Assembly: GCA_013265495.1 (NCBI GenBank)
Contig: MU058059.1
Coordinates: 3,077,502-3,141,501, forward strand
Direction: 5' to 3'
DNA: 64,000 nt
Source of the DNA: Vicugna vicugna
Lineage: Eukaryota
Positions 1 to 64,000 of the stretch are shown piece by piece. The position numbers were made by a program, and so were the translations under genes. A model generated the notes under the pieces. It saw only the letters and a program-made list of their open reading frames with translations. It did no database searches and was not told where the DNA came from. Position 1 is the stretch's first letter. Every line of letters begins with the position of its first letter.

Positions 1-19
1 GTGTGTGTCTGTGTGTGTG

Positions 20-200
20 TGTTAGAATCTCCTCTTCCTATAAGGACACCAGTCACTTTGAATTAGGGCCCACCCCTGTAACCTCATTTTACCTTAGTCA
101 CCTCTTTAAAGGCCCTGTCTCCAAATCCAGCCACATTCTGAGGTGCTGGGGGTTAGGGTTTCTACAAAGGGATTGGTAGGAGGGCGATTCAGCCCCTAAC
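20..200 (-). mobile_element. MaLR LTR fragment (MLT1A/B/C-like)
   Basis: Contains typical MLT1 motifs: 'tcttcctataaggacaccagtca...ttagggcccacc...acctcattttacctta...ccctgtctccaaat...cacattctgaggtgctgggggttaggg'. Confidence 0.75.
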
Positions 201-325
201 AGGCTGAAAAGGAGGATAGAATATCTATGGAATATACATAAGAAACCGACAACACTGTTCACCCCCAAAGAAGGGATATGAATGGCTGGAGGCTGCGGAG
301 GGGAGAGGTCTCATTACACATCCTT

Positions 326-1226
326 TAAAAAAAAAGTATCAAAGTATAGATGATTCACAATGTGGTGTCAGTTTCAGGTGTACAGCACAGTGATTCAGTA
401 CAATCGAACTTATTCAGTAAAACATTTCTATGTACGTATTTTTTTTCTCAGATTCTTTCCCCTTATATGTTACTACAAGATATTGAATATAGTTCCTTTT
501 GCTTTCCAGTACATACTTGTTGTTTATCTCTTTTATATATAGTAGTGTGTATTTGCTACTCCCAAACTCCTAATCTACCCTTTTCCACTTTGGTAACCAA
601 AAGTTTGTTTTCTATGTCTGTGAGTCTCTTTTTGTTTTATAAATAAGTTCATTTATATCATTTTTAGATTCTACATATAAATGATATCATATGGTCTTTG
701 TCTTTCTGTCTGACTTCACTTAGCATGATCTCTAGGTCCATCCATGTTGCTGCAAATGGCATTACTTCATTCTTTTTTATTGCTGAGTAATAGTCCATTG
801 CATATATACATGCCACATCTTCTTTGTGAAGTCATCTGTCGAGAGACCCTTAGGATGCTTCCATGTCTTAACTGTAAATAGTGCTGCTATGAACGTTGGG
901 GTGCATGTACCTTTTTGAATTAGCATTTTCATATTTTCCAGATATATGCCCAGGAGTGGGATCACTGGATCATATGGAAACTCTGCTTTTCATTTTTAAG
1001 GAACCTCCATACTGTTCTCCACAGTGGCTGCATCAATTTACACTCCCACCAACAGTGCAGGAGGGCTCCCTTTTCTCCACACCCTCTCCAGCATTTTATT
1101 ATTTGCAGACTTTTTGATGATGGCCATTCTGGCTGCTGTGAGGTGATACCTCAATGTAGTTTTGATTTGCATTTTTCTCTCAATTAGTGATGTGGAGCAT
1201 CTTTTCATGTGCCTCTTGGCCATGTG
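326..1226 (-). mobile_element. LINE-1 3' fragment (end of ORF2 plus 3'UTR)
   Basis: Minus-strand ORFs 1038..1223 (MKRCSTSL...[12 protein letters not shown]) and 777..965 (IPLLGIY...CTPTFIAALFT) match the L1 ORF2 C-terminus; an L1 3'UTR follows. Confidence 0.92.
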
Positions 1227-3214
1227 ACATACCCTTCAGAACCTTCTGGATTTTGTATTACTTACATTGTGTATCAAAAGGATACACGAAATGTTAAATG
1301 TTTAAATCAAGAAGTTGAATTGGCAGGTGGGGCTTCAGACCGCATCTGGCCTTAGATGGGCAGGCTGTTTCTCTGCTGATGAAAGGACTAGTCCTTACAC
1401 TCCTCAAGGACAGCGTTTGCCTGCCTGTCACTTCTGTAATGGAAGTAAAGCTGCTGGAAGCCAGTGTTGTCACAAGATGAATGCTTCCTATTTCAAAAAC
1501 AAGCATCTGGACATTTATCTATTTTCAGAGTCCAGTTTTCTGTGACAACAGCATTTTCCCATCACTACTGTTACTGCATGGGAGAATGTGTTTGTAGCTG
1601 ACAACCATTTTACAAATAGTAAATATGGTGTGTAATGATAAATGCTCACTCAGGCTAAGAGATGTGTAATTGAACAACATTCTTGTAAGTGAACTATAGT
1701 TAAATAATATGTCTTGTATTGCCATAAGGTGGGGAATAAACTGTGCTTTAATAAATCTCAGGGATAAGAATAAATCTCCCAGTATCGCTTGGGAAGCTGA
1801 AAAGAGGTAGCGTGCAGACAACAGGACTGGTAAATACACCCCAAAGTGTTGCGAGGGATAATGACAGCAACTAGTAAGGGGTGCAGTTGTTCAGCGCTAG
1901 ATGTCTGCAGAGTGCTATGACACAGAGCTCATTTACTTCTTGTAACTACTCTTTGAAGCATAAATTTTGACTCATATTTTACAGATGAAAAATGTGAGTC
2001 AGTGGAGCAGGAAAATGGCCAGCATCAATTCTGAGTTTTTTTGCAGTTCAAAGCCTGTTTATTTGGTATTTGTCTCTAGAAATATTGTCAATTTGCATAA
2101 ATTGGTCCAACTTCAATTTGGCCAAAGGGTCTGCCCAAGTACCAAGAAAATATGATTCAGGGAACAAAACATGGGGTTTAAAAATGCACAAGAGAAGGGA
2201 AACTCTCCAACAGCACGTGACCACATATGCAAAGCATTTTCACATAGCTTGTCTCCTTCAATCCTTACCATGGGAGATACGCAGGGCAGTTCTTACCACA
2301 AACCCTCAAAGAAGCATTATATTAATAATACAATGTCTTTAATAATATGAAGCCTGTTTTACACCCTTGTTATGCTACTGAATGCTTCAATATATTTATC
2401 CACAGCTGAACCTAAAACCCTACAAAGTATAAAATCTAGGTACAGGATAGACCTCCGGTGACAGAATATTAACTGAACAAGACAAGGTTCTTGTTTTGCC
2501 AAGAATTAAATATTCAGCCATCAGCACTGTTGGGAGACAGTCACAGCCCCTCTCCAAGGTCCTGAGCACCTGACAGGGTCTCAGCCCACCATCCTCTCTG
2601 CACGACATGATGGACTCGCCTGCATATTGCGGTTATTCACTCCTTTGCTTTGGTTAGCAAAGGTTAAAGATCTGATTGTAATGTAACCGCGGGGATTCGC
2701 TTGAGTTGCCTATAATCTAGCCAGAGATAAGAAGCCTGTTCAGGAAGCACCACAAACTGAGCTAAAATCCCTCTGCCTCCAGGCCTAGCCTGGATGCAGG
2801 TTCTGACATAGCGGCTTCTATCTTCTGCTCTCTAAGAAACTCTGGGCAGCCTCCCAATTTCAGGAAGCCTGCAGAAGGGACCTTAGCACATCTATTTGGA
2901 TCTTCTTATTTTTTCATACTAGGAAGTTGTGCTCAATGCCCAGATATCATGTCCCTTGTCAGAATACTAGAAAAATGGAGTTTTAAAAATATGATGTGTG
3001 TGTGTTCACTGTGCCTCATTTTGCCCATCAAAGACAAGTAAAGCATCATTTGGAAATGACATTGATGAACTTACTTGCTGATGACAGTATTTGAAGAACT
3101 GCATAACATGTATTCATTCAAGGGCGCTCTATATATTGGCAACCTGTCAATCACTACATGTGAGAATCACTACACGGTGAGGCAGTAAGACAGCAGGGAA
3201 GCTCTGTCTCCTGA

Positions 3215-3360
3215 GTTAGAGGGACTTAGGTTTGAATCCTGACTCTGCCACCTACTACCTGTGTGATCTTGAGCAAATTACATCACTTCCCTGGGCCTCA
3301 GTCTCCTCATCAGCAAAATGGCCACATGACATCATCTACTCCTGTAGAGTGGTTATAAAA
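3215..3360 (+). mobile_element. MIR SINE fragment
   Basis: MIR core 'tttgaatcctgactctgccacctactacctgtgtgatcttgagcaaattacatcacttccctgggcctcagtctcctcatc'. Confidence 0.8.
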
Positions 3361-3384
3361 TTTCCGTGTGGAAAGAGAAGCCCC

Positions 3385-3795
3385 GTGACTGTAAGAAGAG
3401 AGAAGGAGAGGAAAGCGGGACTGGCTGCCTGCATCCCAGCTGAGCCCCGACTTCTAGTTTTCCCCCCTGAGACTTCATGGACCTGAACCACCTCCACAGG
3501 CCTGGACCACCTCTACAGATCTGAATCACCTCCATAGGCCTGGATCACCGGCACAGGCCTGAACCATATCCATAGGAGTGAACCACCTCCACAGGCCTGG
3601 ACCACCTCCACAGGTCTGGATCACCTTGGATCTCTCCAGCCCAACCAAGCCTGGATGACTGCAGCCCAGATAACATCATAGGAGCAGAAGAATCACCCCA
3701 ATGAGTCAGCCAGAGTCATGGGAGACAATAAAGTGTTGTTTTAAACCACCGAGTAGTGGGATGGTTTATAACCCAGCAGGAGATTACTGGGACAC
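3385..3795 (+). mobile_element. Old MaLR LTR (MLT1H/J-like) containing a minisatellite
   Basis: Motifs 'cccagctgagcccc', 'ggagcagaagaatcacccc', 'aataaagtgttgttttaaacca...gggatggttt' resemble the MLT1 3' end. Confidence 0.6.
3482..3625 (+). repeat. 19-bp minisatellite, about 7.6 copies (consensus CCTGRAYCACCTCCACAGG)
   Basis: Units read directly, starting at 3482, 3501, 3520, 3539, 3558, 3577, 3596 and 3615. Confidence 0.95.
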
Positions 3796-6459
3796 TGACC
3801 CAGGCCAGTTCCACCAGAAATGACACGTCTATCTTACCAGCCACTAACTTCACAATTCAGCTTGTTACAAGGGAAGTGGTCCTCTTCCCCGAAGCCCCCC
3901 AGCCCCTCTGTGCCCCTTAGAGTGAACTCTGCACCACTGTCTGCAGGGTTGCCCAGCGGCCCCACTGATGCGAGGGGGAAAGTCACGAGGTTTTCAGCTG
4001 TGACACCGGGTCACTCTGTCCCCAGGACGCAGCCCAGCCTTGTGATGGTGACAGCTCAAAAGCCACTCACCGAGGACTAAACAAGCACATGCAGTTTCAC
4101 CAACTGTCCTGTGTTCTCACGCCTCCACTTCCCAGGCTGCCTCGGTCACTCCCAACACTATCCCACTCTCGACTGACTAGCTTAGCTCTTTATCTTTAGG
4201 ACGGAGCTGGAAGTCACCCTTTCCCAGGCACCCCCCACCTATCCCCACCCCAAGCCTGGTAATTAAGGCCCCTCCCCTGCGTACCAGAGCAGCCATGATG
4301 GAGACAGGCTATGGGACAGCTGGAATAGCATGTGAGGACAGGATGGTCTGGCCTCTGCTGTGTGTTGAGGGACAGTTTCTTTGGCGTGTCTCCTGATGTC
4401 TCCTCCCTCATCCCCATGAGGCTGTTCCCCTGCAGCATTCCCATCCGTGACACTCAGCCATGAGGGTTTTCATCCAACGAAGTCAGATGAGCAGGAGATG
4501 CTCAGAGTCCCTGATCTGCTTTGAGCCACGAGGTGACTTTCCGGAGTCCATGGTGGGACAACTCCCTCCTACGGAGAGAAGTTTTCTAGATTTCAGAAAT
4601 TCCCTTACAGATCAATAGCCAGGCCTGGCCAACCTGAAGTAGACAGTCTGGGGTCCAGATAGTCCTAGGTGACCTCGGCAGAAAACTCATGGAGAAAGAC
4701 ACCAGCTGCCCGCCAGGCAGGCGTGCGGCTGCAGCTCCACCCGCCCGGCAGGTGTGCTCCCGGGTCCTTGTCTCTCGTTCTCATCAGCTCAGCCTCCACC
4801 CAGAAACCTCAGGAAATCCCTTCACTTGGCAGCCCAGACAGATGGTCTCCACGCTTCTCAGTACATGGACACTGCAGCCCACAGGGCAGCACAGAACAGG
4901 GGAGATTTATTAAGAGAAGGAAGCATCCGAAGCACACTGATCCTGCCCCACAGGGAACCCATGCCCTCTCCCGAGGACAGCACGCTCTCCTTCCGAAGCA
5001 CATCGGGTGCCAGCCCCGGAACTCCTGGTGGAGGAGGGGAAGCTGCATGCCGAGCAGGCTCCTCAGTGTGCAGCCCCGGGGGCCTCTGGGTAGACGGCGG
5101 CCTGGACACCCAACCCTGGGAGTCAGATCTCCGCCCCGGCACCCAGGGCTGACACCAACAAGACCCCCAGGGAAAGTCAGCAGCTCAATCTCTACTTTAC
5201 AATCATTACGTGGGAGCAAACCTGGCCCAATTCTTAGATTTTTAGTGGAGCAACCAGAATCTTTGCCACTTCCCAATTTCTGCAGAGCCCGTGGAAATTA
5301 CTCAATGATTCAGAAATAGAGGCTGAGCCTGGAGGACGTCTCAGTAAATCCAGGGCTGGGCCCCGCTTCTCCTCCCGGCAGGTAAGAGCCCGCTTCTCCC
5401 AGGGCCTAGCTCACCCTCACCAGGCACTGTGGGCCTCCACGAGTCCCCTCGCCTCACAGCACCTGTCTGGTGATCTGGGCAGAGGGCCGGCTCCTCACCT
5501 GTCCCTCTGGCTGAGCACAGAGACAGCCAGCCCTGGCCCCCTTCCCTTCCAGTCCACATCCTCCTCCTCCCTGCACCCTGACACACATGCTCCCACAACT
5601 CTGGGTGACAAGGGAGCAGTCACCTTCAGTTCACTGCTCTGGCCAAGAACGCACACCAGATGGAAGACCGCAGAGAGTGCTGGGCGCCTGGGAAGGGGGG
5701 GCTGTTTGGGGGGCTGTCACCATAACAACAGGAGGGGGCATGCCGAGGTTCCTATTCTCCGGCTGCCACTCATTAGGATGAACGTCCCCCTGGCCCTGGA
5801 GCAGCCGCGCCCTAGCGGCCTGCTACTGACAGAGGCTGGTTTCCTTCTCTCTGAGGAACTTCGCCCAAGACTGCAGTTGTGTTTGGTTGTTTTTTTCTTT
5901 TTAAAAAACCCTGACAGGTTTAAGAATGCTTTGTTTTCACGCTGTATTGTGAGGGCTCAGATGCCTCGGGATTCTTTCCAAACAAACACCATTCTGTGAA
6001 AATAAGAGGCAGCAGCATTAACTAACTTAGTGTTGAACAAGTTGGGGGCGGGGTGGGAGGCCACTTGTGGCCTCGCCCTGTGAGAGACTCAACAGGTGCC
6101 TCTCCCGGCCCCTCCGACAGCAGGACCAGCCGGAGCTCACGTTTGGAAGTGTGGTTTTCCCTGTTTATACAGTAAACCGTTTACTAAGGTTCATCCCAGA
6201 AAAGCATACGGTTGACGTGCAACGACCCTTCAAACTGATACAGGATTGGGTGGGTTTGATGTGGCTCTAGGGACCAAAAGTGAGAGCAAGTTTCACTGAG
6301 AATGCCAATAATTCAGTCTTCTTTCAAATCTCTGTGTATTAACTATGTTCCACAAAGGTTTGAGGCAGCTTACCGAAAAGCACGTATCAGATTTACAGAC
6401 ACAAATACTTGAGGGAATTGATGCTGGGAAAACAACGGGTAGGCGTATAAGAACACTAC

Positions 6460-6855
6460 GGTCGGGAGGTTTTGGACAAGGACGCCACGACAGCGCGCTC
6501 CGGCCTCCTGAGTGCCTGGAGCGCGGAGCAGGGCGCCCGCAGCGCGCTCACCGCCCTCGGCGGCCGGAAGCCGCGCCGCTGGCCCTGGTGAGCACGCCGG
6601 GCTCTGCTGGTGGGCGTGGTCCTCCCGCCACGGGGGAAGCGTCCCCGGGCACCCCCGCCTCTCCCCGCACCCGGGACGCGCAGCTCTGCCCTGCTGGCCG
6701 GCCAGGGAACGAACGAAGGGGCGGGGGCCCAAGGGCGAGGGGCAGCCCAGGCGGGTTACCCTCTTTACCTCCGACTGCGCCCCAGCGAGCACGTGGAACC
6801 AGCGGCCTCCCCACAGGCTGCTCGGGGCCTCAGAGCACTGACACCTCCGGAGTTG
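6460..6855. promoter_or_regulatory. CpG island, candidate promoter and first exon
   Basis: Dense CpG and high GC; ETS/GABPA CCGGAAG at 6564-6570; E-box CACGTG near 6790; G|GTGAGC splice donors on both strands (6546-6552 minus, 6587-6593 plus). Confidence 0.7.
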
Positions 6856-7132
6856 CCCTTAAACCAAAGGCTTTCTGCAAAAAAAGAAAAAAAAGGAAAA
6901 AAACTAAAAAAGAAGAAGACAACCTCTTGGCTTCCGGTTTGGATTTAGTGATGTTTGTTTTCCCAACGCTCTCCTGACCTTTCATAAGGCCTGAAACGTG
7001 ATACTCCCTGCAGATCTGCTGTCCCTGCTCTGATGAGGGAAACATCCAGAGAACAACGCGACTCCTCCGCATCTGTGCCTTCAGTCAGTCTAGTGGTGGT
7101 AAGATGCGAGTTCTCGTTCATGAACTGCAAAG

Positions 7133-7346
7133 CAGGGGTTCACACCTGGGGGCGGGGTGAGGGGAGTCTCCCGCCCCCAGGAGGCAGCTTTAGCTGTCAC
7201 ACCGATGGCGGAGGGGAGCGCTATGAGCGTCTGTTGAGTGGGTCGAGGCCAGGCATGCTGCTAACACCCCCCGTGAGGACAGCCCCCCTCCCCCAGCAAA
7301 ACGTGATCCAGCGCGAAACGTCAACAGTGCAGAGGCTGAGAAACCA
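7133..7346 (+). mobile_element. MER20 (hAT-Charlie MITE)
   Basis: Matches MER20 motifs 'gtgggtcgaggccaggcatgctgctaa...ggacagccccc...aaacgtcaacagtgcagaggctgagaaacc'. Confidence 0.75.
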
Positions 7347-7556
7347 GCCCTTCCACAAACTAAATCAAGAGAATAAAGATGGTCACGGTTGAACGAGAAA
7401 GTTCAAAACGAGATAAAATCATGCTTCTCATACAGATGAAAAACAGGAACCCATGATAGAGTTTGTATGTAACTCACGAGGGAAGCAAATGCTGGAGCAA
7501 ACGTTATACAGCCTATTCAAAAGAGAAAAACAACCCTGAAGAACAAAGATCCAGGC

Positions 7557-7742
7557 GTATGGCAGGGAACTATATTCAATTTCCTGTGATGAGCCATAAT
7601 AGAAAGAAAGCTGAAAATATATTTATGTGTGTATATTTATTTATGTATGTATGTATGTATAACCAAATCGCTCTGTTGTACACCTGAAACTAACATTGTA
7701 AATAGACTACACTTCAATAAAAAATAAAAGTTAAAAAAAAAT
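7557..7742 (+). mobile_element. Short L1 3'UTR fragment with A-rich tail
   Basis: 'cagggaactatattcaat...tgttgtacacctgaaactaacattgtaaatagactacacttcaataaaaa', homologous to the other L1 3' ends in the window. Confidence 0.85.
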
Positions 7743-9819
7743 AGACCAGAAAATCAGGTGTATTGAAGTTGCAAATTGAGGCACAACTGGGTTTTGCCAG
7801 TGGGGGAGGGAAGCACGCAGACCCTCTTCCAGATAGGATGGGACAGGTGTCTCCAGCAGTCCCTGACATGGCACAAAACTGAAATAGCTCTCAGAGAACT
7901 GGGACCTGTCAGAAGGGTGTGCTGCAGACAGTGTGAGGGCCAAACTCTGAAGCTTCTCAGGAGTTAGGTGTTTGCTAGGTCAAGGTCAGTTTTAGAGTCC
8001 TTTGGGGACTGTGGACTAATGTGAAGAAAAGTTTCAGCGTGAGAGCACTTAGTTCTGCTCCTGTCTTGTCCAACAGACCCACAAGCCCAGTGATGGACCA
8101 ACAGTCATAAGAGCCTGAGGTCCACAGATCTCACTGGTCCCCTAAGCTGAGGAATAAGCATTGAAATTCTGCAAGCACTTGAAGCAGCAGAATTTGCAAG
8201 ACATGGGACCAGACCAGGCTCTGGGACTTCCTCTTGGTGTGGAAGACAGGTACACCCAGGGAAGGGGACTGAGTGGGGGAGGGGGTGCTGGCAGAGGAAG
8301 GGCTTAAAGGCAAGGACTTCAGGATGAATGGAGGGGAGAGGAAGTGCCCCATCTGGGAAGCCAAGCTCCTCTGCGGAGTGAAGCAACGAGGAGTGACCCA
8401 ATGATCTGATCTGGAGAAGAGGTATAGGGTCCCACCAGGGAATAGCTTCTTGCAATATATTTTATTTTAGAGAAGCAATGTGAAATTTTTGCTGTATACT
8501 GTTTTCTTTTCTTCCTTTCTTTCTTTTTCTTTTTTAAGGAAATGCAGCTTGCTTATTTTCAAGCACAAACAATAACTTGAGCTTGGCTAACCAAATATTG
8601 CATAACTGAAGGATCCTCTCTGCTTCCATTTTGCACGAAAATAACTTATCTTAGGAGGCATCTTGTTCCCCAGTCACTCCACTACTTAATTCCTCCCCCA
8701 TAGAGAGCTCAAACATAAACTTTACCTCAGTCCTCCTAGATCACAACACACATCCTATTGGTAACTATGAATTGAGGCTTCTTACCATGTTTCTGGATAT
8801 GTCGATGAGCGACAGAGACCAGCCTGAGATTTTTCAGCAAGGACACAAAATCTAAATCAGTGAACTGTCTGTTCACAGCATGAATATAAGAACACTAAAA
8901 CACTGAGGGTATAGCATTTCAGTTAGTAATTTGCTGGGTTTAAACATGCAAGAACACATTTTTATTTGCAGACATTCATGAAGGGCAGAAGTCACTGAAT
9001 TCTTTAAGCTGCAGTAAGTAAGTGGGTTTACACTGGTCAGGATGTGAGAGTGACTTTAAGCAATTGAACTGTTCTAAGATGGGCTGATAAAGACTGGAAA
9101 CGCATTGAATCTCAACAGGAAAACACCGTTTTATACTGAGTCTGTTCAGTCAACGTGATTCTGCTGATGGCTGTGATGCAAAGACTAGCCAGTCATCCAT
9201 TTGGAAATTTATTCTGGAAAAAATTCACATTCCTGGAGCAGCTGGGAGGAAACTGATCAGAAACATGACCTCAAGATGGATGGCGAGTGGGCGTGTCTAC
9301 ACTGCTTTCCACTTTCATCAGCATTTCAACTCAGGAGTTTTCTCCTAAATATCTGGATTGCTAGCTTCTCTGGAAGACTAGGGAGGCCTGGCCACACGGC
9401 GCCAGGGTTCACACGGGGCCACAGATGTGACCACAGCTGCCACCTCCGAAGCTCTTCCTCATCACAGGTGGCCCAGTCACCCGTGGTCTCCCCACACAAG
9501 GCAAAGGCCAACTGTCCACTGTCTTATGCTTGTGTTTTTTAATGATTTGCAGAGCTATCAGGAAAATGAGATCATCCTGTACTCACATCTCTTTCAAAAC
9601 CCAAAACAAATCAATATAGGGGAGGGAAAAGGTTTCCTTAAGCCTCTTAGGGTCCCTGGCTGGGTCTGAACTTGAAGCTGACAGAGATGAACAGGAGAAA
9701 AGCGTACAGATTCACTGACTAGAAGTTCTAGGTGGCCCGGGAGCCCCATAAGGAGAGGAAGATGGGAAGGAGCAGTTAGACTGTGGACTTCTCTGCTGGG
9801 TTCCATGAGCACGACGGGA

Positions 9820-10071
9820 TGTGAGTGCCGTAATCTGGGGGATCTTAGCCAGGCCTGTAGGTAGGATTCGTCTCAAGTCCTCCCGAAGATAAGATGCTTC
9901 TGTCCTCTGGGTACAGGGAGCCCTCACCTCATATGAGGGTTTCAGGGGAGAAGGCGGAGGAAGGTCAGAGTGACTTTGCTTCTGCTGTGTTTTCAGAATC
10001 CTTTAGCTTAAAATCCTCAGTGCACCAACACACCATATTCTGGAGTAGTATTTGTTCCCTAAACCCCAACA
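9820..10071 (-). mobile_element. ERV1-class LTR fragment
   Basis: 'aaggtcagagtgactttgcttctgctgtgttttcag...ccatattctggagtag...aaaccccaaca' resembles MER4/MER41/LTR8-type termini. Confidence 0.55.
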
Positions 10072-10739
10072 CCAAACAGCGTGGGGAATTCTACTTCTTT
10101 GGAAGTGACGTACATTCCTAGATGCTAAATGTGCAAAGTGGGTCTGGAATGAAAGAGTATTGTTTCTTTTAAGTTTATTTCACTCATTTGCAATTACTCA
10201 CCTGACTCAGAGGTATTTGAGTTTCTATCTCTAGTGTCAACCAGCTGTAAGAAAACGTTTTCCTTAATTCCAGAGGGCCCACTGACATGTCAACCCAGTG
10301 CAGTATCGTGGATCTCTTCGGTCTGTGATTTAAACAAACCAACAGGAATACAACAGTTTGAGACAATGCACAGTTCAAGCAGCAGCTGAGGTTTCACTGA
10401 GGAACTGTGGAGGTTTGTAGTGTGGTAATGATGTTTTTAATGTTTTAAACGTTTTCATCTGTTAAAGATACACAATGAAATATTCATCGGTGAAAAGACA
10501 TGATTTCTGGTTTGCTCTAAAATATTCCAGACAATGTGCTCTTTTGAAACTGTCCCACAATGAACGGTTTAAGAAACCATGTCTGCCGCCCTGTCCCGGG
10601 GCTTGGGAGCCTGTCAGCGTGCAAAGCAGCACTTGATCCTTTTCGCCCTGTGCCCCCTTTGCTGTCCCCCAAAACCGCCGCGGACCACCCTCCACCAGTA
10701 CTGCTAACTTCTCTCTGCATGCCAGACGGTGTCTTTTAA

Positions 10740-11050
10740 ATAGCGTAATTTATCTACATATATTAATAGGTTATTTGAAATTTTTAACTTAAAATGTTTA
10801 TTTTAAATTCTGTACTTTTATATTTTTGTGTATGTATTTGTCGTATATTCATATAGAATAAATTATTTATATATTTATTATGTTATATTCATATTGTTAT
10901 ATTAATTTATTATGTATTCATATATAATGTATTAGATATTCATATATGTTTATTTAAACATTCATATTTATTTAATTTATTCTATATAACTATAGAATAA
11001 ATTAAATTATAATTTAAAATAAAATTTTAAAGGATATTTATTTTACAATG
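10740..11050. repeat. AT-rich low-complexity tract with recurrent ATATTCATAT
   Basis: About 300 bp that is mostly A/T, read directly. Confidence 0.85.
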
Positions 11051-11854
11051 AGAATGTTTATCATTTTGGAGGCATTTCTCTCCACTGGGTCTCTGTACAG
11101 GCCACATCAGGCTGACCTCAGCAGTGGCCTGACTGTGTCCCAAGGATACCCTTGAAGAGGACTCTGTGGGGCCCCCAGGGTCCTTTCCCCTCCCACCTTC
11201 ACCTTCCACAATGAGCTCACTGACACAGGTGATTCAGTGGTGTGGTTCCCACGGGGGCCAGGCCCACAGTGTCTGATAATAACCACAGGGGCTGAGATTT
11301 TCAAAACACTCATCTTTCAGTCAGCTCATTTCCAGACAAGAGCTTCCTTGAGAAGTCCCTGAAGCTAAAAACGGCCCTTTTCTGGGTCCACAAATTATAG
11401 GTCTCTATTCTCAAGTCCTACACGATTACCTTCCTAAGAGGCATGTGTGCCCAGCACTGCCCTCTGCGTCCCCCGGCTCGGTGCTCTTGCATGTCAGCCT
11501 GACCCGCCTGGAGAACCGGGAAAGAAGGAAGCTAAACCGCCCACCCAGGGAAGGTGCGGATTTTCATGACAGCAGGACTAGACTGTATTATCACCCTCCA
11601 TTCAGAGCTTCTTACTTTACAGTCTCCCCTCAACCTCCTTAAGAATGCTGTAAAAGACTCTCAGCCCTGGGTTCACAGACCACAGGACAGAGTTTATCAC
11701 GTGCACCCCAGGTGTGGACTGCCCTCCTTCCACAAGAGTGAAAGGGGTGGGCGGGGAAGGCGGACGTTACTAGACAGATGTTCTTAGCAAGCTGTGTGGA
11801 CTTGGGCGAGTCTCTTAACACCCCTATACCCCCTTTTTTGTATATAAACATGAG

Positions 11855-12378
11855 GTGTGAATATCCAGACAGACAGTGGCCAGACCAGACATAAAAACAG
11901 AGCTCTGACCATGTCTGCAGAAACCGCCTAGAATCATCACGATCCACAACAGCCAGCCCAGGAAACAGCATGCTACCGGGAGGTCAGGCCACTCTGTCTA
12001 GCAAACAGTCCAGGGAGCCAAACAGTAACTTCGGAAATAACTGGCCCCAAATGGCCAGGACTTGATGAGTAACTGACAGCTTCCCTGATTTTCACGCCTG
12101 CTTACAACTTAGGACCAACCAAAGGAAGCCAGATACGCACCCCTAACTGACCACGCAGGAAGTCCCGCTTCCAGTGAGCCCGCCCACAGCATCCTCACAC
12201 CGCAGCCTCCAGTCAGGGCACACCCGCAACCTTCCTGTTTCCACCGGGAAGCTTTCTCACTCCTCTGCCTGCCTTTGAATCTCTGACAAAACATAGGTGC
12301 CATAGCTGACTCCCTGGCAAACTCTGCCTAAACAGGCTTCACTTGCTCTCATTTGAGTGGTCCTCCTTTACTGCCACG
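11855..12378 (+). mobile_element. Solo ERV-type LTR
   Basis: About 520 bp with LTR-like motifs 'aactggccccaaatggccaggacttgat...aactgacagcttccctgatttt...aggaccaacc'; subfamily uncertain. Confidence 0.55.
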
Positions 12379-12679
12379 TGAGGAAGGGGTAGGCTGGATG
12401 ATCGATCTACGGCCCCAGTGTTCTTGGTTTTTGGCTTATTCAATAAATATTTTCTGTGCAGCTAGTTCATGTCAAGCACGGTGCTAGACGCTAGAGCTAT
12501 CTGGTGAGTTTCCAGTCTCATGAGAGAGGGTGTCATAAATCAATCTTCCAAACAAATGTAAAGCCACACTGTTACGAGTAGCCGTGCAGCGTGCCACCAG
12601 AAACTAAGGTGGTTCCCCTTGTCAAAGAGAAAGAGAGGAACTTCTCTGGTTCTGTTGTCTGAGACTAAGAACACGGACC

Positions 12680-13167
12680 GAAACAGAAAGTGGACCATTT
12701 CACATGCACTAGTTTTTCTCTCACCGTTTCAGCAAAATTCATTCCAATCTGGTCCCAGGACCTGCTTCTCATTTTAGAATTCATGGTAGTAACACACGTC
12801 CAATCTTACAGCCTCAGGACCACACCTGAATTTGGGGTGGCCTCGCATTGTTGAGATAACAACGTGCAGTAACACCCTCTGTCTCTTCCAGTCAGGTCTT
12901 TGTTTTGGAACCAGTTCTGGTCTTCCTCATACAAGCCTCTGTCATCAACTTCGTTATCATTTCCTTTAGAAGTCTGATGTCTCCATGATCTTTTTCATGA
13001 ACTTCGTTCTCCTTGAACTATTGGAATGTCTCATCCTTCAACTTGGAAGACAACTGTTTCACCAGCTCTAATAGGGTCTCCCCGGAAATTTGTCAGGAAC
13101 GGAAGGTGTACCCTGGACAACACTGGCTCCTCACCACAGCTCAGCACCTCCATGATCAGGTGCTGCC
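12680..13167 (-). pseudogene. SEC11C: Processed pseudogene of signal peptidase complex catalytic subunit SEC11C (5'-truncated)
   Basis: Minus-strand translation [83 protein letters not shown]..HPKFR matches recalled SEC11C ([87 protein letters not shown]..YPKFK). It has no introns, a TGA at 13031-13033 and frameshifts. The stop is at 12774-12776, followed by sequence resembling the SEC11C 3'UTR. Confidence 0.92.
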
Positions 13168-13734
13168 AGGAAGGACGATCAGAAAAGTCATAGGCACCCA
13201 CAGGATCATTAGGAGAGGGAGGAAATGGACCCCAGGCTGAACTTCGAGGAAGAAATCCCAAAACCGCACCGCACTGTCCGTCCCTCAAAGGAGCTAGTGC
13301 TCACATCGCCAGGGCCCTGCTGTCTGGAAGCCACCATCCAGTCCCGGCCTCAAAGACTTCCTGCTCCCCAGCCACCCACACCTGCACGGCCTTGGGACCC
13401 CTCCTCCATCCGTCTTGGTGTCAAATGGCAGTCCTCTGAGAGGAGGTCTGGGGGAAACCTCATTCCAAATGGAGCCCTGGTGAGGGAATATGGAAATTAG
13501 CATGGTTTGCTTTGTCCCCTCTGCCCAGCAGCTGTGTGAAGGGGGAGGGGACAAAGGACTGGAGGAACCAGTCCACCACAGCCTCCACCCAGGGCCAGGA
13601 AAATGGTACTTCAAGGAGAGAGAGGTTAGGCGAGTGGTGTCAGATGATGCAGAGAGAAGTCACTGAACAGTGAAACACTTCTCGAATGCAGTGCTCGCTG
13701 GTCACCCAAAGAAGAGCTGAACCGACGTGTTCAA

Positions 13735-13900
13735 GGACGGGGCAGCTGAGCGCCAAGGGTATTCTGCACAGCACGGGGGGCACAGCCGGTGTTTTACAGT
13801 AACCATATGTGGAGTGTAACCTTTAAAACCGTGGATCACTAAGTTATACACCTGGAACATGGAATACTGCCCATCAACTGCACTTCAACTGAAAAAAGAA
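13735..13900 (+). mobile_element. Old L1 3'UTR fragment
   Basis: 'ctgcacagcacggggggcacagcc...gtaacctttaaaa...tcacta..ttatacacctggaac..aatactg...atcaactgcacttcaa'. Confidence 0.65.
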
Positions 13901-14229
13901 GAACTGAGGCTGCGGAAGAGTGAGGGCACAGGAAGGAAATGCAGCCCAGAAGTACAAGCAAGGATTTTGAGAAATCTGGCTGAAAAGAGGCAGAAAGACA
14001 GAGGGCGGCAGTAGCTTCCAGGGAAGGGGAGGTGGGGCTTGCTTTTCTTCTGACTTGGATTGCTTTGGTTTGGTTTTCAGATACTCAAAAGCTAATGATA
14101 AAAAGCCCTTTGGGAGAAGGAGCTGACTATAAAAGATCAAAGTGTTAATGCAAAGAAAAAAAAGAATGATCCGAGTGCGCGGCTTCTGAGAAGGCAGGAG
14201 GTGGAGCGGGGGGAGGTGAGGCAGCATAA

Positions 14230-14720
14230 GGTGGTGGCTCGACTGCTCAAGGTTTCACCAGTGGTGACCTGGATGTGCTCGGGGGAAAGCCCTGAAAAAA
14301 CAAAGGTGGAAAAATGCCTGCAAATACAGTAGCACGGGCTGGCTGCTTCTGGGCTGTCCTGATGCCCGGGAGGAAAACGAGCGACTGAGGCCTGCAGACA
14401 TCAGGTCACTGTGACAGCGCACAAAGGGGCCTCTGTGCCCTGCAGAGGACAGACACAGCTGGGGTGCAGGCTGAAGACCTCCTTGCTGGAGTCTTGCAGC
14501 TCCAGAGAGGTGTCACCGCTCAGCCAAGGCGGGGCGAGGGAGGGGACCTGGGATCCTGAAGTACGGGGCAGGGATGTCTGGATGGGTGCCCTGAGGATGT
14601 TGATTCCACAGCACCCCTGGGCCCTCCCTGAGGGAGGCAGATGCTGCAGAGGCCCCTCCCCCGCAAGACAACAGGTGCTCCGGGGAGCAGCCCCCTCTTC
14701 CTCTGACTCCTGGGATTCTC
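14230..14720 (+). mobile_element. ERVL/MaLR internal (gag) fossil
   Basis: Peptides GWLLLGCPDAREENERLR and GTWDPEVRGRDVW resemble the ERVL gag motifs GWLLL..ENxxLR and GKEWDPETWxGDVW. Confidence 0.6.
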
Positions 14721-16249
14721 ATTACCACAGAAAAGAAGATGGAGGAAGGGAGGAGGGCAGTGAGAACTCCCCTGCGTTAAACAATCCTGGGAGCTGCACA
14801 GACACCTTTCAATGTGCTCCTGGAAGGTAAAACTGTGAAGCAATACAATGAACTCCTTATTAAAACTAACAGCTTGCTCCCCAAGAGTCACTGTTCCAGT
14901 TCAAGTTCCAGACTCACGTCACCACATGCTTCTCAATTCAGTGCGGTGATGTCTTAACCTTTGCCCAACCTCGTCCCATTCCTGGCCTTGCAAGACATAC
15001 CTTAACATCACTCAGTCCAGGCCCCAACGCCCTCCGTAGGCCCTTTCCAAATTCGCCCATTTGGGGCACCACTAAGACGGACACTGCGGTGCCCACCTCC
15101 CACTGCAGGGCTGACACACTTAGCTTTGCTTGATCAACAAGTGTTTCCCGCAGTCTTTTTGGGAAGATCACCATCAACACAAAAAAGACACGGATGACAG
15201 TGACAGAACAATACATTTAACACAGTAGACATTGCTCACTATGGTGCTGACCTGCTTCTGCTCGTTTGTGTTTCACTTTATTTGCCTATGATGTGTCTGA
15301 CCTGAGTCAGTTCCAACCAATCCCTTTTCTCAGCGGAGAAAACATAGGAAACATACAAGAAATGAATCAGGAAATACACCAATTAAGTGCACTTCACATC
15401 TGAGGTTCAAGAAAACAGTGGTCGCCTCAGCCAGGGGAAGAAATAACGACGGTTATTAAGGAACTCCTTACTCCTGTAAGAGTCCTTTGATGACTCTACC
15501 CTCTTCACCTAGAATCTTACATACTTTGCCTGCATTTATTTGGTTGAATAAGATTTATCTTGGCTGGTTAATGGCCAACTTAGGCTGGCCTTTCCAGATT
15601 CCGAGATAGTTGCCGAATACGCAGTGCGTGTCCTAGAGCTACGAAGAACAGTGTCTAGAACACCTGGGCTATCTGGGCACTTAGAGGAAAAGTCAAATTT
15701 AGCTAGGAATGTCCCTTTAAAGGGCTGCAGACTTTGGCCACATTGGCACAAGTCTTCCTTGTCCAAGTGGGTCATTTGGGCCTCATGGTGATTATTCCAG
15801 CAAAGGAAGGAGCTAAATCTGTCAGAAAATGTATGTTTGTTGTTGTCCACGATCAGATTTTTTAATGTATTCTTATGGGTGTAAAAATACACTCATAATG
15901 GTATTAAAAGAAAAACATGTAACTTTTCACACATACTGCTTATGTTTCAAATATAAATCCTGTACCAATTCTATCCTCATCTCAACAGATACTCCCTTAA
16001 AGTTGAGTACAAATCAAGGGTTCCCAAGTTTGGGTCTTCTTCCTATTGGTTTCCATTTTAATTTTGCCTCATCATCATTTCTGATCAGAAATATGTCCTG
16101 AGATTTACCAGGCTTTATTCCCTGACGACCCCAGAGAGTCTGTAACCTAGGTACACGGTCAGAGCTCTCAGTCCACCCAAGATGGTAATTATAGTCCAAA
16201 AAAGCAGGTGATTAATGCCATGTGAGTGGTCCGTCAACGAGGGTCCTAG

Positions 16250-16862
16250 TGTTGTCGAACTCCAGAGGGTGTGTTCGATGCACAGTGAGGCCAAACAGAA
16301 ACGGCAGAATTTGGAGCAGAGAAAGGTGTATCGCAGGACGCCAAGCAAGCTCAGGCTCAAAAGACCCGAGCCCCCTGACGGTTCTCAGGGAAGGGTCTTT
16401 ACAGGCAACATGCCGGGGAAGGGCTGCAGGGGCCATGACTTTCTTCTGGTTTGTTGGTGATGAGGTAACAGGGTGACGTTTCAGGAATCTTGATCATCAG
16501 CCTTCTGGTTCAAACCAGTCTGGGGTCTCTGCTTGTGATCCCGTGTGGTCACCAGCCTCCACCTGGGTGGGGGTCTTAGTTCCTGAAGAACAGCTTAAAG
16601 ATAAGCATCAGGTTGTTATGCAAATCCCTTGAGGAGGAACCAGGACTCTGCTTTAGTGCTGAACTATTGTTGCTTGACTGTTTTTCCTTTGTTTCTGCAT
16701 CCCCTTATTTCCCAATTTCCTTATTAGTAACTTGAATCTGCTCTTCGGAACTCAGGAAAGTTTCTGGGAGACTAAAGTCTTTTTCTACAAACAAGGACTG
16801 GGGGACACTGAAAGGCTTGTGTATCCGGGAGGGCCCCGCGGGTCCCGCTTGGTTTCTCTAAC
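16250..16862 (-). mobile_element. Solo ERV1-class LTR
   Basis: About 610 bp with motifs 'tttggagcagagaaagg..tcaaaagacccga..cccctga', 'ttggtgatgaggtaaca', 'atcagccttctggttc..accagtctggggtct'. Confidence 0.7.
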
Positions 16863-17454
16863 AGCACTTGCTAAGCCTCTAGCTTTGAGTATCTGCCTCA
16901 TCCCTGCTGACCCAAGACCTTCTGCCAAGTAGTTAATCTGTAAGTAAGCTCTTAAATATACTCAGGGTGTTTCTATTCTTGAAGCACTATTTTGATTGTA
17001 TTACTCCCCTGTTCAAAACTTTCCACTGCCTCCTGATAAAGTCCAAAGTCCTTAGGCTGAAGTTTCAGGTTTTCCAAAATCGGATCCTGTTTTTTTTCCA
17101 GGTTTACTTCCTGTGTCCCCTCCAGCAATTCAGAGACTCCAACCGAATGGAACCAGTCCATATGCCCTGCACGTGGCTGGTGTTTTTCTGCCCCCAGGCC
17201 TTTGCTGCCTTCACAACTACCCTTTGCTCCCCAACAGAGGCTCAGCCAGCTGTCCTGTTTAGGAGGTGAGGTGACCATAAGAAAGGCAGTGGGTCCTGCA
17301 TTTCAGTGGGGTTGGGATAATTAACATAAAAATGCATCATTTTTAAGACCTCTGTCTGCTTGTCTCACCCTCCTGATTTCCTACTCTTTCTGTTAACATC
17401 CTTTCATCATGAGTTTAACAATGGTCATGTAAATACACCTTAAAAACTGTTTAG

Positions 17455-17660
17455 GGGGTCCGAGGGATAAATCAGGAGTTCAAAATTCGCATCTCTTGGG
17501 GGAGTGAAGGAAATGTTAGCTATCTTGATTGTGGTGGTGGTTTTCATGGGTGTCTACATCTAGCAAAATTCATCAAATTGTACATCTGAAATATGTGTAG
17601 TTTAGTGTACAGGAATCATACCACAACAAAGGTGTCTTTAAAAATAATTTGAAAAAAAGT
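17455..17660 (+). mobile_element. L1 3'UTR fragment
   Basis: 'gagggataaatcaggagttcaaaatt...tatcttgattgtggtggtggtttt..catcaaattgtaca'. Confidence 0.65.
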
Positions 17661-18106
17661 TTCAATGCGCAGAGGGAGAACGACTGCTCCTCTTGCTTTC
17701 GACCCCAAAGACCACCTGGTTGTGCTCAGCCTGCTCTTTCTCTGCCCTTTGGTAGCCCCCCTTCAATCCCAGCTCCCCTCCTCCCCCACCACTGGGTTTC
17801 CTGGACTTTCTCTCCAACGAGCAATAGGGTGATTCGGTCCTTACACATCCAGATACCCTGTAGGTATTTGGGCTCCTTCCCAATCTGTTCTTTGAGGGCT
17901 GGGATTCTGCCTCATCAGCACATCTGTCCTCACACCTCCTAGCGGAGAGTTTAGTACATTGTATTGACTCAATCACTCATTTGTAATGAGAATCACCATC
18001 CATAACTGTCTGGAGTATGTGTACAGCTCTGGGACACGGAGCCACATGTGTGGATCATTGATCTGTTTTCCTCCCTCTCTTAATTTTTACATAAAGTTGG
18101 AAGCTG

Positions 18107-18653
18107 GTGAAGAGAAGCAGAATTTGCCACCCAAAATATGTCTCTTGGGCGTAAGGATTATTTTGAGCTGGTTATTTTTAAGAAACTTGCAGACACAGGA
18201 GAAGCTCTAAAAACCGATTAGCAGTTACCCTTTTATAAGAGACATTTACATTTATAAGAGAAATCTCCACTTGTAAGGATGTCTCCCTCTCTGTACCAGA
18301 AACAGGAGGATGACCAAATGTCTAGAAACTCCATCCATGGATTAAGGCATGACTCAAATCTGCATGATGACCTTACCCTTCTTTGCTGTGCTTGGCCTGA
18401 AAACCTTCCATAACTGGTCCCCCACCCCCACCATTTTTTGTCTTTAGCTGATGATGGTATTTAAGGTGGTGGCTTGGCCACTGCAGGGAGCTACTTAGTG
18501 TCCCTGGTGTCTCCCATGCATACAGGAGGTACATGTGTTATTAAACATCTCTTTGTTTTTCTCCTCTTAACCTGTCTCTTTTTTCCATTTCTGGGGCATC
18601 TTAGCCAAGAACCTAGAAGGGCAGAGGGAAAATTATTTTTTTCCTCCCCTACA
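18107..18653 (+). mobile_element. Solo LTR, MER34-like (ERV1)
   Basis: TG...CA termini; 'gccacccaaaatatg...taaggattattttgagctg', 'ctcccatgcatac', ending 'aaaattatttttttcctcccctaca'. Confidence 0.8.
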
Positions 18654-21600
18654 AAGGCAAGTGTCCACTTTGGGTCCATCTCATCTAGGAAGCAGTAGAA
18701 GTGGCCTGTAATTCATGCAATAGATGTTTTTCTCCATAAAGTGCCAAATAATTGGTTTCGCTTGTTGTTTTAAATTATTGAATTACTTGAGCAAACAAGT
18801 TTGGGTATCTCAAAACAGCCTGAACTGACCAAAGAGAGTCACTGAAAAACAAGGGAATTTCATATAGTGTGTGAGGTTTTTATCACTGAGCAGGGAGGTT
18901 TCAAAAAGCACTGAAGTGTAGGCACGGAAAAGCCAGCAGCCACAAATGCTCGCCCTTGTCTCAGATCTTCATGAAAAGAGTCCTTTGTTGAATCTCTTCT
19001 TCAAACAGGCAACCGCTAGCAGGTCACTTTGTGACTCCTTTGCCTTCAAAAGGATGCATTAGTAAGACTCATAATGATGATCGGGTCCTTTGAGAGAACA
19101 GGCCAGGGCAACATTAGGTGGTTTATTTCTCTCTGCACCTGCTTCTGTTACCTTCCAAGTCCCTGGAGAACCAAGGGCAGCCTTTCTGCTGCTCTGAGAA
19201 ATGACTCTGTCTAGAATATTTGATCACACTCCAGAACAGGTGCCAAAAGGGAAATAGGATACCAGATGGCCACCCAGGCAGCAGGAAGTTGGCATCTCCT
19301 AATTTCAAGGCCCAGAACTTGACATTAATCCTGAGCTTCTCAGCAGTCCCACTGTTCACAGATCCTGGAATCCCAGAGTGCTAAGCAAACTTAGAAACCC
19401 TGATCTGAAGTGCACTCACTTTTCAGGCTGAGGTTCAGACTGTCTGAGATCCAGACAGGTTAAATACTATTCCATTCATTAATCACTGAGTAGCGGCACG
19501 TCCAGCTCTAGATGGAGCCCAGGTGAACCCAGGTGCTCTACCTGCAAACTTAGCAAGAACAAGTAGTCCTTATTCATTATAATACTCTGCTCTTTCAGAA
19601 CTAGGATGAAGACCTTCATTTCAGAAATCATGACCCATGTCCAGCCAATTTTAGTAGGTAACACAGAACAGACTTGGATCAGCTCAATCCATCATGAAAA
19701 AATATATGGTATTTGTCAAATGCCAGAGAGGTGAGGGTTTGAATACTCATTAAGTCAGATTCTGAACTTTTCACCCCAAGAAGTTAGTTGAGGATAGAGC
19801 CACATTTTTGACAGTCATATGTTACGAATCTGTCAATTAAAATAACATCGTAAAACAACTGAGCTATCTTTAAAGAGGTTAATTAAACGAGCAGGCTTCC
19901 ATGTTCACTTGAATTTTTTCCCCAAATGCTTTTGTAAGCAAGCAAACCTGCAGTTCAGTGAGCCTTTTGCTACAGGAAACATCAGCTGTGGGAGGGAGAT
20001 TTCTGAGCTGGCCCATGAAGGACTGTTAAACTACAAGGTCAAAGCACTCTGGTTCTTCCAGGCCTGAGTCATCTCTGGACACTGCAGAAATGAGGGAGAG
20101 TGTTACTGGACCAAACTCAGGTCCACTTGGCTGACATGCAGCAAAGTTAACACACTAACACCAGGTTAGCACTGAACAGAGCCTCAAAGAACTCTCCCCT
20201 CAAACTTCCCTCCACCCTAGGAGCATCAGCCTCCAACAAGGGTCTGAGCAGCCACCCCTTTTCCTAGATTAGTGGGTTTCTTCCTTCAGGCACTCAGCTC
20301 ACCAGTGGTGCCCCAAGACCTTGACCTAATATCCCGCCTCAGTCAAACCCCTCTCCCCGAGCTCAGCTGGGTGTTAGAAAAGAAAAATATCTGACTGAAT
20401 GGGTCCACGCTCAATGGCTATCAGCTTCAGAATCCTCTGAGCAGTGTGTAGATTTTTGGAAGAAGCTGATCAATAACCAAGGTGACTCAAGCACGATAAC
20501 AAAATCAAAAGAAATTCTCCAGACAGGGTTAAGAGAAGCCATCACGATGGCAGGTCCAGCCCTGCCTCAAAGCCTACTCCGAACCATCAAGCAGGATATT
20601 CCTGTTTTCACATCTTCTGACATCTGTCAGACCACCACCTCTTCCCATCCAGCCTTGGCTGCCAGGCCAGGAGCGGAGCCGCGGCAGACACAGAGAGACG
20701 GTGCTTGCCGTGTAATTCCTGCACTTGTGTGTAAGCACGGTCTGATCCACCCTTTCTCTGGGCAATCATCCTCCACCTTTCAGGAAAGAGATATTCCAAA
20801 TGATGTAATTGTTTTGAGTGTGGGCTGCCAAGAGTCTCACACCTCCCCTTTCCCAGCCTGAGATACAGTGTCTCCTGATTTCCACGGTGAGTATGTTAAT
20901 ATATGTCTGTTTCTCCTAAGGGGCCTTGAACTGCCTTTAGGAAGGCTCTTCAGATGAATGAATGGGTGACTGAATAATGGAATTTCTAAAATCTAGTAGA
21001 TACTGCCAGTGCTCACCTCCAGGTCTCTTCTCCTCCAGGTGCGTGGAAGGCCACCTGGCAACCTCCCTGCTGTTCAGTGGGGCCGTGTGACTGGTCCTGA
21101 CCCACGCACACAAGCAGAGTGACAGGTGTCACTTTCCGTCTGAACCACAGATGTGAGCTCTCCAAGCAGAATGTCCCCTCGTCAAGGCCACCAGCCACAT
21201 TACAGCTGGCAAAGCCTCTGTGATCCCGGGTTCCCAGGTGACCACAGGCAATAGATTAACTCTCCACACCTGCGGACCTGTGCTGGGTCTACACCAGGAA
21301 CAAGCAATACTTGTGTGTGGAAGGATTTTTGTTCTGCAGCCTCACTTGGCCTATTCTGATGAATCCAGCCAATTATCACCTAAAGGTGACGACAAAGGCT
21401 TGTGTATGCTATAAAAACCACAAATGCTTCACACTGTGGCTGTTGAGGACATAAGTCAGGCAGGATCTAACGGTCAAAAGCCACTTGAGGGAGGCTGTCC
21501 AACCTACAGTCTCAACTTGTGTGAGGGCTGGAAGTTACAGTGAGTCAGCGCCCCGCCGCACTGCAAGTCAGAACAGAGAAGCCCGTCGGGGGAATACGTG

Positions 21601-23119
21601 AGACACGCTGAAAACAGCTCCATCCTCACATCCCTGGAGCCGCGTCCTCGACTGATCTGTGCATAAATGTTTAAAATGCACTCAGTTTCGTTTTAGGTTT
21701 TAGAAATAAGGCGTTGACATTTGCAAGAACAAGCACCGTATGTGACTTGCCGTGTCTGTGGCACGCCGCCCGGCGCCACCCACAGGGCACCTCCCGCAAC
21801 ACCTGGCTTCTCATCTATGGACAGCACAGGCAGGGACAGGAACAGTCCACTTTTTGGCAGTGTCTCCAAATCTACCTCACCAAAAACTCCATTTGGTTTT
21901 GGTTCCCACGTTGGCAGTGAACTTCCCTAGGATGGGTACCATATGCCCTAGTATTTCTGAAACCATCCCAGCTTCTAATATTTTACTTGTCTCTGTACTC
22001 CATTAAAATGCCCCAGAAACGCCAATATTTTAGCATACAAACTGTATCTTTCAGACAACTTCTCACACTAGGAAGTAATATAAAAATTCATTTTGAGAGC
22101 CTCAGTTTTTGGTTGAAACTGACTCCCCTGGCCTTCATACACCAGCAAATTCTAGGAGGAGGAGGCTTATTTCTGCCCCGGGAAATTCCAGCCCAAAGGG
22201 CAGCCCCACAGTCACCACAGGCGGAGCACTGCAGAGCGCGATCTCCCGGAGCCGCGAGGGGGACCACCCGCACTTTAGCAGAAAGGTTTCCGCTCTGTTT
22301 CCCAAAGATTCGCACATGCCGGAATGTGTGAGATGAACATTTCCAGCACAGAGATGTTACTCTGCGCCTGAGCAGTTTGGTCTGAAGAGCAGAGGAGGCC
22401 AGTGGCTCAGTCGCTGCCGTCTAGGGTCCATCTCCATGTCTAAAGCACTGCCATCAAGGAGCCATCCTTGGAGTGAGAGCCTGAGCCCCGTTAGAAACCA
22501 GATGCCCCAGGGGCCCCTGTATTAAAGTATAGGCCACTCACCCCTTGGTGAGATGCGTTAGGGGCACTGTTCCAAGCACTGCAGGGGTGGAGGCCTGGGA
22601 GGACCAGAGGTAGGGCAGGGAGTGGGTGGTCTCGAGAAGATGGTGGCAGAGCCAGGGGGAGGACTTCCGGTGGAGAGGGTGTGGCCACGCAGTGAACCTC
22701 TGCGGAGCTGTTATCCCCGGCCACGCACCACCCAAAATGCTTCCTGTGCATTTCCATCTGCTTTATTTCCCTCTGTGATCCTGGGAAGCAAAGCGCTGTG
22801 CTCACTTTGCATGTGAGGAAAACCCTGGCCAAGGTGGTTAGTGATGTCCCCGGGATCAGGCAGTTGGGTTGTGATGAACCCAGGTCTTCTAAAGCACTCG
22901 CTGCCCCACCCTCCAAATCGGCCTGGGTCTCAAAGCTCTTATAAAATAGATATTAATTTCTTACACTTCTGGAGGCTGAGAAGTCCAAGATCAGAGTGCC
23001 AGCAGACTCAGTGTCTGGTGAGACCCTCCTCCTGGTTTGCAGACTAAAGACAATTCTAATGGTTACCTAACACCCCATGACCGAACCTTGTTGGTCCAGA
23101 TTTGTAGACTTGAAACAGT

Positions 23120-23788
23120 TAGGAATTGGGAAAACAGTTTGGCAATTTCTCCAAAAATTAAACCTAGTATTCCCAAATGGTCAAACAAGTTCATGTCTAG
23201 CTATATACCTGAAACGATTAAATACAGGCACTCAAACAGATGTGTGAGTCCACCCAAGTTCAGAGCAGGATTACCCACAATAGCCAAAAAGCAGAAACAA
23301 CCCAAGCGCCCACTCAAGGCTGAACAGATAAAGGTGGTCCAGCCATACAATGGAGTACTATTCAGCTTTTAAAGAGGAAGGACATTCTGACACCTGCTAC
23401 AACATGGAATAGCCTTGAGGCCGTTATGCTGAGTAAAATAAGTCAGTCCCAAAAGAACAAACATTGATACGAAGTGTCTAGAGTGGTCAAACTCAGAGAC
23501 AGAAAGTAGGATGGCGGTTTCCAGAGGCGGGAGAGGAAGGAACGGGGAGTCCTTGATGGGTAGGTAGTTTCCGTTTGGGAGGGTGAAAAGTTGGGAAGAC
23601 GGATGGTGATAAAAACATTCTTTTTTAATTAAAAAAAATTTTTTAAACATGGATGGTGATGATGGTTACACACCATTATGAATGTTCTCAGTGACACTGA
23701 GCTGTACACTTAAAAGTGATTAAAATGCTCAGTTGTAGGGTGTATATATATATATATTTTATTTTTTTTACCACAACAAAAAAAGAAA
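23120..23788 (+). mobile_element. Older L1 (L1MB-like) 3' end
   Basis: 'ttggaaaacagtttggca', 'gacacctgctacaacatgga', 'gagacagaaagtagga..tggtttccag', 'tgagctgtacacttaaaa..ccacaac' followed by an A tail. Confidence 0.85.
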
Positions 23789-24904
23789 CCCTCACAAGGA
23801 CAGGAATTTAGACTTCACCACCTTAAATAGCCTCTTCTACTCAGGAGAACAGCGCATTTCCCCTGCACTCTGCTCTTCTGCCAAGTGCTTGTGAGATGGG
23901 AAGGGCAGCAGGCGGGAGGAGCCAGCCTGGGCGAATAAACAGGAGGTTTCCGATAGGGAGCCAGGATGGTTCAGCCACTCGAGAAATCAGCTGGTCCTCC
24001 CAGCTCATTTGTCAGAAGGGGAAACTGAGGGCACACAACAAGGGAAGGCAGCCTCCGGTGGCCGAGGCACCTGAGGTCTTGGCTGCCCTGCCTTGATCCA
24101 CCCTCTGTAACACCCTTGAGAATAACACCCGTAAGAAACTGAGAGAATGAGGCAGGGGCTGTGTGCGTGTGTGTACACCTCCCTGCCTGAACGTAGAAGT
24201 GTGGGAATGACTTATACGTGAGATCTGTCAAATTATTTCGCAAAAGATTCCAGAACCAAATGCTTGCTTCTTCCCCCAACTGCTGCACATCAACCTCTTC
24301 CACCGTGTATGTGCATGAGAAATGAGTCCATCTCCAACCACACCTGTCGAGACAAATTCCTGCTGAATAGGAGGGAAAGATTCAGCGGAAGTGAAGCTCG
24401 CTCCATGTTTCATGCATCAAATATTCCTTGAGCACCTAGTATGTGCCAGAGACCCTGTTAGCCCACGGAACGTAGGTGAGAAGTAGCCACGCTTAGTCCC
24501 CGTCCCCAGCCAAGGACAGGAGTGTCACACAAAAGGAAGCCGGAACAGCCCAGAAGGCACGTGGGGAATTACAGGGAATTAAAGCCCAGTGTTGTGAAGG
24601 CTCTAACGGGGAAGTCTGGATGGCTCAGGGATGCTCATGTGAGACTTGGCATCTGGGGATTTTATTTGGGTCAGTCCAGGAGGCATGAGATGCCCTCATG
24701 ACTGACCTTTGACACCCAGATTCCAGCCTCTCCCAACTGATGCACATGGCCAAGGTCCCACCATGAGCACAGACACCTGGCAGGGCCCCGTGCTCCAGGT
24801 GAACGGGCACTCTCATGAGGCAGGAGATTCTATGGGTTTGAGTTGTCCCAGGAACCTGTCAAGGGCTAGGCCTGTCTATTTTGTTCTCTTTCCAAATAAT
24901 CTTT

Positions 24905-25268
24905 CCACTTATTTTTTTAATTGGAGTATAGTCGACTAACAATATTGTGTTAATTTCTGAGGTACAGCATAGTGATTCAGTTATACATACATATATATAT
25001 ATTCCTTTTCAGATTCTTTTTCATCATAGGTTACTGCAAGATACTGAATACAGTTCCCTGTGCAGTACAGTAGGTCCCTGTTGCTTATCTATCTTATATG
25101 TAGTACTTTGTACCTGCAAATCCTGAATTATCAGTTTATCCCTTCCCACACCCTTTCCTCCCTGTAACCGTAAGTTTGTTTTCTGTGTCTGTGAGTTCAT
25201 TTGTGTCAGTTTTTTTAGATTCCACATATAAGTGACATCATATGGTATTTCTCTTTCTCTTTCTGGCT
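24905..25268 (-). mobile_element. L1 3'UTR fragment
   Basis: Reverse complement of the same L1 3'UTR seen at 30.2-30.57 kb. Confidence 0.88.
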
Positions 25269-27234
25269 TGCTAGCCACTTCAGACCTGTCTTTAGAACAT
25301 TCTGGGTCTAAACAATGCAAGCCTGTCCCGCTCACCCACACGTGTCAGGTTTCCAGGTTCTTGTCTCCAGTGTAGAGTCTGAGAACGAAGCCCACGGGAA
25401 CATAGTTAAGAGACTTCCTGTCACTGACTGGCCGGTGACCTCAGGCTAAGACCTGGCTCTCGCTGCTTTGTTCCTCCATCCGTGGGATGATGGTAGTAGG
25501 TCCCGCTCTGGATTTCCTAGAAGGTGTGAAGAGAACCAAAGGGCACGGGGTCCCCAGCAGCAGCAGGGCTGTGACGCCAGGGCTGCCAGGCGGGAGGCAC
25601 ACGGCCCCTCCAGGGATTTCTGTCCATTAAAGGCCATTTCATTTTCCCCCAACGGTTATAAAATGCTCTGTGCCAGACGCTGTGTCCAGTGCTTATGTGG
25701 CTTATCTCGTTTAATCCCCCAATAATTCTCTGCTGATAGCGCTATGACCATCCTCGTTTGAGAGGACTGAGTCTGTAAGGTTACCTAAGGTCACATCTCT
25801 TGTTCAGTAGACAAGACAGCTTTTAAACTGCACAAAGGTCACCGAGACTAGAAAAACAATGCTCAGCTGAGGCTTCCCAGACCAGGGGAAGCTGCTTCCC
25901 TCAACGGAAGGTGTGTTCGGTGAGTCTCCCTGAGCTTAAGGGGATGTAGGAGAAAAAGGAAAGGCTTTGCCCCGACAAGGTGGGCTCCTGAAGGGTGTCC
26001 TTTGCTCGTTTGAAGAGAGGGTAGTGAAGTCCCCTCTGGAGATGTTCATCACTCCGGCTTTTGGCACAAAAGTGCTTTTGTCAAGCAGGTCCAAGTGGGT
26101 TGTGCAATTAAGACTAGCAGGCTTGGGTCCCAGCCAAGAGCTCGTGAGCACCTGAAGGACTGGGGACGTTCTTCTGTGCAGAATGGAGGCGTCTGTCTCC
26201 AGGGCTGCAGAAGGGACATCCCTGTACCTGACCATCTTTGCTCCATGTCAGCTGTCTCCACATCGGCTTCCAGCCCCTCTCACACCCAAACAACCCGACA
26301 GGGAACTCAGACTGGTTTTCAAAAGCACATTTTGTCCATTTTTAACAGTGTCACGTCTTCACGGAGAACCTCATTTTTATCAGAGCTGCAGAAGTGACCA
26401 GCATCTTTGGCAGTGATTTCTTGTCCTTCTTCAGAGGCTCGTACGCTGCTCCCTGTCCTCCAAGAAACAACTCTTCAGTTGCTACAAATCATAGAAGCAC
26501 GCTGGTGCAAAAACCTCCATAAAAGTCTTCAGAGAAGATCTACATCTTGAGGCAGAATTTAGAAGAGAGGCAGGAGACTTGGCACGCAGCAGCGGAAGGC
26601 TTTTGTAAGGAGGCAGAAAGCTACAGACAGCAGATCAGAAACCCTGTGAGAAGCACGAGGGAGGGGCCCGGACCCGGGCTGCGGGGAGAAAAGCGGGCTT
26701 CCCGTGCCCCCTCATGCTGACCCATCAGCGCCTGTGGGCTGGAAGGGAAAACACACACAGCCAGGAGCATGTGGAAGGTGGAGTCTGCTGTGGGCAAAGG
26801 AGTCTGCTTTTAAGGTAGGTGATCTTAGAAGGGCCCCAAGTATCCAAGACAAAGAAGCACTGTTCAAAATAGAGTCCATTTTCTGTAAGCCACTTTGGAG
26901 ATTATCTGCAATGCTTACTCTTATAATTATTATTATTTTAATCCCAGAAAAAAAGGACATGTCCTCAAAATATGTAAATGTTACACACAAACAAAAATGG
27001 AGAATGAAATTGGGGTGCAACGCTCGGTCTACCGTGCCCTACCCATCTCTGCCCCACCCCGTCCTCTCCATAATGGAGGCGTTCATGGAGAGACCCCACC
27101 TCCCGCTCTCCCTCCTCTCTCCTCCCCGGACCAAAGAAGACCAAGGACTTGACACTGTGGAATCTGAGTTTCTAACTGAAGCTGGCCAGCTTTTGCTGCT
27201 CCCACGACCTAGAACCTGGCCCTCTGGGGGCTGT

Positions 27235-27500
27235 TTCTTTTTCGGTGACAGCCAGGCGGTACCTCAGCCAGTGACAATGTGCGACCCTGCAGTTCAGTTC
27301 TGCCGTAACACCGGGATCAGCTCGGACCCCACAGGGGAGGGCACAATCTCCATCAAGGGTCCCCACTTCAGAGGCTGGCTGCAGGTTTGGGGGTCCCCAG
27401 GCCACCTGCACTTCTAACCAGCTGGTTACTAATCTGGGGTTCCTTTGACACCCTCAGGTTCAGTGATTTCACTAGAGTGATTCACAGAAATCAGGAACTG
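27235..27500 (+). mobile_element. MER21-like LTR fragment
   Basis: 'tcagttctg..ac..cagctcggaccccacag..ccccacttcaga..ggggtccccaggccacctgcacttctaaccagctgg..aatctggggttcc'. Confidence 0.65.
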
Positions 27501-27534
27501 GACAGTACTGGACACGTGCTTCATGGCAGTGACA

Positions 27535-27895
27535 ACTGACATTTAATGAGGGCTTTCCAGGTGCCAGGCTCTGTGCTGAGCACTTGATGTAGCTCTCATT
27601 GGATCCTCCAAACAATCCTGTGTGCCAGATGCAGTATCACCCCATTTTACACACGATAGACTGAGGCACAGAGAGGGGAAGTAACCAGCTCAAATTCTCA
27701 CAGCAGGATAAGACAGATTAAGCATATTGCACAGCACAGGGAATTAGAGCCATGATCCTGTAACAACTTTTAATGAAGTATAATCAGAAAAGATGCTGGA
27801 ACACCATGCTGTTCACTTGAAACATGTAACACTGTAGGTCAACCATATGTAAATTGAAAAAAATTCACACAGCTGGTGAGTGGCAGAGCAAGCTC
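27535..27895 (-). mobile_element. MIR with a short plus-strand L1 3' fragment inserted at about 27715-27865
   Basis: MIR 'gtgccaggctctgtgctgagcact..ccccattttac..actgaggcacagagag..agtaac', resuming at 'cacacagctggtgagtggcagagc'. Confidence 0.65.
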
Positions 27896-28119
27896 TGAAC
27901 TCATACTTTCACGTGTTATGCTATGTCGTTCCAGAGCTGCCTGGGGAAAGGGAGAAACCAAGAAGGTGGCCATCTTTGCTACAGAAAAACAACTCAGATG
28001 CAACTCAAGGACCCAGACTTACTTCGCACTCTCAGGGTAAAGACAATCTAGGTTTTGCCCTTGAAAGAACTGAGTCTTTAGAGTCAGAGGGCTGTTTTAA
28101 ATCTCAGTTCTACCAGTTA

Positions 28120-28472
28120 CAGTCAGCCCTCTGTATCCATGGGTGGGTTCCAAATCTGCAGATTCAACCAACCTTGGATGGAAAATATTTAGAAAAAAAA
28201 ATTCCAGAAAGTTCCAAAAGGCAAAATTTAATTTATTATGCCCTGGCAACTATTTACAAAGCATTTATGTTGTATTTATAAGTATTCACATAGGATTTAC
28301 ACTATATTAGGTATTATAAGTAATCTAGAGATAATTTAAAATATACAAAAGGATGTGCATAGGTTATATGCAAATACGACCCCATTTTACACAAGGGACT
28401 TGAGCATCCTTGGATTTTGGTATCTGAGAGGTGCATTAGAACCAATTCCCCACAGATACTGAAGGATGACAG
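28120..28472 (+). mobile_element. Tigger3/MER2-like TcMar-Tigger element
   Basis: TIR-like ends 'cagtcagccctctgtatcc' and 'cagatactgaaggatgacag'; internal 'taggtattataagtaatctagagat', 'gggacttgagcatcc'. Confidence 0.8.
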
Positions 28473-28877
28473 CAGCTGGTTGAGTGATGTTGGAGGACAA
28501 AAGCACCAATACTCTGATCTGCAATATCTCCATCGAATGAGTGGAGATTCTAATGGCACCTACTGCACAAGCTTGGCCTAAAAATAAAGAAGATCACTTA
28601 TTTGAAAGTGGAAAACATGATACCAGCATAAGGCTTTTTCTTCTTTTTTCTTTTCCACTTAGTCTGACCCTGGTCTTTCACCCTCAGAAGTTGTCTTCTG
28701 TCCACCTTATCTATTCATTCCTCACACCTCACGTGATGCCCTCAAGCCTCTCTGGCTGCCTTAGATTACATTTTTGTTACCTTAGCTCAACTACTTTTAC
28801 ACTGTTCATGTGGACTACTGCTTCAGAGGCTGCAGAGAGCACCAGCTTCAAAAAGCATTTATTAAGCACCAACTGTT

Positions 28878-30573
28878 TGATTGGAAGAATTAATATTGTT
28901 AAAATGGCTACACCACCCAAAGCAATCTACCGATTTAATGTGATCCCTGTCAGATTACCCAGGACAATTTTCACAGAACTAGAACAAATACTCCTAAAAT
29001 TTATTCGGAAACATAAAACACCTAGAATTACCAAAGCAATCCTGAGGCAAAAGAACAAAGCTGGAGGCATAACCCTCCCAGACAATACTACAGAGCTGCA
29101 GTAATCAAAACAGCATGGTATTGGCACAAAAAGGACACATGGATCAATGGAACAGAATAGAGAGCCCAGAAATAAACCCACACAACTACAATAAATTAAT
29201 CTTCAACAAAGGAGGCAGGAATATACAGTGGAGAAAAGACAGTCTCTTTAGCAAGTGGTGTAGGGAAAGTTGGACAGCTGCATGTAAATCAATGAAGCTA
29301 CAGAACACTCCCTCACACTATACACAAATATAAACTCAAAATGGCTTAAAGACTTAAACATAAGACAAGAAACCATAAATCTCCTGGAAGAGAACATAGG
29401 CAAAACATTCTCTGACATAAATCACAGTTTTCCTAGGTCAGTCTCCTAAGGCAATAGAAATAAAAGCAATATAAACCAATGGGCCTAATCAAACTTACAC
29501 AAGCTTTTGCACAGCAAAGGAAACCACAAACAAAACAAAAAGACAACCTACAGACTAGGAGAAAATATCTGCAAATAATGCAACTGACAAGGACTTAATT
29601 TTCAGAGTATACAAAGAGCTCGTACAATTCAATATCAAAAACTGAAAAAAACCAATAAAGAGGGGCAGAAGGTCTGAATAGACATTTCTCCAAAGAAGAC
29701 ATACAGATGGCCAACAGGCACGTGAAAAAATGCTCAATATCACTAATTATCAGAGAAATGTAAATCAAAACTACAATGAGGTATCACCTAACACCAGTCA
29801 GAATGGCCATCATTTAAAAGTCCACAATCAAAAAATGCTGGAGAGGGTGTGGAGAAAAAAGGAACCTTCCTGTACTGCTGGTGGGAATGTAAACTGGTGC
29901 AGCCACTATGGAAAACAGTAAGGGGGTTCCTCACAAAACTGGAAATAGAGTTATCATATGATCCAGCAATCCTACTCTCAGGCATATATTTGGAGAAAAC
30001 TCTAATTTGATACATGCATCCCAATATTCATAGCAGCACTATTTACAATCACTAAGACAACGAAGCAACTTAAATGTCCATCGACAGATGACTGGATAAA
30101 GAAGTTGTGAGATACACACATGTGCACAATGGAATACTATTCAGCCATAAAAAAGAATAAAATAATGCCATATGCAGCCACATGGATGGACATAGAGATC
30201 GTCATACTAAGTGAAGTCATACAGAGAAAGACAAATATCATATGATACCATTTATATTGGAATCTAAAAAATGATATAAATGAACTTATTTACAAAACAG
30301 AAACAGACTCACAGATGTAGAAAACAAAACTTAAGGTTACCAAAGGAGGAAAGGGGGGAGGGATAAATTGGGAACTTGGTTAGCAGATATAACCTACTAT
30401 ATATAAAATAAACAAGGTCCTACTGTATAGCACAGGGAACTATACTCAATATCTTGTAATAACTGATAATGAAAAAGAATATGTGTATATGTATAACTGA
30501 ATCACTATGCTGTACGCCAGAAACTAACACAACATTGTAAATCAACTAGACTTCAATTTCAAAATAAATAAAT
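28878..30573 (+). mobile_element. 5'-truncated LINE-1 with 18-bp TSD
   Basis: ORF2 peptides [17 protein letters not shown] and [14 protein letters not shown]; complete 3'UTR; TSD aagcatttatYaagcacc at 28853-28870 and 30574-30591. Confidence 0.96.
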
Positions 30574-32194
30574 AAGCATTTATCAAGCACCTAATTACAC
30601 GTGGCACTGCACTTGTCACATGGCCGACACCTGGGCAGCACCGTGGGAAAGGCCAGGAGCACAGCCTCAGAAGAGCTGGTCCTAGTCCCAGGTCTGCCTC
30701 TTCCTAGCTTACCTTAAAAAAGACACTTAGCCTCCCGGAGCCCAGACTACTTGTTTGTAAAATATCACCAGCAACTATGCCTGTCTCGCCAACCTCGCAG
30801 TCTGGTGGGAGATCACAGGAGAGGATGTATGTGGAGTCTCTGGAAGCGACAAACCTCTCTGTGCACAGGGGGCGTCGTTATGTAAGACAGAGTTGAAGCA
30901 GACAGAGCATCCCACATACAGAGATCTAGGACAGCTCTAGAAGAATCCACACAGAAACAGATGGAAAAACGGCACAAGACTTGCACACAAAGAACCACAT
31001 GTTCACATCAGAGTCAGGCTTGCCAGCTTCCCGACTTGATTTCCAGCTGCCCTGCCCCAGAGGTGCTCAGGCCAAGCCCACCCAGAGAGCTCAGACTTCA
31101 AGGCACAGGCAGAACTGGGGGAACCTCCACGAAAGTCAAGGGCCTGCTGAGCCTCTGGACTGCACAGGGCAGGAGAAACAGCTCGCACTGGAGACAGGAG
31201 CCACAGCCTGGGAGCAGAAACAATAAGGAACCAATCGCTCATGTTTAGTCGAAAACAGAAACAATTTATCCATGGCCCCAACTGTCTCCCGTCCAGTTTA
31301 TGCCTTAGGACATCTGTCTGCTGCAGGCTGGCATGGGTTTAATTCCAATAGCTACCCAGGCTCCATGTTAACGTGTTTGTTGTTTTTTACTGGCTGTTTG
31401 TTTCTCACAAGTCTCATAGGGAACTAATCAATTGAGCATTTGCATGGCAATACACTTCTACTTACTTGTGTAACAAATGCTATAAATCCATTTTAATTGC
31501 CTGGGAGGGAGGGAGGTTTACAAGGGGATGCCAACCCCTGGTGAGTTGAGACATCCCTGAGTCTTAAACAGAGGGACAGCTTCAGAGGAGAAATAAAGAC
31601 GTCATCTGGAAACGGCCTTGGCATCAAAAGGCCTGGATTTTATTCCACGTCCTACCACTAATGTGCTTTGTGGCATCAAACAAGCCTGCTTCAGATTCAG
31701 TTCGTTTTTTCATTTGTAACCTGAAGACGCTGGACTAGATTCTATCAAAGGTTCATTTCTACACAGTGTGTGATTCAATCATGGTTTCTGGTTCTTCTGC
31801 AAAAAAAGCTACTTACGAAGCACATCAAAAGTGGTTTTAAGGGGGGGGGGATGTGTGTCCTACTGAGAAATACGGCGAATTTTCACCAGAATAAGAACCA
31901 TCATCATTATTGTTACTGCCACCATCCCTGTCGCTTACTGTTTACTGTGGGCGGGCCTCTGCCCTGGAGTGAGTTGCTCACCATTTTATTCAAAGCCTCT
32001 CAACATTTCTTAGTGCTTCACAAGATCCATTCAAAACAGAGAGACTTATGTTCCCGGGAGAGAGGATGGGACAATTATGGATTACGTGACTAAAAGCTAC
32101 CACTTATCAGTGGTCTCCTTCCTGCCAGGTGCTTGACGTACCTTTTTTCCAATCCTCACGACAACCTTACAAAGGAGGTGGATGAGTCCTGAGT

Positions 32195-32745
32195 TCATTT
32201 GCTTGCCGATCAAAGCGCCACAAACTTAGCAGCTTAACTCGACATGTTTCCGTGGGCCAGGGGTGCAGCCTGGCTCTGCTCAGACTCTCACAGGCTGCAG
32301 ACAAGGAGTCAGTCAGGCTGTGATCTTCTCCATCGACGCTGTATTCGAAGCCCACTGCCTGTGGCCTCAGAAATGAGGGCCCAAGTTCTCTGTGGTCATA
32401 GCACTGAGATCCCTGCTGTCCTGCTGGCTGTCACCTGGGTCTTCACAACAGGGCAGTTTACTTCCTCAGGGCCATTAGGAGACTCTTTCTGGCTTCTGGC
32501 TTCTGTCTCTGACCTCTGGATCCTCTTCTCAAGGGCTTGCCTGATTTGGTCAGGCCCACCCTGGAACTAGTTTGGTTCCTTGATTACTTCTGCAGACCCC
32601 CCTACCTTTGCCATTCATGGTGAGATAGTCATGGGTCTGATAGCCCACCACATCCACAGGCCCCATCACACTCGGGAGGGGATTACCCAGGACGTGGGCC
32701 CCAGGGGTGGGACTCTTCCAGGGCCATCCTAGAACTCGGCCACAA
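32195..32745 (-). mobile_element. MaLR LTR (MLT1E/F-like)
   Basis: 'ccacaaacttagcagcttaa', 'tgatttggtcaggcccacc', 'gattacttctgcagacccc', 'gggccatcctagaactcggc'. Confidence 0.7.
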
Positions 32746-34149
32746 GTCCCGTCTTAGATGTCCGAGGTGCTGGCTGGACTCCATGGGGAGTCAGAAGCCA
32801 AGCTGAACTTGTACTTCAGAGTCCTGAGGCCAAGCCCTCCTTACATATCACACCCCTGTTCTAACAGCAGACTCCATGTCCTCCAAATATGCCTTTTGCT
32901 GAAGTCATCCCGGGCACCTGCAGTTCATAAAATACTTTACTACCCGTAAACTTCACTGTGATTGATTCAAGTTCAACATTTCCCCTGGAATGTCAATCAA
33001 CTCCAGGCGGAGCTGTCAAACCCAATTGCTCAGAAACCAGCTGATACAGACTATTCATAAAGCCATGTGGAACAAGGGAGCTGTGAAGCTCACTTGATGT
33101 CTTTCCTCTCTCCTCTCCTCCGCCACCCACTGTCCTTGTCCTGGTGTCCCCGTCCCACCAGCGCTCGGGAAGCTTCTGTACTCGGCTAGTCTGCGTCCCG
33201 GTGGTCGTAATTCTGTGCCTTTTGTGTGCTTCTGTCGCCACCTAGCCGTCGCGGGGAGAACCGCTCCTCTCTGGGCTAACCTCCCTCCTTCCACATCCAT
33301 GCCCTCTCCCACCTACAGGTGTACCTTTAGACCCAGGAGTCCACAGTCCTCTCGACAACAAACACGTGTGTGCTGTCTTTTTTCAGTAGGAATCTTCTTT
33401 GGTACTTGTGTCCAAGGCCTAACCATTTAAAAGGAAGTATAAAAAAGTCGTAGCACAGAGAACTGGCATCACTTGAGTCATCTCAGCCCCCAGATGGGAT
33501 GCGTCACTCCTTTAGAAGCTCTCTGCTGGTAAGAACCGTGCCTTGTTTCTCTCCGAGTCCCGGACGCCACCAAGAACATTCCACGTGCCCATGTCCGGTC
33601 CGCCTGGTCGGAAGCTGTCTCCTCCCTGAAACTGGCAAGTTTCTGCTCATTCTGCAATTACCGCGTGCCAGGAGCTTGGTGAGCATGCCTCGTGTGATCC
33701 TCGTGACAATCCTCGTGACAATTATTTCCGTCTTACAGTCGAGGGAAGTGAGGCAGAGTGAGGTCCCAAAGCTGGGCCCCTCCCCCGACCTAGGACTCTT
33801 CCTCAACACTCAGTCCCTCTACTGCTCCTCCGCCAGCGTTTGTCTGTCTTCCTCCTGCCATTTTTCCATTCCCCTCCCCTGCCTTTAGCTTACATTCCTC
33901 TTTCTCTGAACCTGAAACTCAAGCCCCCTGGGACATCGTCCTCTGCGGTGTATGTGCAGAAGCTCATGTGTGGGGTCCTCGGGACCGCAGTGTGCACTCA
34001 CTCACCCACCTGTGAAACTGCAACAGCTCCCGGTACCGAAAGGTTGTTGCTTCCGAAGGAGAGGTGCTGACAGTGTGAAAGCAGGCCTGGCTGGGAACAG
34101 CGAGCCTTGGTTTAATTTTTCTTTTTTTTTTCGGTAAACTGATCAGCAA

Positions 34150-35165
34150 GTGAGAGCAAAGACGTCAGTCTGGGCGCTTCAGCCTTGGGCAGGCTGAGTA
34201 GAGGCATCAAAGAAAATAGGTCTCAAAGCCGGGAGTCTGTCTGGGTAATGACCACAGGGTCCCCCAGAGGCCGGCCTGGGAGGTCCCCGATCGGAATCCC
34301 TGCGGCGCGGAGGTGGGCTCCCCGGAGGAGGCGGAGGGAGGAGGCGGAGGAAGGAGGCGTCCTTCGGTGCAGGGCTCAGAAAGAAAGAACGCTGGGCTGC
34401 AGGTTGTTCGAGGGAGCGTGGGATAAGGCAGTGAGCAAAAGCAGGATGGGAGTGAGTAGAAAGGGGAAGAAAGGAAAAGGAAGTGATAACAGGTGTGCGC
34501 AAAGGTTGGCGTCATGACACTGAACAACAATGCGGGGTGGACGCAGGCCAGTCAGCCAGGTATGGAGTCCTCAGGGCCCTGCGATGTCAGCGTGACCCCT
34601 TGGCCCTGGAGGCCCAGGTATGTCCTGGAGACATGCATGCACGCGGCCCCCGGGGGGCGGACCCTGGCTGTGCACCTGCAAGGAGCAGTGCAGTCTTTAA
34701 CCAAACACCGCTCTCATCGAGTCTGTGCTGACTGAATATCTACCCTGGGACTAGGAGGGAGGGAAGAAAAACGTGAATGTCTGGCACCATCAAGGGGCAA
34801 AGGGGAGCTGAAAACCTGGCAGGTCAGATCGAGCTGCCCGCCGCCCGGTTCTGGTGGTGTGGCGGCCCCCGTGGTCGTAGCTGCGACCCTCCCCGCCCGC
34901 GGAAGCAGTCCTGGCAGGAGCCCCCGACCAGCTGGCTGAGCAGCAGCCGGACTTCCAAGGCCAGGAACCAGCTGGTCAGCTGGGCCAAAGCCCAGTGACG
35001 AGCCTGGCGGGCTGGTCTTGGCGGCCTCCCGCGCCTCCCCCGCTCCGTGCCCGGCCCACACAGGCGGCTCACCTCCAGCCGCCTGAGTCAGACACAAAAC
35101 CCCGGCCAGCTAACGAGGAGCCGCCGCGCCCCTGCCTCGGGGCTTCACGAAATGTGCACTTCTCA
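34150..35165. promoter_or_regulatory. CpG-rich regulatory region (enhancer or alternative promoter)
   Basis: Elevated CpG; CRE-like GACGTCA at 34161-34167; three CAGCTG E-boxes (34929, 34969, 34977); ETS cores; AP-1 TGAGTCA at 35084-35090; minus-strand donor GAG|GTGAGC at 35073/35072. Confidence 0.6.
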
Positions 35166-36344
35166 TCATAGGCCCGCCCTGGGATTTCTATTTCGAGACC
35201 CAGAATTTCTGACTTTCCAAGAAGGAACCCAGCACCCAGGGTTGTGAAAAAAAATCACAGACATTAACGTTTTCAGAGTCTGCTTCTCCCGGTGGACAAG
35301 TTCCAAAAACTCACCTGCCCAGAGTCCCGTGCCTATGTTAAGACCACACTGTCCCCCTGCGTCTTGAGGACGTTTGGGGCTGTTTCTAATTACTCCCTGC
35401 ACTTGGGGGAATTCAGTTTTGCTTTGGGTGATTGGAAACTATTTCCGTCTTCCCATATGTATTTGGTTATCACTAATTGGAGAAAGTTATTTTTAGTATT
35501 TCTTCTTCTTTCCAGCTTTGTAGATCTGCCCTATTTAGGGGGGAAAAATCTAGAAAAGAGTAGTTTGGGGGATTTTTTTTTTTAGAGGAATACCAGAGAT
35601 GCTTTTAAAGGTCTACAAGCAAACTTTTCATGTTCAGTGGGGAAGTCAGTAAGAGGAACAGGGAAGGCAACGCCTGGATTTTATTCCACACACCTGTGCT
35701 GGCACAGCAAGGCAGCCAGGGGTCCTTTCATCCTTCAAGACTCCGGTCAGTGTCAACTCCTCCAAGGGGCCTCCTGTATCTCCCCTGTTCTCCTCCTGCT
35801 CCAGGCAGACCCATGGTCCTCAAATTCAACAACCACACAAGCCCTGTACCTTGCTATGTTTTCAGATACTACCTGCACCCCCAGAGAATTCTGCCAAGTT
35901 TAGGCATCTTTTAAAAAATATGGAGAATTCAAATCTGATTTAAAATCTGTTTTACTTAATCTCTCCCAAAGCAACTTCTACTAATTAGTAATCTGATAAG
36001 CAATTTTAGAAGTATTTCAGTACTTAAATTATTTTAATAACCCCAGCACACAGCTATTTGTTTAATGCTATCAAAGTTAAATGGTATTTTTTATCACTTG
36101 GTTTAATATTTTGTTTTTAACTATCACTTACCAAAAATAATTTTTTAAAAAGCAATTGTTGAACCACATAGAAAAATGAAACTTTTACTATTTTGATTAG
36201 GGTAGACCTGTCAGTAGTACTCAAAAGCTGGTTACTATGGAAGCACCTTAATTTTTTCAGTTCTTCATTATGCCGAGTCTTAGAATTAGGAACTCTTTCA
36301 AATATGTGAGAACTTTAGAAAAATTTAACTGAAAATGAATTAAC

Positions 36345-37900
36345 CCAGCACACACATATTAGAATGGCCCAAACCCAGAACACAGACAACTTCAAGTGCT
36401 GGCAAGGATGTGGGGCCACAGGGACTCACACCCAGTGCTGGTGGGAATGCAAAGTGGGGCGGCCGCTTTGAAAGACAGCTTGGCAGCTTCTTACAAAACT
36501 ATACATCCTCTTACCATGTGATCCAACACTTGTGCTCCTTGGGATACTTACCGAAATAAGTTGAAAGTTTATGTTCACACAAAAACCTGCACGCAGATGT
36601 TTACAGCAACTTCATTCATAATTGTCAAAACTTGGAAGCCAGAATCAACCCAAGTGTCCATCAACAGATGCCCGGATAAAGAAGATGTGATATATATATA
36701 TATCTCTATGTGATATATACATCCATATATATCTTCCATTGTGTGTATATATATACACACACTGTGTATGTATATACACACTATATATACATACATTGTG
36801 TGTGTATATATGTGTGTATATATATACAATGTAAGTATATACACAATGGGTACACACACACACAATGGAATATTACTCAGCCATAAAAAAGAATGAAACA
36901 ATGCCATTTGCAGCAACATGGATGAAACTGGAGATTGTCATACAAAGTGAAGTAAGCCAGAACAGGAGAGGAAAAATACCATATAATATCACTTATGTGG
37001 AATCTAAAATAATGACACAAATGAACATATTTACAAAATAGAAACAGACTCACAGACATAGAAAACAAACTTATGGTTATCAAAGGGGAAAGGAGGGAAG
37101 GGATATATCAGGAGTTTGGGATTAGCAGGTAAAAACTACTATATATAAAATAAACAACAAGGTCCTACTGTATAGCACAGGAAACTATATTCAATATCTT
37201 GTAACAAACTATAATGAAAACGTATGTGAAAAAAATATATATATAACTGAAGCACTATGCTGTACCCAAGAAACTAACACAACATTGTAAATCAACTATA
37301 CTTTAGTTAAAAAAAAAACTTGGAAGCCACCAAAATGTCCTTCCGTACATGGATGGATAAATGAACTGTGGTCCATCCAAACAACAGAATATTATTCAGC
37401 ATTAAAAATAAATGAGCTATCCAGCCATAAAGAGACATGGAGGAAACTGAAATGCATACTACCAAGTGAAAGAAACCAATCCGAAAAGACTATGATTCCA
37501 ACTATATGACACTCAGGAAAAAGCAAAACTATGGAGACAATAAAAAAAACCAGTAATTGCCAGAGGATGAGGAGGAGAGAGGTATAAACAGAACACAGAG
37601 GATTTTTAGGGCAGTGCGACTTTTCTCGTAATGTAGACATGTCATTATACACGTAACTAAACTCATAGAATATACAATACCAAGAGTGAACCCTAATGTA
37701 AACTAGCGACTTTGGGTGATAATGATGTCAGTGCAGGTTCACTGATTCTAACAAACGTACCGCTCTGGTGTGGGAAGTTGTTAGCGGGGAGGCTGTGTGT
37801 ATGTGGGGGCAGGGAGTGTATAGGAAATCTCTGTATCTTCTGCTCAGTTTTGCTATGAACCTAAAACTGCTCTTCAGAATAAATTCTATTAAAAAACTTA
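36345..37900 (+). mobile_element. Old L1 (L1MB/MC-like) 3' end interrupted by a younger L1
   Basis: 'gctggcaaggatgtgg..gctggtgggaatgcaaa' continues after the insert as 'caaaatgtccttc..ccaagagtgaaccctaatgtaaact..aacctaaaactgctct'. Confidence 0.88.
36642..37314 (+). mobile_element. Younger 5'-truncated L1 with 15-bp TSD and an internal (TA/CA) microsatellite
   Basis: TSD aaaacttggaagcca at 36627-36641 and 37315-37329; L1 3'UTR; compound repeat at about 36687-36862. Confidence 0.92.
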
Positions 37901-38589
37901 AAAAATAATTAACTACCTCTGGTTAAGAGTTTGTAGAAAATTAAGCTTAAAAAAATAACTGTAATTGCATTTTGATTATTGCTGTCTTCCCAGTCTCATT
38001 CATTCTGCTTTACAGCTAAGAAGTTACCCTGGGGAAGGAGAGGGAAAGTTCTTATTTTCACACAGTGGGGAGATTTCCTAGTATTACGTCTGTCCTGCCT
38101 CGGTTGCAGAGAGTTGACATGGCCAAGTGCATGCTCTTCCTGAGGGACCCAGACCCACTGAGCGACGGTGGGAGCCCACGGGCCGTTCCAGCGCACCCTG
38201 GGACTGCTCTACTGGGCCATTTCTGCTGCAGAGTTTTCTATGACGTTATTGTCGCTAGTCTACATTGCAGTCTGACCCGTCCCTCGAAGAAATGCTACTT
38301 CCTTCACCTCCTTTCCAGATTTTGGTTTTTAATAAATACCCTACACACTAAACTCCATCTCAGCACCTGGTTCTGGAAAACCCAGCCTGTTAACATCTTA
38401 GAACGTAATTGCTTAATTAATAATTGACATAATATGTACCTTTACATAGAAGTACATTATTCTTCAAAATAGTGTGTTTTATTTTTATCACAGGGGAAAC
38501 TGGTTCTTTTATAGAATGACTACTGGAATGAAAGATTCAAAAGTTGAGTGCCAAAAAAAGCTGAGTCTCAAAAAACACAGATTTTTTTT

Positions 38590-38948
38590 TACCATATAAT
38601 ATCATTTATATGTTGAATCTAAAAAGAAAGACACAAATGAACTTATTTATTAAACAGAAATAGACTCACAGACATAGAGAACAAACTTATGGTTACCCCA
38701 GGGAAAGGGAGTGGGAAGGGATAAATTGGGAGTCTGAGATTTGCAGATACTAACTAGTATATATAAAATAGATAAACAACAAATTTCTTCTATAGAGCAC
38801 AGGGAACTGTACTTAATACTTTGTAGTAACCTATAACGGAAAAGAATATGAAAAGGAAAATATGTATGTATATGCATGACTAAAACATGATGCTGTGCAC
38901 CAGAAATTGACAACATTGTAAACTGACTATACTTCAATAAAAAATAAA
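38590..38948 (+). mobile_element. Young L1 3'UTR fragment
   Basis: 'acacaaatgaacttattta..aaacagaaatagactcacagacatag..aacattgtaaactgactatacttcaataaaaaa'. Confidence 0.9.
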
Positions 38949-39770
38949 TCAGATTTTAAAAACACAGTATTTCTAACAGCTACTATGCAAATCATTATTT
39001 ACATTATGTTCCTCCAAACATAAGCCATCCCTTTACTTGGGGATATAGTCACTATAACTCCCCCTATATCTTGCTTTATATTTCTTCACATTTTATTTGA
39101 AAATCTTTTATATCTGTATCTGCCTCCCCAGCACCTAGAGTGGAGCCTGATACACGATAAGTGTTCAATAAATACTGGCTGAATAGATAAATGAATGGAC
39201 AAATACATGAATAAGGATTTTAGGGCCAAAGACAGATAAAACATATTCAGGACAATAACATATTTGTCCTCTCTTATCAGGAAAATGAAGCATGGTGTTA
39301 ACTTGAGATATGTTCATTGTATAAACACAGATGTATTCAGACCTTTCTGGAAACCGTTTTTCTTTGGTCCCTCTTTGCTGCCAGCCTCATGCCCTTGCAG
39401 GCTGCAGGATCGCACGGCTTCAGGGAAGCTCACAGGAAGGCTGTGCTCAGGGGCTGGGGAATGGTGACAGATGGCTGGATGCCCTCATTTTGCAGATCCC
39501 TCTGTATCTGTGCTCTTAAAGGCCTTGTAACTAGTATAGGGTGAGACGTGTATTATCCTTTGGTTACAGCACAAGTTACTAGAATCCCAGATTAGTGTCT
39601 AGTCCCCTAAACCTCAGAGCCACTAATCTTCTGTGGTGGCTCTTGTGTACTTGTTGATGTTGGGTATTTTCAGAACCTGGTGAATTCTGCTTCATTATCT
39701 CTGGCTTGGGATGAGATTTTCCCCAGCATTAGCTCTTTGGCTTAGAATATGGTTGGCTCATATATTTTTT

Positions 39771-40043
39771 TTATTGAAGTATAGTCAGTTTACAATGTTG
39801 TGTCAATTTGTGGTGTACAGCATCATATTTCAATCATGCATATACATACATATATTCCTTTTGAGATTCTCTTCCATTACAGGTTACTACAAGATATTGA
39901 ATATAGTTCCCTGTGCTATACAGAAGAAATCTGTTGTTCATCTATTTTATATATAGTAGTTAGTATCTGCAAATCCCAAACTCCCAATTTATCCCTTCCC
40001 ACTCCTTTTTCCCCCTGCTAACCATGAGTTTGTTCTCTGTCTG
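39771..40043 (-). mobile_element. Young L1 3'UTR fragment with perfect 17-bp TSD
   Basis: TSD tggctcatatatttttt at 39754-39770 and 40044-40060. Confidence 0.92.
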
Positions 40044-40981
40044 TGGCTCATATATTTTTTGTGTCGGACTATCTAAAGACAGGAGAACAAACTTGAAGAG
40101 GGTGAGTGAAGGTGATACGGGAGACCTGAGATAGAGCTAGGACTTCTGTCCGCGACCTGAGTCATCAAAAGCAGTCGTTCACCTTGTTGCTGTTGTGTGA
40201 CAGGGTGGGAGAAAGGCACGGGTGGATTTAGAGGTCTGGTGGACGGGGAAAGCCGCTCCCCAGCCTTCTGTGGAAGGAGCTGGCCTATGAATGTAACTGA
40301 ACTGCACAGACAGTCAAGCACGGTCCATGGTCGTACTTTTAAGTTCAGCTGCAGCATCTCCGTCACACCCAGCTACAATGAGAGGTCTTTAAGGCTGCCA
40401 TTATCCAATGGTTTTCCACTTGAAAGAGAAGGATGTGATTACTCACGCTAAGTCTTTAGGCAGTAGCATTTTTCTTAGTTTCTAAATAAACCTTCTCTAG
40501 TTTAAGTAATTTGCAGCATGGTGGGGGGTTGGGGGGAGAAGGTCATCTTTTCCATTTTTCCTCAGAAGGAATTCTCTTTTTTTTTCCCCTCACAAGGAAA
40601 TGATTACACAGAACAAATACAGAAGACTCCAAATGTTGAAAGTAGCAGGCTTTTAAATTTCATAGGGTCAGTTTTCTTAAAACGTAATTCTACCTGTGTT
40701 GCTGAAAATAGAACTGAGAAATCCATGAGCTCTTGGACTATCCCCCTGTTTTTGTAGGTATTGTCACCACTTCCTCTACCAGGAAGTATCTGTTACACAA
40801 ATCCCATTGGGAATGGCTTTTCCATCATGAGCTGCTCATCACTGCTATCAGAACAGTGCTCCCTGGAGACCACACTGAGACTCTATCCAGACAAGAACGC
40901 AAGTGTGAGCTGGAGGAGTCTTGGTGTCTGACTGGTGCTGTCCCCACCAGAGCTGCTCTATAGAGATATTTCTTTACCCTT

Positions 40982-41348
40982 TGCTATGGACTGAATTTTA
41001 CCCCCTAAAATTCATATGCTGAAGCTCTAGCCCCCAGTGTGACTATATTTGGGCCTTTGAGGAGGCAATTAAGGTCACCTGAGGTCACAGGGGTGGGGCC
41101 CTGAGCCTACAGGACTGGTGCCCTTGTGAGAAGAGGGAGAGACACAGGGCTGCACATACAGAGGAGAGGCCGTGTGAGGACACAGGGAGAAGATGGCTGT
41201 GTGTGAGCCAAGAGGAGAGGCCGAAGGAGAGGCAGCCCTGCCCACACCTGGACATCCAGCTTCCACACTTATTTACGTGAGGAAATGTATGTCTGGGTTT
41301 GAGTCATCGAGGCCGTGTACTTTCTATGGCGGCCTGAGCAGACGCAGG
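40982..41348 (+). mobile_element. MaLR LTR (MLT1A/B-like)
   Basis: 'tgctatggactgaat..cccctaaaattcatatgctgaag..ccccagtgtgactatatttgg..ggactggtgcccttgtgagaagagg'. Confidence 0.85.
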
Positions 41349-41379
41349 CATTCCTGAATACGCGATGCCCCAAGTACAT

Positions 41380-44300
41380 TTACTGAAGATACGTTCACAA
41401 GAAAAATGCACAGACCACACAAAGAAAGAGAATCACAAGGAACAGCAAACAGGAGGGTGAGCACTCCCCAGAACTAAAGACACTGGAACCAGCTGAAAGA
41501 GTTTATTAATTAAGTTTGTTTGAAATACTGAGATAAAAGAAGGTACAGAAATCATAAGGCAAATACAGGGTAATACGGGAAAAGGACACATGTTTTTGAA
41601 AGGGAACCATGTATAAATCGTGGAAATAAAAGGAAATAATTATTGAAATTAAAAGCTAGCAGGTAGGGAAATAGTATATTAGACCCAGCTAAAAAGAAAA
41701 TTAGTGAATTGAAATATAATTCTAGGAGGACAGTATAGCTCAGTGGTAGAGTGTGTGCTTTGCATGCACGAGGTCCTGGGTTCAATTCCCAGTACCTCCG
41801 TAAAATAAATAAATAAATAAATAAATAAACCTAATTACCTCTCCCAAAAATAAATTTAATTTAATTTAAAAAATTGTACTGCTAAAAAAATAAAATAAAG
41901 AAGAAATATAAGTCTAGAAAAAGTCTGTAGCACAGAGGTGAAAATAGGAAAGAGGCTAAGATACATAAAGATAGAATGAGAAACCCCAAAGTGTATGTAG
42001 CAAAAATTACAGAAGAAAACAACAAAAAAATAGAGGGCAAGGCAGTATTTTAAAAGTTAAAGGTTGAAAATTTTCCTGAGTTGAAGACGGAATCAGTCTT
42101 TGGATTAAAGAAATATATCAAGGATCTGAGCAGGAAAAATAAAAGCAAAATCCCACCTAAATATATTGTAGTGAAATAGCAGGTCATCAAAAATAAAGAA
42201 AAAAGTCTTAAAAGCTACTAGACGATAGATCAGAGAATGGAAATCATGTTGCAGAAGACTCCTCCGCAACAGAAGGCAAATGACCATGACGGTATTTCAA
42301 AGTTCTGAGAAAAAAAAAAAAACCTGCCTCCCTGAACTCTGTCGCAGTGACACTGTCATTCAAGAGTGAGGGCAAAAGAAACGTTTTCAGACAAGAAAGT
42401 TTACTCTTTACAGGCTTCCCTGGAACTGATTTAAAACGTACCACAGGAAAATCGGATTGGAGTGGTAGGCAAGAAGTATGCGGTAAATACTGTGGTGAAT
42501 CTAAATCAGCATTCACTGTAAATAATAAGGATGGTGCTGAAACTGACAAATGTGGTGGGGGTCAGGGTAGAAATAAAATGGAATTAAAGTGCCAGAAAGT
42601 GACAGCATGGAAGCTAGAAAGTTGGTTCTCAAGAGTTCTCAGGTTTTTGTATTATTGAACTAACAGAAGTATTAATTTTACAATCTGACGAACCGAAGTA
42701 TTAACTTTACAATTCAGGTAAATATTTGTGTTAAAAATTGAGAAGAATAAACGGATAAATCGTTAAATTAATTGGGGAGAGCTAGGCAAAGAAAACAAAG
42801 ACAACCCCAATCAATTCAATAGAGGTCAGGAATTGGGGTGAAGGGGGGCCGTGGTAAATGGGAAACAGTAAGATGATAGAAAAGATCAAATCTATCAGTA
42901 AGCAAAGCAAATGTAAGCACACTGTATGTGCCTAAGAGACTCACCTCCACGTACAAGATTAGTCAGATGTTGCTCTACTCTTTGTGGCTTGGAGTTTTAG
43001 TAACGAGAAGTTAGTGTACTGTCATTCTTCTTTGCTCTGTATGGAATGCATCTTTTTTTCTGGCTGCTTGTAAGATTTTTTTAAATTGTTGGCTTTAAGC
43101 AATTTGATTATGAAATTATAGTGGCACTTGTGCCCAAATTAGTCTGTAGATTTAACCCAATGATAAAAAGCTTTATAAAAGAGTTTTTATAGAGGTTGAT
43201 ATGCTGAGTGTAAAATTTATGTGACTATAAAAAGGACGTGGAATAGCCAAAACAACTTCTTTAAAAAGTTGGTAGACTTATAGTACCTGGGTTATACTGT
43301 CTGATTTCAAAGCTTATTATAAACCGGTAATAACTGAGACAGTCTAATCGAGACAAATAATCAATGGAACAGAATGGAGTCCAGAAACAGATTCACACAC
43401 CTGTGGTACACTGATTTTTGACAAAAATACAGAGGAAGTTCAGCGGAGAAAACTTCTAGAAGGAAAAACAGGAGAAAGTCCTAGTGGCCTTTGGTTTGGC
43501 AAAGATTTCTTAAACACAAATTTTATAGCATAAACTATAAAAGCAACCCCTCCTCCCGCCCGCACATCCCCCTGCCTGTTTCAGACAACCACGGATCTCC
43601 TGTCTGTCACTGTGGAATAGTTTGAATGCTCTAGAAATTTCAAAGAGATGGAAACATACAACAGACGGTCTTTTGTGTCTGGCTTCTTTTGCTCAGCAGG
43701 AAGTTTGTAAGGTTTGTTCCTACAGCAGGTGTTAAGTAGTTTGGTTGTCATTGTTGTTTTTCTAGCTGCTAAGTGGTACTCCACACTTTGTCCTGTCCCC
43801 AAGTAACGCGCTCTGGAGCGGTTTCCATGCTGGAGTTACTATGAACGGTGCTACTGTGCACAGCCACATGTGAGTAAGTACAAGACTTTGTGTGGAAGTG
43901 TGTTTTCATTTCTCCTGGAGTTTGTTGTTTCCCTAGGAGTAGAACTGTAAGGTCATGGGGTAACTAGATCTTTAACTATTTAATCAGCTTCCAAAATGAT
44001 TTACAAAGTGGCTGTGGTCATTTCACGTTTCCACCAGAAATGCAGTGGTGTTGCAGTCTCTCTGTTTCCTCGTTAACACTCTGCTTGTCTGTGTTTTTGA
44101 GTAGAGTCATTCTGGTGGTGGTACAGTAGCATCTCAGTTTGATTTCAATTTCATTTCCCCAATTAAGTTTAGTGTCTTTGCATGTTCTTATTAATCATTT
44201 ATATGCCATTTTAAGACTACTAAAATATTTTGTCCATTTAAAAAATTGGGTTTCTTATTGTTAGTATTGACTTATAAGAGTTCTTTATATATTTTAGATA

Positions 44301-44620
44301 TAAGTCCTTTGTCAGATACATAATTTGCAAAAATTTACTCCCCGCCTGTGACTTGTTTCTTCATTTTTAAAGATATCTTTTGAAGAATAAATTTTTCATT
44401 TTGATAAATTTTCGCCAACTTTTTCTTTAATATGTCATCCTTTTGAAATCATATGTAATAAGTCTTTGTCTAGTCCAAGGAGACTAGACATAATTTCTCC
44501 TATATTCCTTTCCAGAATTTTTATAGCTTTAGTTCTTACATTTAGATCTTTGATACATTTGGAATAATTTTTTGCATATTGGGCAAATTCTTTTTTTTGA
44601 GTACATGGATAGTCAGTTGT
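41380..44620. mobile_element. Patchwork of ancient L1 (L1M) fragments: ORF1 and ORF2 on plus, 3' end on minus
   Basis: A-rich ORF1-like tract at 41.4-42.9 kb; ORF2 'aatagccaaaacaa..tcaatggaacagaat.gagtccagaaa' at 43.2-43.5 kb; minus-strand 3' end at 43.55-44.6 kb. Confidence 0.7.
41725..41900 (+). mobile_element. tRNA-derived SINE (camelid Vic-1-like)
   Basis: A box 'tagctcagtggtaga', B box 'gggttcaattcc', (TAAA)n tail; TSD-like gaaatataaKtctag at about 41711 and 41903. Confidence 0.85.
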
Positions 44621-47600
44621 TTCTTTTCAATAGTTTGGACAACAAATACAACAAAAAAAAGACCCCTGCAAAAAGACTATCTTGCTGTACAGGACAGATT
44701 AAACAATCATTTATATACACACAAACGTAATTATGTTTATAATTCTGGACCTTTTTATACCACCTCAGGACCTTCTGTTAGAAAAGGGAAGCATTTATCT
44801 CGGCTCCCGTCTTGTGTTGGTTAAAGGTTTGCCCTCTGGGCACTAACTCCCTTGCGACACTGAACATTTCCGAGGTGTTCTACACCATGGGGTCAACAGG
44901 GAAGTCCCAGGACAGGAAGCAAGTGACCACTGCCCCTACCTGAGGCAAGATGCTTGCAGGCTGTACCTGCCTGAAACCAGCTGGAGCCCAGAAGAACTGG
45001 TCCCAGTGGCTGGAACAGAAGTCAGGTAAACAAAGGGATATGGTAATGATGCACCTGAGTGGCCAACACTCTGTCTTATCTCCATCTCCAAAAAAGAGGA
45101 GCTGTAGTCGCAGACATGTTTCTGGACCATGACATGGCAAACTGCAACAGTGGCTGAAATCCAACTGCGCAGTGGCAGCAGCATGAAGCAAATTCTGTGT
45201 CACCGCCGCATTAGCGGCAGGAAGTGGCAGATTAACCTTGGGCAAAGGAGGCTAGAGGGAGATTGGGGACAAGATCCAATCCCCTGGGGTAACCAACGGG
45301 CTCTGCCCACAGCTCCCGGGGCACCCGGTGGGAACCAGAGCTGAGAGCAGGAGGGGGTGGGGGGCTGAGGTGGCAAGATCTCCACCGTCAAGGATCAAGG
45401 GGCATTTGAGAACTTCACTACTTAAACCCATGGAGCAGGCAGTATTACTCACCTAAGGTGATGCAGGGATGAGAACAAACCCCCCTCCCCCAGAAAGGTG
45501 CCTTGTTTAAGGGGCCACAATGGAAGCAAGAAGAGGACCTCCTGACGCTGGGGAGACCAGAGGAGTGTCCCCTCCATCAGACCTGGGTGGACTGGAGAGA
45601 CCTGAATCCTCCTAGGGAAGAGTGAACCTAACATGTGTAGTGATGACCATCTAATCCAAAGGTGACACTCAAAATACTCAACCACAGGCGTGGCCCGGGC
45701 ACTGACTAGTAAGAAGAGACGCTAGGTGTAGGCAGTCAGTGAGTCACCCTGGGGCACACTGACGAACACTGGCTCTGCCCTGGGCCTTGACTTACGACAG
45801 CTAATGCAGCTTACAGCAAAGGTAACATCAGGTTAAAACCAGGGTGACAGACTCCCCTTGTGTGACAACCCTGATCCATCCACAGCTGCCGCCTAGACTG
45901 CTGTGCTGAGAAGGATTCCAGTGGTCATATCCCAGCTTAGAGGGAAAGGATGCTGTGATCAGTGATGTCTGCGACGGTCACAGCGCTGGACAGGCCAGCA
46001 TCTGGCCCGCGTTACAGACTGATGGACCCTGGGTTAAGTGTTTACATTTAATCAGTCAACAAACATTTGCTAGTCACGTTCTCTGTGTGTGGCCCTTTGT
46101 TAAATACAGAGTTGATGCAAAGATGAAAAAGGCACAAGTCCCACACGAAGGAAGATCTTAACTCGTTATTAGGAAGACAGGTAAATAGGTCATTCCAACA
46201 CCACAAATGATAATTACATCAACAGAGCGATACACAGGGTATGGTAAGAACATGAGGGAACAAAAGGCCAACAGAATTTCACAGGTGTGTCAGTTCAGCT
46301 AGGATTAGAAATGACTGAAATCAGAGACTTCCTGCGAGGAAAAGAGAAGAATTAGGGCTTTCAGTACCCACTTTACAAACCTACCTGCACGAAGTGCAGG
46401 AGACACAGAAAATAAACAGTCTGAGTTGTCACCATCTTCATTCCCAAGTCTACCCAGATTTTGTAGCTTAGGTCTAAGGCAAACTGGCCAGTTAGTAAGC
46501 TTCCAGGTGTCACGCTTTGTAAACTGGGCCATGCGTTCCAAAGGCCTTTGTGGGTTCGGGGGCAGGTGGCGTTGCCATCAGGCTGCAGGCACCCTTCAGG
46601 ACGCCCTCTTTGTCAGCTGTGGGCAGCGGGGAAAGAGAAATGGGGAGCAGAGGAAAAGGCTTGATGAGACTTCTGTAACTTTCAACCCCCTTAAAAAGGG
46701 AAATATAAAGATGGAAAATCACTTTATCTACTTACTCTGTAAGCTAATGCCTTGGAAAGTAGCACTGCTTTTTTTTAGAAGCACGTGAGGTCAGAACTGA
46801 ACACAGTTAATTCCACCAAACGGATGGAGAAACATGCACATTCTCTTCCATAAGACCAAATAGGACTACCTTCCTTCTTCCCACTCTGGGTGTGGAGAGC
46901 AGCCGGGAGTTCTGACCCCTCACCCTCCCTGGCTTATCCAGGCGCCCATGAACCATCTACTCCAAGCTTAACCGCGAGCTGAAGGCAGGTGTGTGAGGAA
47001 ACGAAAGCCCAGGGAGGTCAAATGACTTGCCCCAACTCGTCCATTGATTCACTCCCTAGATGTCTCTCACTCTGGGCTAGGTTCTGTCCAACATCTGCAG
47101 AACCACTAGACAGAGGAAACTTCCAGACTGGAGTCTATCATCTGAAACACCAAATTAGGGCTTTTCCCACTGCCCCACTCTGCTCTGGAAGTTTGTGGAT
47201 ATTCAAGGCATAGGAGGATTTGGTTCCAGGACACCCGGACTTCCATTACTGCGGGGCAGAGAGAAGAGGTGAGCCTCAGTCCCAAAGGAGGGGGAGGCTC
47301 GCACAGCTTGACAGGCAGAGGACAGAAGTGCCCACAGCTTCAAAGAAGACTCTCCTAGTATGTGAAGGGGGTGGAGAGTGAGCCCAGGAGCAAAGGGGCC
47401 TATGATGTTGCAGAAGCCCACGTTGGGGCAGAACCTCAGGGGAGTGACCTGCCAGGTGCATCTATAGGTGTGGTGCCCTGGGTCCAAGGGCCCCAGCCGC
47501 AGCAAGCCTGTCCTGGGCTGGCTTGTCATGGAAGTCATGGCCTCACCCCTCCCTTAAGGACCATAAGAGCTCAGACCGATGAACGGAAGGCCCTCCTGTA

Positions 47601-47751
47601 ACCTGGGCTGCAGGAGACCCCATGACCTTTGCAGGACCCTCTCTCCTGACGGGGAGAGAACCACAATGATGACCGAGATTATATTTTTAACAGTCTCTAG
47701 AGACTGGGAGCTTAGGAGTTCATTTACTTTGATTTTTTAAAATGAAACAAT

Positions 47752-47860
47752 CGGGGAGGGGTTGGTATAGCTCAATGGAGAGCATATGCTTAGTATGCAC
47801 GAGGTCCTGGGTTCAATCCCTAGTACCTCCATTAGTAAGTAAACAAACAGCCCCCCACAA
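47752..47860 (+). mobile_element. tRNA-derived SINE (Vic-1-like)
   Basis: 'ggggagggg..tatagctcaatggagagcatatgcttagtatgcacgaggtcctgggttcaatccctagtacctcc'. Confidence 0.85.
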
Positions 47861-47955
47861 AATTGAACGAATCTTTTGTATCTTGGTCTGAAGACTATGA
47901 TAGAACTAAATCCACGTGCACTACACATATCCATAGAACAAGGCTGCTAGTTAGG

Positions 47956-48325
47956 CTTTTTTATGGCCAAGTAGTATTCCATTGTATAAATATACCAGCT
48001 TCTTTATCCAGTCATCTGTCAATGGACATTTAGGTTGTTCCTATGTCTTGGCTATTGTAAATAGTGCTGCTGTGAACATTGGGGTGCAGGTGTCTTTTTA
48101 AAGTAGGGATTCCTCTGGATATATGCCCAGGAGTGTGACTGCAAGATCATATGGTAAGTCTATTTTTAGTTTTTTGAGGACCCTCCATACTGTTTCCCAC
48201 AGTGGCTGCACCAAACTACATCCCCACCAGCAGTGCAGGAGGGTTCCCTTTTCTCCACACCCTCTCCAGCATTTATCACTTGTGGATTTTTTAATGATGA
48301 TGTGAGGTGATACTTCATTGTAGTT
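47956..48325 (-). mobile_element. L1 ORF2 C-terminal fragment
   Basis: Reverse-complement homology to 50540-50772 and to 29770-30150. Confidence 0.9.
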
Positions 48326-48977
48326 CCCTGTTTTTTTAATTTTTTCTCTGCTACCTCAATGTTATAGAGTCTTGCTATAGTCTTTGTGTCTCCATAAGGC
48401 ACCTTAAATCCTTTTTGGGACAAAACAGGGACAGAAATAAATTTTTTAAACTTATAAATAGAGGTAGCTTCACGTCCCAGATTTTCTAAATCAATGTGGT
48501 TTTTCTTCCTGGGTTGAACATAAGCTTGTGGGCCAAGTCTCCAGCCTGGAAAATTACTGACTCACCTTGGCTATCTACAGCTGTGGGTGCACTAGGAGCC
48601 TGTTCTATTTTGACATTTACTTTTTTTCCACCCTCTGGATCCAGAAACAATTGTGTCCAAGAATTGTGCAAGAATTGAACAGACATTCCCAGTCTGAGAG
48701 CAAATGTTTGCCTCATCAAGTCCCAAACAACCTCGTTCTCAGGTTTTGTACATGGATTTTTTTTTTAACAATATACCTTGAAAAGTACACCAATGAGATT
48801 CCTTCATCGCAGAATTTTTGTCCTCAGCTTCGAGCCAGAGGATGTTTGTTAAAGGAAGAAGGAAATCTACAGCACAGGCCCCGGGAAGTCAAGTTTCTCT
48901 GAGTCTATAACTGCAGACTCATGGTCCTCAGAAGGGAAATCAGGCAGCTGAATTTCAGTGTATAAAGTGGAGCCAAC

Positions 48978-50892
48978 TGATCATCTCAATAGATGCAGGA
49001 AAAGCATTTGATAAAATTCAACACCCGTTTATGATAAAAACTCTCACCAAAGTGGGTATAGAGGGAACATAGCTCAACATAATAAAAACTATATCTGACA
49101 AACCTACAGCCAGCATAGCACTCAACGGAACGGTGAAAAAAAGCTTCCCACTAAAATCTGGGACAAGACAAGGATGCCCACTATCACCACTCCTATTCAA
49201 TGTAGTCTTGGAAGTTCTAGCCACAGCAATCAGGCAAGAGAGAGAAATAAAAAGGGATCCAAACTGGAAGAGAAGAGGTAAAAGTGTCGCTATATGCAGA
49301 TGACATTATATTATATATAGAAAACCCTAAAAGGTCCACACAAAAACTACTAGAAATAATTGAAGAATTCATCAAGGTAGCAGATTTCAAGATTAACATT
49401 CAAAAATCAGTTGCATTTCTTTACACTAATGATGAATCAACAGAAAAAGAAAGTAAAGAAACAATCCCCTTTAAAATAGCACCCAAAGTAATAAAATACC
49501 TAGGAATAAATCTAACCAAGGAGGCGAGGGACTTATACACGGAAAATGATAAAACAATGATTAAGGAAATTAAAGAAGACTTAAAAAAATGGAAAGATAT
49601 CCCATGCTCCTGGATTGGAAGAATCAATATTGTTAAAATGGTCATACTGACCAAGGCAATCTACAGATTTAAAGCAATCTCTAGCAAATTACCCAGGACA
49701 TATTTCACAGAACTAGAACAAATCATAATAAAATTTATATGGAACCACAAAAGACCTAGTAATGCCAAAACATTACTGAAGAAAAAGAAAGAGGCTAGAG
49801 GACTAACTCTCCCAGACTTCAGACAATGCTGCAGAGCTACAGTCATCAAGACAGCATGGTATTAGTACAAAAACAGACATATGGACCAATGGAACAGAAC
49901 AGAGAGCCCAGAAATGAACCCACAAACTTTTGGTCAACTAATCTTCGACAAAGGAGGCAAGAATATACAAGGGAATAAAGACAGTCTCTTCAGCAAATGG
50001 TGTTGGGAAAACTGGACAGCAGCATGTAAATCAATGAAGCTAGAACACTTCCTTACACCATATACAAAAATAAACTCAAAATGGATCAAACATTTAAACA
50101 TAAGACAAGATACAATAAACCTCCTAGAAGAAAATATAGGCAAAACATTATCTGACATACATCTCAGAAATGTTCTCCTAGAGCAGTCTACCCAAGCAAT
50201 AGAAATAAAAGCAAGAATAGACAAATGGGACCTAATTAAACTTACAAGCTTCTGCACAGCAAAGGAAACCATAAGTAAAACAAAAGACAACCTATGGAAT
50301 GGGAGAAAATTTTTGCAAATGAAACTGACAAAGGCTTGATCTCCAGGATATATAAGCAGCTCATATGACTTAATAAGAAAAAAACAAACAACCCAATCCA
50401 AAAATGGGCAGAAGACCTAAACAAGCAATTCTCCAAGGAAGACATACAAATGATCAATAGGCACATGAAAAAATGCTCAATATCNNNNNNNNNNNNNNNN
50501 NNNNNNNNNNNNNNNNNNNNNNNNNNNNNNNNNNNNNNNTATGCAGATGGCTCAAAATACTAGGAATAGACTTACCATACGACCCAGGAATCCCACTCCT
50601 GGGCATATACCCAGAAGGAGCCCTACTTCAAAATGACATCTGCACCCCAATGTTCACAGCAGCACTATTTACAATAGCCAAGACATGGAGACAGCCTAAA
50701 TGTCCATCGACAGATGACTGGATAAAGAAGGTGTGGTATATTTATACAATGGAATACTATTCAGCCATAAAAACCTACAACTAACGCCATTTGCAGCAAC
50801 ATGGATGTCCCTGGAGAATGTCATTCTAAGTGAGTAAGCCAGAAAGAGAAAGAAAAATACCATATGAGATTGCTCATATGTGGAATCTAAAA

Positions 50893-50931
<39 letters not shown>
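48978..50931 (+). mobile_element. Young LINE-1 (ORF2 RT through C-terminus), 5'-truncated and lacking the 3'UTR, with TSD
   Basis: ORF 49284..49865 contains the RT motif LYADD; ORF 49881..50339 continues ORF2; (TAAA)n tail; TSD ataaagtggagccRaYtg at 48962-48979 and 50932-50949. Confidence 0.96.
50485..50539. other. Assembly gap (55 N) inside the L1
   Basis: Run of N. Confidence 0.99.
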
Positions 50932-50935
<4 letters not shown>

Positions 50936-51403
50936 AGTGGAGCCGATTGGAGTGAAATGAGAGAGATGGGGGTGGTGGGTAGCGGGAAAGAGAAAGCATC
51001 TCTGTGACTGATTGAATTGTTTCATTCATTCATTTTTTAAACACTCACTAATTCATTCATTCAGCATTTATTCCCACTTGGAGATCCCCCTTCCAGAATC
51101 CTTCAGCAAAGCTATGTTCAATGTTAACAGGTCAGTGTTCCCATACAAAGTGAAAGGAGGTCATGAAGGTCTTCCTGTGCCGGCCTGCTCTGGACCTGGG
51201 CCCATGAGGCCAGTTCAAGGCTGTGGACAGTTACACGTTGTCTACTGCATAAGGACACTGCATTCAAGGGGGCATCCTTCATATGACCTATTTATCAGGA
51301 CAATATTCTGGCAGATGGAAGTATAGATCTTGTACCAACAGAATTCAGTGTATTAAGAGAGTTTCCCAACAAACAGAAATACAGTGTCTTGTGGAAAACA
51401 TAC

Positions 51404-51502
51404 CTTTATTTATTTGGTTTTTCAATGGAGGTACTGGGGTTTGAACCCAGGATCTCCGTGCATGTTAAGCGTGCACTCTACCACTTGAGCTATACCCTCC
51501 CC
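51404..51502 (-). mobile_element. tRNA-derived SINE (Vic-1-like)
   Basis: Reverse complement reads ggggagggtatagctcaagtggtagag..ctgggttcaaaccccagtacctcc followed by an A-rich tail. Confidence 0.85.
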
Positions 51503-51799
51503 TCTAGTTATGTGACTTTTAAATAATACATTTTATTTTTATTTTGTTTCAGTACCTATGAATGAAGATAACAAATACTGACTGAAACAAAAGCATTAAA
51601 GTTAAAATTTGTCATTCCAAATTCACAAGACTAAAAAAGTGATAAGAAATATATACAATTAAGGCTTCAAATCGAGTTTTTTGTAAACGTATGGCATCTG
51701 TACTTCTGACACTACTACTAAGGTTTAAAACCGCACAGAGGCTTTTGGGGGACTGTGTACAGCACGCTGAGTTTTGTCTGTAAACAACATGGCCTAGAG

Positions 51800-52620
51800 A
51801 TCCTTCTGCACCGAAACGGAAGCGCTCCCTACAGCTGCTGGGTGTCCTGGCACGCTGGGGTCCCCGTCTCCTGTCCGTGGCTACCTGGGCTGTTTCTGAT
51901 CACAAGTGGCGCAGCGACCGTCTTGGAGACCCCAGGGCACGTCGTCAGAGGTGGGGATGTGCGGTCAAACTTGCCCACCTCCCAAGTGGGTCCCAACAAG
52001 TGTCCTACCTGCTGTCGCCTCAGCCAGTAGAAGGCGTTCACGTTGGGTTGAGAAGCCAAGGAGCTTTAACCTCCGGGCAGGGGACGGGGAGGCCGGAGCT
52101 CTGTGGGACCTGCAGCGGGAGGGGCGGGGCTGGGGCGGGGCAGCGGCTGCTCACGGCACAGATCCGGTGCCGGGCGCAGCGCCCCTTCCGCCATCTTGAA
52201 CAGGGGGTCGTGGGCGGGGCTTCTACACACTCTCCCCCCCCCAGGTATGCGCATGCGCGGACGTCCCTCGGAAAGGCACTCTTGCCTGCGGCGCCAGGTG
52301 AGAGGCCGCTGGACGCGACGCCCTGGGATCGAGTGGAGCCCGCCTCCGCACAGAGGAGGAAAGGTTAGACTTTATTTTAACGACCAGGTTCTATCTTTAT
52401 GTCCTGGGAACTGTTCACAGGCCTTGGCGGTGCGGGATCCCTCCTGCCTTCGCTCCTGCCCCTCGCGGTCCAGGGTGCGGGGCGCAGGCTGTGGTCTCCG
52501 ACTGCTTCCTGGGAATCCCGGCCGCCTTGGGACCCCGTGGTGACCCCGGGTGGAGGGCTGAAACCTCTCCAGCAACCTTTAGGCCTGCGTGGTGGCCCCC
52601 AGGCCTGGGCCCTGACCCTG
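51800..52620 (+). promoter_or_regulatory. CpG-island housekeeping-type promoter with candidate non-coding first exon
   Basis: Tandem GC boxes at 52121-52140; ETS/YY1 CTTCCGCCATCTT at 52185-52197; GC box near 52212; NRF1 TGCGCATGCGC at 52248-52258; donors CAG|GTGAGA (52297) and AAG|GTTAGA (52363). Confidence 0.85.
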
Positions 52621-52744
52621 TTAAAGCCCCATTTGTGTACACTCGGTGGCCCCTACAATGAGGAAGTAATCCTTTTTAGGAAGTTTTGCTGCTTCTAAGA
52701 GCTTCAGTATGCTTAAGCCTGTATGTTTCACCTGTTTGTCCAAA

Positions 52745-52747
<3 letters not shown>

Positions 52748-52782
<35 letters not shown>
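52748..52782. repeat. (TG)17 microsatellite
   Basis: Read directly. Confidence 0.98.
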
Positions 52783-52783
<1 letters not shown>

Positions 52784-53377
52784 TGGCAAACTGTGTAAAT
52801 CATTCAGGATCTTCCCTGTCCCGAGTTCTAAGGCTCAGGTGAGAGAGCCATTAGCTTGGCCTTTTGGGCAGGAGCGCAGGAGTCCCCAGGGAGGCTGCTT
52901 GCCTCTATGCCTTTGGTCTGGAAGGTCACTGCATATCCCACCAGCCTTTTCCCTGTCTAATGAAACTGCTCCCGTCTGTGAACCGTTCCTCTTCGGCATT
53001 TGGGAGAGGCCGACTTCCTAGGTTGGGGCAACTGAAATAGGTCATGTCTATGGTTTCTACACAGTCATGCTCCTGGGACCCCATTTCCGTGGGTTAGCAG
53101 GGTGGCAGGATTTAGCATGTGACAGGTTTTTATGGTAGCCACTGGGTTGTCGAAAAGCATAGCCTGTACTTGAATCGACCTTCAGGGGACAGCCGTTCTG
53201 TTCCCTTGGAACTCACTAAAGCCTGAACTGGGTGTTGAGTCTGTATAGTGACTGGCTGACCAGACACCAGGGTGCATTCTGGTGGCTCTGTGAATGCCCG
53301 TTCTCAGGCCTTCCCTGGTACTCTCATACTTTTACAACCCTTGTGACCAAGTTTGAACACCAGATCAGGCAAACTTT

Positions 53378-53781
53378 GGGAAGCAGGAGCTCAGCTCCAG
53401 AGCACAGGCTCCTGGACAGGCCGGGCGGGGCTGCTCTGTCCAATGAGCAGCGGGAGGGGGTGGGGCTGGGGGCAGGGCAGCTGCTGGGCAGGCTCCAGGT
53501 CGCAATGCCAGGCACAGAGTCTCTGCACATGGCCCCCCTCCACCATCTTGAACTGAGCGTCATGGGCAGGGCTCCTGCACACGGCCCAGCTGAGGTGTGT
53601 GCGTGCACGGACATCGCACACCAGGAACTCTGGTCTGAAGCCCCAGATTCCAAGCCTTTGCTCATGGTGTCCTGTGAAAGAGTGGATCTGGACTCAGCAC
53701 AGAGGAAGAAAGGCTAGATTTTATTTTATTACTCAGGTTCTATTTTTATTTCCTGGGTATTGTTCATGGGCTTTGCCGGTG
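53378..53781 (+). repeat. Degenerate direct duplicate of the promoter/first-exon module at 52050-52432
   Basis: Colinear blocks in both copies: gcagcgggagggg, ccatcttgaac, tgggcRgggct, cagaggaRgaaaggYtagaYtttatttta, caggttctatYtttat.tcctggg. Confidence 0.9.
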
Positions 53782-53814
53782 ACAAAACCTTAATTTTCTG
53801 CAGTAAAAATAAGG

Positions 53815-54190
53815 TGTGACAGGTTGTTTGCAAAGATGACTGTAGTAATCCCTCCCATCTGTGTGCACATCCTTTTGTGGGGTAACTTGGCCACTTCTGT
53901 CTCCATGAGATAGAGTTTTATTTTTCCACCTGTGGAATCTGGGCTGACTTGTGACTCACTTTGGCTAATAGAATGTGGAGAAAGTGATGTGGTTGGACTT
54001 TCAGGCTTCCAAAATCCTTGCGGCGACTTCTCTCTCTCTCTCTCTCTCAGTTCACATGATCTTAATCCTGAGCACACCCAAAACCTGGCTGGCCACCAGA
54101 CGGTCCCGTTTTTAGGAAGAGACAACAGGAGGCTTAGTGTGCTTCTGAGCAGTGGCCACATGAGGGGCTTCGTCTCCACAAGGCAGCACT
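53815..54190 (+). mobile_element. MaLR LTR (MLT1F/G-like)
   Basis: 'tgtgacaggttgtttgcaaagatg..cctcccatc..gaatctgggctgacttgtgactcactttggctaatagaatgtgg'. Confidence 0.75.
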
Positions 54191-54434
54191 TCTTACTGTT
54201 GAGTGATTTCCATGGTTAAAGGACAAAGCTCGGCTCCTACGTCATCCCCTCTGGCACATACTAAGGCTCTTCTCGCTTCAAGGAAGGAAGATGAAGAGTC
54301 TGAGACAATCCTAGTTAGCTTTATCTGGCTCAAAGGAAAGGGTACTTTTGATTTCAGTTAATGAACCAGCATACCAGGTTTTCATGGTGAAGAAATCAAC
54401 TTAATGTGTTGAAACTAACATTTTTTAAAATGGC

Positions 54435-54925
54435 ATTTGTACACACATGTTCACAGCAGCATCATTCACAACAGCCAAGAAGAGGAAGCAACCCAGGTAT
54501 CCATCGACATATAAATAAATAAGCAAAAAGTGGTTTATACATACAATGGGATATTATTCGGCCTTGAAAAGAAAGGAGATTCTGACACCTGATACAACAT
54601 GGATGAACCTTGAGGACATCCTGCTAAGTGAAGTAGCCCGTCACAGAAGAACAAAATCCACTTATACGAGGGGCCTAGAGTAATCAAATTCATAAAAACA
54701 GAAAGTAGAATGCTGGTTGCCAGGGGCTGGGGTGAAGGAGGGAATAGGAGATTATTGCTTAACGGGTAGGGAGTTTCAGTTTAAGATGATGGAAAATGTT
54801 CCACTGATGGATGGTGGTGATGGCTGCACAGCAGTGTGAATGTACTTAATGCCACAGAACTGTATGCTTAAAAATGGTAAATTTTATGTTATGTACATTT
54901 TACCACAATAAAAAGTAATTATAAT
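54435..54925 (+). mobile_element. L1MB-like 3' end
   Basis: 'atgttcacagcagcatcattcacaacagccaa..acaacatggatgaaccttgaggacat..gtgaatgtacttaatgccac..ttttaccacaataaaaa'. Confidence 0.88.
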
Positions 54926-55849
54926 AAAATGAAATAGAGTAAAATACAGGTTACATGGATGTGTTCACTGTGGGAAAGTTCACCAAACTCTACACATGCG
55001 ATCGTGTATCTTGCTGTGTATTTGCTTCAATAAAAGAAGTAATTATTTTAAAGTGGAACAGAAAGTGTCAGCAGCGTTGCCTGTAGTAAGGATTGGGGAT
55101 GTGTGCGTGTGCACACATGTGTGTGTGTGCTGAATCATGATGTAAAATGTATTTCCGGTTGTTGTTTTTTAAAAATTGAGAAAACATTATGCTAGGGGCT
55201 AGTCTCCATTTCCCACGGCTGTGGCTCCTTCCTTTTTGAATTTGATGTGGTTTTCCCAGTGGAAGTGATTTAATTTTGACTTTCAGTTTCTCAAGCAGAA
55301 AAATCCTATCCCTTGGGCCGTCTCTCCATCATAATCATTTTTCTCCATCTGACTGCTCACGGTAACTAGATTTCACATGCTAGGTTGGCCAGGAGGTTCA
55401 CGTACTGACATTCTATCATCTTGCTCCATGGACTGTTCACGAAAACATTAGCATACGTTGTGATGAGGAATTATGACCTGGGCTTTACGCTTCCATTCAG
55501 AAAAACTAGAATTCCTTAAGTCATGGAGTGTTTGGACTTAAAAAAGTCATTGGTGGTTATGGCTTCTAAACCTCTTACTCGTAGGCATCCTCTCAGTGAC
55601 ACCCAAACTGACAGGTTGTTCGTCTTGTGCCTGAACGCTTCAGTGACAGCGAGGGCTCCCAGTGCATTGCTGAGCAGCTTCCGTTGTGGAAAGTGTGTGA
55701 GAACAGCTTCGTGGTAGAGTTGGGTGGCTTGCAGAGACATCTCAGATCACCTGACAAACAGGCTTCTGGACATGTTACCACATTTCAAAGGCATCCTTCC
55801 TGGGGACTGTGTATTGGCTTCTAAGAGTGCCCTTTATCCTTTGGCAAGT

Positions 55850-56270
55850 GACTGTGCAGTTTTCCCAACACCATTTACTGAAGAGTCTGGCCTTTCTCTG
55901 TTGTGTATTCCTGGCTCCTCTGTGTACAGTAATTGGCCATAACATGCATGGGTTTATTTATGGTCTCTCTATTCTGTTCCGTTGATCTGTGTGTCTGCCT
56001 TTATGCCAGTACCATACTATTTTGATTACTGGAGATTTGCAGTATAGTTTGAAATCAGGGAGTGTGATGCCTCCAGCTTTGTTCTTTTAGGATTGTTTAT
56101 TCTATTTCTGGGAAAACGCCATTGGAATTTTGATGGAGATTGCATTGAAGCTGTAGTTTGCTTTGGGTGATATGGACGTTTTAACAATATCAATCCTTCC
56201 AAACCATAAGCACGAATGAGTCTTTCCACTTATTTGTGCCTTCTTCAGTTTCTTCCATCAGTGCCTTACA
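55850..56270 (-). mobile_element. L1 ORF2 fragment
   Basis: 'cagttttcccaacaccattta..ctattctgttcc.ttgatct..ccagtaccatact..ttttgattac..tgcctccagctttgttctt'. Confidence 0.88.
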
Positions 56271-58142
56271 GGACCTTGAATGCTGCCCTTGCAGAGCCCA
56301 GTGGGGATACGGGTTACTTTACGTTGAACCAGATGCAGAGCGATGCATTTGTCATACAGCGGTCCCGCAGGCAGGCCTCGTTTTACTGCGCTTCACAGAC
56401 GTTGCGGGTTTTTTTTCCTGCCATTGAAGGTTTGCAGTAAGCATTCCCACATAAGATGGCAAAGTAATCAATAAATGTTGTGTGTCCTGACTGCTCCACC
56501 GGCAGGCCATTCTCTCTCTCCCTCTTCTTGGCTGTCCTATTCCCTGAGACACAACAGTATTGAAATTAGGACAATTAATAACCCAACAGTGGCCTCCAAG
56601 TGTTCAAGTGAAAGAAAGAGTCAAAATTTCATTGTTGTCTTATTTTAAGAAGCTGCTGCAGCCACCCCAGCCTTCAGCAACCCCCACCCTGACCAGTCAA
56701 CAGGATTCAGCAGCCAGACAAGGCCCCCCTACAACAAAGAGAATATGACTCGTTTTTGAAGGCTCAGGTGACGGTTAGCACTTTTCAGCAATAAAGCATT
56801 TTTAATCAAGGTACGTACATTGTTTTTTTAGACCTAATGCTATTGCACACTAAATAGACCTCAGTATAGTGTCAACATAACTCACGTATGCACCAGGAAA
56901 CCGAAAAACTCATGTGACCTGTTTTACTCTGATACTCACTTTATTGCAGTGTTCTGGAACTGTACCCGTGATGTCTCTGAGGTCTGCCTGTATAGCCTTT
57001 GCAAAACAAAATGCAGTGTGCATCAACATTGCCGAATTAAGCACTCATCATTGTAGTCCCAACTCACAGGAAAGCAACTGTCAGAAAAACTGCAAAACTT
57101 AGACTGTCTCATCACAGATGAATCTCTTCATAAGAATAAACATAAAAGTGAGGCTGTGGCCAAAGTCAGTTTCTGAACAGCTCATGTATTAGTCCAGCAA
57201 GGAGAGCCATTTACTGGCAGTGACTCAGTCGAATCATGTTTGATTGTAGCGGCCAACAGAATGAGTACAGAGGAAATAAACTTGTTTGAGATGATAATCC
57301 TTTTCGTGAAAACAGTTGCTTGAAGAGTAGAGGATATTGGGAGAAACATCAGTGGTTAATTTTTTTAAAAGAGGAAAACTATCAAGTGTCTTCCCTTAAC
57401 TCTTGAGGACTTGACAGATGAGATTGAAAATGCTCCGTTTTGTTATTTGAGGAGTCCGTCCCAAGTTAAAGTGACTGAAGAATTAGCCTCTGAATAGTCT
57501 GCGTGAAACAAACTATCAGCAAGGATATTTTCAAAGTTGACAGAACCCTGATTCAGTACCACCTATAGCAGAAGATGCTAAGATGTGTTGCAACCAAGGC
57601 AGTAAATAATGTGTGGAGCAGAGCGGTTTGGTGGTACAACTTTTAAAAGCTTGTGACAATGTAAGTTGTTTATATCCAAACGTTATTCATTGTATTATTC
57701 ATCAGCAGGTATTTTGCAAAAAATATTTTAACCGACCTTGTGTTATTGAACAAGTAGCATCAACGGTGAACTTCATTTGCTCTCATGAACTTGATTATCA
57801 TCGGTTCCATAAACATTTTCCCAGAAGTAGATTAATACCCTGACTTGCACTACTATATAGCAGTTTGATGACTTAGCAGTGGTAAAAATGTGATTGTGAT
57901 TTCTTGAGCTCAGGACACAGATTGAAATTTTTCTGAATACAAAGAACCTTTTTCAACCACAATTATCAAACATTGAATGGCTTTAGAAATTAGCTTTTGC
58001 TGCAGATTTTTTCACATTGTGGAAATATGTTCTCTGCCTTCTTATGTAAGTACTACATAATATCCTCACTTTTTTCCTCTTGGCCTGAAAAGCCTAAAAT
58101 TTTTACTGTCTGGCCCTTACAGAAAGTTTCCTAATCCCTAGT
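56271..58142 (+). mobile_element. hAT-Charlie (Charlie2-like) transposon with decayed transposase, interrupted by Tigger1
   Basis: Peptides GEPFT..ESCLIVAA, KTVA*RVEDIG, SLTLEDLTD, VIHCIIHQQVFC, DLHYYIAV**LSSGK, FLELRTQIEIFL and EWL*KLAFAAD; terminus 'aagcctaaaatttttactgtctggcccttacagaaagttt'. Confidence 0.88.
56368..56990 (+). mobile_element. Internally deleted Tigger1 (TcMar-Tigger)
   Basis: TIRs caggcaggcctcg (56368) and tgaggtctgcctg (ends 56990, followed by TA); internal 'attccctgagacacaacagtattgaaattagg' and 'ccaccccagccttcagcaacc'. Confidence 0.9.
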
Positions 58143-58823
58143 TTAAGACATTAGAATTCCATGCATATTTACTGAACAGTAATTTTTCACTTACTTAAGT
58201 GTTTTGATTATTTTTTTTTAAAGTGCTTCATCTTAAGTAGGAAATCAGTGGAGTTAGTTTATAATCCTGAATTTCCTATTTTCTGCACCAAAGCATTTAC
58301 TGCAGTGATTTAAAAAGTAAATGAACAAATCAGCTGAAAAACCCTAAAAAGAGACATGTGAACTATGGAGATGTGTGCAGGAAAAATGACAATAAATAAG
58401 TACTTAGAAGTGTTGAATGTGTCACTATAGTCTTTTGCTTGCTCTGTTGTCCGTAGTTCCAGGAATTTTTCATATTTCCCTTTAATAACTGTTCGCAGAA
58501 TTTTATTAAGATAGACTCTCCTAAGTAAATGAGCAGATACAGTTGTCATCAAATTGTAATGCTAGGCAGTATAATTCTCACTTTGTCATATTAGGAAGTG
58601 ACAAATGAAAATGCATTCAATTTATCATTACTTTGTTATGTGCTAAGGGATTAGCAGGCAACTATAAATATATAATTGCTTGAAAAAACTAGTTTCCTGA
58701 AAACCTGTGGGAAAGTTTTAATTTTTGTATCCCAGATAATGTTTTGGTTGTAGCTCTTATTCATGTGCTCCATTTTGAATTAATACATAAAATTACAGTC
58801 TGTTTGGCTTTTTTATTTTACAG

Positions 58824-58925
58824 ACTGGCCTATTATTTTGTGTTTTGACGGCCCCAGGGCCAAAGCAGCATTTCTCGCAGATTCTTAAAACTGCAGTAGA
58901 AAGATGTGACTGTCTACCTCTTTTG
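58824..58925 (+). other. Candidate internal exon (102 nt) of an unidentified plus-strand transcript
   Basis: Acceptor 'ttttttattttacag|' and donor 'TTG|gtaaga'; lies in non-repeat sequence; no recognisable protein. Confidence 0.35.
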
Positions 58926-59204
58926 GTAAGAGGAGTTTGTACCTCTGCTGGAGCCTGGCCTTCATCTGACAGAAGCAAAAAAAATCCATTTAATAACTTC
59001 AAAATACTGGAAGAGATCTCCAATAGGCTAAGTTCAGATCTCTCATTTTACAAATGATGACATCTGTTCTTTATTCCAAAAACATAATTTGTAAATATTT
59101 TTGTTAATTTTTTTTGAAATCTCAACATTTTTTTAAAGGTTGAAGTCCACTCTCCAGACCAAGTACAATGTAAAAACTTCCAGTACATAGTATATTTTCT
59201 AACA

Positions 59205-60000
59205 TAGGTTCCCACGTTCATGGAACTGATTATTCAGTATTATTAAGAAGCCAATTCTTTCCCCAAATTGGTCTATATATTCAACATAATTCCAATCAAA
59301 ATCCCACTAGTTATTTTTAAGAAATTGGTAAGCCAAGTCTAAAATTTGTCAAGAAATGCATAATATCAAAAATACCCAGAATTTTAAAAATTATAATACA
59401 AAGGTAGAGGAATTACCTTACCTGATTTCAAGGAAGTAATTAATACCATAATTAAGGCAGTGTAGTATTATTGTCATAGGGTAGGAATAGGAATCAATGG
59501 ATAGACATGAGGTCAATGGAGAAGAATATACAGTCCAGAAACAGATGCACACGTATATGGCCAGTTGATTTTTTTTTAACATACCAAGGTAATTCAACGG
59601 GGAAATAATAAATTTTTCAACAAACATTCTTGAATATCCACTTGGATAAAACTTAACCTTGACCCTTACCTCATACCACATATTAAAGTGAATTTGAAAT
59701 GGGTGATTGACCTAAATCTAAAAGTTAAAACTTTAAAGCTTCCAGGAGAAAAGGTAAGAAAATTTTTGCCACCTTGGGGTAGGCAGAGATTTCTTAAGGT
59801 ACCAAAGACATGGGTCATTAAAGAAAAAAATCATAAATTCGAGTTCATCAAAGTTAAGATTCTTTGCTCTTCATAAAACACAAATAAGAAAATGCAAAGA
59901 TAAGCCACACTGGTAGGAAATTTTTACAGAATCTGACAAAGGACAGATATATTCAGAATATATGAGGAATTCTTACAACTCAATAGTAAGACAGTCATCA
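59205..60000 (+). mobile_element. Ancient L1 ORF2 fragment
   Basis: 'attcaacataattccaatcaaaatccca', 'tcaatgga..gaatatacagtccagaaacaga', 'gacctaaatctaaaagttaaaact..aagcttccaggagaaaa'. Confidence 0.8.
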
Positions 60001-60448
60001 TTCTGATTTTAAACCATTTTTTAAGCAAAATAGTTAACAAAAAGTCATTTATTTTAAATTTGCTAATGATGGAGGAAGAAATAAGGCATTAACACTTTAA
60101 TAAACAAATGTCTTTTGATTGAAGTGCAAAAAAAACCAATTCTACGTTATGTTATCTAGACAGTTATGGAGATGTTCAGTGTTCGTGGCATAGTCCTGCT
60201 CACCTAATTGTTTGGTTACAGCTACATAAAACCTTGTTAAAATTCTATACCAATCACAAGTTTAAAAGTATTGGTGTCTATGCAGAAAGGATGCAAGAGG
60301 AAAGGGCTTTGCTTTACTACATACCGAAGGAAGGCTACCAGCCCTGAATATTTTATTTCAAAAGCTCATTTCAAAATACTGGAAAAAAAAAAAAGAATGA
60401 GTCACAGGAGTGTTTTTCACTTGGAGTCTGCAGTGAAGGGCTACTACT

Positions 60449-60462
60449 GTTGCCATAGCAAC
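60449..60462. promoter_or_regulatory. RFX X-box (GTTGCCATAGCAAC)
   Basis: Matches the palindromic X-box consensus GTNRCCATRGYAAC. Confidence 0.55.
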
Positions 60463-62171
60463 CGGATCACTAGATGACTTTGCAAAGGAAGTGTCTCTCC
60501 AGACCAGCTGCCTAGTGGCAGCTGTCCTCATTTGCATCTTTCTCAGTAACGTTGCTTCCAGATGCTTCTGGAACATTGATCTCAATTTCATGGAACCTCA
60601 GTGATGACCCTCTCTCTGTTCCTCTCCATCTCAAAACCAGCTCCCTTGTCAACACAGCTCCAACATAGGTCAGTTCCCTGCCCCACTTGCCCTGCTAGAA
60701 GATAGTGACTTATCATGTGAGGAACCAAAGCCTGCCAATGAACTAGGAGTCAGCCCTCTTGCATCTTAAAATAGAATCCTGGGCAGGGGCCCATTCAAGT
60801 TTTTAGTTTTGAGCACTGCTCTCAAGCACTGGAACTAAGGCCAGTACTTGGGAGAATGGACGTAGGAAAGAATTGTGGTTGGGGGCTTAGACACTTCAGT
60901 TAGATACATCTGATGCCAAAGGTCAAGTTCTCCCTGTCCCACTTCCTCTCACCCCTGCCCTCCCTCACCCCTCATCCCCCATGGGGAAAAAAAAAACCAG
61001 TGAGGCAGAGATTGCTATGCAGGAGTTAACTGGGGGCTTACACCACCTGTAAAGGGAAAGGAAGCAGGGTGGGCCGAGGGAGGAGTTCAGTGGCAGTTCA
61101 TTTACGGTAGAGCCTCGGCTGACCCCCCAGGGCACTACGGAGCTGCTTGGGCCTTAAGGGCTGGCCTTCCTTTGCCAGAAATTTGAATGCACAAAGTCAG
61201 TCCACCACAGAGATGCGCAGCTCAAGGTCACTAGGACTGGGGGAGCTCAGAGGTCCCACAGGTTTGCTGGCACCTGGAGGACAACCTCTGCCCGGTCATG
61301 CGGACAGTGCTGGCTCACGTGAGTGTGCAGTGACGCTGAAAACGGTCCATCTCAGACTGGCCAGGTGTTCAGTGTAACAAGAACACCTGTTCCCCTTGCA
61401 GGGAGCTCCAGAAATCATTCCAGACTTTTGTTGAGCATTTCAGAGGTTGATGCTAAATTGTAAAAAATCACTTAAAGGTGTTTCCCAGAGAGGGAACCCC
61501 TAAGTTCTGGATCTCACTATGCCTACTTCATGATCAGGAATTCCAGTCAGTAATTCATTAAGATGTGATTTTTGTGTGTCGTTCACATTGGTCTTTTTAA
61601 CATTGCTTTGAGCTTACTGCAGTAGTTGTATCGGGATTTGGGGGTGGGGTGGGGTGGAAATTGATTTAATTTTCCCTAAATTCATATATACAAAAACGAA
61701 GGAAGTTGCTTGTGTGCTGGCTCAAATTGTTCTATGTAAAAATACTGTTAAAAGATACAGCAAAGTTATTCTAGTAGCTTCAGTTTGTTTCTGGGTTTTT
61801 TTGAAACTGTAAGCCAAGTCCTTTATGAAGATTGTAACAGTGGAAAACCGTGCACTTTTTTAAAGAAGTCGCCATATATAAAATGTTTGAGAAATTTAAT
61901 TTTATTTCACCTGTGCAGACACAGAGTTTGGAGGAATACAATGAACACTAACTTTTGTAGATACTTACTACATTTCTTTACATGGTTTCACTGCCAGTGT
62001 GTATTATACAGAAAAAAAGCTTTCGTAAATTGATTCCAAAGTAGATGCCAATGGTTTACATTTTTTGTTTAAAAATTAACTTTTATAAAATGAAATGCTT
62101 TTTAAAAAGGTTGCTGGGCTGCTTCTGATGCAGCGGGTTGGCTCAGCACCCCCCAGAGGATGCTAACTACT

Positions 62172-62710
62172 GGGCTAGTTTTCCATCGCTGCCAAACCAA
62201 CTCCCACAAACTGAGGGCTAAAAGCAACACCCATGTGTTAGTTCACTGTTCTGCACATCAGAGGTTACATGAGCTTGGCTAGGTCCTCTGCTTGAGTTCA
62301 CCTCCGAACTCGAGGTGACAGCCAGGCCTGGCTCTTTCCTGGTTTGTTCAGTTGTAGGACCGAGGTTCCTGTTTGATTGCTGGCTGATGGCCAGGGTGTC
62401 GCTCTCAGTCCTAGCAACCAGTCCCCAGTCCTCGTATGTTGCCCTCTCCACCTTCAAGGCCAGCAAATGGCGTGGAATCTTCTGCCTCTTCTCCTGCTGA
62501 CATCCTCTTACGCTCCCAGCTGATGAGAACTCAGTGCTGTAAAGGGCTCTTGTGAGGCTAGGTCCACCCAGAGAATCTCCCTGTATCAAGTTCAGCTGCT
62601 TATCAACCTTAATTACATCTGCAAAATCTCTTTTGCCATGTAACATAAGATATTTGTGGGAGTACAACCAGGGCAGAAGGTCAAGGGGCCATCTCAGAAC
62701 TCAGCCCATG
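62172..62710 (-). mobile_element. MaLR LTR (MLT1E/F-like)
   Basis: 'tagttttccatcgctgcc..cccacaaactgagggctaaaagcaacaccc', 'ccttaattacatctgcaaaatctcttttgccatgtaac', 'ggggccatctcagaactc'. Confidence 0.8.
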
Positions 62711-64000
62711 TAAGGACCGAGCAGACTGCCAAGGCAACGTACTGTCTCCAGCCCACAGGCTTCCTTCTTGGTGCCTGGGGGCCAAATAGCCTGCAGTTTT
62801 CCCTTGATCCTCGGAGGGGCTGATCATCGTGAATCTACCCACTTAGACCCAAGAAACCTTCTTTGGCGAGCAGAGCCCCGCATTTTGTGAGGGATTATCA
62901 GATGCTCCCGCAGACAGAGGTGTGATGGTGCGACCGTCAGGGCCTCTGGGACAGGCTTCCCACCTGTCAGCCCACGGGGCCGCATCTGAGTAAACGCTGT
63001 GGACGTCGTGGGGTAGGGGCTCTTGTGCTCCATCCTGACGGCTTGGCAGTGCCGAGTGGCAGGGACCTGCCTCTCCAGTGCTTCCCCCCCAGGGCTCCTT
63101 CTAATCAGGGGGTCCCCTGTGGCACTTGCGGGATCGGGAGTCACAAGCCCGTGACACGTCAGTTCCTCCTATGCAGTCAGCCCAGATGCAACAGCAATGC
63201 GCTGACCTGGCCGAAGGCGCTGTCCCCAGGTTTTGTTGGCTCCCTTTTCCCTTTGGTGAGGGTGCGATCTCTGCCCAAACCCCGTCAGTTGACTCCAAGC
63301 GTGCTTCTCCCTGAAGGACCAGCGATGATGGTCCCCTGGGTGCTTACGTTCAACAGAGCCATAAAGTTTGAGGTGCTCCCCACCCTTCCTCCAGAGTTCC
63401 CCGGCATACTCAGATGCACGTGCTCGAGGCTGGGGACACCTTGGTCCCACTTCTAATCGATTTTTAGCTTGAACCAGGAGGAGGGAGAGGTGGGTGGGGG
63501 ATCCGAGGAGAGAGCTGCTCCGGGCCAGTGAGTAAGCACGTTTACTTTCTGTTTCAGGTGGCTGCCTGTTCAGACTCAACCACACTGCTCTTGAGTGTGG
63601 CTCACTGCGGACACTGTGTCCTCGCTGCCGGCACCATTTATTTTAGCACTGGGGACAGTGCTCAGCAGCCAGGCCGCACTGTCTCCTGGCTGGGCTTACA
63701 GGGAGTGATAGCACCTCCTCCCCCTCCTGCCTGGAGGAGGGTGGGCAGTGGCCAGCGCACCGTTTGGAAGGCGTCTTCGGCTCTTCCACTCAGCCTCTGA
63801 CGCGCGTTAGGGGCCAGGACAGAGCGCCTCACCCCAGCCCCTCACTGCCCGGCGAGAGCAGCCGCGTCCGAGCCCCAGGGAGTCTTCTTGCAGCGCCTGA
63901 TCCCGTCCCCGGAACGTCTCCGCTTCTCGTCCAGAAAGCTGTGGATCTATTAGAATCCTGTCTTCTCACCAAAACTTAAGAATTGGGAAGGCTCTGAGAT

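Follow-up and report, generated by a model that had tools for sequence, protein, structure and literature searches.

An old local duplication of a promoter-like CpG-island block with one-sided CpG loss in Vicugna vicugna

In a 64-kb stretch of Vicugna vicugna DNA, which will be referred to as the window, a CpG-rich block carrying canonical promoter motifs (copy 1) is accompanied by a CpG-depleted homolog on the same strand (copy 2). Comparison of their letters supports a duplication that is real, local and old and took place at the DNA level. On the reading that we prefer, with a probability of about 0.6, both copies would have been functional for a while before copy 2 was methylated in the germline and began to decay.

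Results

The window is mammalian, rich in repeats and without an evident coding gene. Several fragments that we take to be L1 lie across it; one of them, a plus-strand fragment at 48960-50936 that presumably represents L1 ORF2, is broken by a gap of 55 N (50485-50539) and terminates with an (AAAT)n tail, some 1.1 kb to the left of copy 1. Three tRNA-like elements (41729-41800, 47761-47831 and 51426-51499) with a mutual identity of 82-84% are probably SINEs, to judge from their sequence. Besides the CpG island around copy 1, a second strong island lies at 6250-7250 (CpG o/e up to 0.85), with two ETS-like sites (6564 and 6930) and two GC boxes (6718 and 7149). The regions 33000-35500 and 63500-64000 are also CpG-rich (o/e 0.5-0.68), neither of them containing an NRF1 or YY1 consensus; position 63560 is preceded by an acceptor-like site. 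A 19-bp minisatellite of 7.6 copies with 75% matches occupies 3482-3626. The duplicated region itself is made up as follows.

52048-52097, plus strand: 5′ extension of copy 1, weakly homologous as judged from shuffles
52098-52432, plus strand: core of copy 1, CpG-rich, defined by alignment to copy 2
52433-53375, no strand: spacer of 943 bp, lacking a convincing second copy and containing (GT)n at 52748-52782
53376-53432, plus strand: weak 5′ extension of copy 2, with an intact GC box GGGCGGGG at 53423-53430
53433-53781, plus strand: core of copy 2, CpG-depleted, with a 14-bp insertion after 53519
53815-54050, no strand: old repeat-like sequence beginning just past copy 2 (resembling an MLT1 LTR), read by eye with approximate limits

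Within the core the two copies are identical at 242 of 332 alignment columns (73%), and self-blastn joined 52112-52432 to 53447-53781 at 69% identity with an E value of 4e-31. Local alignment under four scoring schemes yielded scores of 146, 114, 718 and 10033, compared to maxima of 29, 18, 123 and 1527 obtained from 60 block shuffles; in all four schemes the observed score was 6-9 times the shuffle mean. The first-pass annotation had described 52050-52432 and 53378-53781 as colinear homologs about 1.34 kb apart, and pairwise alignment bears this out by self-blastn and by all four schemes, with a core far above the shuffles and a weak 5′ part, the score of 52048-52097 against 53376-53432 being matched by 12 of 2000 shuffles. 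The offset between the copies grows from 1328 at the 5′ end to 1349 at the 3′ end, where homology stops sharply at 52432 and extension scores are negative immediately. A long alignment spanning 51657-52745 was rejected as an artefact of cheap gaps.

Two homologous blocks on the same strand and near one another are what a tandem (local) promoter duplication leaves behind. A head-to-tail unit, in which flank or spacer was also copied, was not found: the spacer gave no significant match to the sequence upstream of copy 1 (38 of 150 shuffles were as good) or to that directly downstream of copy 2 (24 of 150). As the spacer is without a counterpart, either the block alone was copied or the remainder of the unit has been lost among later insertions. 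Weak colinear similarities were observed between 52913-53159 and 55385-55679, at a level reached by 4 of 164 unrelated stretches, and between 52748-52800 and 55100-55147, which is not significant against unrelated stretches; by sequence, these could be the displaced rest of a longer duplication unit. A third copy near 55100-55440 was considered and rejected, the similarity consisting of a GT-rich stretch and a 30-mer that were matched by 17 of 228 unrelated stretches. Elsewhere in the window no third copy was detected on either strand (best score 2050, compared to 14159 for the pair).

The K2P distance between the copies is 0.34, and 0.26 when CpG columns are masked. The latter value exceeds those of SINE and L1 pairs within the window (0.18, 0.19 and 0.21) and is smaller than that of an older L1 pair (0.33). 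At a neutral rate of 1.5-2.2e-9 per site per year the duplication would date to roughly 60-90 million years ago, or earlier if constraint slowed the change; an age of tens of millions of years is probable.

The two copies differ strongly in their CpG content. Copy 1 has 31 CpGs (o/e 0.75) at a GC content of 0.66 over 383 bp, and the 500-bp windows across 51751-52750 qualify as CpG island (GC > 0.5-0.55, CpG o/e > 0.6, length >= 200-500 bp). The island extends beyond the duplicated block by about 250 bp on the left and about 170 bp on the right, and its CpG content suggests that copy 1 would be unmethylated and lie in open chromatin. Copy 2 has 10 CpGs with an o/e of 0.29, level with the spacer (0.28) and close to the whole window (0.34), and its CA o/e amounts to 1.85. 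Fourteen CGs of copy 1 face TG or CA in copy 2, compared to one in the opposite direction (P=0.001), and three aligned CGs are conserved in both copies. Consistent with this, transitions affect 17 of 55 copy-1 C or G positions within CpGs and 20 of 165 elsewhere (P=0.003). The excess of CpG to TpG or CpA changes in copy 2, which had been predicted from the sequence, was thus observed; with two sequences and no outgroup, the direction of every such change is inferred. Nine of 27 aligned CpGs of copy 1 face states other than CG, TG, CA or TA, so that some CpGs were probably gained in copy 1, and part of the asymmetry may reflect this gain.

The features of copy 1 are listed below.

51800-52600, no strand: CpG island around copy 1; 200-bp bins with GC 0.62-0.69 and CpG o/e 0.55-0.87
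52121-52140, plus strand: two GC boxes GGGGCGGGG, at 52121 and 52132, which we take to be of the Sp/KLF type
52188-52197, plus strand: YY1 consensus CCGCCATCTT, the sole one in the window
52211-52219, plus strand: third GC box TGGGCGGGG
52248-52258, no strand: NRF1 consensus TGCGCATGCGC, the sole one in the window
52295-52303, plus strand: candidate splice donor CAG/GTGAGA (GT at 52298) by consensus match, lost in copy 2
52344-52432, plus strand: well-conserved 3′ block with a purine run, a weak donor AAG/GTTAGA (GT at 52364) and a T-rich stretch

The canonical promoter motifs of copy 1 exceed chance expectation. The NRF1 and YY1 sites lie 50 bp apart and occurred jointly in 2 of 200,000 shuffles of copy 1, and two of the five perfect GC boxes of the 64 kb are in this copy. 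The NRF1 consensus is quoted as YGCGCAYGCGCU in PMC3563663, and a set of the NRF1/YY1/Sp1 type is described for TATA-less promoters in bioRxiv 10.1101/2024.05.28.596138 and PMC11269187. A promoter origin of the block is therefore well supported by its motif content. CpG richness, Sp1 boxes, YY1, NRF1 and two GT donors had all been ascribed to copy 1 beforehand and were found in place, the "donors" at 52298 and 52364 being consensus matches only. That at 52298 has the top donor-like score near the island, equal to a site at 52839, under an assumed scoring matrix. In the 3′ block, 14 of 83 non-CpG positions differ between the copies; folding of its RNA gave no structure signal relative to shuffles (z -0.24 to 0.40).

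Remains of the same motifs are colinear in copy 2, namely GGGGTGGGG (a GT box) at 53457, GGGGCAGGG at 53469, CCACCATCTT at 53540 and TGTGCGTGCAC at 53598, and the donor sites read CAG/ATTCC and AAG/GC (53713). The first-pass annotation had attributed these differences to CpG decay. Both donor changes (GT to GC and GTGAG to ATTCC) are not CpG events, and of the three NRF1 differences one has the opposite sense, copy 1 reading CA where copy 2 reads CG. Reciprocal motif loss had also been proposed, and the two sites in question are present in copy 2, GGGCGG at 53423 and CCAAT at 53440. This part of the proposal is nevertheless weak: shuffles of this poorly aligned 5′ part produce the GC-box hexamer in 45% of cases and a CCAAT in 12% (1.5% together with its NF-Y-like 3′ flank), and the CCAAT has no strict 5′ purine pair and fails the strict consensus. 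The CCAAT may have been present in the ancestor and disappeared from copy 1, a direction of loss that two sequences cannot give.

Between the copies, seven differences fall within the five motifs (the three GC boxes, YY1 and NRF1), all of them CpG-type transitions. All six CpGs wholly within the motifs of copy 1 are altered in copy 2, including both NRF1 half-sites. Non-CpG differences amount to 0 of 33 positions inside the motifs compared to 26-27% of 237 positions outside, and this was the same under four alignment settings. If copy 1 had been constrained and copy 2 neutral since its birth, about 14.5% of the motif positions should differ, giving a P of about 0.006 for the observed value. 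Leaving out the two G-run boxes, in which gaps have some slack, the result is 0 of 19 (P=0.05), and with only YY1 and NRF1 retained it becomes 0 of 12 (P=0.15). As the test was chosen post hoc, with the alignment already seen, it is suggestive and not proof. Simple decay that set in with the duplication itself nevertheless fits badly with motifs that kept every non-CpG letter.

A late neutral phase of copy 2 was simulated with a 10-fold CpG rate and branch lengths of 0.08-0.13, the rates being assumed. At these lengths, 15-75% of runs left no more than 3 of 28 CpGs, and 5-24% had zero or one other change in the motifs; for branch lengths >= 0.16 the value was 5% or less. CpG loss and intact motifs are thus both compatible with late neutrality, and a two-phase history is enough to account for them, present function not being required.

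The strand of transcription from copy 1 is suggested differently by two lines of evidence. According to PMC11269187 and bioRxiv 10.1101/2024.05.28.596138, NRF1 sites lie upstream and YY1 sites just downstream of the TSS, with a strong strand bias of YY1. Given this order, and with the presumed letter orientation of YY1, the motifs suggest minus-strand initiation near 52200-52240. On the minus strand of the YY1 site an ATG in good Kozak context opens 42 codons. Rightwards on the plus strand, 3-4 donor-like sites but not a single poly(A) hexamer occur within 1-2 kb, and the minus strand, leftwards, has 2-3 donor-like sites and 4-5 poly(A) hexamers over the same distances. These counts favour a stable plus-strand transcript; a "first exon" on this strand is putative. 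The motif order and the counts could be reconciled by a promoter that is bidirectional and yields a stable RNA from the plus strand.

A coding role of the block was not apparent. None of 120 ORFs right of 50940 matched Pfam, and protein searches returned nothing for the minus-strand ORF 52069-52371 (790 candidates, longer proteins only) or the plus-strand ORF 52070-52540 (759 candidates, of similar lengths only). A duplicated coding exon was rejected on the basis of mismatches of 31, 39 and 34 by codon position and gaps of 1, 2, 7 and 14 nt. Two plus-strand stop-to-stop frames, 51784-52368 (194 aa) and 53220-53717 (165 aa), both end at a homologous TAG after AAG/G; they are probably due to chance because codon periodicity is absent. 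A strict exon scan gave two candidates, both unrelated, and missed the following one.

58824-58925, plus strand: candidate internal exon of 102 nt with pyrimidine tract, CAG acceptor and G/GTAAGA donor

This candidate has one open frame of 34 codons and no Pfam match. Rfam gave no match at gathering score for 51500-54400, with sub-threshold hits only. A YY1-gap-NRF1 pattern was found at 76 metagenome loci, none of which aligned to either copy (4 of the 76 gave hits, of microsatellite type only), and a pattern for the shared 3′ block had no occurrence in viral contigs. Of the sampled words of 52000-54000, a fraction of 0.23 was present in two RNA runs of one study (21 runs listed), a figure that specifies neither the part of the interval nor an origin from RNA. 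No paper describing the locus was found, a search limited by the gene having no name, so that it may be present in print.

Discussion

The data are best explained by a history in two phases. A local duplication at the DNA level would have copied some 350-385 bp of a TATA-less CpG-island promoter, comprising the GC boxes, YY1, NRF1 and the nearby splice-donor region, to a position 1.34 kb downstream. We infer that binding and selection persisted at both copies through much of their history, with the result that the spacers between the motifs diverged and the motifs did not. Copy 2 would later have been methylated in the germline, and its NRF1, YY1 and GC-box sites would have lost their CpG cores to deamination more quickly than change could accumulate at the other positions. 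Copy 1 presumably stayed unmethylated and gained some new CpGs; it may today be a working, probably bidirectional, promoter of some gene or lncRNA, with copy 2 mostly a decaying relic. The intact GC box, the GT box and the CCAAT retained in copy 2 count against its being a relic. From the original proposal, the old DNA-level duplication and the one-sided CpG loss are thus upheld, as is the promoter origin on account of the motifs; simple decay since birth fits badly.

The alternative that survives best, to which we nevertheless assign a rather small chance, is that copy 2 is still selected as a CpG-poor counterpart of copy 1, either a tissue-specific alternative promoter or an enhancer. The methylation-sensitive CpG cores would then have been lost, and Sp/KLF-type GT and GC boxes, the CCAAT box and a weaker YY1 core kept. 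The restriction of all seven motif differences to CpG-type transitions would be expected in this case, as would the rarity of a CCAAT with NF-Y-like flank in shuffles and the well-kept 3′ block. Moreover, both members of a tandem promoter pair can serve as TSSs, as in the REF1 case treated below, and binding sites can arise by CpG deamination according to PMC3228489. Against it stand the change of six motif CpGs including both NRF1 half-sites, the loss of both donors, a CpG o/e at the level of the spacer and a CCAAT without the strict 5′ purine pair; late neutrality also accounts for the data without present selection (P 0.05-0.24). Slightly less probable again is the fuller version, in which copy 2 would be a living "CpG-free twin", selection having kept every non-CpG letter of the five motifs while germline methylation stripped the CpGs. 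With the same slender likelihood, a methylation-sensitive NRF1/YY1/Sp1 housekeeping promoter would here have turned into a CpG-poor Sp/KLF plus NF-Y element for other tissues.

It is improbable that copy 2 was dead on arrival, the intact motif letters being due to chance and to alignment slack in the G-runs, and some of the CpG richness of copy 1 being a later product of GC-biased gene conversion. The motif test does become borderline once the G-run boxes are omitted, non-CpG differences with the strong base in copy 1 outnumber those with the weak base by 27 to 15 (P=0.09), and GC-biased gene conversion is listed among the sources of orphan islands in PMC11170920, which discusses both CpG-island decay and conversion-made islands. 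However, non-CpG transversions are even (7 and 7), which together with the lean of 27 to 15 suggests that GC-biased conversion is not needed. Moreover, P is about 0.006 with all five motifs, and conversion would not make exact NRF1 and YY1 sites whose remains copy 2 already has. Least probable is a dispersed repeat (an L1 5′ UTR monomer or LTR) as the source of both blocks, through two insertions or a duplication, followed by exaptation of copy 1 as a CpG island. In its favour are the abrupt 3′ edge, the old repeats on either side and the YY1 sites, which L1 5′ UTRs typically carry. Against it, there is no third copy in the window, inspection of the ends by eye revealed neither a target-site duplication nor a poly(A) tail or terminal repeats, all of which would have decayed at this age, and the tail of the nearby L1 points towards the island, so that this L1 cannot own the block as its 5′ UTR.

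Tandem duplication of promoters has already been described, and the locus is a tidy new example of it. In the human REF1 family, small tandem duplications gave rise to two homologous promoters that are both active (bioRxiv 10.64898/2025.12.03.692127). As there, a promoter was copied locally without the whole gene, leaving two homologous tandem elements, and the REF1 event is described as ancient. The REF1 copies differ in that both overlap open chromatin and act as TSSs, the family having 29 open members that spread via segmental duplication; the present locus has two copies of 73% identity, one of them CpG-depleted, and is known from sequence alone, so the likeness is one in the kind of event. 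Rapid TSS turnover after duplication was reported by Park and Makova (2009, PMC2687787), with only 64% of duplicate pairs sharing a TSS at Ks 0.1. There, one copy of a duplicated start region likewise loses its promoter character; the pairs considered are whole-gene duplicates, whereas here the promoter block alone is detectably duplicated. The motif set of copy 1 matches that of NRF1/YY1/Sp1 CpG-island promoters of the housekeeping type (PMC11269187; bioRxiv 10.1101/2024.05.28.596138). In those promoters the motifs are positioned relative to the TSS; here the motif order and the donor and poly(A) counts point to opposite strands.

A similar motif set is also present in the conserved activator sequence (CAS) of SNRPN intron 1. 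This element reportedly binds Sp1 as well. According to PMC3563663, the CAS is compact, bound by NRF-1 and YY1, and in mouse located about 1.7 kb from another NRF-1-bound promoter. Among the Rfam matches in the window there is no PWS-region snoRNA or SNORD array, and the ORFs tested gave no Pfam match; nothing found in these searches ties the locus to the SNRPN CAS.

New at this locus, and suggestive as read from the alignment, is that the non-CpG letters of the motifs are intact (0 of 33) while their surroundings diverged. If copy 2 were still active, the pair would show how, at a single locus, a CpG-island promoter can be turned directly into a CpG-poor one with tissue-specific use; and if copy 2 were indeed a CpG-free twin, the pair would amount to a natural experiment, with both states side by side, on the change of CpG-island promoters into CpG-poor ones. 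The two copies share a common ancestral sequence and neighbourhood and have motifs differing by CpG transitions only, which suits them to a paired reporter comparison. Should the two-phase history that we prefer be true, the locus would represent a clear, though not unusual, fossil of turnover among promoters.
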